Origin: Podarcis pityusensis
Taxonomy: Eukaryota
Assembly: GCA_964106645.2 (NCBI GenBank)
Contig: OZ067038.1
Length of the DNA stretch: 64,000 nt
Strand: one strand, 5' to 3'
The notes under the pieces: generated by a model
Told to the model about the DNA's origin: nothing
What the model saw: the letters and a program-made list of their open reading frames with translations, nothing else
The model's database searches: none
In this document: positions 1 to 64,000 of the stretch, one piece after another
Numbering within the stretch: the first letter of the stretch is position 1
Layout of the letters: each line of letters starts with the position of its first letter
Made by a program: the position numbers and the translations under genes

Positions 1-1169
1 CTTTACCTCTGCATTTTAGACAGTATTGTAATTTGGCACTTGTCGTTATCACCTGTGACCACTTTCAGTTTACTGCTTAGAGTGCTGCTCCTGACTTTTT
101 CAGCTGGTCCAGTTGCTACTATAATTGCCTGATACTGACTCATTAATACCTGCTGGGAAGTGGCAGCAGGAATAGAGCACCATACATAGCCACCCTGTTC
201 AGGACAGAACAAGCACTATGATGGCAGCATGTGTGGATGCTTTTTAGCTTTAGAGCTTTTAGCTATTTTAAGGCTAGAAAAGGGGTAGAAAGGAAAGGGA
301 GAGTGAGTGTGTGTGAGCATCTCAAGTTGCACATTCAGCTTTTTCCCTGCTCCCATGGGAGAGGGCAACTTATAGTAGCAGCATTGGCGAAGAGAGGTGG
401 AGAAGGGCAAATGCAGCAGCAGGGAGTCTGTCACTGTTCCTGGAGTAGTTATTCATAATGCTGACTTTAGAGATGAAGGACAGGACTAAACTATACTACA
501 GTTCAATCAAGGAGGCTGTATAGCTCAGCCTTGCAGTAACTGGGAGGATGGTTTCATCAGAGGAAGGCCAAGGAAGCCAACTGTAAGGCAGACACAGTCA
601 AGAGCTGGTGTGAAGACATTGTTCTAGCAGATTTAGTGATGGCTGGGCACCTCATAATTAATTTTGATTTTCTGAACCACCTTGGAGCATGCTGGGACTC
701 TTTCTAAGCACTTTCCATAACAACTCCAAAGCAAAACTTTGAGAAACTTAGCTCAGCATCTAGCCAGCCCTCTATCCCACAACCTACCTTAGCGAAGAGG
801 GGTAACAGAGTTGCTGTGATGGCTTCTGCAGCTACAGAAGCCTCATTTCTTTGAAGGCATAGGCATTCCTGGATCCTTCTGAGTGTGCTCAAATGATCCA
901 TTCTGCTTGGGAACTCAGGAAATAGGTCCCAATGCCTCTCTGCTTAACACATTGGGTGATGATGGATTAGGAACTCATTTATCAGCTGCCTAGCAATAGT
1001 GGAACTCATTTGAGCACTGACCAGGGTCAGATGCAGCCAAGGAAGTAGTCGATTGGGAACCAGGCCTGACCTTCAGGAAGCATTTGAGCATAATGGCTCG
1101 ATTCCAAATTTTGGTGCCATTGCTGCTTTGGTTTGTTCTATACTTCCAGGAGACGTTTTATAATCAGTA

Positions 1170-1527
1170 AAAAGGTAAAGGTAAAGGGACCCCTGACCGT
1201 TAGGTCCAGTCGCGGATGACTCTGGGGTTGCGGCGCTCATCTCGCTTTATTGGCTGAGGGAGCCGGCGTACAGCTTCTGGGTCATGTGGCCAGCATGACT
1301 AAGCCGCTTCTGGCGAACCAGAGCAACGCACGGAAACGCCGTTTACCTTCCTTCCGGTGTGGTACCTGTTTATCTACTTGCACTTTGATGTGCTTTCGAA
1401 CTGCTAGGTTGGCAGGAGCAGGGTCCGAGCAACGGGAGCTCACCCCGTCGCGGGGATTCGAACCGCCGACCTTCTGATCGGCAAGTCCTAGGCTCTGTAG
1501 TTTAACCCACAGTGCCACCCACGTCCC
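1170..1527 (-). mobile_element. Full-length Sauria SINE (Squam1 type) with 14-bp target site duplication
   Basis: tRNA-like head with B box (GGTTCGAATCC on the minus strand); (ACCTTT)n tail; TTTTATAATCAGTA at both 1156-1169 and 1528-1541. Confidence 0.92.
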
Positions 1528-2384
1528 TTTTATAATCAGTACATTTAGGTAAACTATTTCATAGCACTAGGCTGTGGGAATTCTGCATACAGAAGGGTCT
1601 CAGTGCTGAAGACTTAGAAAATGGTGGTTTCATGACCTGATAATAGCTGGTGTGAGGTGTGGCATGTTCTTAATAGGACAACAGAGTGCCATATACAAAC
1701 AGAAACTTAATCAATAAAAAATGTTTCAAGCATGTTATACTCTGGTTCGTTATTTTCTGTTTAGTTTCTTGAATATTGTCAGTTGAAAGAAAATTGCTTG
1801 ACCACCTAGGGACTACCTTCTCCCATGTCAACTTTTCCCTATGATCAAGTGGAAAGATGTTGCTTCTCTCTATTTGTGCAGGGTGGAGAGACACAATTGA
1901 TGACATTCTTGCTACAATCTGTCATCCTTGCTTTTTTACCAACATAACTCCTGTCTCCCCATTTGTAGACTGAGAGTAGGTTACATTATTAGTATACTCT
2001 CCTCCGAGACTCCTAAGTGAAACATTAATGTCAGGGCTGTTGTATGGCAGTGCAGTCTTTCCAGATCAGCAGTACATGAGCAATATAATATGCAGACTGG
2101 ATTTTCTGAAGTCATCATTTTGATTTAAATATTCATACTTCAACAAAAGGGGAAAGCGGCTGCTGACTTATGAAAGTGGGTCAAGGTTTTGTTTGTTTTC
2201 AAATGGCCCTGTTTGGTCGTTTGTGATGCGTGACTGCTATTCCAGGCCTGGGAAATGGTTTGGCAGTATTTATATCTACTTGTGCCTATATTAACTTTAA
2301 GTCAATTTAAATATATATCTAATACTGAACTTCTTTGTAAGTGTGAAATAAGTTGCAAATACTGTTTTATCCATTCTTCTTAGA

Positions 2385-2468
2385 GGATGCGAGTTGTGTT
2401 AGTCTGTTCCAGGAAACAAAAACCAAAGAGTTTTGTGGCACTTTCAACAAATGCATTGTGGCATCAAG
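2385..2468 (-). mobile_element. Degenerate Penelope-like element terminal fragment
   Basis: gttgtgttagtctg...gagttttgtggcact resembles the reverse complement of the tails at 10.6, 21.6 and 41.4 kb. Confidence 0.4.
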
Positions 2469-3667
2469 TGGGCCAAAGGGGTCATAAGACTGTTGGTTGA
2501 TTTTGAATGAGAGGCAACACCAACCAATAATTTGCATCATATATGTGCAGAAAAGATACAGTGTTGGAAGTCACATTTCTTTGACAAAACAGGTAAAAAG
2601 AAAATTGCAAGTGTTTGCAGTTACTTTCATTAGGCACTTTGGATTTTCATTTACTAAATTCATTCATTTACTAAAAAAGCTGTATCCCACTGCTTCTGCT
2701 CCAAAGAGTGAGATTTCCAATGTTCCACCTAGCTTTTCTTTGTAGGATTGGTTTCAGTTTTTGCAAGCTGGTGACACTGACAAGGGGCATGTCAGAATGT
2801 GCTTTCAAAACCTCTGCATTTCATGGCTGATTAAAGCTAGCTTTGGGTTCTATTGAGCTTGCACTTTTTGGTACATACGAATCTACATTTGCTGAATACG
2901 TTTTCCATTAGTATACAGCAGGGATGAGGAACATCCAGCCCATGTGCAAAACTTACTAGTTTGGCCCACAATACAGTTTCCCTCAAATCATGCCCATCTG
3001 TCAAATATGGCCCATCACAGTTGGGAAGATAAGGAACTGACCCACCAGCCAGAAGAGGTTCCCTACCCTGGCATATAGGATGCTCTTTATATTTAAAAGT
3101 GTCTAATGTTTGTAATGATTTTAAAAACACAGTCACTTTGCAATATGATAGACACAGTACAAAAGGAAAAAGTGATGAGGGAAGAGAAAACAAGCAAATT
3201 CAGGTACTAATTCTTCATAAAAGCACAGAAATGTTATATACCAGATTGTCTGGAAACTTTCTTACAGCAGTTCAAGTAGTACTTTGTCTCCATTTATCTA
3301 TGACTATTAAGTAATTTGGTATACCTATTACTCATGTGGCTGCCTTTCTCCTGAGGCCATTATTGTAAAATTGCTGTCAAAACAAATTAAAGTAAAATAA
3401 CTTAAGCTCAAGGGGCCAAAGATTTTTCTTATTAGTAGAAATAGAGGTAGATATATTTCTTTCAAGTATGTATCATAGGTGTGGTTACTTGGAATGATGC
3501 TAGGTAGGAGGTCAGGGATTCCAAGATGGAGCATGTTGGGAGTTGAGTTGTTGAATCCCATGAATTGCCTAAGAACACCACACAGTGTTGAAGTGTTGAT
3601 GTACGTAGGTGGGTGTGGTCCCGCTTGGTAGCCTGACTGAGAAACCACTGAAAAGTCTCAAGTTTGT

Positions 3668-3677
3668 GTAGTAGTAA

Positions 3678-3708
<31 letters not shown>
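3668..3708. repeat. (TAG)n microsatellite
   Basis: direct. Confidence 0.95.
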
Positions 3709-6700
3709 TGGTATTAAAATTATCATTGATTTGTCATGATGATCTGCATCTGAATTCCAAATTCTTTGGAGGAATGCCACAGAAATGAGTTTTTAAGCTT
3801 CACATAAGATGGCATGGATTTTCCAATGCCTCCTGATGGGTTTTAGAAACTTTAGCAAGAAAAGGGAAAGCCACACATATTGCACCAAGTGACTAAAAGT
3901 GTCAGCTGGGAAGTTCCCAGTTCACTTACGCCTCAGCCACAGATTACTAAGGTCTCAACCTCAGGGCCTCACTAGCAATATGAGGATAACAATTTTAAAA
4001 ATTATATACCCTCTGTTTTGACAACAGGGTTTCAGAGGCCTGCAATACACAATAAGTAACACAGATATTGCAAAGTTTACAGCACAGACTAAAGCTAGGA
4101 TGGGTAACCTTTTTGGCTTGGCAGGCCAGTTTTTTTAATCTCTCCAGCACTGTGATCCAACCTTGATAGATGGGGTGGGACAAAATCATCTGACATCCTA
4201 GTGACACCCGGTGATCAATGCCTGTCAGGGTCCCTTATGCAAAGACTTCCCAAAGACTGAGTATAGGGCTGGTGAAGTGCTTTACGCAGTGGCTCCCAAG
4301 CACCTGACAACCAGTTTGTTCTTGGTTGCTTGGAAAATGCTGATAAATATAGCACTGCCTGCAGCTCCTTTACCTGCCTGCCCCACACCAGCTGTCTGAT
4401 GTGGGACAGGTGGGTTTGGCTTAGCCAAAATGACCTGGTGGGCCAAGCAGGGAGGTCTGGTGGGGCAGAAGGTCCACACTCCTGGGTCAAAGGAGCGAGA
4501 TAATTATTTTGCTAAAACAGCAAACTTTCTAAATTAGAATGAATACCATCTAGAATCTATTTGCAGCATATTTTATGGGGTTGGAGTACTTCACATAAAT
4601 TCTCAGCAATCATTGCAAAAGCTTCACACCACAGGCCTGCATTTCTTGTTCTGTAAGAAAAAGATGGGATGAAGGGCAATGTGTGATTTTTTTTTTTTTC
4701 CCAGTGAGAGAACAACATGGGGAAAGGGATTAAATTTTATTTCCTTGCCTGCCTTATCCTGTAGTTCTGATCGGGATTAGGAGCCCCATGGCTGATTTTT
4801 ATGAAGAAAACAAGAAAATCCCAAGTATGTAGTTCAGATATGTCTTGTTTAAAGTAACATGTAGTTTGAGCTTTTGTTACTGTTCTAAAAAGTTTCTGCT
4901 TTCAATAATTGACTGGTCTAGTGCCAACCCTGTACTGTACATGATTAATTTGGCGTGATCTATCTTTAGTGTGCCCATGCTGCTTTGCATTGTCTTTGCT
5001 ATTTTCTTATATAACTTTTTGTTCTAAGACTTCATCTGACACTTAAGTTAAATCTAACAGAGCCTGTAGTTACCTGGATAGAGTTTATTCTCTTCCTTGA
5101 ATATAGGTAAAACATTGGCTGTAATCCAGCCACTGGGTTCCTTACCCCCTCCAGAGTTAATTGACGTGTTACAAATTGTTTTTGGATCTGCTATTGCACA
5201 TGCAGGCTTCTTTTACTATTTTTGGATAGCGATTGCGCAGCACTTGAAATTTGAATACATTTGGAACTGTAAGCTTCTCAGAACCTGGTGGCGTTGTGTG
5301 TTTTATTTTATAACAGTGTTTTTCCCCACAAAAGTTCAGATTATCCTGTGGTAGCAATGTAAAATTTACCTGTTTGGATGAATGTTTCTAGTAGCTTGTG
5401 ATGAGATGGTGCCTTTAAATGGCAGGTGCAATTTTTAGTATAGCTTTCATTTTGTTTTTAAAAAATAAATCTCAGTTGCACTTTCAGAAATGAGACATAT
5501 TAAAAATCAAACTTGCAAAACCTGCTGCTTATCTGTTCATAGTCTCATCTTGACATCCTCATTTTCTTAGTTGAGATAAAACAAACACTAATGAATTGAA
5601 GCATATCCGTATGTGTATTTGCCATCATTTGTATTAAACTGTGGTCCCACTCACTAAAATAAACTCCTGGAAAATTATATTTGCTACGTAAGTAATTTTC
5701 AGTAAGGATAATATTGGAGTCTATTGAATGAAACTTACTGAGAATTTAAAATCCTTCCATGATGAAAGTTGTCATTAAAAACTGACACATATACAATACT
5801 TTGTTAGATTTGTTACTACACTAGGTTTGCTATGGCCAGAAAAAGGGGGGAAAATGAGGGGAAGCAACCATTACAGGAAGTGAAATTCTAGAACAGGCCG
5901 AGTAATGACATTTAATATGCAGCAAACAAGAAAATAAAATATGAGCCACTTTACTTATTAAGCATTTTCATGGAATGAATTATATGCTGAAACTACGAAA
6001 AAAGACAGGAATAATTCTTTAAAATGGATATTCTTTGAATGCTAATTATGGTAGGTGGTGTTTATTGCATTTCAACATACACAGGGCTGCAAGAACCAAT
6101 GCTTAATCAGAGTCTTTTAGTGATGAAAATATAAAATGACAAACGCTTCACACTTGGCTTCATTTTACTGTTTGCAAATTCTTACAAAATCAGTTCACCT
6201 CATTGGTTTGTGCTACTGTTAAATAAAGAACATGAATTTTAAAAGAAAATCCTGGTGTTTATGGTTTAAATGCTTTTCACATGATAGAAAATGAACAGTT
6301 GCTCAGGTGCCTTTAGAAAGGCGAGTTTCGTGGTTGGCTGTGTGTGAGTGCTGAATTATAATGCAGACTGCTTAATTCATAACTCATGATGCAATTTTGC
6401 AGGCCTGTAAATCTGTGTGTACACAAACAACACAAAGAGTGGCAGATTGGTATGGAATTTGATTTGAATAATCATAAAAACAAATGTAATTGTGCCTGTT
6501 GTGGATATCATATCTTTTATAACACAAGGAAAAAATATATACAGAAATCTCTATCATGTAAGAAATCAGAGAAAGCGTGAAAAGTGAAGTGGTGGGAGAC
6601 AGCTGCTACTGCTGCCTGGATTGGCAGCCTATTTATAATCATGAAGGCTGGTAGCTAAATTTCTGTGCTGTAACATTTTAGATAGAAATGACTGTATGTA

Positions 6701-6789
6701 CACCAGTATTCTAGTTTTGAAGGAAAAGATACACTTTAGCACCAAATATATTGCAATAAGAAAAGAAGTTTCTGAACTTAAGATGGAGG

Positions 6790-6863
6790 AATAGAACAGA
6801 ATCAAATTGTAGAGCTGGAAGGGGCCTTGAGGGTCATATAGTCCAACCCCCTGCAAGCAGGAA
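6790..6863 (-). mobile_element. CR1 LINE 3'-end fragment
   Basis: tagagctggaaggggccttgagggtcatatagtccaacccc matches the typical CR1 3' terminus in reverse; a smaller similar piece lies at ~48800. Confidence 0.65.
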
Positions 6864-7736
6864 GTATTTAATATGCTTTCCTTTTTTCAGGACTACGGCA
6901 TTTAATAGGGCTGCACATGTAAAGGCGTTGAACCATAAAATAATGTATGCCCTTGTTTGATATAAAGTGATTTTGATTGTGCATGAAAGACTGTCTGTTA
7001 TTCATGTTTTTCAAAATTGCCTTTTTCCGTTGTTGTTGTTTATAAATACCAAATTCTAAAAGCATGCAGAATTCTAAACACCAATTAGCATGCAACATAA
7101 TTTGAGGTAGTTAAGTTTCACTTCACAAGTAGAATTTGGGAAGACAGTTGGAACAGATAGTTGGCTGGGGGTCTCTCAAGAGTGTCCTGTTAGATATATA
7201 ATATGATATGGTCTCAGACATATTGGATTTTGGAACAGGAAGCGTTTTTCAGGTTTGGCTCTTTGCCATATGAGAATGGATCTGTAGAAGTAAAAAGAGA
7301 ATGTGTTCCACCTTACTGGCCTAACCTGCTCCTAACCTTCAGTTTTGCAGTAAAAATATTTTATTAACTAGCTAGAACATATTGTGTGCATAGAGAATAT
7401 GATATCCAAATTAGCTATTCACAAGTCGAGAGATGAAAGTGAAGTGCTAAATAGGAAGGAAAGGGCTTGTTGTGGTGGCTTATGAAGAATCTCAGCCAAG
7501 ATTGCACAATGGCATCTCATCTGTAGCTTTGATGCATAGCGTTGTTGGTTTGGAGCATTATAAAGTTTTCTGTTTCTTCTGTTTTCTTGTTGAAAAATCC
7601 AACTTGTGTTACACCAGTCTTACGTATTTGAAATCTGGTCAATGATCTTGTTTTGGAAAATGTATGAAAGAATGTTGTTAAATATATATAGTGTCTGGTG
7701 ACTAGAATTGCAGGTACAGTATTTAAACTGTTTATT

Positions 7737-7737
<1 letters not shown>

Positions 7738-7779
<42 letters not shown>

Positions 7780-7780
7780 T
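7738..7780. repeat. (TAT)n microsatellite
   Basis: direct. Confidence 0.95.
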
Positions 7781-8129
7781 GTTTCCATGCTCAACAATGT
7801 TGTTGTTGTTTGGTGTATGAAAGTGTTCACTCTACTTTGTTTTTGCATCCACCGTGCAAAAATGTTTCAAGGAACCGTTAGAACATTGCCCTTAGCTCAG
7901 TGTGTGGAAGGCTGGAGAGCTATGACCTGCTTTTCATTAATATTTGCCGCATCAAGTTTCCTTTTTGAGGTGGTGCCTGACCCTCTCTTCAGCAGATTCT
8001 AGCAGGCTAAAACATACCTTGAACAGAAGGTATCTTCTGATGACTCTTCCATTTCCAAACAATGTTTGGATGGCAGCTGGAAACCAGATTTTCTAGATTA
8101 CTAGATTACTGCCTTGACTGCTGCCACAG

Positions 8130-8242
8130 AGTATGTATGTATGTATGTATGTATGTACAGTATGTATGTACAGTATGTATGTATGTATGTATGTATGTAT
8201 GTATGTATTTAGTTAGTAGTTAGTTTAGTTTAGTTAGTTAGT
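8130..8242. repeat. (GTAT)n microsatellite followed by TTAG-like repeats
   Basis: direct. Confidence 0.9.
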
Positions 8243-9984
8243 ATACCTCCCTTTATCCATAGATCACAGGGCAGTTCACAACAAATTACAAAATGAGAAC
8301 TTGTGCCTGGTTTTCAGAGTCCATGCTAAAGAGGGTTTAGCATTAGATTCAGTAGTTCAAGAATTCTTTAGAGGAGGCATTAGCATGAATAAGCATTGGT
8401 GTTGCATTATAAAAACTTCAGTAATTCAAAAGTAATGTTGTGATCACTTTCCCACATTTTAAAAATCAATAATTCATACAAACTCCAAGTTGCACTTATA
8501 CACACATGGTCAGTTTCTTGGGATTTACCGAGGTAATTTATCATTGGCAGTTGCATTTTAGCCTTTCTGAGGGTAGTTATGCAGTACTTTCTTACTGCAT
8601 AACTACCCTAAGGTAGTTATGGGGTTTTTTACAGGGTGGGGTTTTTTTTAAAAAAAAAGAGTTGGGGAAGCCATATTCAAGTAACTATTCATTCACCTTA
8701 AAAAATAATACCCCGAGAAAGTCCCAAAGCTAGTATTTTAGAAGAAAGCTGTCCATTCATCAAATAGCAAGGCATTGTTGCAGATGAAGTGTCATGTCCT
8801 TGCTGATGTCTGCCACATTTTTAAAGGAGTTTTATACTTCAGTTGTAAAATGTGTGAGCAGCTTGACTTGGTACAAAAAATTAAGCAATTTTCAAAGGTC
8901 ACAAAACAAGGCAGTCATGGGGGAGGAGGAGGTACTGTTTACTTACTGGTGTCACAGGTACTCCCAGACAACTGCCTACATTTTTCTCACCATTGCTATG
9001 TTCTATCTAAATTGCACATTCAGTCTGAGCAGCTCCCCTCCCCATGGGTGTTTGGAATAAGATGTGCCTAGTATGCAGTAGTGGTGAGGCTGTGACAAAT
9101 CATGCCCCTGTTTTACTGCTGGCAGACTGTTAACACAAGATTTGCATGTCAGCATGTCTGCTATTCATATTGCCAATAAGTGTTTACTTACTTCAATGGC
9201 CACTTACTTGTTAAAAGCTGAATCTAAAATAAGTGGCCATTTATACTGGAGAGCGATTTAGTCAGTTCAGTACATGCTAAATCATTTCCTTTCTTCAATG
9301 GCAGGGATTACAATTCAGTTTGCTTTTTGAAATGCTGTATAAATTATAAGTGTTGCCTATTTTACATATTTACTTACCTGATTTAATCACACATGTTCTT
9401 GAATAACTAACAGCTGATTTGAATTTCCTGTAACTTATTTAGCTGAAATGACAAGCTTATCAAAAAGTGCATGCAAACAGACATCTCTGCTCCATAAGCC
9501 GTTTAAGTGATCTCTTTCTGTATTCAGCAAAGTTACAATAAAAATCTGTTCCTTGTCCCAACTTTTGCAGTTCCTAACTTTCAATGCACTCTGTATTTTA
9601 GAGAGCCTTCAGCAATGAAAATGTCCTATTCAAGTTTTAATCTCAGCCATTAAAGACATGCTGATTCTGCAAGGGAAACTTTAACTGTGCTACCACTCAG
9701 ACCCACTTAAGGTTACATCAACAGTTTTCTTTAAAGTAGGAAGTGATTTGTAACTAGGGAACTGTATAGAATAGAATTGAAGGAAAGCAGTTTTGTATTA
9801 TGAATGCTGAAGAAAGCATCAGTTGCTTGTGCATATTCCTAAAGTTGTTGCCTTTTGTCGCCTGGCTTCATGGGTTTTGTTCGAGAACTAGTTTAACGTA
9901 AGTTTTAGAACCATCACCCAACCCACTGAGATAAGAGAATGAGTCACACCAATGATATATAAAAAGTATAAATACAGATATTGC

Positions 9985-10190
9985 ATTTTTAACCTGTGCA
10001 TCTCCAAGATGCTCAGAACAGCTTGCAAGTTCTCACTTCACATTTTAGCCTAATAACCACCCTGGGAGATAGGTTAGGCCCAGAGAGTGGATGGTCCAAG
10101 GTCACACAGTGAGCTAAATGGCTGAGTGGGAATTTGAACCTGGATTTCCCCAGCCACAGTCCAACACTATTAACTGCTCCACTAGCCTGG
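9985..10190 (-). mobile_element. Old tRNA-derived MIR/Squam3-like SINE
   Basis: ccaaggtcacacagtgagc...gggaatttgaacctgg is the reversed B box and core. Confidence 0.7.
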
Positions 10191-10466
10191 CTTTCCTTGT
10201 TAGTTGCGGCTATACAGTATTTTCTAATGCATTTCTATTGACATTTTCTTATTTATACTTTACTCCTGCTTCTATTACAGTGTTGATTGTTGCAGTCCCT
10301 GACCCCTAATTTTATCTTGCCCAAGCATTGCACTTTTCTGCAGCTGACCTCTGTGCCACCTCCTAAAAACAGCTTGTGGCGATACAGGGAGAATGTTATG
10401 TACTGAAGTTCTCACCCTGGGCCAGCAGGGGGATACTGAATTGAAAGTGACATTCAGTGATTGGAT

Positions 10467-10642
10467 AAAAAAATTCCTTCCTGTAGCACCTTAAAGACCA
10501 ACTAAGTTAGTTCTTGGTATAAGCTTTCGTGTGCATGCACACTTCTTCAGATACACAGATGTATCTACAGGATACACAGGTGCTACAGGAAGGAATTTTT
10601 TTATTTCGACTATGGCAGACCAACACGGCTACCCATCTGTAA
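10467..10642. mobile_element. Penelope-like element fragment with inverted terminal segment
   Basis: 25-bp perfect inverted repeat (10467-10491 / 10578-10602); gtagcaccttaaagacc and cagaccaacacggctac motifs are shared with the 21.4 kb copy. Confidence 0.75.
10517..10554 (-). ncRNA. Minimal type I hammerhead ribozyme motif (Penelope-associated)
   Basis: Minus strand reads GUAU-CUGAAGA-A-GUGUGC-AU-GCACAC-GAAA-GC-UU-AUAC: CUGANGA and GAAA core boxes, stem II, palindromic AGCU stem III, stem I GUAU/AUAC. Confidence 0.7.
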
Positions 10643-12165
10643 GTGATTGGATAGTTTCAGAAAATGGTTACTGTTGCGTTCTAGTGGAGCTCTATGTAAG
10701 CAGGCTGGCTGAACCCTTCAGTTCAGTTCTGTTCTGGCCTGTGAATAAACAAGAGCTGTTTGAAGAATCGCTGTGTCGTCTAATATGTTTACCCACAACT
10801 TAACAGAGAACATGGCCTTGCGCCCCCTCTACTTTCTATTTCACTTTCTTCAAGTGGGGTACTGCAGTCATGAAAAAGATTGGGAATAGGCTTACAGACC
10901 TCACGTTTTTGTTCTTTTAGAGGCCAGTGATGTTGGTATTGGGGGAAGGAACACATCATTTGCCAGCCTCATGTGGTTCCTCTATAGATGTTTGTTGGAT
11001 CACTGTGGTGCGTGCTTGGTCATAGAGAAGCAGGTCCCATATTGCTTTATTAATGCTTGAATTAGAATGGGATCTGCCTGCATCGTGTATTTTCATGTCT
11101 TTTCAAAGGAGCTACATTAGGGTTGCAACTACCTGGAACTGCCACACCAAGTTGTGTTCATTTTTCCAAAACTCACCAGGGCAAACTTCTGGTTCTAACT
11201 TCTATACTAATGCCAACACACCCAGCTGCTTCTCTGTGGAGAGAGTGTAAACTGATAACTTGGGAAGGGGGGACCCTTTGTTCTTATTTCCAGCTCTTGA
11301 AACACCCATTAATTAGTCATTGGCATAAGTTTTGAGGTTGTTTGAGGTGGGTGTTGTTTGCTTGAGCCTGTGTTGACCTTCTGAATCTAAATATGTACCT
11401 TAATGCCAAGAGTTGCAAACCAAGGTAGCAGCAACCAACTCTTACCATTGTAAACATGCTGTTGCAGCCACATTAATAATTATTTTTATTACATTTTGAG
11501 GGTGAGCTATTATCAGGTCTAATAGTTTCTTTAGATACCTAGGTTGACATGGCAGCCAAGTGAATTTTATTTAGGGCAAAAACACAAAAATCTCTACAAA
11601 ATACGTCATGCAGCCAAATGTGTTAGTTATCAAACATTAAATGACACATAGTTTGTATGAACTGGCCTTTTGTGCCATTGCGTTGCTAAAAATACATTTC
11701 AAACTCCAAAATTGCTGCAAAACTCACTATATCTCAAAACTGAAACATATTCATCACTTTGTAGTCAGAAAAACATTGAAAGGTTTAGAACTATAGAAAT
11801 GGCACCTAGTGTTATCTTTTTAAAGTTATAAAACAATTCTTTATAAATTACTGTTGTTTTTATATCTGCTTTTTCATCAGCATGTTTAGTATTTCTAATG
11901 ATGTTGGTGTGTGTATGCTTCCACATGGGCTCACACACATAATTATGCACATCTTTCACATTTAAGTCTTCTGAACCTTAAGTATTTAATAAAATGTAAT
12001 TACTGATACAGCTGGGAGTTATTTAAACATGGTCAAATTTTAAAGGATGGTAGTTAAAACTAGCTTTAGTATGATCAGCTAAAGCTAAATGTTGTTTGAA
12101 AGGTGTAATGTGTGTGTTCATTTTTCTTTTCTCTCTCCATCCATAAATATACACAAGTGCACAGT

Positions 12166-12416
12166 CACCAGTGTGGTGTAGTGGTTAAGAGCGGTAGTCT
12201 CGTAATCTGGTGAACCAGGTTCGTGTCTCCGCTCCTCCACATGCAGCTGCTGTGTGACTTTGGGCCAGTCACACTTCTCTGAAGTCTCTCAGCCCCACTC
12301 ACCTCACAGAGTGTTTGTTGGGGGGGGGGGGAGGGAAAGGAGAATGTTAGCCGCTTTGAGACTCCTTAAAGGGAGTGAAAGGCGGGATATCAAATCCAAA
12401 CTCTTCTTCTTCTTCT
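12166..12416 (+). mobile_element. tRNA-derived Squam3-type SINE with (TCT)n tail
   Basis: A box TGGTGTAGTGG, B-box-like GGTTCGTGTCT, MIR-like core, ccgctttgagactcc...ggcgggatat 3' end, TCT repeats. Confidence 0.85.
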
Positions 12417-15400
12417 GTTTGTAAAAGTGCCTGATTTGTTGCTGCTAATCTTTGCAGTCCACATGTCACAGATAAATATGATTATACTAACCTTTTATGA
12501 AAGTTTTTTTTGTTTTAATGAAAGATTTCTTTATTCTTAATGACCATGTTGAATAATTTTCAGTGGTGTATATGATAAGAGGTATTTGATTTTATCAAAT
12601 GTTTTCATTCAGGTGGTTCAGTAATAAACCTGATTTAATTGAAAACCTTAAGAGCCCCACTAGATGGCAATCTCGGCAATTGATGCTGCAATGCTTTCTG
12701 CTTAGGTTGACAACAACTTATGGAAATTAATCTTGAATTCATTTTGAGGTCACAGATCCAAGAAAAGCATTCCATATATCTGCAGTATCACAGAACCTAT
12801 GAAAGAAGTGTTTAAATCTGCCCAGATTGTGAATCTGGTAGCATACTGCTCGTTCACTAATAGATATTTATATTTTAAAGCAGAATATAAAATGGTCCTA
12901 CTAACCTGATTTTTACTGATAAAAATAAAGCTGTCTGATGGCAGTGACTTCAAAAAGTGGTTCTATTATTTCCTCTGTTTAACCTTACTGGGTGACTGAC
13001 GACTTGGCTACAGTGCAAAAAAGTTGAATCATAATTCTTAAAATCTGTAACTTCACCTTTTATCACCCACACACAAATACATATAAGCAGTCTCCATAAG
13101 TATTCTTACGTATTCTCCTTTCCAAGTATTCTCCTTTCCAAGGAGAGGTGAAGAGTGGTCTTTCAATTACAAGGATTCTTATTCATCCATATACATTAAA
13201 ATATTATTCATGGGAAAGCCCAGTATGAAGAACTTTAAGGGTTTTTTTTTACTTGAATTCACCAGACCAAACTATAATGTAGTTAATGGAAGTGGGCTTC
13301 TCTCCAAGCTGATCAAACTGAGCTGGTAAACATTTGCCAAGTTAAAATTATTTCTAGCCTGAAAATTAAGTTTGCTGTGTTTGGTATAGTATTGCTCATG
13401 GAACAGCTGAGAATCCTGATTCGTGCTGTTGATATTTTTAATTAACTAGCTATCTGTACATTTTTGTTAGAAAGATGGATTTCCATTCATTGATAAAGGG
13501 CAGAATGTCAAAGAGGGATTTTGGAGGTGTGGGGGAAGGTTGAGCTTAATTTTGAACAAAGTGTTTGATTATTTCTGTCCTGGTGCTTTTAAGGGTAGCA
13601 ACTTCAGGATTGATTTGTTGGGCAGCCTGATCACAAGGGACTGCTTCAGTTGCAGCAGTTCACACAGGCTTGTGCTGCTGCAGTTAAAAGTGCCATTCAG
13701 TTGACACACATTCAGCTCTGCTCCACTTGTCATTGAAAAGCCCTGCAACTCCCCTTACTCCAGCTACTTCTTGAGTGCAGCTACATGCTTATTCGGCAGG
13801 TTCAAGGCTGCCTGTGCCCTCAAACATCTGTTGTGTCAAGTGTGGTGGTTGTGTCAGGGTGGTGTGGATTTTTCCAAGTGCTGTCAGAGGCAGAACCTCC
13901 AGATTTTAGAAGCTGTTTCATCAAAGCAGCTCATCGTGCTATTAAACACATTAACACACTGTGCATGCCCTTACTTGAAAATGTACCCGAGTCATTTCAG
14001 TAAAAGTTGTGGCTGGGTTTGCTTTCATACACCGAAACTGTTTTACACGGCTGATAGCTCCCACCTCTGTGGAACCTGGATATACTTTTATATTGCTATT
14101 ACTACAGTATAGTGTTGCAGATAAATCGGAAACCTTGCTAGCTACACTTCAGCATCCCATCACAACAGCAGCTTGAGCAAGCTGGCACTTGCCCAGAAGA
14201 AATGGCTATTCATCCTGGATGAGCATTTTGCTGCAAGCCTCCAAAGCAGAGCTGGGGAACTGGTGCCTCATATTCCTGATTGGACACACTAGGTCTCCTC
14301 GAATGATACTAGGTGTGTGGCATGTAAAGGTAGGGTTTGAATGAAAGGCGCTTTGCAGGCACCGCAATCAGGTGGTGCTTTCAAAGCTCCTTGCAGAAGC
14401 GCTGCCCAGGCACCGACTATCAGCGCTTGGGAACCACTGCATGCATTCCCACCCACTTTTGGCTTGATTTCAAACTGTGTGGGCAAACATGGATCACCTG
14501 ACACCATTAGGCAATTGATAAGGGGGTGGGTCAACTGTCATCACACTTGGCCTGTGGGCGTATGTGGAGATAAGGACCTGACCCTCCCGCCAGATCCAGT
14601 TCCCCACTCCTGCTCCAAAGGAATGTATTCAGGGTTGTTCTTACAGTGGGATACTTGCTAGACATGTGAATGTCAATAATGAAAGACTTCATATAATATG
14701 AAATTTAGTAAATATTGTGGGAAATACACTGGCACATGAACACATATTAAACTTACGATTTTCAGCCCTTCTGTTGTCAGTGAACATATTTTATTAATTG
14801 AGGGTTACATCAAAAGCATACCTTTGCCATCTTCCCTTTAAATGTTTTTTCTGCCTCAACCATAAGATACTCAAACTTCAGCAGTCATATTTTTCTGTGA
14901 TCCTTGATACTGCTACTAGCAAAATGGTGCTCTTTTTTGTTTATTTTGGTCCTAAACTATCATAGCACCTTATCCCCTGCTTGTTGAATAATACAGATTA
15001 TTATTTATAGATTTAATATTATACATTGGGAAATCAAGGCATATCCTGTGAAGTACAATTTTGCATTTCAAACTATTTGATAGTGTCCCTTGAATTTTCT
15101 ATTCCTGCGTTCTTTGTGAGTCAGAAGTAAATTATTTGCTGTCTTTGAAGTAGATCCTGGAAATAGTTTCTACAAGTATCTTTTACAGCTGAAATTTAGC
15201 ATATCAAAGCATTTTTTCTTATGGTGTACACATTTATATAATGATTCACTTGTAAGATTGAAACAGTATTGTGAGTTGAAAAGTAGTAAGGGAGTTTGCA
15301 TAGTTGTAAATGGCAATACTCAAAAAAGGAATTATTTATGAAGGGCAAGTATCTGGAGGTTTTAATGAAACATTTGTCCAGGATCTTAATGCTCTTTCTT

Positions 15401-16874
15401 GCTATTTTAAATTTTACAATATCTGCAATTGAAGATTATTACTTTTTCCCTAGGCTCAGCTGTATTTTCTTGCTGCCATCACAATGAAGCTAGGTCTTCC
15501 GTAGCTACCTATTGCCTGAACTTGTAATAGAATATCCTAGGTAGCTATGGATATTACAGACTGTTTCTGGTTTGTCCTTAATTGGGAAAAGGAAATGTTT
15601 AAGTTTAACTGATGTAGAAATTGTGGAGAAATGGTATACAACTAGGCATAGGCATTATAACCTGAAAACTTGCAAACCACATTGCTCATATAGAGTAGTT
15701 TTAAAGTGATAGATTAAGGAGCATTTTATTTAACTTTTGATAGTTGAGTAATGGCTGTGAAAACTCTCAAACTATCTGATTCAGAAAGTAGCAGCAAAAG
15801 GTCTGTTTATATATATTATATATTTATGTATTTATATATTTAAATTGCTACTTCATTCTGAAAGTACTTTGCATTCTATATTCTTTTGGCATTGCACATG
15901 GACAGCAAATATATAAGGGCCAATTCTTATATGCATGTTCCTCACATGCAAGTTATCATCACTCAATATAAATGAAACACCACTGAACTTTCTCATTGAT
16001 CAATATCATCTTAAGCACAGTGCTCATCAGTTGAGTAAGTTCATATATTCAGTTGTTGGCCATTGACTGATGAGAAATCAAGTAATTATATATGCATATG
16101 TGAACCAACTCTTAGTTTGCATATGGCCTCTGTGTAGTCCCACATATTGGTTCTGAGTCTGTGCAGAGCACCATAGGGAATCTTCTAGCACTAACCCAGT
16201 AATGTTTGTTTTTTGGCATCGGAGCCCACCTAGCAGCCAGGGTGCATGTTTGTTAGAATATGGCCTGTGCCTTTGAAGTAGGTTCCTCTCAGGGAAGCTT
16301 GCATGGTACCAACTTCGTCATTCTTCTGGTGTTTTTATTCTCCTGGACATTTGGTCAGCACTAATGATCCGGCTTTTGGTCACTTATTTTTTGGTGTTTG
16401 TGCTTAAGTGTGTGAAGTGGTTGTTTTATATGTGTGTGCGTGTGTATTATTTAAAGGATTTTCTGTTTTATTTCATGTCTTTGCGTGTAAATCACTATGG
16501 GATTTCCTTTGGCTGTGTTAAGCAGTGCATACATTGAATAAACTAACATAAAACATAATATATAGGTGAGATATATTCTGGAATAATGATTTAAGCTCCA
16601 CCAAAGGACTATAAATTCAACAAACAAGCAGTGGTATATTTTTGAAGGAAACAAGCTTTTTGAAATAGAGACAGGAAGGAGTTACTTGGACAAGGAAGAA
16701 CAGAAGCTATAACGGCAACAGGAAGCCATCCCATGATCTGCCTGAGAGACAGCAGATTGAATGCTGCCCTGGGACATGCAAATGTAACATCCACAAAGCA
16801 AAACATAAAAATGGAGAAGCAACAGTAATAGACCCCATACTTCTCACTCCAATGGGCATCAACCACTCTAACCA

Positions 16875-17113
16875 CAGGACAGAAGAATCCCTTCTAGATC
16901 AGACCCAAAGACCTTATCTAGTCCAGCATTCTGTTTCCTTCAGAGACATACCAGATGCTTCCAGGAAGCCCTTAATAAGGATATGACAGCAAACATTGCT
17001 CTCCTACTGTTGTTTCCCAGGAACTGGTGGTTGGAGAAATGTTGCGTCTAATTTGGAGTGTAGCTTATAACCACTGTAACTCGTAGCCATTAATAACCTT
17101 GTCTTCCAAAAAT
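16875..17113 (-). mobile_element. CR1-type LINE 3' fragment
   Basis: tagatcagacccaaag...atctagtccagcattctgttt...ccagatgcttccaggaagcc is typical of a reversed squamate CR1 3' end. Confidence 0.65.
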
Positions 17114-17559
17114 ACGGCAACTCCAGAGTGGGCACCTGGCTTACACGTTGGATACTTGCTGTAGGGCTCATTTATGAGCTGCATTAAACTGGGAGTGGGG
17201 AAGATCCTTGTCTCATTGCCCATTGAACGGAGGCCAGAAGAACATGGTGATGGTAATGAGTCGTGAGCTGCTTCCACTCATGTTTGTTCATTTCTTTTCT
17301 TACATTTTTATAGGCACTCCATAGCAGGAGTTATTTGGGCAAGCTCACAAATGAAAACAAACATTAAAATGCAGTATAAAACAGTAATAACCAAAGCAAA
17401 TTAATTAATCTGAAACACAACTGAAAAGAACTTTAGTCACAACGCTTTGTCACAGGCATTCATTAGGTGTTGGTGGGTGCATTCTTGAGAGAAGATACTG
17501 CAATTTGGTAATTTTTCATTCTCTGTGTCTCAGCCTAGCTCCTCACCGGTTTCTCTTGT

Positions 17560-17960
17560 GTCTGTGTTCAAAGCTTCCCCTATTGTGACAATACGCTCCT
17601 ATCTAATGTAGGGAGTTGCACTGGAATTCTGTCTGGTTTCTTCCTCCCCCGCTTTCCATGTGCCCTGGTATAGATTACCTGGAATGGCTGGCATTCGCCA
17701 ATAAAATATATCTTGTGCTTCCCCATTGCCTGCACTGTTACATAGTTGGAACTTACTGTATGTTGTGGTTCATGGCCATCAGGACCCTCTTACAGAAGTT
17801 GCAGGTATGCATTGTGAATAGGACGCTATTCCTACCCATTGCGTAAGGGAGGATTATTGCCCACCCACTTTCGCTCTCACAGGTAGGAAGCAGGAAAGAC
17901 ACAGTCTCCAGTTTTGGGCATTTGAGTGTTCTCTGTTGACCCATCCATACACGTTCTTAG
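17560..17960 (-). mobile_element. Possible highly decayed DIRS-type RNase H remnant
   Basis: Scattered minus-strand peptide motifs in the expected order (SGW ... RQWGSTR ... IPG) resemble DAS..GWG / RQGGTRS / HIPG; interrupted by frameshifts. Confidence 0.25.
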
Positions 17961-20448
17961 TTGTCTGGGCATTCCTTGTCCTTGAAGCCCAGTTATAGCA
18001 GTGGAGTTGGGGTTTCTGTTTGGGTGTGCTGAGGTTTGCGTTTGCAGGTTGGAAAGGAGTTCTGAGAAGACAAGTGGGTGAGGTTAGTGCTGGCAGAGTT
18101 CTCCTCTGGCTAATTTTTCTTGACTACTCAAGTTCTTTAGACATGAGGACCGAATGATGTAGCCCTCTGTCATGTGCAGGCAAAGTTAAACTGTATACAG
18201 TAGTAGTATAGCATAAATGTAATGTTAGCACTGTGTCAGCATATATAGTATATAAAATGAATGAATGAATAATAACGGGATTATGTAGCCATCCTATCCA
18301 CATCTAGCAGGAGTAATTTGAGAATAGGATTAAACGATAAGTAAGAAACATTTTTTTCTAAGTTTTTCCAGTTTAAAGGAAACATCTATTCATGTTTGTT
18401 AGCTTTTTAAGAAATACGGGATAGTCATCATTTGGATATCATGGTCCAAAAGCAATACTCATAGTACTGCTTTTAATTTTAGTGTTCTAGCTTCAACAAA
18501 GTAGTGTGAACTCTTGCTTAATTTGATTTTGCATTTCAGCATTTGAACATTTGTAAGGCTCTTCTATTGTGGCCCATCTGAGTTACCATAGAAACCAGAG
18601 ACCTTCATCCTTGTTATTAGAAATGGAATACAAACAGGGCATCAAAGCAATGTTTTCCCTGTATGAATGGCAGCCCTAGACAATCCAAACTTGAATGATT
18701 TTTATTGGTTCTTCTCTGTCATGGAATGTAATATTTAAAGCACCAGGCAGGCCCCCCCTCCCCCAAAAGTGTAAACAGTGCAGAAAGCAAATTTGTAGTA
18801 TCAATAGCAGTTCCTTTTTGGTGTGTGAATGTAACTTGTGCACTGGCCTATTTGCCTTGCACAGAGGGTTTGTTTTATTATCAGCTTAAGGTGTTCTAAG
18901 AAAGCTGCTCTGCAAATAAAATGTGGGAGCAAGTGCTGCTGCTGCAAGTTGAGTGGCTTTGGGTAAAAAATATCCAGTGCAGTGCCTAGTGTATTCTTTT
19001 ACATAAAAAAGCCTGTTCACTACTTCTCTTTAAGAACGAGATGTAATTTTAAAAAATGTAATCATTCAGGAGACTATCCATCTGACAGATGTGTTTACAA
19101 GATTTTATACAACTTTCCATCCTCTGTATATGACTGTGCATTCAGCAGTATTTCAGGGAATATTAATGCCTGGTCTCCATGACAAAGAACCTCTGAAATG
19201 CACCACTAAATGCTGACTGACTCAGCTGCCTTTGTGCCTCAAAATGAATTTCTAATATAGGCTAAGAATATGTCTTTCTAAACAACTTGCTCATCAACAA
19301 AAAAGCAAGCTCAGTCAGCACCGTCTGCGAGGATAGGGACATTTTAATGGTGTGTTTATTTGGCGGTTGTGAGTGGAGGAGAGAATAATAATCTAGGGAC
19401 ACTTCATGTATGATGCTTTTTTTAACCAATGTCACTTATGCATGGGACATGGGCTCAGAACAGAAATCACACCCATGGCAACTTCTAAATTTATTTTCAT
19501 GAGGTGCCATGAGGTGCTTTAATATTAAACTTGCTGTTTTCCCTAGCATTTCTGTCCATTCTTTATTAACTCAGGGTGGTCCTTTAGACACCCTTGTGGG
19601 TAGACAGAAGTATTAATTCAAATTCCGATGCAAATATAGGATCTCTAAGCTTGTCTTAGGCAAGTCACTGTGAAACCTTCTTATTTTCCCTCCAGTCCAT
19701 CCATGCCTTCAAAGACACACATGTTTGCTTAGTAGTACATTCTCCAAATTTCATTCTTTGGAAACATTTTCCATGTTGATGGATAAATATCTGTACCTAA
19801 TGATGTTAGTGAGGAAGGTGTTCTTCTGCACTTTAAAGTTTCGTTGCCAGAGCTTCCTTTGAAGGTACTGTTTATTTCCTCTGCTTTTCCCTAATGGTTT
19901 TCAAAATTCACAATTCCAGTGGTTGGCTCTGTGTTTTATGAAATTCTTAAATACTTGATATTTTTGTTAGGCATTTGGGGTTCTAACCCCCCTCATGTTT
20001 TTGTAGTAGTTCATTTCCTTTACAATAAATTATACTCTGATATATCTGAAGTCATGGTTGTTACTGTTTTGTGATGAAGAGGTATGTGTTCGTGTATACA
20101 CAATTGTTATTTTAATTCATTAAAGTGAACGTTTGGGGTCCTGGGTATTCTGTTTGGGTTGTAGACACTGGATAACCAGTTTAAACACAAAACAGGGCAG
20201 TGATCTTTTAGAAAACATTAACTAGTGTGAACACAAATCTGTGGAAAGTGTAATATAAATAAATACATGCATTAATTGGCTGATAAACTAGCACAAAGAC
20301 AATTAGCTCTGAGCTCACTTTTTAAAATCTGGTGGAACAGAATAAACTCTGCTCCAGTAAGGGGGGGGGGAGGCTAGTGATAGAAAAACAATAACCCTGT
20401 AGTAATAGATGAATGAATAGGTAGAACCAAAATCTTCACTTGCTGCAA

Positions 20449-20578
20449 GCACACAACCTCCCCCCAGAAATTTGGAAGCTCTAAGGGTTATGGGAATTGG
20501 AGTTCTGTGAGGGGTAAACTATGGTTCCCAGAATTCTTGAGTGGAAGTCATGTACTTTAAATGTATGGTGTGTACTCA
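20449..20578. mobile_element. Non-autonomous DNA transposon (MITE) remnant
   Basis: Imperfect internal inverted symmetry and a tttaaatgtatggtgtg terminus common in lizard MITEs. Confidence 0.5.
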
Positions 20579-21427
20579 ACCCAAGAATGAGTCAATCACT
20601 AGTGGTTGAGCACAGCAACCACAGAACATTACAAAACCAGTTATGGTCATTTGTATTGTTGCAGTTCACACATTTAAGAAGTGGAGAATTTGTCCACATT
20701 TTCCCTGTGGTAAATTGGTTGGCTATATTTATCCAGTGTGTGCAACGCTTAAAAAAACTCTGATCGTATTATGGATTGCTTCAGTTCTGTGTTTCTCATG
20801 TTTTGTTTTGTTTTTCATTTTTGTGTAAGGGGGGACCAGCAGCACCTCATCATTATAAACAAGCATAAGGAAAAATAGTATTCTTGACACAGAGGTAGAA
20901 CCCTAAGGAGGCTATATTATTAATAGACCCAGCTTTAAGAGTAGGCTATCATTTATGTGCTCAGTGTTGAAAAACAGATAGATCTAATGTTTGCTAGCCA
21001 GTTTTTATTTAGACATTTTTACTGGAAAGGGAAGGGAAATTACATTTTTTAAAAAAGTTTTATTTTATATTCTCATTGGACAGTTATTCTGTAATGTCAT
21101 GCTTGATTTGCTGAACACTCTTCAGTTGGGAAGATTCCACAATGAAGGGAGAGCACCTCAACGTGCATTTTGATATGATGAATGATTTCTCAGTTGTTAA
21201 AACCTGCATTTTTGGTGGTTGTTTTCATTTGCTTGAGCTTTATGGAAAGGCAGGGATTGCTAGTCATTGGCCGTTACCAAGATCTGGGTGGACTAGACCC
21301 AGCTTAGCTCTGCTCGCTTAGGAATTCAGTGCAGCACCAATTCAGATGAGGTGGGGGGATGTTTCAGTTTTCCATAAAAATTCCATGTCTCTCATTAGGA
21401 GACCAAATAAATAAATAAAATTAAAAA

Positions 21428-21659
21428 ATTGTCTAGTAGCACCTTAGAGACCAGCTAAGTTTGTTCTGGGTATAAGCTTTCATGTGCATGCACACTTCTT
21501 CAGATAAATGGTGTCTTCAGAAGTTATCTGAAGAAGTGTGCATGCACACAAAAGCTTATACCCAAAACAAACTTAGTTGGTCTCTAAGGTGCTACTGGAC
21601 AATGTTATATTATTTATTTATTTCGTCTGCGTCAGACCAACACGGCTATGTACCTGAAT
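21428..21659. mobile_element. Penelope-like element fragment: ~80-bp inverted repeat with a hammerhead-like motif in each arm
   Basis: Arms 21428-21507 and 21524-21603 with a 16-nt spacer; tail cagaccaacacggcta; same family as 10467-10642. Confidence 0.8.
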
Positions 21660-21857
21660 TAGGAGACCAGTCTGCCTAGCAGCTGGGTTTGAGGCTCTGA
21701 ACCTGGTGTTGAGCATTACAGACAGAACGGGATGCTGTTGGTTTCCTTCTGCCCAGTAAGCTCTCTGACTTGAGAGTGAGAGTGGTCTGTTGTGTGGACT
21801 TGGAGAACTCCAGGACAATGGTTCTGGGGGACTCTAACATTCATGCTGGGCTTGCCT

Positions 21858-21920
21858 AATAATGATGATGATGATGATGATGATGATAGCAGCAGCAGCA
21901 ACAATAAATAATAATAAATA
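21858..21920. repeat. Compound (AAT)(GAT)n(AGC)n(AAT)n microsatellite
   Basis: direct. Confidence 0.9.
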
Positions 21921-22891
21921 ATTTATCAATATATTTATTGTTAAGTAAAAGAACTTTGTTTGGCTTGTTCTTAAGTCTGAAATATTAAAGTGCTTTGGTT
22001 TTTGTTGTTACACTTACTGGTCTTGTAGACTCCGTAAAGACTTATCAGATGTGGACAGTTGATGTTGTTGGTATGAAAGCACAGGGGAGCTCTCATGTAG
22101 AAGGTTAATGGAGTGTAATTATAAAGAAAAATGGACTGTTTGCCCACTCTGTCTCACTATACCTGCTCTGAGAGTGACAAGTACTTGATCTTGTGTAAAC
22201 CCTAGAGCAGAGGTTCAACTATCTAAAATTACGACAGTGTAGCTGTCAGACGACCACACTATGAGATATGTGTGAACTTGGTAGGAAAGTTTTCATTCCA
22301 TTTTGTAGGGCCTCCTTTTACAAAAGGCATTCTTAGAAAGCTCCTGTAAATTACAGTAGTTCTTCTCATTTCTTCTCATTCTCTCCCCTCCCCTTCCAAA
22401 AAAGTTCTGCTTATCTCATATTATACTTGTTTCTTTTACATGGTAAAAGTTTGTGATAGTGTGTACATAGTCAGTCATTCTCATATTTAAAAAATAATTT
22501 TTGAATTTGGGATTCCTTATACTAGAAGGTTGAGGAATCGTTGGGGTGTGTATTCTCTCCTAGAACACTGCCAGTATTTTTTTTACTCTGTAAGTTTCTT
22601 TTATTCTTATTCTTTCATTCTTATAACTATTCTAGAATTTTATCTCTCCAACTATTTAGCCTCCATTTAGTTGTTGATTAGTCCTTGTACCGATAGCTTT
22701 CCTTAACCTGAATTCACCTCACCCAAATTAGTTTTTTGCAGAATGTCATGATTTAGTCATATATCTGGCAATGTTTTCCCACCATAAAACAAACAGCCAA
22801 ATCATTTCAGCCTGCTGATAAGATAGGTTATTTCAGCCTGTGACTTTTTTTAAAAAAAAGTTTAACTTCAGCTTTCTCAAACACAGATGAA

Positions 22892-23090
22892 CAGTGGCAG
22901 AGCATTCCCTGCCAGAGCCCAAGGTGGGCGACATGGCACACTATGGGGGCGGGCAGGACCATGGGCCAAAGCAGCGCTGGGTGGCATTGAGAAGGACACA
23001 ACAGCTCACGATGGGGCAGGGCACCATGGTGCGCTCCCCAAAAAACTGTGTCTGGGGCAGTGGCCCCCTTCAGTCCCCCCTACACCCCTG
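22892..23090. mobile_element. hAT-type MITE, 199 bp
   Basis: Imperfect TIRs CAGTGGCAGAG / CTACACCCCTG; 8-bp TSD cagatgaa (22884-22891) / cagatgac (23091-23098); GC-rich relative to flanks. Confidence 0.7.
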
Positions 23091-23916
23091 CAGATGACCA
23101 TAACTGGACAGAGTATTTCAGACGATACCTTATTAGATTATGCTTGGGTGATGGTTTTAATTTTTGTCCAACTTCCTGGAGGTGCTCTCTGTAGTAGGCC
23201 AAGTTGGTTGGAGTTTTGGGTAATTATTATGCGAGTCAGAAAGAGACTTGGTGTACAAGTTTTGGCCACTCTTGAAATTGAGACTTCAAGTGACCACGAC
23301 TGCCAAGCAATTTGTTTTGCTAAGTCTGTACTAAACATTTATGTGGTGATAAGTATTATTGCCATATCATCAGCTACATAGCATAATGTTAAATAGCCAG
23401 ATCAATTCCCTCTCAAGAAAATGAACATGTGGGGCTGATTTCAAGAGATTTTGTGTGGAAGTTTAAGGCAGGACATGTACCACATCAGTTGGAGAGTCCA
23501 TGACTGAGTATCTCAGGACCATAAGTCAACAGATCTGTCGGGACCTAAATCAGGATACAGAAAGCCAAGAATTTTCTTTTTTGTTCAGTTCATTCATGAG
23601 AAATTACACTAAAAATATTGTAACTAGTTTGCTGCCTAAAGAAAACCATCATTCTATCCTACTTAAACCTTCTTGTTTTTATATTGCCTCATATTAGACA
23701 CAAAATTTTTACCCAGTATTTGTTTCCTGTTTGCACAAGGAGTCTGTAATTGCAATGCTACTTGGTTCTTTGCGAGCCCAGGCATAGTGAGCCTAGGTTC
23801 GGTGGGGACTGGTGGTGTGAGAGTACCAAAAAGGACATGACAACATCTTGGGATTAAAAATGGCCTAAAGTTTATTGATTACAGATTCTAGTAGGCTTTT
23901 GGTTAGGCATTGGGTA

Positions 23917-24649
23917 CCATATTTTTCTCTCTATAGGATGCACTTTTTCCCCTTCAAAAATGAAGGGGAAATGTGTGTGCGTCCTATGGAGCGAAGACGC
24001 CATAGCCCCGCGACCCTCTCCCGGCTGGAGAGGTGACACGCGGCTATGGCAGGAGCCTCTATAGCCGCGCATCACCTCTCCAACCGGGAGAGCGCGCACG
24101 GGGCTAAAGAAGCACCCCGCAACCCTCTCCCGGCTGGAGAGGTGATGCGCGGCTATGGCAGGAGCCTCTTTAGCCGCGCGCCACCTCTTCAGCTGGGAGA
24201 GCGTGTGCGGGGCTAAAGAAGCCATAGCCCCGCGACCCTCTCCCAGCTGGAGAAGTGACGTGCGACTATGGCAGCAGCCTCTCCGCTGCGCCTTTCCGCT
24301 GCTCCCTGACCTGCTCTTTGGGGCTGGTGGTGGGCTTCCCCCTGCCAGCCCCAAAGAGCAGGTCGAAAGGAACCTGAAGCCTGGAGAGCGAGAGGGGTCG
24401 GTGCACACCGACCCCTCTCGCTCTCCAGGCTTCCAAGGTAGCCGCCTGAACACACCTTAAACGGCACCTTGTTTTAGAGTGGGAAAACAAGAGGGGGGAA
24501 ATTCTCCCTCTCTCTGCGCAGCGCCTCCTGCCGCTTCGCTGAAGGGGCGCTGGGCAGAGAGGGGGAGATTATTTTTTTCTTGTTCTCCCCCCTCTATAAA
24601 ACAAGGTGCGTCCTATTGTCCGGTGCGTCCTATGGTGCGAAAAATACGG
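23917..24649. mobile_element. Non-autonomous Tc1/mariner (Tc2/pogo-like) transposon with palindromic internal repeats
   Basis: TA at both flanks; TIR CC(G/A)TATTTTTC...ATAGGA(C/T)GCAC; CpG-rich interior. Confidence 0.85.
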
Positions 24650-25147
24650 TATGTATCCTGAATCGGTCTGACTGATTGCCTCATTAGGGTTGATCCTGTG
24701 TTAAAGCCCCCCGCCCCCATGACACAGATCAAATAGGGTAGACCCACCTGGCCACCACTGGGGAAATTTTATGGCCTGTTAGCCCCCTTCTGGGCCTTCA
24801 AACAATTCCCCCCCATGAGCCCATATACCAGGGCACCCTCAGGTCCGTCTCCAAAACCACACCCACCAGACTGACTGCAATTGGCAGATTTGAAATTTAA
24901 TTTTTGGTGGGATATACCAGATGCCCCCACGACCAGCCGAGGCTGTTAGTGTTGCTTCCGGTTGTGCAGGAGAGGACCCCCATATCCCCAAGTAATGTTG
25001 GACTTCCAAGTTTATTTGAAATGTTGGCTTTCTGAGCTCACAGTGCTTTCACAAATGGAAGTGAAGAAATGAATAACTGGCTTGTGGAGTGCCTATATAT
25101 ATAGATAAACCTGGTATTTGGGCAGTTCAGGTAGGGCTGGAACATTA

Positions 25148-25270
25148 GGCCAGCCTTCCACAACTTTGTGCCCTCTAAATGTGTTGGACTATAATTGCCA
25201 TCATCTCTGACCAAGGCTGGCTGGGATTTATGGGATAGGGAGTCCAACAACTTCTGGAGGGGCAGCAGGC
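25148..25270. mobile_element. hAT-like palindromic MITE remnant
   Basis: ccctctaaatgtgttggact ... agtccaacaacttctggaggg inverted symmetry; related to 50700-50836. Confidence 0.6.
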
Positions 25271-27819
25271 TATTTCTGTGTCTTCAGTTGTGGTTGCCAA
25301 GGGACAGTTGTTGCTTACCATTAGCAGTCAGATATGTTTCATATTTATACTGTAGTTTTTTTGCAGTTAGCATCATCTTGTAATGACTTTTGTACACAAA
25401 GGAACAATTAAAAGATGCACTTATCTATACTGTTTTGTGCTTACGGGGTGTTTCAAAAGAGTTGCCTGGACTTTAGATATTTAAAATATGTAGACTTTAG
25501 AAACGTGTGTGTGCAATTATGCATAGACTAGGAGCTGTTGATTTTGATCTTGAATCTCCTGTACATTTAACAGCAGAAAGTGTGTTCACAAAGCGGATAC
25601 AGTTCTGGCAGCTTTTTCCTCAAGAATGTTGTTGAACAAAATTGATTTAAGGTAGCTTTGACAATGAAATGAAGCAAATGACATTTGCATATGTCCAAGG
25701 ACATGAGGTTTTCTAATACTCATGTAATTAGGAAAAGGGTGTGGTAAAAATGAAGCAAAAGAATGTGCAAGCAATACAGTGTATGTGGAGAAAATGAACA
25801 TAATGATTACTACTGATTCAAGGAGCATTGTCAGTCACATGGTCCCCAAAATGCACAACCAGTTTGTGCCAACAAAGTATCCTTCAGAAGTGTATAATCT
25901 CATATGTTTTAATAAAAGCTGCTTAATTGTGTTACTTGTCCATAATTGCACTCCGCTCCCTAGCCTGGTCTCATGTCACAGGTGGTCTGGACTTTGACCT
26001 TACTATGGATGCCATTGGCTTAGCTGCTTTGATGACACGATGGCAGTTGAAGATGGATTAGTGGTATTGGGCTCCGATGTAATGATGGCCGTAGTCCATG
26101 ACAGTAGCAGCTGGTGCTTCCACACAGGTACACCAGTCATAACAAGCCAACATGGCACAATGGGCCAATGGAAAAGGTCTGGTGCATCAAAGAGTGGAGC
26201 CCACATAAAATGTTAAGTTCACTTCAGTTTTGCTGCTATTCTATGTGTTCATAAGTCCTCAGCCAGCAAGCAATGCGACCTGTATGTGGTATCAGACCAC
26301 CACAGGTCAACACAATGCTGACTGCAACTGTGGCACTATCAGAAGCATGAAGTAACCTAAGCACAGTGCAGGCACCTCAAGAAAGGGAGTTAAGTTACAT
26401 ATTATATGCATTGTGTGATGGAGGAAATAAATAGGTTGAATAATATTTTCCTCGAAAGCATTTGCCCATGTTATGCAAAGATCAAACCCAAGAGAAAGCA
26501 GACTACACAACCTTCTCTCACTCATACAGACAGAAGGGATTTCACAGCCATTCTTGCTCCTTCTGGCTCTTTCTCTGAATATCAGGTACCCTGTTTTTAA
26601 GCTTTGAAGGGTATTTGGCTGGCTACCAGTTCCTAGAAAGCATGTTTGCTTATAAAATACATACACTTCTTATTAGTGTTTAGTTTTGCAATTCTAAAAC
26701 ATAAAACACAGGCAGTCCCTTTAAGCCACCAGTGTAGTGGAGTGTGGCCTGATCCAAGGTAAGTCACAACAGGAGCGCTACCACCATGCAAATATACGGT
26801 AAAAAATTGAGAAATAGACCCCCAAATGCATGTTTGGGTTAAAAGTGAGTCCTGGGTCTGAAAAGGTTGAAGATGCCTCCTTTAAACTGAACAAAGGAAC
26901 TGTCTTGTAATACGTTAGGGGAGGGGACAGGAAGTGTCCCTGCATGTCAACTTTTCACTCTTTATAAATGAGCAGAGAAACAACTTTTCTCCCTCATTTT
27001 GTCTGCTCTTCATGCTAGTAGGCAAGTCTTTAGTTCTGTAAAACTAATGAAAGTTTTCAGGTGTTTCATTCCTATTTTCCTCCACAGCTTTCCTGGGCTT
27101 TGTTTCAGGGCCTGGGGGAGGAAGAGTTGTGAATGTGATATGACTCACTTGACTCCTACTCAACCAAATTCCTGTTCCGATTGGTTCTCACTTATGATTG
27201 CAGCTTGGCGCATGAGTTATGCGAGCTTAGCTTCCCCTTCTTTCCCTGCTGTTTTTGTTTTGTGATAAAGGACACGGAGCAAATGAATGCTAGCTCTCTG
27301 CTGCTGGCTTCCTTGAACTAGGGAACTGGTAGAAAATCACCCTTATCCCCGAACTTCATAAATATAGCTATAGAAAATAAAAAAGAGGCTGTCTGATCTT
27401 GTTCAACACAGTAATGTAGTCTCTGTGATGTTAATAGGTGGAGTCATTGTTTGGCAGGTGTAACTGGTTTCTGTTCTATTACTTCCTCTACATTTCTCTG
27501 CTTTCTGGAAATGTTCCTTTTGTTCCTGTCTCTGCTTGCTGACATAGCATTTTAAATAGCTTGATAACAGACGTGATGTTTCAGAAAGCAACCTTAAATG
27601 ACTGATCAATGGTTGAATGCACATATAAACTCAGATATGGAGCAGATTTCTTTGCTTGATGTCAGCTGCCTATATTTCATTTTCATGTGTAAGTTTTCAG
27701 GTAAAGTAGTCTAATAAATTCAGATAGTGCAACATGGTTCGATAAACTACAAACCAGTCTTTTAAATAGCCGCTTGCTTGGTTGCCTGATAAGAATCACG
27801 TAAAGGTAGCCAGACAAGG

Positions 27820-27899
27820 CACTGACGTCCACCTGTCTCGGGAGACAATGGAGGAGTGCGCCTTTTGGGGCAAAGACCAACTGTTGGGAGGTTGCTGCA
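27820..27899 (-). mobile_element. 80-bp RTE-type retroposon 3' fragment between 35-bp direct repeats
   Basis: Direct repeats 27785-27819 / 27900-27934 (30/35 identical); minus-strand ggcgcactcctccattgtctcccgagacag resembles RTE 3' ends as recalled. Confidence 0.5.
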
Positions 27900-29349
27900 C
27901 CTTATAAGAATCACCCATAGGTAGCCAGGCAAGGAAAATAACATACTTTCAGGCCACCACTGAGCCACAAATGGTCAGCATAAGTAAATGTGGGTTGGTG
28001 GGGTTCTAAAGTTAGGTAGTGACTGAATTACCTTATTTGCAAGTCAGAGATAAGCAGTCATTTCAGAGGACCCAAGTGCCTAGAAATGTCACCTAGATAG
28101 GTCAGGAGCCATAGAGTTCTAGAACAGATGACAGAAGTCTGGAATATACACCACTGTAAAGTGGTGGCGGCGGGGGGTGGGATGGGAGAACTTGATAAAA
28201 GAATGGACTGAGAAGGCAATGTCTGAGTGGATTGAGTAGGCAATGGGTGAGCAGTTGTAAGAGTTGGCCAATGGCCACCAAAGGGTATGGGGGCGGGGGA
28301 GAAATCCAAAGAACCGAAAACAGATTCTGCTGTAGCAGAAAACGTACAGAGTTAAAATTTGCAGGGAATTGGGTACTCTTAAGAGTTCAGGGTTATTGCT
28401 GTATGAAACACTGAACTACTTTTAAGACAAGAGTGTGGAAACTTTTTTTTGCTTGAGAGTGCTCCATTCTCTTACATATAATCTTTCAGGGACCTCATGG
28501 CAGCAGTGGGTGGAGATGGACACACTCATTCCTTTCTCCGCCCTATCTCTCATTTCCCCCTCCTTACCGCCTGCATGAAATTAGCCTGATAGGTTTGTGC
28601 AGGATTGAAAACCAGGCCGGTTGTTTGAACTGTGAATGTCCTGCTATGCCACATATTCTAGGATGAACTGTGTAGGAATAATAGTGCATGAGGGGATTTC
28701 AATTTAAGTGCACGTAACTTCTGGTTTGAGGGCTGTATTGTTATTGCTTGTCATATTTGATGGTTTCTGCATGCAGCCATTTGGGGGGGGAAATGAGTTC
28801 TCTAATGGATGTGTGCAGTGTTTAATTTTTTTAAAGGAGTTTTTAAAGTTGCCAATATTTGTTAATCCATCTTGAGATGCCTTCTGTAAGTGGGGGCAAA
28901 GTAGCTGGTAGCACTTTGGCCTAATGAGCCAGTATATTTTTTTCATTTATTTCCTTGATCTGAAACATGACCATACTTTTAGGATCCCTCTTGAATACTC
29001 AGAATGCATACTGAGGAGTTCATTAAGTAGCACCCAATAGGTTGAGAGAGCTCAATGATCCTACAGATATGTGTAACTGTAGTGCCATAGTTAATTGCTA
29101 AATGACATCTTGTTTGAAGTACATGTCTATTCTGCCACTGCCGCCTGTCAGTTACACTCTCATTGTAACAGCTACTGTATCACACATAAGGGACAGTGCC
29201 GACGCAGTTGGCTTGGACCACCTAGATTAATCCTTTGAAAGCCAGACAGTAAATGGATTTATAAACTATAAATTATAAACAAGTGTATAGAGTGTTTTGC
29301 AAATTAAATAATGTAATGCCTTGTATTTTTGTGTCTGTTTCCATGATAG

Positions 29350-29523
29350 AAAAGAGTGGTTGAACAGCTGCGGAAGAATTTGATGGTAAAGCAGGAACAG
29401 CCGGACAGTAAGTTTCAGATACAACCATTGGCACAGTCAGAAAATAAAATACAAACTCCACAGCCACTACAGCTACAGCAGCAGCAAACTACTGCAGCCT
29501 CTCCAAACCTGCTTGGATCACAG
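29350..29523 (+). CDS. PHF21A: PHF21A coding exon [17 protein letters not shown]...PNLLGSQ (174 nt, phase 0/0)
   Basis: gatag|AAAAGA acceptor; CAG|gtaaag donor; Q-rich N-terminal region. Confidence 0.95.
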
Positions 29524-31008
29524 GTAAAGTGGTTGAAGGTGTTACACTAATTTTCAAAATGTATTCCTTTCTTAGAATGAAATGTATCACTGTATAAAGA
29601 AGAGAACACAAAATCAGAGTTAACCTATCATAATCCAGGGCACACTTGCTAGAGAGTAAGTCATATTGAATTCAGTAAGGCTCAATTCTGAATCAACATG
29701 TGAAAGATTGTGCTGCAAAAGCTATCAGTAGCATTTAAGTGAAACAAGAGCACTTTATGAACTTGAGTCTAAGCATGGATCACTCCCCGCTTCCCCAGAA
29801 AGCTAAGTCAATTGCTGGATTTTGAAGTAACAGTATTATATGAATCTTGCATGCTTTCGTTTTTTGGCATCCATAGTTTTTTTAAGAACTGGATCAGAAT
29901 ACTGGATCAGCATTTTCTGCAAGGATAGGTGTCCTTCATTGGAAAATAATGTGGAATTGTCTTGAGTTTTCTCTTTTTGTGGAAATGATTGGCTTCAGAA
30001 GTTGTTAACTAGGGAACTACAAGTGTCCAGAGATCTTGGTTCAATATGTTTCAGCAGCATGAAACAGAATACCAGAAATAATAATATAAAACCAAACAGG
30101 CTATAAACAAAGAAATACATAGAAAGGATCCACATAAACTGCCCCCACTGTCTTCTCCCCACAAATACAATAACAGAGATTAATGTAGTTGCATCTATAA
30201 TTGCTGAGGGCATTTGCTGCAATTTCAGTAAGCTTGAATCACATAGTCAGTTTAGAAAGCTGGTTGCTTGAATTAGCAAAAAATAAGTTATTTGTGTGTA
30301 GACATTTGGCAGTCTAGCTTCTGATATATGGCTTATAATGAGGCAGAGGAGAGTAAACCCATCTCAACAGGGAACAACTATTCCTCTTTCTGTTCTCAGC
30401 ATGGTAGAGACTATACTCTAGAGACTGGGAAATCTTGGGGAAAATAAGATATTTAGAGAGGTCCTCAGAAGCATAAATGGCGTTGGTTTGATACTATCTG
30501 TTTTGAGAGCCACTTGACTGCCTCCTCCCTACAACTTTGGCCAGGGAGTGCCCTGAGTTTGGAGAAAGGTAAGCTTAGATGTTGTCTATTGCTCCTTCTC
30601 ACTAGAAGAAGATAAGCGATAAGCTAGCTTCTAGAGAGTACTGGAAGTGCTTTAAGGAAAATTGCTGTTGTTTTAAGCAGCATTGGGGCAGCCAAGAAAC
30701 TGAGCCTTTTCCTTGTGAGCAGTTATTTGCTCCCGCTGGCTCTTTGAGACCCTGTGGGCAGAACTAGCACAATGACGGGCTGTTACTGAAAATGGTGGCC
30801 CCTTGTTAAAGAAAACCCTTTCCCACCAGTAACATGCCATGACACTGTGTTTCCCTATCAGCAGCAAAATATATGGAGCAGAAGCAAGGAAGTGCACAGG
30901 GTGATGACATCTGGACAGATGCACAAGATGTTACAAAGGAGGAGCTTGACATGAGGCATTTGTTTTTGGCATTTATTTCATTTAGTTCTGTTCTTGGAAA
31001 CTTCATCT

Positions 31009-31230
31009 GGGGAGCCACAGCTCAGTAGCAGTGATGCTTTACATACACAAGGTCCCAGAGTCAACCTGTGGCATTTCCAAGTTAGGGTTGGGAAAGACTC
31101 CTGACTGAAATCTCTGGCATCTCCAAGTTAGGATCAGGAGAGACTACTAACTGGATTGCTTGAAAAATCACTGCTAGTTAGTGCAAATGCTAAGCTAAGT
31201 GCACTAGTGGTCTGACGTCATGTAAGGCAC
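31009..31230 (+). mobile_element. Degenerate tRNA-derived SINE (Squam2 / Anolis SINE2-like)
   Basis: agctcagtag A box, aaggtcccagagtcaa B-box region, ggcatctcca..agg..gggaaagactcctg body duplicated internally. Confidence 0.65.
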
Positions 31231-33019
31231 TGTGTTGGCCCTTTTGGACAGCAGCATATCAGGGCATCATTGCTATTAATATATACAATTTTATCTCACT
31301 CTTCAACTGAAGAAAGGGCCCCGAAAAGGCTTACAGAGATCAATCTTTGCCCTTGGGCTTACAACCGAAACTAAGTGACACTAAAGAGAATGGGAATTGG
31401 TGGGAAGGCGAAGTGGAAAGCCAACTCAGTCATTAGTATGTTGCTAAAAAGTTCTTATAACAACCAACTGGAATGGAAGTAGTTCAAGGACAGAAAGTAA
31501 GCAAAAACTGCTGCCCCTCCTTTCCTTCTCTCCCTTGGTTTCATTCAGCATGATGGAATGGGCATTGCTAGATCATAGCTGGGAAGAGAGAAAGCCTCAT
31601 GGGGCGGTGCACTTTCATCAGAAGAGGAGAAAGATCCGGAATGGCCTGCTATGAATATCCTACCATCAATTCATGTCTATACAGAGAATTGCAGGACAGT
31701 TGGTGGAAGACTTACTTTTTAGTTCGCAAGGCTTTGCTTTGTATGGGAATTGTTCACCTGGAAGTCGATATATATTACTGACTAGGACCACTTCAGATAT
31801 TGCTCTAGGAATTCAGAATTATTGGACTCTCATCTGACTTTTCCACTTGATGTGCTTTTAAAGTAACTGAAGCAAAATAATATTTAAAATGTGAGAGAGC
31901 AAAGTGTGCATTAACAAGTATATCTTTCAGGTAGATTGTGAGTCATTTTTTAATTATTGGTGTCTGCTTTTATCTAGAGTTTTGACTGTAAAGGGACACT
32001 CATGTTCTTCTCTGTACTCTGTGCTGTGCACTTTGAGATTAACTTCCAGGTCATTTCTGCATTTGTACAAAGTTATGTTCAATGCTAAAGAGCCCTCTAG
32101 CGACACTGTATTGAAATTGCTTCTACTCTTTCCTTGCCAGCATCCAATTAGGGTGTTTCTTAGAAAGCACTGAATCTGCAACCCGTTCCTTTAATGTGTA
32201 TAGAGAAAACCAAGTTATAACTTACGTTACACACACATGCATCTCTGAATTGTCTACTCGGAAATCTGCAATGCTTTCCAAATTAGTCTTCTTTAAAACT
32301 AGCTAAATATGTGCTTTCTCATTTGAAATAATTATAAACAAAGCATTTTCCACATTGTGCAACAACCACAATAAGTTCTTCAATAAGGGATTTTAGCAGA
32401 CCTGATTATTTTTAGTTGTGGAATGTGTTGTGTAAATCATAAGAACTAGTGAAAACACTGTCATAATAGTGATGCTAAAATGTAGTTGTGATGTGCTTTT
32501 ACTGATTATGCTGAAAGCCCCTCATTTTAGCCTTGATACTTTAGCTTTGAAGTATCGCAGGATATTGAAGGTGTTTCAACAATATAAAATTACATAAAAT
32601 ACCAATTCAATTAAATCTGATAATGAAAAAGGAACATTAGAGCAACAGCAAAAACAAAAAAAACTCAATTCAATATCAAATGCTTGGAAAATTCTGCTAA
32701 AGTACACATTGCATCTACTTTGCACCTCCGTGTTCCTGGTTCCATGTTTGCTGAGTACAAGCACACGCACCCTGCTGCTCCTGCTCAGTACATTGTGCCC
32801 ACTATTACAACTGTTGGTGCCCAAGGTTCTCAGACTCCTGTCTGCTGCTGAACAGTTAGTTCAACACTCTGTCAAGGGCATTTCCGGGCAAATTATCCTA
32901 AATTCCCTAGCAACCAAATGTCCATCTACCTGGATTCAGTGTTAGCCTGTTAACTCTTATCCATGTGACCACAGCCTACAAATACTGGTTCAAAACAAAT
33001 CCCATTTGACACTGCCTAT

Positions 33020-33189
33020 GACGTTTCCGTGCGCTGCTCTGGTTCGCCAGAAGCGGCTTAGTCATGCTGGCCACATGACCCGGAAGCTGTACGCCGGCTC
33101 CCTCGGCCAGTAAAGCGAGATGAGCGCTACAACCCCAGAGTCGGTCATGACTGGACCTAATGGTCAGGGGTCCCTTTACCTTTACCTTT
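33020..33189 (+). mobile_element. 5'-truncated Sauria SINE
   Basis: Close reverse-complement match to 1171-1340; ends in (ACCTTT)n. Confidence 0.9.
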
Positions 33190-33571
33190 ATGGCATCATA
33201 TAGGTACACTAATGTTTGGGGGACATGGAATTGACTAGAGACATGGGGACATTATATGCGCCAAAGCATGTACTATCAAGACATGATTAATTTCACACAC
33301 AGTTCACCAGTGGATTAAGCAAGCCATGGTGTGGTGTTTCCTGTGTGGTTGCACGTCTATATGTGGAAGGTTTATTGAAAGTATTTGTAAAGGAGTGGGC
33401 TGATTCCATACAACTTTGACAGGTAAGAAATTGGTGTTTTAAATCTTCCCAGTTGCATTTCCCTTGCATTTCAGCTTCTGCTTTCTCACTTGTGAATTTC
33501 TAGAGCAAACCCTGTCTGGTTTGCGATGAATAGGTTCCAAAGTGTGTGTTTTGTTTTGTTTATTCTCTTAG

Positions 33572-33826
33572 AAGACGGTAACTACAGCTTCTATGATCAC
33601 CACTAAGACACTACCTCTTGTCCTGAAAGCAGCAACAGCAACCATGCCTGCCTCCGTTGTGGGTCCAAGACCTACAATTGCCATGGTGACTGCCATCAAT
33701 AGCAACCAGAAAACTGTCCTTAGCACTGATGCACAGAACACGCCAGTCAACCTCCAGACAACAAATAAAGTCACTGGTCCAGGAACAGAGGCAGTTCAAA
33801 TAGTGGCAAAAAATACAGTCACATTG
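33572..33826 (+). CDS. PHF21A: PHF21A coding exon [19 protein letters not shown]...AKNTVTL (255 nt)
   Basis: tctcttag|AAG acceptor; TTG|gtaagc donor; overlaps ORF 33593..33856. Confidence 0.96.
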
Positions 33827-35059
33827 GTAAGCGGTCTTTGTTGCCTAGTGTTCTAAGGACGTGAGCCATTTTTAAAAATTTCCCTTGTTGAAACAGAGAT
33901 GCGTGCCCTTTTGGGCATATACAGGTATTGAGAAACTTTGTTTAATGTGAGAAAATACTTTTGCTCTAATGGGTTTCAATTTTTAAAATAATTTACTACT
34001 TTAACAAATGATTACTATCATATCATATTTTTCCTTGGTGTGCTGAAAGATAATTGACAATGCACCTTCACTCCAACTTTTTACAATGCTCTGCTTCCCA
34101 ATAAAGGCATGTAGGACCATGCATGGACTTACCTTGTTTAGGTTATGCTTTTAAATGTATGTTCCTTTCACTGCTTATATTAAAATTATTTTAATGAGGG
34201 TCACCAACGTTGTCTATTTTTGGCTGCTGCTGGACCCACAAACACATCATCCTGCATGACGGGATCTAGCCAGCATCTTCCTCAACCTGCGAACCAGTCT
34301 TTCTCAAGGGCGCTTTTGTGACTAACTAGCAACTCTGATAATCAGTTTCACAAAGTACTAAGCAGTTGAAGCCTGCAGAAATGTAAAAAGTAACTTGAGT
34401 GGAAAATATATCCTTGTGAGGGAGGCCAGGCATTTAAACGGAGTTTTGCTGTTTAAATAAGAATTGATCCAGAGCTGCAGCTGTAACGAAATCCATTTAT
34501 ACCCTACAGTATTTCATTCCCAAAGCAAATTACTGTATATGAAAACAGTGTTCTACACATTTAAGAGAGAACCAGAGTCCTAATGTACTAAATAATTTAT
34601 CTAGTACCTAACACTTATCCTTCCAGCATTTTTGAATATTATTGTTTATGCCCTCTTATCAAATATTTCAAAACATCCCCCCCCAAGTTATGAAGCCTTA
34701 GCACAATTAAGCATCATGTGCAGCTCCATTTGAATGGGCAGCCAAACCTGATTATTCTTTGTTGTTATTTGTTGCGCTTTGACTCGTAAAACAAAGAGGA
34801 GAATTCAAAAATGTCAAGCATAAGGGCATATTTTTAAAAATAGTAGAGGTCTTGGGTTTTACATGCTGGTGAAACAAAAGGATACTTAACTTCATTATGC
34901 CCATGAAATGCCATTTTATTTCAGAATGGCTTGAAGAGCAAGAATCTATTTACTGTGAGAAAGGTAGGCTGTGCCTGAATAGCTTTGAAGTTGCTCATCA
35001 CACCTATTCCCTTTGCTTAAATTTGTCTTCCTTCCCACCTGCCCCACTCTTATTGTTAG

Positions 35060-35149
35060 CAGGTTCAAGCTACACCTCCTCAGCCCATCAAAGTGCCACA
35101 GTTCATCCCTCCTCCCAGACTCACACCTCGTCCAAATTTTCTTCCACAG
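35060..35149 (+). CDS. PHF21A: PHF21A coding exon (Q)[29 protein letters not shown] (90 or 87 nt, NAGNAG acceptor)
   Basis: ttag|cag|GTT tandem acceptor; CAG|gtgagt donor. Confidence 0.95.
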
Positions 35150-37112
35150 GTGAGTTTGTCCAAAACAGGAAAATGGGTAGGAGTGGGGAGTTTGTCCTAA
35201 AAGTGTGACTTTGATTGGAAGAAGTACAACACCAGATGTTTCATATACTTGGTAATAATTGAACACTACCTAATATGCTTTCCAGATTAAATCTCCAGCT
35301 TTGCTATCATATTTTTGTTTCCCTGTCAGCTCTCTACCTTGCACTAGTTCTGTAAGAACTGAATTAAAGACGAGTTGATGAAGAAATGCCTTGCTTGTTA
35401 TAAGGTTATTGAGTGCTGAATATTTTTTATAGTTTCTTTGATTAAAGAGCCCCTATTTAATGTGAATCCTTAGCCTTTTTGCTAAGCAAAACGTAACTGT
35501 AATCTAATTAATATAGTTTCTAGCTTCCTGCTCCTTTCTTCCAAAGAGGAGCAGATTTTATCTAGAAATAATTTGAGCTGCAACTTTTTGAAAAAAATCT
35601 GATCTTTTACCCAAAGATGAAGGCATTATGTAATAGATTGTTTGCAGTATTTTAAATTACTAGAATTAATTTAGTTGCTCTCTCTCTCAGAGGATGCCAT
35701 CTGCATCTCATTGAAGCTACATCTCTTCTCCTACCCACACTGTTGATTTTTAATGTAGTTGTTATTCAAATTTCTAGTTGTAATGTCAACAATCATTACC
35801 CAGTTATGAAAGAGAAGAAAGCGTGAAAATATTAACTGCTGCACTATGCCCGTCCAATGCTCTAGTCACCTGCATTTAACCCAAAGAAAGTTAGATGGGC
35901 TCAAAAATGTAATCCCTGATTGGAGGAGAGGGCTGTGTAATTCAGAAACTAGCTACTCTTGCCAACACAGTTGATCTAATAATAAATTAGAATGCATAGC
36001 CATTTGTATCCAATTTAGACACCCTAGATTTTAGAAATACTTCAAATTAACAGACCTTTGAATTCCCCCAGATCTATCCAAAGATATTTTGGTAATGCAA
36101 TTGTATTTGATAACCTGCTTAGATTCCTCTCAACACTCAGTATTCCTTGAGAATATAGCATTGCAAGTTGTGCTTCCAGACCTGTGCTTCCAGAACCAGT
36201 ATATCCTTTTAAAGTATGATTAACATTGAATATGTGAAGATACAAAATGAACATACAAAATGTAACATACAAAATGATTGCAGTATTGTAGAAATGTACA
36301 AGAATGTGTGGTTAACATCTGCGCACTAGCAGTTAATGCATAGTGCAGCCATCACTAGCCTGGCAGCTTTCAAGTGTTTTGGACCACAATTCCCTTCAGC
36401 CACAATCACAATGGGATATTATGAAGGAGAATGAAAATCGTACTTCAAAACCTCTGGAGGACAGTAGGCTGTGGAAGGCGAACACAGTGCAACGGTCATA
36501 GCTGGAATTAAACAAGATTTGGGGCAGTTTTAAAAGTGTGGTAGGCCTGAAATGTACGTGAGGGTTACATTCCAGGGGTCTACATGCAAAGACAAACTCA
36601 TTCAACGTCAGGAAACCACACACCCAACCTGGAACTGCCTTCCTCTGCAAACAATTCCTACCCATCTTGATATCGGCACACTGAGCGGGCAAGATCTTGG
36701 GAGCCTTGCAGGGCCTTCCTGGACCCTCTGAGAGTCCTATAAGTAAGGCAGAGGGCTTAAAAACTCTTTCCATGGCAGGAAAACTGGGTGCTGAAATAGC
36801 CTTGTTTTCCAGGCTTTGGAAGGTCACATGAGGGCTCTGGAGGCTTTTGTAAGAGATTGTGTGGCCCCTTCTGATGGTTTTTTCCAGTCTCCCACCCGCT
36901 TTCTATTTATTTTTTGGCGAAGTATGCAAGGCTGCAATTGTGTAAGTTTTGGGCCTACTGTAGTTCTTTCCAGTGCAGATGTGTAGCACTATATAATACA
37001 AACACTACTGTAATCTGAGTCACATTTGTTGGCACAGCCATAAGTTATGTGTTAAGTACTATATCTTATCTATGCATGTAGTCTGATATGGGTTTCTCTC
37101 TCTCTTATGTAG

Positions 37113-37412
37113 GTTCGACCTAAACCTGTTGCCCAGAACAATATTCCTATCGCCCCTGCCCCACCTCCTCCTATGCTCGCTGCTCCTCAGCTTATTCAGA
37201 GGCCTGTGATGCTGACAACAAAATTCACACCCACCTCCTTACCTTCCTCTCAGAATTCCATACACCCAGTCCGTGTAGTGAATGGGCAAACAGCAACCAT
37301 AGCCAAAACTTTTCCAATGGCACAACTCACCAGCATTGTTATAGCAGCCCCAGGTACCAGGCTTGCTGGACCTCAGACTCTACAAATCAGCAAACCAAAT
37401 GTTGAGAAACAG
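37113..37412 (+). CDS. PHF21A: PHF21A coding exon [15 protein letters not shown]...SKPNVEKQ (300 nt)
   Basis: tatgtag|GTT acceptor; CAG|gtatta donor; overlaps ORF 37173..37427. Confidence 0.96.
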
Positions 37413-39009
37413 GTATTAGTAGTTTAAACTGTGAATTGTTTCCTTCTCCTAAAGTCAATAGAATTAATGGAGATACAAATGCAATTAACCATAACGTAAG
37501 ACCTGTCCTCTCATTGCCTCTCCTGTGGTTAGCAATCTTGTGTGACCGAGAGCAGGGCTGTGACCACTAGCCCTTCCATACCAGCCATCCCATCCCCTTC
37601 CACCGCCACTTAGACTGTCCATATGTTGGAGAAACCTGGGCAGGCTCCCTGCACAATTGGGAATAGGGATGGGTGGATCAGTCCATTTCCAGCCTGTGTC
37701 CATTTCCTGTGTGTGCTCATAGGCGCAGTCCATCCTGTTTCCATATTAAGCTGAGCAGTTTTTAAAAGACTGTCCAAAACTCTGCATTTAAATACATAAA
37801 TATGTATTTTAATATCAAAATATGTATTTAGTTGTGTATTTTCCAAACTGGCGTTTGGAAAGCCTATTTTATCCTAAAGCAAATTCCCATTTTTTAATGC
37901 ATTTTGACACTTTTTTTTTGAGCCAAGAACGATATTGCAAAATTTGGAGAAGTGCAAAATCCAAAGTATAATTTTGTTTCAATCTGTTTATTTAGTTTGG
38001 GAGGTGCATTTGCTTAAAAATGCAGGCCAAGTGAAATTTTCCTGCATCCCAAATTTATAATCCTGATTTCACTGGATTCTATATCACAGGGGGTGGATAC
38101 ACATATAGGGTAGGCTCTCCTGTTCAGAGGTTTCTTGCAATGTATGGATGGGGCAGGGTTGGCAGGAGAGGACGCTGGTGGACAAGCCAGCAAGTCACAG
38201 CACTGTTCTCTGTCTCATGCCAATTGTGAGATACAATGTGTGAATAGGGATGGTTGATAATACCTTGTTCCTCAGACAGGGATTGGGAATGTACCAATAA
38301 TTCATAATGAGTGAGCAGTTAATTTGTGATTTTATATATAGTACATCAGAATAATTAAAATTTAGTCATTTTGTGCTTTTTCTGCTGCTTCAGCATAAAA
38401 CATTAACCATCAAATAATATTTATCCATAATCTTGCTGACATTTATGATGAAGCAGACATGCAGATGACTTAATTACCATCAGTTTCAGCTAACCTTTTG
38501 TAAGTAGTTTATAACGCTGGACATTTGAGAATTTCCTCTAATTCCATCTATCAGATGTAGGCCTTTTTGTGCAAATGCACTTTAAACTGACCTTTGAGTC
38601 TACTGATCAAAAGCTTGCTTGGTTTCAGTCTTATAAGCTTGACAAATTTGCCATGAGCGGTTATTTTTTAAATAGACAGAAGTGTGTCACCTTTCCCCCC
38701 AAAACTTACGTTATCGTCCTCTCTTCAAAACACTCTGAAGCATATGCAAGGTGATATGGCACTGCAACAGGTGGCAATGTGCCAAGGCTGGCCACAACTC
38801 TAGGTTTCATAGAAGCAAGGACCTTCAGCAAAAACCCTAGGAAGAAAAGCCTATACATAGTACCAGTGCAGAGAAACCGCCTTTCAGCCCTTATGTACTG
38901 AGGAAGGCTGCTTCCAGTCTGGTCATGGCTTTTCTTGTCGTAAATAGGCAGAAAGTTTTCTCAAGTGTGAACAGAGCCAGACCTCTCTTTTCCACTTGCC
39001 AGTCTTAGG

Positions 39010-39010
<1 letters not shown>

Positions 39011-39040
<30 letters not shown>
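39011..39040. repeat. (AC)n microsatellite
   Basis: direct. Confidence 0.95.
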
Positions 39041-39042
<2 letters not shown>

Positions 39043-40023
39043 ATTTATTTATAATAAAAGGTACACCCTCCTACTTTTATTTTCTAAGGGAGATGTCCAA
39101 AGTGGCCACCATCATTTCAAATAAAACAATTAAGAAACAAGGTTTCATCCTCACTTGTCAAACCATTGGTCTAGTTTGCGCAAACCACAAACCATAGTTT
39201 AGTGTTAGGTTCTTGAGTTTCCCCCTCTGCTCTTCCAGCACAACTGTACTTATAGTGTTAGTTGTGGTTCATCCAAACAAGCAAGTAGGATCACACAGTC
39301 TAGTAAATGGGACCGAGAAGTAATGCAAAATAATTCACAATTTCAAACAATATGGTTCAAGTTATTTCTTCATGTTTCTCTTATTTCTGAGTGAACACAT
39401 TGAAAACATATTTGTCATCTTAGAACAGATGGATCTAATTTTGTGACATCACAGCTATGTCATAAAGTGGGAATCATTGGGCAGGCACTTATGATGCAAT
39501 ATGCAGGGGATTATGACATCACTAAGCGAATGAGTTTCAGGAAAACCCAGCACTTGGGAATTCTGGAGAACTTATCTTCAGGCAAATTCTTGTTATAGTG
39601 AATAATGAATGAGAGAGATGCAAGGTGCATCTCTCAGACAGATTATTGTCTGGACAAGCTTTTCATGGAATGTTATTTCACAAAACATTCTGCTTACCAG
39701 GTCTCTCTTATACGTAGCCCCTCTTATCCACAGCATGGATGCAAAGTTATTATTATTACATGATCTAGTTGCTGAATTGGGCTACTTAAGTGTTGCAGTT
39801 GTACACTTGATGTTCTAAATAGTAATTTTTATTTGGGATTGTGTTTTCACTACTTAAAATTTACCACACTTTTTAAAGGAGCTCTTGGGGAAAATATTTA
39901 GTGTATTGTTCGGATTCATTTCCATCCTTTTCTTCATTTTGGTAAAGAAAAACACTGGCTGCTGTTTCTGTTTGTTTAGGAATTTAAGAAACCCGTGTTC
40001 ACTTGCTGTTGTTTCCCTTTCAG

Positions 40024-40122
40024 ACCATCAAGCCCCAAGCGGAAACAGAGGAGAAGCCAACAGAGATTCATACAGTTGCTCCTCCTGCACCACCCAAACC
40101 AAAACGAGAAGAAAACCCACAG
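40024..40122 (+). CDS. PHF21A: PHF21A coding exon TIKPQAETEEKPTE...PKPKREENPQ (99 nt)
   Basis: ccctttcag|ACC acceptor; CAG|gtacta donor. Confidence 0.95.
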
Positions 40123-40797
40123 GTACTAGTACAAATATCTACAATATCCTTTTGTGGGGTTGGGCAGATTAAAAAAAAAAATTCTTTAGAAATGCTTTTT
40201 TCCATTTACATTTTAATGCCACTTTTCCTCTTAAAAGAGATTCACATTCTTCACAGTGTTATTGCTGCTATGAAGAGGTCTATATGTCTGAGGAATGCTA
40301 AATCTAGCCACAAATTCCTGTTCACCAAATATTTTCAGGGCTGGAAGAAAGAATGCAAAAGCTCCTGACTTTATGATAATGATGCTTGTATGTAGCACCT
40401 AAGGGTGTTCAAAGTGCTTCATGTTTTCTTAGTAATTTTTGCAATAACCCTGTAATTGAGGCCCTATATTCCAGAAAGGAGGCTGAAAGAATCTAGCCTT
40501 GCTTTAAGTTCTTGTCTAAGGTAAGGCTTGAACAGTGGCTTTTCCAGCTCGCTCTACTGTGCTATATACATAGAAATCCCAAATTATCCTTAGCTCTTTT
40601 GAGTGTTCAGATTTCATCACGCACGGCAACTTCTCCAATCCCACATGCACATTTTAAACATGTTTCGGTTGGCCTTGTTTGACTAAGGAAATGTTGTATT
40701 CGCTGGCGCCTTGACTGCCCCTCCCCTTTGCAAAGGTAGCATGGGGGCTTAAGGATGTCCCAAGAGATTTTGTGCAAGGATGCCCAATACACTCATC

Positions 40798-40799
<2 letters not shown>

Positions 40800-40835
<36 letters not shown>
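40800..40835. repeat. (AC)n microsatellite
   Basis: direct. Confidence 0.95.
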
Positions 40836-40837
<2 letters not shown>

Positions 40838-41379
40838 CTTTCCTGAAAGCTGAGAGTGTCCTGACACCTCGGCTTGAAGGTGCTCCAAGTGTCTCCAGCC
40901 CACCCTTCCCAGGCCTTTCGTGATGCTGCCCCCTTTCATAACCTTTCCTGTTATGAAACACCAAAGACGAAAATATACCCTGTGAAAAATCTCATAATTA
41001 TGGTTTGTATAACAAATAATAAGACCCATTCACATAGTAGATCTATTGGACTGGTACATGTTTTAATACCTATACAAATTTAACAATAAAGCTACAGCTT
41101 GCTGGTAACCATCCATTTCAACAAATAGGGTTTTTGTTTAATCAAGCTCCTGAACATTTGCATCATGTAAGTTTGAAAATAACACATTATAAATAATATA
41201 AATGCCTGTGGATTTATTTTGTTTTCTGTGGAACAATGACACATTTAAGTGAGTGTGTGAAGGTTCCCCCAGCTGTTAGAAAAGAGAGATTGGGTGAGTT
41301 TATTCTTTCCTTGGGTGAGTGGAGTTATAATAGCATTTCAGACAGCTTGTTTTCTATGAATACCTGCAACTCAGAAAAA

Positions 41380-41507
41380 TACTTCTGATGAAATGGACTG
41401 TAGTCCACAGAAGCTTCTACCATAATAGATTTGTGAGTCTTCAATGTGCCACAATTCTTTCTTTTCTTTTCTTTTTGTTGCAAGAGGCTAACATAGCTAT
41501 CACCCTG
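41380..41507 (+). mobile_element. Older Penelope-like fragment with a decayed hammerhead motif
   Basis: CTGATGA-A-ATGGACT-GT-AGTCCAC-AGAAGCTT, then gtcttcaatgtgccaca...ctaacatagcta tail. Confidence 0.6.
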
Positions 41508-43099
41508 CAAATCTTTCAGAAAGCGCAAGTTAAGAAACCTGGATTCTGGCAGCTTGAGCAATACACAAAATCAACTGGAACTAGTGAATCTCCCTTAGGG
41601 CCCATTTAGACAATAGTCTACCATCAAAATTCTGATTTTTTTTTTAAGGGGGATATCTTGGTTTCCCTCTCTGCACAGGGAGAATATATTAAATGAGCCA
41701 AGAGAGTTCACTTTTTACTAATTTACTTAGTATTGTCAGAATCTGAAATACTTTTTTGCTCCACTGTGGCTGTCCTTTTGCAGTCCATGTGATTCATATA
41801 CAGAGAAAGGGAATGAGGCCAAACATTGCCACACAGGTCTAGTCTCTTGAATTCTAAAACATGGTTCATGGAGTTAAGAAATCATAGATTGCAAATACTT
41901 GACCTGAACAGTTGTGCTAGATGAGATGAAAGTGAACTACTGCTTTTTGAATCTCACGGTTCTCATGCCCTAAAACTTTTTATAGCAGTCTAAGAATAGC
42001 ATAACTTGGCTGTCTCTTTAAAATAGATACATACAGCTGTGATGTTCTGAGCAAACAGCTTATGCAGCAATCATCTGGACAGTTCAGAAATCCCTGCTTG
42101 TGCTGGAAGGCTTCCATGTTTTCAGGTTTTGAGTAATCTCCAGTTAGATAACTATGGCTTTCATAATTCAAATCACACTATGTTCTGTTTTCATTTTCAT
42201 AAAGTATAATGTTATTTATTATTTTATTCATTTATACATTGCTTGATTGTAAAAACAAACAAACCTCAATGCAATTTACAAAATGATAAACCATAAAATC
42301 ATGAGAATTTTACAATATATCTGATACACATGCAAGTTTATACAGGGATTTTTTTTAATTTTTCAAATTAGTTTTGAATGGACAGCAAAGGCCTAGGGAG
42401 CAGCTGAACTGTTAGGTGCAGAGTTGGGGGCTATTTGTAAATAGTGGTCAGAGGAAGCTGAAATGCAGAGAAGTACAGACAGTGTATCTAATTAGCAGTG
42501 GTAATTCACAAAGCAGTTGTTGGTAATACAGACATCCTAGCATAGTTATGCTAATTATCTTACTCAGTATGCTAACAAATATTTCGTCTTAGGTCAGTCC
42601 ACAAGCGATAGCAATGTGCTTGATGTATTGTAATTCAGCAGTTACAGGTGCAGCTGGTTTTAAATTGGTGTTTCTCTGCAGCAACACTTGTGTCTGCATC
42701 TTTTAACTAACAAGTCCCTGCTTCTGGGAGCCCTGGCCTAGTCAGGCTTTAGGAATCACCTGTATGCATCTATGTTGTCCAGCCTTTATGAGGCTGCTGT
42801 AGAAAAAACTAGTGTACCTGCTGCATAAAGATTTCTGTGTAAAGTGTGGAGCTGCCTTCAGTCTCATAGATCCACAGAGATGAGCTTGCCAACCCTCCTC
42901 TTTGAACTAAGGGATATGCAAGTTGTATAAAGATACATAGTGCTGTTATTTGCTTCATTTTATGAAGTGCCATTTGAGATATACAGGTGATGCTCAGTGA
43001 AAATTGTATCACTTTTTTAAAGCTACTATTTCACCTTAAAAGAAGTTTAGTTCCTCTCTTAATTTGATTGAATTGTTTTCTTCTTCTTTTCTGATACAG

Positions 43100-43151
43100 A
43101 AACTTGCCTTCATGGTGTCTCTTGGACTGGTTACACATGACCATCTAGAAG
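43100..43151 (+). CDS. PHF21A: PHF21A coding exon KLAFMVSLGLVTHDHLE(E) (52 nt, phase 0/1)
   Basis: gatacag|AAA acceptor; GAAG|gtaaga donor. Confidence 0.96.
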
Positions 43152-43334
43152 GTAAGAAAAATGACTATGGCTGCAATCTTTGCACACTATCAAGGAAAAA
43201 GTTTATTTAACTTAATGGTGCTTACTTCCAAGTAAATAAGTTTAGGATTGAGCTGCATAAATTCCAGAGCTCTGGAATTAATGTACAAGTTTCAAATATT
43301 TCTGCTTAGAGTGCATACTTTCCCATGTATTAAA

Positions 43335-43612
43335 GTAAAAGATCCATCGCATCCTGGTCACTGTCTCTTCAAGCTCTTGCCGTCGGGACGGAGATACAGG
43401 ACGATGAAGACAAGAACGAGCCGTCTTAAGAACAGCTTCTTCTCCAGAGCGATCTCGGCCCTGAATGGGAAGCCCGGACTTTGAAAGTCATCTAATCTCC
43501 CTTGCTGTATTATACTGTTTTGATTAATTAGTGTTTTTATGGAGCAGTCAAGTAATTTTGTTGTCCCCGAAGGGGGCAATGACAATAAAGATATTATTAT
43601 TATTATTATTAT
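43335..43612 (+). mobile_element. Rex1/Babar-type LINE 3' end (ORF C-terminus, 3' UTR, (TAT)n tail)
   Basis: Peptide DPSHPGHCLFKLLPSGRRYRTMKTRTSRLKNSFFSRAISALN is the characteristic post-RT C-terminus; stem-loop plus aatgacaataaa and TAT repeats. Confidence 0.85.
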
Positions 43613-44757
43613 TAAACTATCAATTTTAAAAAGTGAAATATTTTCTGTTCAAGGTTCTGGGTTGTTTCCTGGAGTTGAAAAAATGACCAAATAGGATGAT
43701 GATCCTAAATGCTAGTCTGATTTTTAGGTTTCTGACTAGGAGATCTAAGGCCACAAATATGGTTTCTTCAATAGCAGAACCACCACAGTACTATTTTTCA
43801 AATAACTTAATTTCCTTTATCAATTAATTAGCACATTGTTTAAACTGAGGGAAATTATTCTGACTGGCAGGCTGGATCCTAGGTTCCCTCAACCCTGGCA
43901 GCAACTCTGCCAATCAGCTGGTCTCACTATGAAGTCAGGTGACTAATTTTTCATTTCTGTGCAACAAAGCGTGCTGCAAAAGAAAACATGAGGCTTGAAG
44001 TTTTACCCATCAGCTGAAAGGCAGTGACCCCAAGTCTCTTTTCTGTAAGGATCAGCTGTGTTGCCAATTCAGTGGGCAGTGACATCAAGCCTACTTTGTG
44101 CAGAGATATCATCTGCACAGCGGATCCATCAGCCCACTGCAGTTCCATCTGCTCCACTTTGAACAACAGGGAGCATGCTTTAAGCTCTCAATTGTGCTTT
44201 CGCAGCCACATCTCTACCTGCCCCACACCTGTTGTCACATATAAAGTCAGGTGTGGGGCACATGGGTGTGGTTTGGGGAAAGCAGCCTCCCATGGCCTGG
44301 AGATTCCTCACCCCTGGGTTAAATATATTTAAATGGTTTTGTACCTTAAAAAAAGTTTGCAATATTTTGATATGAAGTTGTTGTAATCCACCTTTGGCTC
44401 ATTGCATTGAGAAATACTGGGATATAAGTCAAGCAAATAAATCAGTCTTCAAACAATTCCCTGCTTCTGGCAGAAATAAGTTGCCAACAACAAATTTTGT
44501 GTGGCACAGAATGTGGAAGATAAAAATATCAGCTGAGAGGTTTTGGAAGAGCAGGAAACGCTTTCTTAAGCTAATTTACTTTCTTTTACTTAACTTTCCA
44601 CTTTACTTTCAACCCATTTATATAATATGGATGTTTCTTCAGAATTAAGTTTGCAAAGAGCATTTCAGAAGCCATAGTTCCTGACTCCTAACTTGCTCAT
44701 ACTAGATATTGAGGTCTTTGAGCCCTAAAATGCTTTTATTTCTACCCTTTCCCCAAG

Positions 44758-44837
44758 AAATACAAAGTAAGCGACAAGAAAGGAAACGAAGGACAACAGC
44801 AAATCCAGTGTACAGCGGAGCTGTCTTTGAGCCTGAG
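44758..44837 (+). CDS. PHF21A: PHF21A coding exon (E)[26 protein letters not shown] (80 nt, phase 1/0)
   Basis: ccccaag|AA acceptor (AAG type); GAG|gtaaca donor. Confidence 0.95.
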
Positions 44838-45310
44838 GTAACAATTTTTGCTTATAAAATAAGTAAATAACTTGCTGAAAAGCATTTTGCTCATTGCTTC
44901 AGCCTTCTAGGTGTATGAAAACAATCACATTCGAAGCTAGACAGTGGGGCTGTCATCACTTAAGAGAGCATGAAGGACAGTTATAAATGGAAAGAAGTTT
45001 CCTACTTTATACTTTCTTTCCCTTATATCTTCCCTCCTCCTCCTCCTTCTCTGGCATGATTCCAGACTTGGCATGATTCCAGACTTGGCCGTATTTCTCT
45101 CATCACAAGTGGGATCAGCATTGCCCGTAACTGTGTGAAAGACTAGCTTTTCTACAGTGTAGTATCCAAACACTGAAACGATAATGGACATAATCTGAAG
45201 AAAGTTAAACCTACATTTGATTCTTACTGAAATTTATGGATTTAAGTGCAAAAGCCTGTTTGCTTCAATGGGACTCAACACTTGTGTTCTTACAGATTTT
45301 TTATATAGTC

Positions 45311-45312
<2 letters not shown>

Positions 45313-45345
<33 letters not shown>
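45313..45345 (+). repeat. (TG)16 microsatellite upstream of a splice acceptor
   Basis: direct. Confidence 0.95.
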
Positions 45346-45349
<4 letters not shown>

Positions 45350-45402
45350 GTAGCTTTCACTTGCCAAAACAGTTGACTACTTTCTTCCTTTCTTCTGTAA
45401 AG

Positions 45403-45463
45403 CGCAAGAAGAGCGCAGTCACATACCTGAACAGCACAATGCATCCTGGGACACGTAAACGAG
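45403..45463 (+). CDS. PHF21A: PHF21A coding exon [20 protein letters not shown](G/A) (61 nt, phase 0/1)
   Basis: tgtaaag|CGC acceptor (AAG type); CGAG|gtaggt donor; carries the first half of the AT-hook. Confidence 0.95.
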
Positions 45464-48291
45464 GTAGGTGTCTCATAATAGCACCTCCCTGTATGTTTAT
45501 TTCCCTTTCTTTTGGACTGAAATAAAACAATATAGAAAATAGTTTTGTGGTACTGAATACACATCGTAGGTATGCTGTAACCCTGGTAGGCAGCTACTCT
45601 ACAGAAGCATCTTTGGTTGGTAGGCTTTGAGGGTAATCTGGAATGAATAAGGATATAAATGGGAGAATTTCCTGTGTGTAAACTTGGCCCAGTAAAGATT
45701 CCCAACCCAGATTAGTAAATGTAACCTGTCATGCAGACTAGAAGGGGGGTGCCAAAGTGGTAACTGAGCTCCCATTCTGAGACTCTTCCTGTGTAGTGAC
45801 TAAGTGCGTTTGGTCCTATGTTAGGACTCACTGTTTATGAAATTATTTATTGTGCTGTTAAGAACATGTTCAGGTTTCTTTGAAAGGCGAGTTACTTGAT
45901 ATTTGATGAAATCGTGTGGCAACCATGGTACTCTTAAAATTATTACAGGGATGCTTGCAAAATTCTTCCCACCCAATTTTCTCCTTAGATTTCAAGGTTC
46001 TGAATTCTTGATCTTGCTTGTGGAATGGCACCAGTAATCTGCCATTTTTCCATTTTTAACATACAGGCTTTGTTTAGACTGCTACACATGCAGTTCGCTA
46101 GTTTTCCATTTGCATACTCCCCCCCCCCCCCACACACTTTACAGGTTACTAACCCATGCCAGCAAAGGCGGACATTGATTAAAATACTAACGAAAAAGGC
46201 AGTAGTAACATGGTCATATCTATTCATGTGCCCTAGTGTGTATCTGTAAACTGTTAAGGGTTAGGAGTAATGTTGCAAATGGAAAACTCTGGCAAACTGC
46301 ACATAAGCCCTGAGATGTATTTTAGAAATTGTCCATGTAAAACTGTAAGGCAGGTAAAGCAGAGCATGGGACAGCCAATCCATGGAACAAGAAAAGAACT
46401 TGGGATATCTATTTTATTCCTTGATCTAAACTGTGCTGCTTCCACTGTGAACAATATATCTAGTATTAAAGGAAAGAGAGCCCAGTTGAAATTGAGATGG
46501 TGTGAACTGTGGAAGGTTTGCTCAAAAACACTTTTCCTTGAGGAGGGAAGGTTTCTGCATTCTCCCTGCATCTTGAACCTTTAAGTGTTGTTTGGCCTCC
46601 AAGAAGCAGATGATGCACAGTTTTTGAAGTTTTGAGATGAAGCCCTCTGCTTCAGTAGGTTGTGACAGCTATCGACATGGTTGAGTTCAAGAGAGGTTAA
46701 GTTAATTCCTAATGCTTTGGGTGACCCTAAGATCAACAGAGAATGTATGTTGATGGCCAGAAATCAGAAAGGTACTATATCATCAATGCTTGTTGTTGCT
46801 AATACATCACCAAGCATGTCTGTTTTGTGTCTGAGACAAGTTACTACTGATCTGCTCTCGTGTAGTGGTTGCTGTGTTCTTAGAGCCAGCCAATTGTACA
46901 GTAGAACTAAGCTTGGCTTTGAGATTAATTTATTTTGACTCTGTTCAGTGCTAAATATCATGAGTGAGCACTGAATGCCCTTTCTGTAATGCTTTCTAAT
47001 GTTTCCTCTGCTCCTGGGCCTCTTGTTTCAAAAACAAATGGCCAGGTCAGAGGACGTAAGTTGTATAATACTTGATATTTCAAATGTTAAAAGATATATG
47101 CACTATGTACCTAGTAGGATGAGTGTGTTCATGCACATGAGTGTTTGGGTGAGTTTTTAGGTAGCTGAGCAGTTTCAGTAGAGTGCATTTGTCTCTTCCT
47201 GTTTAGCCCACTGATTTGAATTTGCTTAAAATGATAGTGCCTGATATTATTATTATTACTAGTCTTTGGCAGCTTTTGGCATTTTGAAAATAAGGTGATG
47301 GTCTCATTGCAGTTTACATTGAGCAGGCTTTACTTTCCCCAAAAATTGCTGCCATAACTGCTCAGTTCAGCTATTAGTGCATTTCCCCAGGAGATCAGAT
47401 GTTCAGAGGAGCCCTTCTTTCCTTGCATAATTTGTTTCTCACCTGAAGCAAAATTGGATGTACTGGGTTTTTTGGCACTGATGTTGGCTTTCTGTCCCTC
47501 AACACACAGAGGGCATTGGCCTTCAGTGCCACTTTCCATCAGAGTTGTTAGGTGCCATTTACTGAAGATAATGATTACTATGCATGTTTAATTTGATCTT
47601 CCTGCCTCTTTTCTCAGTCTCTAGCTTCACTTATTGACTGCTTAAATATCTTTATATATATATATATATTCCTCTCTGAGCATATGCCTCTCATCAATCA
47701 TCAGAGTAGTGGTAATGCAAAAGACAAAGATTGGTGTCTCCTACAGTGTTGTGATTTCACTTGGAATAATAGCACACTTTATCGTGAGTTATATCTTCTA
47801 CAGTCAGCAGGATAGGATTTTAACAACTCTTCATACTTGCAGATTTGCTTTGTTGAGGCTTTCTCCCACCTAGGCTACCATGCAGCTCCTTTTGCTGAGA
47901 GAGATCTCATGGGGTTGCAGGCCGTAATTTTCTCTGGCATTTGTGGAATGTTGTGAGTTTTTCTTAGCACAAAGGTGGTATTTAGATGTAGGTTTCACCT
48001 TAGGCTCACTGAGGGTGATTTACCAATGGTCATAACAATGTGATGGAGATACCATGATAAATTAGAGTGGTAGAAATCATGGCAGCTTTTCTTTGCCAGT
48101 GGAATTTGGGGGTGGTAAGTTAAAAGTTAAAGACATTAGTGTGGTTATAGAGATATATTGGGAGTAGCACTCTTTCTGAAGGCATGTGTTTTCTCTCTTG
48201 TGATACCATCCTTCCTTACACAATTCTCCTTTAAGTGTCTTAAAAATAACTTTACAGTCCTGACTTGGCTTTCTTTCACTCGTGACTATAA

Positions 48292-48298
48292 TACTAAC
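48292..48298 (+). promoter_or_regulatory. Perfect-consensus branch point TACTAAC upstream of the 23-nt microexon
   Basis: TACTAAC followed by an AG-free pyrimidine tract up to the acceptor at 48337-48338. Confidence 0.75.
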
Positions 48299-48338
48299 TT
48301 CTTCTCTGTACTACATCACTTCCTTTTTTTCATGCTAG

Positions 48339-48361
48339 CCAATGAGGAGCACTGGCCAAAG
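48339..48361 (+). CDS. PHF21A: Alternative 23-nt microexon (A)NEEHWPK, neuronal PHF21A isoform, phase 1/0
   Basis: catgctag|CCAATGAGGAGCACTGGCCAAAG|gtatgt; yields ...TRKR-ANEEHWPK-GDIHEDF as in the short mammalian isoform. Confidence 0.92.
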
Positions 48362-48413
48362 GTATGTAAGATTATTTCCCCTCCCCTTTTTGTTCCCTTT
48401 TGTTAATGTGTAG

Positions 48414-48577
48414 GTCGTCCACCTAAATACAACACGGTGCTGGGGTTTGGGGCTCTGACCCCCACATCCCCTCTGTCCAGTCATCCTGACTCCCCTGAAA
48501 ATGAAAAGACAGAGACCACATTTTCTTTCCCCGCAACTGTTCATCCTGTGTCCCTGCCCAGCCCCAGCTCCACAGAC
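48414..48577 (+). CDS. PHF21A: PHF21A canonical AT-hook exon (G)[19 protein letters not shown]...PSPSSTD (164 nt, phase 1/0)
   Basis: gtgtag|GTCGTCCA acceptor; GAC|gtaagt donor; completes the RKRGRPPK AT-hook. Confidence 0.96.
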
Positions 48578-49998
48578 GTAAGTAATTCTTCCTGAGAGGT
48601 TTGCTGTTTGAAGAGACCGTGGAGACTTCAGAATTTGGTTCTTTAGATGCACTGGTATTATGGTAAACTGCAATAATATGACCCCCTTCTTCAGCCCCCT
48701 ACACTTCTACTTGTACCTATTCAACCCCCCCCCCCCAAACTATGGAGTAGTATATATATATCTATATGATATCCACAGGACATGCCAGAATGTTCATATC
48801 CTAGAATTGTAGAGCTAGAAGGGGAAATATTTCAAAGTTCTATAAGCCCTTCCCAGATGCACAGTGATGCAGTGAATTAAAGACAGTGCATATGTGATAT
48901 ATTTCAGCAATCCAGTGGCAGGAGGAGAACAGATCCTGTCACACAGAAGCCTTAGGAACAATTACATATTATTACTGAATCAATAAAGTAAGGAGAAATT
49001 CTTGCTCAAGATAGTTGGACACAGCGTTAGTGGAGTCAGAGTGAGTGCCTTCACTGACACCTGGCAGTTGCTTCTCGTTTATGGATTCTGCATACCTATA
49101 TGGGGGAAAGTTTTCTTTTCTGTGAAAGTATCCTTCTGGTATGTGAGCCCAGTTGCCTATTCTGCCAGTTTAGCACAGGCTGTGGTTGAATTAAAGTTGA
49201 TCTAACCCATAGCTTGATCTGCAGCACTGTCTGTTTTTGGAGAGTGTGGGTGGTATTTTTTTATTACTCAGAAGGGAGGTAAATCCATCCTTCTCATGAT
49301 AGGTGGGTTCGAATTGGAAGTTCTGGACTCACAACCTTGGTCAAGTCTCATCACTTCTCTGTACCTTCGTTTCCTCATAATAAATAGCTCCATGGTTGTA
49401 AGACCCAACTAATGAACACATTTTACACACAATCAGACTTGCATAACTTTTATGTTCTAGTGGGCTGCACTAGATGTTCCTCCAATCTGTTTTTTATGCT
49501 GCTGAGCTAAGAGCCTCTGCATCTCATTCATGAAATATGCAGCTTGAGGATTGCTCTAACTTACATAACTGTATCTGTAGCCTCATTGTTGAAGCAGCCA
49601 AGAATAGCCAAATCAGGAACACCATCAGTATCTTTTCTGCACTGCTGGGTATTGCAAAAGATAAAATCAACAGGCAGCATTCCTATAGGATGCAAGTTCT
49701 GTGTTAAGAGCCATAGTCATACATTCTCTAGGTATTGTATTATTCATGAAATCTCCCAAACTATCAGAAGGCAGTAGTAAAAATTGATCCAAACAAAGAA
49801 GACTTTCCTGCTGATTTAGCATGGCATGCACACATGCACATGAACACATTCTATTTATAACAGGTTTGACAAAGGTTGCTAGATTCTTAAGCACATTTGT
49901 TTTATAAATAAAGCACTAGGACAGTGAGCTCATTGTCATTCCAGTTGATGTCTGTTGCACATTTTTACATAATGTTCTGAGCTTTCGGTAATGATGTA

Positions 49999-50167
49999 CC
50001 GTATTTTTTGCACCATAACACTCACTTTTTTCCTCCTAGAAAGTAAGGGGAAATGTTTGTGCGTGTTATGGAGGGAATGCCTACGGGTGGCATGCCTACG
50101 GATTTTCCTCCTCTAAAAACTACGTGCGTGTTATGGTCGGGTGCGTGTTATAGAGCGAAAAATACGG
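49999..50167. mobile_element. 169-bp Tc1/mariner MITE related to 23917-24649
   Basis: ta|CCGTATTTTT ... AAAAATACGG|ca; shares the aaggggaaatgt.tgtgcgt subterminal block. Confidence 0.85.
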
Positions 50168-50699
50168 CAATTCTGATTAGCCATCAGCCTTCAAGCCTAG
50201 AGTGTTTTGTTAAATATCCATCCACCAAACATGTACACACATCACATGAATGTATTGCTTCCTCCAGAAATTCACCTCCTATTTCACTTCAGTGGTGTGT
50301 GTTTTTCGGAGAATTTATGGTAAATAGGTCTGTTTTCAGTTGTGTCCCTCCACTCACCGAAGACTCCTTAATCCAACATAGGATTCCTTTAATGGAATGG
50401 GGGCAGGCATTGTTTGCTGATTTCCCCCCATCTCTCTGCAGTCCATAGACCTTCCCTGGTCTGCTCCAAAGGATTGTGGAGGTTGATGGGGCAGGTGGCC
50501 CTCAGAAGATAATGAAAACTGCTTCCCTTCCATTCATGGAAACCTCTGCTAGTGCAGAGTACTGCCCATTAATGGAGAGAGACAACTGAGTACAACCTTC
50601 TGATCTTGTTAGCTTCTGAATATCTTTAACTTCCATAATCAGTTACTCAGATTAAGATGCTCATTAGGTTTCAGCTCCACTTCAACAGGCGCTCTAGGG

Positions 50700-50836
50700 C
50701 TAGGATGTGGGATCTGTGGCCTTCCAGATGTTGCTGTACTCAAACTTTCATTAGTCTTGGTTAGCACAGCCAGAGGTCAGGGGATTTTGTAAATTAGTTC
50801 AGCAGTATTTGGAGAGCTACATGCTCTCCACCCCTG
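50700..50836. mobile_element. hAT-like palindromic MITE
   Basis: 8-bp TSD-like ctctaggg / ttctaggg; tccagatgttgctg ... cagcagtatttgga inverted symmetry. Confidence 0.65.
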
Positions 50837-53800
50837 TTCTAGGGAAACCTCGTTGTGTTTGTCCTCCATGCAGTCACAAAATACAAGAAAAAAGTTGGCC
50901 TTTTGAGTTTGGGTAGTCATAACACTTCAAGAGATACATGAAAGTTTAACTCTGTTGAGTGGACAATATGAAACTGGCTGTATTATTATAGATTGAACTA
51001 CTTTAGAACCCAACAATGCTCAAGTCACAGGGGATCCAACCCTGTTATGTTTTGTGAAACTCATCTTAGCTACTGCTACAACTACTACTACTACACTGTA
51101 GAAAGCTACAGAGAGGAGTATGACTGACTTAAAACTGGGTGGGGGGTTGAAGGATAAAATGTGAGGTTTTCATTAAGTCCCCCCCTTCCCCCCATAATTT
51201 GAACATTGGAATCCAGCACTCATTTGATATGTAGAACTTGCAAAATCAAAGCATCTTTACATGCCAAAGTCAGGATAGCACAGTAAGTTTAGGAATTAAT
51301 AGAGAGAGGCTTGGTTTTCAAAGTCAAAGTTTAAGCCTCAGCTAATGTTTGTGGGTAATATCCTCCCACCTGCCCGTGGTTGGTATTCTGGCATCATTTA
51401 ATATGTATTCTTAATAAAGACGGGCACATTAGCATGCTATGTAAGGCAGTAGAAAACATCTGGCATAATTCAAATCCTACCACTGCTCAGTTTGATATGG
51501 AAGATTGAATTACATATTTTAAGGAGGCTGTGACACTTTTATTTCTTTCAAATTTTATCCCTATATTCTGAATTTGAAGGAAGCTTTAGAGATTGGGATT
51601 TGGATGTAGCAATTTTCCAGAGCATTCCTTAGTTGATTGAAATTCATGTATTAAGCCATTTTCTGTTACCTTATTTCTGTTCTTTTTAGCTCTTCTTCTC
51701 TTTCTGCATTTCTGTACAGCGATCTACAAATAAAAATAGTAACTATGAGATGGTAACGGCAGAAGGAAAGAGAGAAAAGGAAACTAAATGGCTTTGCTAA
51801 GAATTTTGCATCCTAAAGTGAAGAGATAAGGAAGGGAAAGTAATGCAAAGAGTCATGCAAAACTGACATGTTCTTGCTATTAAAACTAGTACTGGGGCCT
51901 TTGTTGACATTTTACAGCTGGGGATGGTGTTTTGTGTTAGTCTGGTTTGGTCAAGGTTTTCCATCTCGTCTATCGAAAGGCCAAGTTTACGTAAGATAAA
52001 TCAGAAAAAGTATACCTATTACTGGATATTGCAGTGATGCACCAAGGTTAAAGTTATACTAGGCTTAAAGTGGTGCATTAACTTAATTTTGCAAGCAGTG
52101 CCTTCTACTTCCAAAATATTGAAAAGATGATGGCCCATGAAACACATTTCTTAGGAAAGACTGCAGCTACCTTAAGAGTGAATTTCACCCAGGTGAAATT
52201 ATGATTATGCTCATGCTAAGCATGCCCAAGGCTAGATTCCATAGCCTTTTGCAAACAATAATTTTATTGCACAGTAGATCTTACTCATATTTGCAGAGAA
52301 TCCAGGCAGGCTTTCTCCTCAGTGCTGTTCCCCAGATATCACATTTTGCCAACGTGTAGACCACAGTTCTTTTGCCAATAGAAAGCATTAATTTTATATT
52401 TTATCTCTGGCCCCCGCCTGCCTAACCCATCCCCTTGCTTTCTTGTTTTGATTTGGCGTGTTGCGTGGAATGAGGCTGTACAGATGTCACAGGCACCTAG
52501 AAATGGCCATGACTTCACTGCTCACAATTAGTACAATTTTCTGCCCCTATAGCTGTGCAGATTTTGCTTATTTGCTTAGAGGCTTATCAATCCAGTGTGG
52601 TCATATAGCCATTGAAAATAAAGACATACAATAGCAGCAGCAACCACCACAGCAAATCTCTCTTATCCATCATGGTTAATGATATCAGCTTTTATTCCTT
52701 GTATATGTGTTAGTTTCACTCCTCTCCAGCACTGGAATATTCATATTCGCTATTTGATTTATGTACTCTGTCCCCAAACAAAATAAGCACCTCAGTATAG
52801 TGAGCTCTTAGTGTTGGATTTAAATTATTAGTTGCTTACTACAAAAGTCTCTAATGGAGCAATCCTAACTATAGAAAGCTAGCATAAATAATGCTGGCAT
52901 GTTACAGTGGCAAAAGTTACCCCTATTCCAAACTCAGTTCAGAAGGAATAGGGCACTCTTTGCCAGCTACATTGGCTGGGCTGCTGGGTCACTTGACTCA
53001 GCCAGAAGGTGTTTGGAAGAGGTGTAAGTCTCTCCTTGCTCTGCCACATCTCCAGAATGCCCCCTTCTGGGGGGAACTTGTGCTAGTGTAAGTGATACCG
53101 TCTTAAGATCCACCGGCTGAGCACCCATTGAGATCTGCCATATCCAAATTCTATCATCCCAGTGGATCCTAGGTTTCAATTACACTGCAAGTGACTTACA
53201 ATCTTTTGGTTTTTAACTTTTTTGTAACAAAAAACAGAAGCTAAAGCATTCTGCACTACCAGGGCCACCTGTCCCTCAAGTGACAGCAGTGGATACAGGA
53301 AGACACTCAGACTATGGACCTTTCAGAATGAGTCTCACCCTGCCAAGAGCAGATTGCATGCCATTCACCTGGTCAGAAGATCCACCTGCTAATCCCTCTT
53401 GGCTGGATTAAGACTCATGTCATTGGTCCTCATCCAGTTCATTATCATGACAGGTCACCAATCAGCAGGTCCACTGCCTACCTGCAGAAGATGACATAAG
53501 AGCTGTGTGTCATCAGCATGGTGATGACAGCACACTCTCACACGCTGTCTAATCCCACCCAGCATTAAGTTAAACGTGGGTGACAAGTTCTGCACCTCCT
53601 GGAGAACCGAACCTATTGCGGCACTTTAAAAATGTTTTCCATACAGTGGATCACTGGGACTTTCACCCCACATTTAATTTCACTTACTTGAAAATAAGAT
53701 GGGTGTGATTCTTAACTATATAAATAAGTGATCTGTGCTTTATAGTTTGAAATTGTACTAGAGTAGACATGGTGGCATTTGAAGAAGCTGTGGCCCTTGA

Positions 53801-53968
53801 CGTTCCTTGTGGTTCTTTTCTAATCGTCAGGCACCCTTTGGTAGCTTTCTTTCTGTGTTTCATGAAAAGGATATTATTTTGGGGATTTCATTCACTTAGG
53901 ACTTTACTTTGAACTGGAATTTAGTTTTCAAAGTTTGTAAGTTCCCTTTCCCCCCTCTAATTTTATAG

Positions 53969-54124
53969 GGTGATATCCATGAAGATTTTTGCAGTGTTTG
54001 CAGGAAAAGTGGGCAGTTGCTGATGTGTGACACGTGCTCACGTGTGTATCACTTGGACTGTCTGGACCCACCTCTGAAAACTATTCCCAAGGGCATGTGG
54101 ATCTGTCCCAAATGTCAAGACCAG
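53969..54124 (+). CDS. PHF21A: PHF21A PHD finger exon [52 protein letters not shown] (156 nt)
   Basis: C4HC3 PHD pattern; tttatag|GGT acceptor; CAG|gtattg donor. Confidence 0.98.
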
Positions 54125-55863
54125 GTATTGTTTGACACAAAAGGGGAAGCCTCTCGCAATGGTTCTCTGCTTTTGACAAAATGGGTGGGGCACATGGCTT
54201 AGACTTTGAGAGGGTGAAAATATCTGACCTGAACGGAAATGGCCTCACAAATTCAAAGCCATCAAACGTTTGCTTTTCTGTTCCACATCTCAGGGTACTA
54301 AACAGCCATTTATTTGCCATGGCAAAGCTCGAAGACTTACGGGGAAGATTCCCTTTGATCCACTTGCATCTTTATCTATTTCTGCTTCCACAATATATAT
54401 ATATAATGTTAGCTTCATTCTACAATACATGTGTTGGAAAGTCCAGTATTTTAAGGTCTAGGACAAAGCTACATGCTGGAAAACCAATGTTTGCATGATA
54501 ATGCAGGGACACAGGGCATTTTACAGGTGAGAGTTAGCAGGCATGAGATAGATGCTAAATCTTTCCCCATAGCTGGCTTTGAGAGCAAAAATAAGCCCAG
54601 CTGGGGAGGAACGTTTTGTGATGAATAACCACATGATTAAACACCCGTCTCCCACCCACCAATTCTCTTCTGGAAATGCCCCGCTACTCCTGCATTGCTG
54701 TTAACCAACAAACATATTTGTGGGAAATGCATGTTTGCCAAAGTAACATGTAGTTTTCTCCACGGAGACTGCTCTTTGCTATCAGAGTGTTTTTCCTTTA
54801 GCTAATTAGATCAGCAGTTTGTGAATCATGAAGTCACAATCCTCTCTACTGGCAAGTTTTAAGATCAGATATGTTGTCTCTTCATTCCTGTTCAGCTTGT
54901 TAAAATTTCATCAGCAGAAAATGTTTGTAGATGCAAGGGAATGTACAAAATTGCTGACATGGTGATTAAACAGGCTTCCCTTGTGGGAGGTTTAGCACAG
55001 ATGTGTGAGTATTTCATGCTATTAAATCTTGAGGGTCTTCCCAAACTATTGTGGAGGTTTTTGTGTGTGCAGTAAATGCAATGTTTACTTGCTTGAGGTG
55101 CGTGTTGAGTTGTGGATCAGGCATCTTTTTTGGATAATGCTTCTGTTGAAGAATTTCCCCAGTACTCAAACCTCAGTATTCTTTTGCTTGGAATTTCCTT
55201 CCCCCCTCCCCGCTCCCCATTTCAGCATACTATTGTGAGTGCTGGGTATAAGCTGGTTGTGAATATCACAGGCACATATGTTTTAGTGATTAGTAACACA
55301 GTTCCCCTTCTTCCTACTAGTGCCTCACTGTTTTGTTATCCATTTAGGGATTTTTATTTTTTTTAATTAATTCTTCAGGGGCTAAATGCTTGCCTGCTGA
55401 AACAACCAAGCATAGAAATGATCATGTAATTGCCTTCATCTTGTTTTTTAATGTAGACTTTAAAGCAACAAGGCTACTCTTCCTTACCATTTTATGAAAT
55501 TTCTGTTTTTTATTTAGTTCTTGAAAGGTTACGTGTTATCCCCATGCACTTGATAGCACTGCAGCACAGTCTTCCTCTCCCTCCTTTTGATATGTGGATA
55601 TAGTCTGGTTCATTTCTTTATCCCATTGGCCTCCCACATCCATCACATGTCAACAAAGCATCAGGCTTCTTGTCCTGGACCAGAACTAACAGCATCCCAA
55701 GAGTAGAACAAAGGGGGATTTTAAGTTGTTTTATTGCCTGGGGAGGGCCTAAGAAGAGAATGGCATTGATTTTAATAGTTGTTGTGAAAGAAACCCTTTA
55801 GCGTGTGTCATCTTTCCTAGAGGTAGAACACGTCAGCCAAGTGTTCCTTCTCCTTTCTTTCAG

Positions 55864-55939
55864 ATGCTAAAGAAAGAAGAAGCAATCCCGTGGCCAGGAA
55901 CTTTAGCAATTGTTCATTCATATATTGCATACAAAGCAG
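55864..55939 (+). CDS. PHF21A: PHF21A coding exon [25 protein letters not shown](A) (76 nt, phase 0/1)
   Basis: ttctttcag|ATG acceptor; GCAG|gtaaga donor. Confidence 0.96.
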
Positions 55940-56215
55940 GTAAGAAAATGGTGCAGGGCTTGGCTTGGTTTTCTTTTCTTTGGAAAATGTTACTTTGAGG
56001 AAGGGAGTAGGATGTTTGTTTTCAGAAGGAAATTAAGAGCTGACTGCATGATAACCCCAGTAATGAAATGGATATGACAGCTTCATCTGACTCTCTTTAT
56101 GTCTGCACCTGCAGCTTCAGGTATGGTCCAGTACTGGCTTTCCATTGTGCAAAAGCAGCTGAGAGATCCCATCTGCAGGGCATAATTGATACAATTGATG
56201 TACTCTCTTTCACAG

Positions 56216-56319
56216 CAAAAGAAGAGGAAAAACAGAAATTACTGAAATGGAGTTCAGATTTAAAACAGGAAAGGGAGCAGCTAGAACAGAAAGTCAAACA
56301 GCTCAGCAATTCTATAACA
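56216..56319 (+). CDS. PHF21A: PHF21A coiled-coil exon (A)[34 protein letters not shown] (104 nt, phase 1/0)
   Basis: tttcacag|CA acceptor; ACA|gtaagt donor. Confidence 0.96.
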
Positions 56320-56766
56320 GTAAGTATTGCTGTGCTAAATGATGGTTTGTTTATCCTCTGTGTTCCACTAGAAGCTACAGCCGTGAATCTTAGAAAATGA
56401 CTGTTTACTGTGACCAATCACAGTATCAGTTCTGAGCCATGCTTCACCACAGCTTTGTCGTGGTGGTGTTTTTTAAAAGTCTCAGCGGCTTCTTATGTTT
56501 GTTAGAGCTTCTTTTTCTCTGCTAAGTCATAGTTGTAATCTTTTTGCTGTAGTCGTGGCTGTGAAATAGCATTTGCTTTCTTTGAACTCTTTGGTTTGCT
56601 ATGTGGGCTATATTTGGTATGGGAGCCATGTTGTATCCACCAGGTGCTTTGACAAAGAATCTGTTTTTGCAGTCTCTTGTGGATCTTGGGATCCTTTTGC
56701 TTTCTCGTTTGGGCCTTTTTTTTATGAGCGCACTCCTTAATGCAATGTTGTTCCAATCTGCTTCAG

Positions 56767-57024
56767 AAATGTATGGAAATGAAGAACACCATCCTGGCAA
56801 AACAGAAGGAAATGCACAGTTCATTGGAGAAGGTAAAACAGTTAATTCGCCTCATCCAGGGCATCAACCTTTCAAAACCCATAAACTCTGAGGGCAGTTC
56901 CGTCGCCATCTCCAATGGCATGGACTCCACCAATAACGCAAAGGCTGCCGCCGCCTCCACCCCAGCCTCTTCCCCCTCCCAGAGCTGCATGGTGAACTGT
57001 ACCAAGGGCGACGAGACTAAATAA
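56767..57024 (+). CDS. PHF21A: PHF21A last coding exon [30 protein letters not shown]...GDETK*
   Basis: cttcag|AAA acceptor; TAA stop at 57022-57024. Confidence 0.96.
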
Positions 57025-57226
57025 CATAGCACAGGAAGAAGGAGCCGGGGGAGATGGCGGCGAGGCAGAAGAGCAAAACAATAAAACTCTAGAAAAGAAA
57101 AGCTGGATTTCTTCTGGAAAGCGCAGAACTCTTTGGTTCCAGAAAGAGCGCGAAGAGGCTTGTGCCAGGCAGCACCAGAGTTGCCAATCGATCCTCCTTA
57201 TTCTGTGTGTACGTGCAAAGTTTGGA

Positions 57227-57402
57227 NNNNNNNNNNNNNNNNNNNNNNNNNNNNNNNNNNNNNNNNNNNNNNNNNNNNNNNNNNNNNNNNNNNNNNNNNN
57301 NNNNNNNNNNNNNNNNNNNNNNNNNNNNNNNNNNNNNNNNNNNNNNNNNNNNNNNNNNNNNNNNNNNNNNNNNNNNNNNNNNNNNNNNNNNNNNNNNNNN
57401 NN
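57227..57402. other. Assembly gap (N run)
   Basis: direct. Confidence 1.
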
Positions 57403-58226
57403 GGGAGGAGGAGCAGGTTTCAAATCTTATCTGCAGACCAGTTTGTTTAGCTAAGGAAACTTCAAGTCCAAAGAGCCTGTGGGCTTTTCCTGTTTCTGAA
57501 TTCTCCGTACTACTAAACCAAAAATCCAGAAATATGAATTAACAAGTCCTAGGGTCCAGAGGGGGTGGGGTGGTGGGAGTGGGGACCAAGCCTATCCAAT
57601 AAGCAGTATTCACTATTGTTTTGACAGGAGAGACAAAAAGGAATGGGGAAGGGTTTTTCACTAAGTATCTAGTGCACACTCAGGCTGGGGATTACTAGAT
57701 TGGCAGCTTTGGGTTTATCCACTTTTTTTTCCAAATAGGCAAGTGAAATAAATTGCTGGTTTGGGCATCACATTGGCCCAGGAAGCTTTTGCTGAGGAAA
57801 AGGAGAAGGGAGGGGGACTAATATAATCAGCCTGGGGTTTCAGAAAAGCGGGTCACGACTGAAATGAAAATTCCAACTTTTTTTTTTTTTTGTACACTTG
57901 TCAAGCAAAAGTGATATTCCAAACAGTACAGCACATGTCCCAAACATATGGCCCAAATAGTAAAAAAAAACAAAAAAAAAATTAAATGCCTGTTTCCTTT
58001 GTTTCCTTTCTCTTTTGGTTACAAATGTAAGGAATAGAAAAGCTGTTTTTTTCAGGCTGACAGTCCGATTAAAGAGGTAGATGGGACCTTGCATGGTATA
58101 GATTAGAAGTAATAGTGTCAGTGAGATACAGTGAGTCTTTGTGAGTCCGTGTGTCATCGTTTTGGGCACTGTTTTTTATGCAAGGGCAAAATCTTTGTAT
58201 CTGGGGGAAAAACAACTTTTTTAAAT

Positions 58227-58378
58227 NNNNNNNNNNNNNNNNNNNNNNNNNNNNNNNNNNNNNNNNNNNNNNNNNNNNNNNNNNNNNNNNNNNNNNNNNN
58301 NNNNNNNNNNNNNNNNNNNNNNNNNNNNNNNNNNNNNNNNNNNNNNNNNNNNNNNNNNNNNNNNNNNNNNNNNNNNNN
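58227..58378. other. Assembly gap (N run)
   Basis: direct. Confidence 1.
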
Positions 58379-61300
58379 TTAGAATTTTTTAACACAGGTT
58401 TTGCTTATGATGTTGCCATTCTGCTGTGTTTCTGTTTGAAAAATGCCTTGGGGGTGAGTGTCGAGAGATTGTCATGCCATTCAAATAGCCTGTGGGGTTG
58501 AACTGCATCCAGTCTGCAAACCTTCCTCCAACTGGTGGAATTTCTCCTCTGTTAAGCTCTCCTAATTAACTCTTGTGCTTAAAAGCACAAGAGAGCATTG
58601 GCAGCATTTAAAAATCTTTGTCGTTATAGCACCTAGATTATAGGGAGAACGTGGAGACAAAGGATTTTAGCGTTGAGATCTGGCTCTGCTTAGCACAGCT
58701 TGTCTGTCTTCTGAAGCAAATTGTCGCAGTAATTTCATGCTATTAAAATGCTGGTGCTGGACATGAGATGAGCGAGTCTGAAATAGCCACCTTTGCATAG
58801 ACAAGTGCAAACGGCCAATATTTCATACCCTTTCACTTCCATGGCAGCACTCATGTTGGCGTAAGTCATGGCAGTCAGCCCGGGTCCATGTTAGAAAGTC
58901 TCTCCTCTGTCAGACAGCCAGTGATGGTGCTGCCATGCTTTTACTATTCTGTGTTGAAGAACTATGCATCCTAATGCACTTTATTTACATAATCACCTGA
59001 ATTTTGTTCCTGCCACTCATGGTTTGTGGCGGTTTCTTTACTTCTAGCCTCCAGTCTTGTCCCTCAAGGACTCCTCAGTGACACTCAGTTATGCTCACGG
59101 TCCAGCAGCTGATTTTTTATCACTATACATATCAGTGAAGAGTAAGGACAATTCGTGTCAAATAGCCTTAGCTTTTCGTTTGAAAAAGATCAGGCCTTAC
59201 CATTTGACTTTTGATACTCCGTAGTGAAGTTGGCAGCTTTCTAAGTACCTGGTGTTATTAGCAAGTAAAGCCAGAAGGCAGCCAATCAGGAAAATTGCTC
59301 AGAGGAAATAACACTTTTTATAGCAATACACAGAGCAAAATATCGTTTGGGGCATGTTTGAGAGGCCTTTTCATCTTGTGACCTACCAAGACAAATGTAG
59401 CCCACCAGATCCCTGATAATCCTCCTGGTTTTGCCTGCCTTTGAGTGCAGCAAACAAACAACCATGTGTGTTGGGTGGTTTGCATTTGGCTTGATGGGTC
59501 ACGCAATTTGCAAACCTACATTTAGATATTCTGAGTGTAACGGGTGAAAAATAGACAAGTCCTCGTATTTCAGGCCAGAAGCTGGATTTCCAGCAGCAAG
59601 GAACAGGAGGAAGCCAATTACCCTCTTCTGGTTGATAAATTGGTGTTGGCTGTTGACAGAGGCAGGCGAATGGGATTTCTGATTTCAGCTGTTCCCATGT
59701 TCATGTGGCCCTTCCTTCCCCTCACCAAACACACTTGCCATCCTTGTATTCTTTTCCCTTAAAGCCATAGGTTCGTTCAGAATGGCCACACATGCATGAA
59801 TTTGGGCAATGGCCATCATGCCCTCTTAGCCTATGATGTAAGGTGCAGGGAGTGCAGAACTATTCGCTTTATCTTAAACATGGAACAGGTGCCAAAAATA
59901 GTGATCTTGTGTTGAATTCTATGCCTCCTTTGTGTTCTGCAAACCCTGCAGTGTCGTCAGGTCATGAAAAGTTGTACCACACAGTGCAGAGAGGGAAGAC
60001 GAGAGCTCAGTGCAAGGCAGTTGTAAGGGGAAGGGGAAGAGATGTGTTGATCTGCCCTGAGGAAGGGGCATTTGTCTGCTACCTTCCACTTTTAAGCAAT
60101 TTAAAAACTGTGCCTCAGCAAAGTAGTATTAATAACATGCTACCTTTATGCCCCCACAATGGGGCTCACAGTTAACCCCTGGTACTTTCTGAAGGGAAAA
60201 CAATTTATTATACTAAGGTCTCCCATGTGTTGAAACCTTGCTTTGGATTTAGCCATGGGGTTTTTTTTTGGGGGGGGATTACTTTACATTTGGCCTCTCT
60301 TGACTAGTGACATCTGTAGTACAACTTTGCTTAGCCTGCAGCACTGGAGTGATCAGCTAGTTTAAAGTGAAGAGCAGCAAGGTACTCTTGTGAATCTTTA
60401 ATTGTGTCATTCTTCTGATTTTGTGTGTACTTCTCTCCTTGCCCCTTCACCCCTGCCTCGCTGGCGTCTCCTGTCCTGGAAATGCCACCAGCTAAGTATA
60501 AGAGGGATTTGGCTTCTGGAAATATAGCAGAAGGAGAAAATAAAGTTTGGGCATGTTTTGTCTAGCTGTGCAGAAATATCCTTGCTTGGGTAGCAGATGT
60601 GTCAGATTTCCTTTTGCCTTGAGAAAACGTAGGGGAACCACAGTATCTTTGTTCATCAGGGTAACAAGTTTGTCACCCTGATTTTCTTAGAATTCAGAAA
60701 CATAATTAGTACTATGAGAGGACAGTGTTCTGCACCTGAAGGCTGGATCCTGGCTAGTTGCTTGCATGCAGATGACATTGCCTATTTACATCCTACTCCT
60801 AAACATTCTGCAGGAGTTGCCTGCTATTGCCGCCTTGGCTCATTTGTGGTACGCTGTGTGAATGTCAGGGTGTATGCTCATGGGCTGGTGCAGCAAAGTC
60901 CAGAGAGTACCCATCCATATTTGAGGATGCAGCTGGGAGTTTTTATTTGCAATTGAAAATGGGAATAATCGATTGTGTGGTCAGACTCCATTAGTTGTTG
61001 TAAGGTGGAACCTATTTGAACTTGTGACTTTTCTGGTGCTAAAGAAGTCTTGTACCAGATTTAATCTTTTTTTTTACTGAAGAGACACTGTTACAAGAAT
61101 AACTACAGCTTCCTAGTTGTTGGGAAATTGCCGCAAGCATAGCCCATGCATTTGTGATTGGAAAATACAAATTAGAAGATGATAGGCAGTACTTGTGCAA
61201 AAACATTTCTCTCATTCAGCCCAACAATTCTGTGTACTTTCAACCCCCCCAGCCCCAGCACTGTAACATTGCTATTTTAGTTTGGTGCCCTTGGTCAATC

Positions 61301-63009
61301 CAGCAATGCAGTGTACATCTAACAGCGTCCCCATTCAAACAGGTTTGCAAATGCAGCTATTTCCTGTGTCCCACACACTTCTAAGTATAAGGGGGAAGTC
61401 CCACAGTTGTATCTGGGTCCAGGGTAAGCAGAAATGCCTCCCCCTCCCCCCAATAAAGTTTAGGAGGCTTTTTTTTTTTTTTACTTGTTTTCTAATATGT
61501 ATGCAGGTTACAACAATGCTCAATTATGTGCTAAATCCCGGTTTAACCCTCTGCAAATGACATTGCAGGTAACAAAAACAGAAAGGCCTAAACTCAGTGA
61601 CAATTACAGCATCTAATTTCCTTCCCATCAGCTGAGGATGATAAGAAGCCTCTTTGTTATGGGGTCTATAATTTTGCCCAGGTGCTGAGTGTTTCTTTAC
61701 GTGACCAAGAATGGACAACAGCAAACATTCCCAGGTGAAGCTGTCATTAGCTGCATCAGTGTTGGCAGCTTTTAGAAATGGCTCTGCACAGCACCTCCAT
61801 TTTTATTGTGGTTGGAATAAATAGTTATTGACCCTGGCATTTATCATCCCCCTTCCCCTAGCACATGCTCCGCTTGAGTTTAGCCAGGGCTCCCTTTGCA
61901 GCTCAGTTACGTGAGCCTAGAGGGTGAGTGTTGGGAGTCCACCATCCACTCCCCCAGCAATAAGTGCTGTACCTGCATCCCAATCTGCTGGGGAGTCTGC
62001 TCACTCCACAGTGCCACACCTGTACATCCCCACAGTGAAGGAAGGCACCTTGTTGAGAGAACGTGCTTTAGCAAGGATTGGGCTAAGCTGGTCCTTCACT
62101 CTTCACTCTTCCTATGGGATTGAACAGCAGGGGTCTACACACCCTTGCTGGTTGCATTGGAGTCTTTCAGTAGTACACCAATTGAAAAGTCCTATTAGTG
62201 CCAATTTACATTAAGAACAACAGGCCTGTGAGAAGTGAACCAAGACTAAGAACGGGCATTATCAATAAAGTTTTATCTTGAAATTGTATGTCAGTTTGGT
62301 CATATCTGAACTAGCAAATACTGAATAGTCCTTAGCTTTTCTACTCTGTCAAGTCCAAGTGGTTTGTTGGATGTTACACTCACCTGTGGCTTATGTTGTA
62401 GTTTCATTCCATTCTTCGGTAGTAGAGGAAACGGCAGTGGGCTGCTTACTAGCCAACTATCCCATCTGTGTCTCAAGACCATTGTTGAAGCCAGAATATT
62501 TCTAGTAACTGGAATAAGGACTCTTTGAAATAAGTGGTCTGTGAAAGAGGCCATGACCCTAAAAGGAAATTCACAGCCTTTGTTTTTAAGGCAGTGGGTT
62601 TCTAAACCCTCCTCCCCCATGTACACTGATGTATTGATTCATACATAGCCAGCATCCTCCCATCTCTTCTTCTCCTGATGTTTGTGCCAGATAAACTCAA
62701 CCTCACTCGTACTGCCTCTGCATCCATCCTGAGTTCCCATACCTTTAAGTGAACTGGGCACAATATTGCTTTCACAGATCAACACCCTGTGAATGTTATA
62801 TGGATGCATGACTTCTGTTGGTTAGGTGGGTTTCTTTTTTGTTAAGTTTTTCTTTTTCTTTTTTTAAGAAATTGAATAGCCTGGTGCTCATAGTGATTTG
62901 CAGTCTCTTTGCTGCCTTCTTTTCTGTAGCCTTCCAGTCCCTTGTGGGTTTGGTACAATTGTGTCTAGATTTTAGTCTATTAAGGTGGGAAGAAAAAGAA
63001 GGGGTCCAG

Positions 63010-63053
63010 AATAAACGATCAATTTGTATTTATTTAACATTTTACTAAATAAA
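63010..63053 (+). terminator. Tandem polyadenylation signals AATAAA (63010-63015, 63048-63053)
   Basis: TGTA motif between the two hexamers; GU-rich ttgtctctagttgttt...tgtgttcatgtgtg downstream. Confidence 0.6.
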
Positions 63054-64000
63054 ACTATGAAATCTATTGTCTCTAGTTGTTTATCATGCAGCTGTGTTCA
63101 TGTGTGCTCACCCCCCTTTGCTTTGTCCACACTGAAGCTGCAAACGAAGAGAAATGCAGCTTCTCCCATCAAAGCTGAAGGTTTAACTGAAAACAGGTAT
63201 GTTGTGCCACACCCTAAAGGTGCAGACACTGCAGGCAGATCAATATTGGCACTTCCAGGATTTGGAAAGGCGGCTGCTTGCCAATCATGGCAGGGGTACT
63301 GCCAGGGAGCTAAGAATACATAATTGAATGAAACTAAGGCTAGCCCAAGGCCTAATTCTGTCTTGTATTTCTAGTGTATGCCCCATATAAATAGAGAACA
63401 CTCAGAGCTGCATTTCAGCTCCCCTCTCCCATCCTTTCAATTCTCCTCACTTGGCCTTTTCCCCTGGGGCCCCATTGCAACAGTTTTCTTCACCATCACA
63501 TGCTTATAGTATAGGCAAGAGTCTTTTGTCCATTTAGTGCTCTGCTATCCTATATTGAGCTCCTTTCTCCCATTTTCAAAATCCTCCAATGCAATGTGGT
63601 CTTTTCCCAGGTGTACTGACCTTATGCTTCCCTCCAGTCCTCCTCATTCTACACTGTTCTTCTGAGCAGTTAGTTTGCAATATCTATGATATCACAGCTG
63701 ATTAGCCACAAAAGCAGGTAGGGGACCTTTACAGCACGCCTGCAAAGCTGAACCTCTCCTATACTTATTATTTCTTGGCCTGTAGAAAAATAAAATATAA
63801 AGTTTTATAATGGTAAAGAGTCTGGGCTTCAGTTTTCCTTCTTTACAGAATTTAAAGCTCCCTGGACCTGCAAGGAGAGTTGGCAATGACCTGAACTTGG
63901 CAAAGTCTACTGCAGTCACTGACAGCTTGGTCCTATAAGGGCTGTAGAGTAAGTCAACTGGGCTTCAACGTCTGGTAATAGCTTCCTGTATGGATTGTGC

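Follow-up and report, generated by a model that had tools for sequence, protein, structure and literature searches.

What keeps two neighbouring exons of PHF21A from being joined in one mRNA? The question arises in a 64,000-nt stretch of DNA from the lizard Podarcis pityusensis (contig OZ067038.1 of assembly GCA_964106645.2), called the window below, where a 23-nt microexon and a 164-nt exon that completes an AT-hook are separated by a 52-nt intron. The PHF21A switch itself is already known, and the lizard copy adds little to it; the useful part is a plausible, testable refinement of its mechanism. We consider it probable that the lizard pair is orthologous to the known PHF21A pair and that its exons cannot be joined, because the branch point of the AT-hook exon is predicted to overlie the microexon donor, at 7–13 nt from the start of the intron.

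An alternative exon pair in lizard PHF21A

Most of a PHF21A gene lies on the + strand within the window. Podarcis muralis PHF21A isoforms align to it exon by exon at 91–100% identity, the AT-hook-exon peptide is the same in Podarcis muralis, Zootoca, and the window copy, and the PHF21A stretch is single-copy in the genome. Together with the PHD exon and Pfam, the isoform mapping confirmed the gene assignment made in an earlier sequence-only reading of this DNA, and re-reading the sequence returned all the exon and intron coordinates, lengths, and phases given there:

45403..45463, + strand: upstream PHF21A exon (equivalent of mammalian E13), ending in phase 1 and encoding the RKR half of the AT-hook
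48339..48361, + strand: microexon (E14-n ortholog), 23 nt, encoding an 8-residue segment
48362..48413, + strand: intron between the two alternative exons, 52 nt, GT-AG
48414..48577, + strand: canonical AT-hook exon (E14-c ortholog), 164 nt, completing the AT-hook and encoding the linker
53969..54124, + strand: PHD-finger exon, the common downstream exon, phase 0

As expected of the E14-n/E14-c pair, the gene is PHF21A with a downstream PHD exon, and exons of 23 and 164 nt in phase 1-0 sit between E13 and that exon. The other nine of the ten introns measured in this gene span 565–5391 nt, against 52 nt for the short one.

Translation of the joined exons places both the microexon-only and the AT-hook-only joins in frame into the PHD finger. 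Splicing the microexon to the AT-hook exon leads to a premature stop at 48456, and omitting both exons leads to one at 53971, as anticipated by the claim that including both or neither shifts the frame; retention of the short intron gives an in-frame stop at 48404 in the lizard. The AT-hook (RKR/GRPPK) straddles the upstream exon junction and is lost from the microexon isoform, which has no match to Pfam AT_hook; the canonical Podarcis isoform scores 15.9 bits, just below the cut-off of 17.4. The segment before the PHD exon comprises 55 residues in the AT-hook form and 8 in the microexon form, so the junction-spanning hook and the shortening by 47 aa described earlier both hold.

The switch as known from other vertebrates

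Statements on the literature, here and below, refer to the excerpts consulted of each source. The human pair is listed as mutually exclusive cluster 544, with lengths of 23/164 nt and frame 1-0 (PMC5740500), and the two exons are also called mutually exclusive in PMC11605454. In mouse and human, the microexon form is neuron-specific, has lost DNA binding, and binds H3 13-fold more weakly (PMC11864812). PHF21A is among nine events reported in 2015 as brain-switched in human, mouse, and zebrafish, the long form making up 8% in mouse brain versus 91–96% in liver and kidney, and 20% in human brain versus 78–98% elsewhere (PMC4438066). A human microexon construct with short flanks was included only in the neuroblastoma line among five lines (preprint PMC12637576), and the rat microexon increases upon neuronal differentiation (PMC13388176). 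Phf21a splicing is altered in Srrm4-mutant mice, with the UGC motif required in other Srrm4 targets (PMC3464207), and a review names PHF21A as an SRRM4 target (PMC5891588). By analogy with mammals, the short form is likely to be neuronal in this lizard too.

Splice signals of the microexon

Upstream of the microexon we located three elements:

48292..48298, + strand: branch consensus TACTAAC of the microexon, a perfect match, with the predicted branch A at 48297 (-42)
48299..48332, + strand: microexon pyrimidine tract, within an 81-nt AG-free zone
48333..48335, + strand: predicted SRRM3/4-response element, a UGC at -6 that mouse has at the same position

The TACTAAC motif and the UGC next to the AG thus stand as first described. 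Of 4326 AG sites in the window, only 11 have an exact TACTAAC at -18 to -50, and among the 13 acceptors of this gene a 7/7 branch match is found at the microexon alone. Neighbouring CU-rich tracts had also been read as PTBP1 sites; the pyrimidine tract is there, but PTB-type CU motifs do not exceed background: the 100 nt preceding the microexon hold 7, and the 12 other acceptors have 0–11.

Microexons of the SRRM3/4 type range from 3 to 27 nt. The lizard exon falls within that size, carries the UGC between branch point and AG, and has a distant, strong branch point, so that its predicted architecture matches the SRRM3/4-dependent class described in bioRxiv 10.1101/2024.09.17.613571.

Taxonomic spread and age

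We fetched 528 proteins, 379 of which contained the upstream-exon motif. That motif leads into the AT-hook exon in 196 and into the microexon followed by the PHD exon in 128; a further 28 combine the microexon with a skipped PHD exon, 19 read through microexon, intron, and AT-hook exon, one is an odd pigeon model, and seven are of other kinds. The frameshifted microexon-to-AT-hook join occurs in none of the 176 microexon-bearing proteins. Microexon forms were seen in lizards, snakes, turtles, birds, monotremes, marsupials, and human, and the isoform is annotated in the lacertids Podarcis, Lacerta, and Zootoca. Here and in the sets below, the records are largely annotation models, and a few are transcript assemblies.

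Beyond amniotes, 120 matches to a Xenopus region excluding the alternative exons divide into 69 with the microexon, 48 with the AT-hook exon, and 3 others. Among 145 new cluster representatives, 15 carry the upstream motif and 4 of these an 8-residue microexon-type segment, all four being teleosts (milkfish, a pipefish, grass carp, and a toadfish). Lamprey and Lingula, with a single representative each, have the AT-hook form only; coelacanth, sturgeon, caecilian, axolotl, lamprey, and brachiopod show AT-hook or PHD-skipping forms only, among the matches listed or as single representatives. No cartilaginous fish appeared among the matches.

Because microexon isoforms occur in frogs and teleosts, and zebrafish switching has been published, the switch predates amniotes and dates to at least the bony vertebrates. 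An origin at least in the amniote ancestor, as first proposed, is right as a minimum but understates the age. The published zebrafish amplicons differ by 200 nt, not 141 (PMC4438066), so that table does not show equal exon sizes.

Adenosine placement in the short intron

The sequence-only reading had attributed exclusivity to the 52-nt length of the intron, taken to be too short for the spliceosome since the amniote ancestor. The lizard geometry agrees with this at first sight: a branch point at least 18 nt from the AG would be at most 34 nt from the donor, under the limit of ~50 nt, and even a test intron of 70 nt was left unspliced in vitro (PMC6692369). The length is not constant, however: the lizard has 52 nt, mouse has 69 nt by a count made by eye, and bats, cats, and hyena have 73 nt, a value deduced from 20 read-through models that carry 24 codons. 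Human introns of 43–65 nt, including one of 56 nt, can also be spliced (bioRxiv 10.1101/784868), so a length of 52 nt alone is no proof of a block. What has been kept instead is a set of early adenosines followed by an adenosine-free tract:

48368, 48369, and 48374, + strand: candidate branch adenosines of the AT-hook exon (+7, +8, and +13; predicted), overlapping the microexon donor region
48375..48404, + strand: adenosine-free pyrimidine tract of 30 nt, spanning the zone where a branch point of the AT-hook exon would usually lie

Lizard intron adenosines fall at +3, +7, +8, +10, and +13, and the next comes only at +44. The mouse intron, examined by eye, has the same five and then A only within its last 6 nt. 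The AT-hook acceptor is alone among the 13 acceptors of the gene in having no A at -39 to -10, and residues that require an A at +13 are kept in 20 of 20 read-through models. All intron adenosines except that of the final AG lie within 45 nt of the donor; the predicted donor-to-branch distance in the lizard is therefore below ~50 nt, the range in which steric exclusion of neighbouring exons is expected. Two further lizard adenosines, at +44 and +45 (-9 and -8), have a fair branch context but lie merely 8–9 nt before the AG; they count against an overlap of donor and branch site.

Judged from the sequences compared, the conserved feature is adenosine placement, not intron length, and on this basis the branch point of the AT-hook exon is predicted at +13. 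Branch-point position explains exclusivity better than length does, and length as the sole cause now seems improbable to us: a steric block between the exons remains likely, the 52-nt length as its cause does not, and that length is not ancestral. Selection on a retained-intron product was considered as well and rejected, since a retained intron keeps the frame in bats and cats (73 nt), brings an in-frame stop in the lizard (52 nt), and shifts the frame in mouse (69 nt).

For comparison with human lariat data, we assumed an hg19/hg38 offset of 21,551 at this position, which would place +13 at hg19 45,967,614. The human microexon is at hg38 chr11:45946075-45946098 (preprint PMC12637576), and the rows listed from a human lariat mapping include three minus-strand branch points in hg19 chr11:45,967,600-699, at 620, 619, and 614 (scores 2, 4, and 6; PMC5959240). 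Positions 45,967,620, 619, and 614 fit +7, +8, and +13 of the human intron under the assumed offset, and their 0/1/6 spacing matches A7, A8, and A13 whatever the offset. Among the rows listed in the same source, we found no lariat entries starting 459674, 459675, or 459677.

A probable branch site on top of a donor

Spliceosome assembly requires ~50 nt between donor and branch point, and U2 pairs with the branch region as a 14-nt helix, upstream of the branch (PMC6692369). Taken together, U2 at +7 to +13 would cover the microexon donor, and joining of the microexon to the AT-hook exon would be blocked by this overlap. By default, the microexon would be skipped, with U2 at +7 to +13 and 45463 spliced to 48414. 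Neuronal cells would differ in that SRRM3/4 turns on the microexon acceptor and U1 at 48361 masks the canonical branch site, so that splicing runs from 45463 to 48339 and from 48361 to 53969. Erroneous forms (both exons, neither, or the intron retained) would carry premature stops and go to nonsense-mediated decay as a backup.

A bolder version holds that nucleotides +1 to +13 of the short intron double as microexon donor and as the only branch site of the AT-hook exon, that U1 and U2 compete for them, and that this repressor-free SRRM3/4 toggle has persisted since bony vertebrates despite drift in intron length. It could be right, though we lean slightly against it.

We propose that the overlap forbids removal of the short intron but would not, on its own, prevent a composite exon with the intron retained. 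The overlap alone cannot set which donor follows the microexon acceptor, so the earlier label of a "hard-wired" switch is too strong: it suits the ban on joining the exons, not the selection of the donor used after the microexon. When a human minigene with its flanking introns shortened was expressed in neurons, most products contained both exons, which its authors attributed to missing distal intron sequence (PMC12234916). Donor choice after the microexon thus likely needs more than the overlap. If those products kept the short intron, they would agree with the overlap, as well as with the gene models of bats and cats; if the exons were truly joined, they would contradict it. Bowtie2 is an unspliced aligner. 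The minigene reads were mapped with it, and the text consulted does not state the fate of the short intron (PMC12234916). A further point against the overlap comes from OGDH, where a wider donor-to-branch distance was not always enough to free the donor (PMC7969005).

The minigene authors' own proposal is that distal intronic elements and neuronal RNA-binding proteins actively repress the AT-hook exon, local geometry being secondary, because both exons were let in once the interiors of the long introns had been removed (PMC12234916). Against this, mouse neurons whose microexon was deleted express the canonical form, with its exon included, at a normal level (PMC11605454), so the AT-hook exon is not silenced on its own. 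One of the mouse guides cuts, by eye, at the microexon donor; the cut may have altered the +7 to +13 region, and the deletion is for that reason not a clean test. We regard active silencing as an unlikely account of the exclusivity; distal elements may nonetheless influence donor choice, a role compatible with the overlap.

Frequent double splicing with destruction of the frameshifted mRNA by nonsense-mediated decay, exclusivity being merely apparent, is very unlikely in our view. In its favour, the double-inclusion stop at 48456 sits well before later junctions, 60% of human mutually exclusive clusters have frame-incompatible lengths (PMC5740500), and the minigene co-inclusion could be a double-spliced product (PMC12234916). 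Against it, the 176 microexon-bearing proteins include no such join, which is weak evidence, as frameshifted products are seldom annotated.

Overlap of the microexon donor with the branch site of the AT-hook exon would account for three observations: the exons exclude each other, neurons lacking the microexon default to the canonical form, and some bat and cat gene models retain the intron. The published accounts, in the parts consulted, give no reason for the exclusivity, and one contains the unexplained minigene co-inclusion (PMC12234916). In the literature searched, with most subscription papers outside its scope, we found no description of such an overlap in PHF21A. Steric interference has been predicted for 57 of 629 (9%) human mutually exclusive clusters, and PHF21A may be among those 57 (PMC5740500); it is absent from one supplement of PMC7969005. 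PHF21A has been linked to intellectual disability, and the overlap would point to a few intronic nucleotides at which human variants might impair it: if the bolder version is true, variants at +1 to +13 of the intron would affect both isoforms of a neurodevelopmental disease gene.

Comparison with known systems

The closest counterpart is the mammalian PHF21A/BHC80 E14-n/E14-c pair (PMC11864812, PMC11605454, PMC4438066, PMC5740500), which shares gene, exon order, lengths of 23/164 nt, and phases 1-0. The lizard microexon peptide is identical to human E14-n, and the two systems are alike in the 141-nt/47-aa difference and in an AT-hook split at the upstream junction; the lizard also shares the UGC at -6 with mouse. 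They differ in the intervening intron (52 nt in the lizard versus 69 in mouse and 73 in bats and cats) and in the microexon branch motif, a perfect TACTAAC in the lizard and a one-mismatch motif in mouse.

The local geometry resembles that of Tpm1 exons 2/3 and OGDH exons 4a/4b, where the downstream branch point also lies near the upstream donor and is followed by a long pyrimidine tract (PMC7969005, PMC6692369). The donor-to-branch distance, predicted at 7–13 nt for PHF21A, is 41 nt in Tpm1 and 25–41 nt in OGDH, and only in PHF21A would the two sites overlap. Unlike the Tpm1 and OGDH pairs, the PHF21A exons are unrelated in sequence and length, and the upstream one is a microexon.

With neural microexons regulated by SRRM3/4 (PMC3464207; bioRxiv 10.1101/2024.09.17.613571), the lizard exon shares its short length, a strong distant branch point, a pyrimidine tract, a UGC, and a long AG-free zone. 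Unlike the cassette microexons of that class, the 23-nt PHF21A exon does not preserve the frame; its use takes the place of a longer exon and costs the protein a motif.

Splice sites and gene models around the microexon and AT-hook exon

A cryptic acceptor is present inside the AT-hook exon (window 48454–48481), with its AG just before 48481 and, in the window sequence, pyrimidines and a branch-like motif at −23. The microexon donor is 119 nt away, and joining the two is therefore sterically allowed; a reading-frame check of this junction places a stop at 48487.

Gene models from bats, cats, and hyena run the microexon, the 73-nt intron, and the AT-hook exon together in frame, encoding GRPPK without RKR before it, and may reflect either real retention or an annotation artefact. 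Snake microexons carry two altered residues (HW to QC), both near-invariant in other tetrapods.

PHF21A proteins fetched for comparison
Fused bat, cat, and hyena models: P0017, P0185, P0187, P0190, P0192, P0228–P0242
Snake proteins with the HW-to-QC microexon: P0061, P0070, P0103, P0111, P0114, P0120

Other variable splicing in PHF21A

Tandem acceptors spaced 3 nt apart at window positions 35060–35063 agree with a one-residue difference between annotated isoforms. The PHD exon (window 53969–54124) is 156 nt long and phase 0/0. Many frogs, along with coelacanth and teleosts, have annotated isoforms that leave this exon out, and its skipping is possibly a second switch, taking out the reader domain.

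TACTAAC motifs upstream of the microexon

Two further perfect TACTAAC motifs, 38 nt apart, occur at window 46147–46191 in the 2.9-kb intron upstream of the microexon, which holds three of the six plus-strand copies in the whole window. These may be QKI/SF1 sites, a lead taken from PMC13004596, and both motifs are candidates for the distal elements absent from the human minigene (PMC12234916), in which most products in neurons included both exons.
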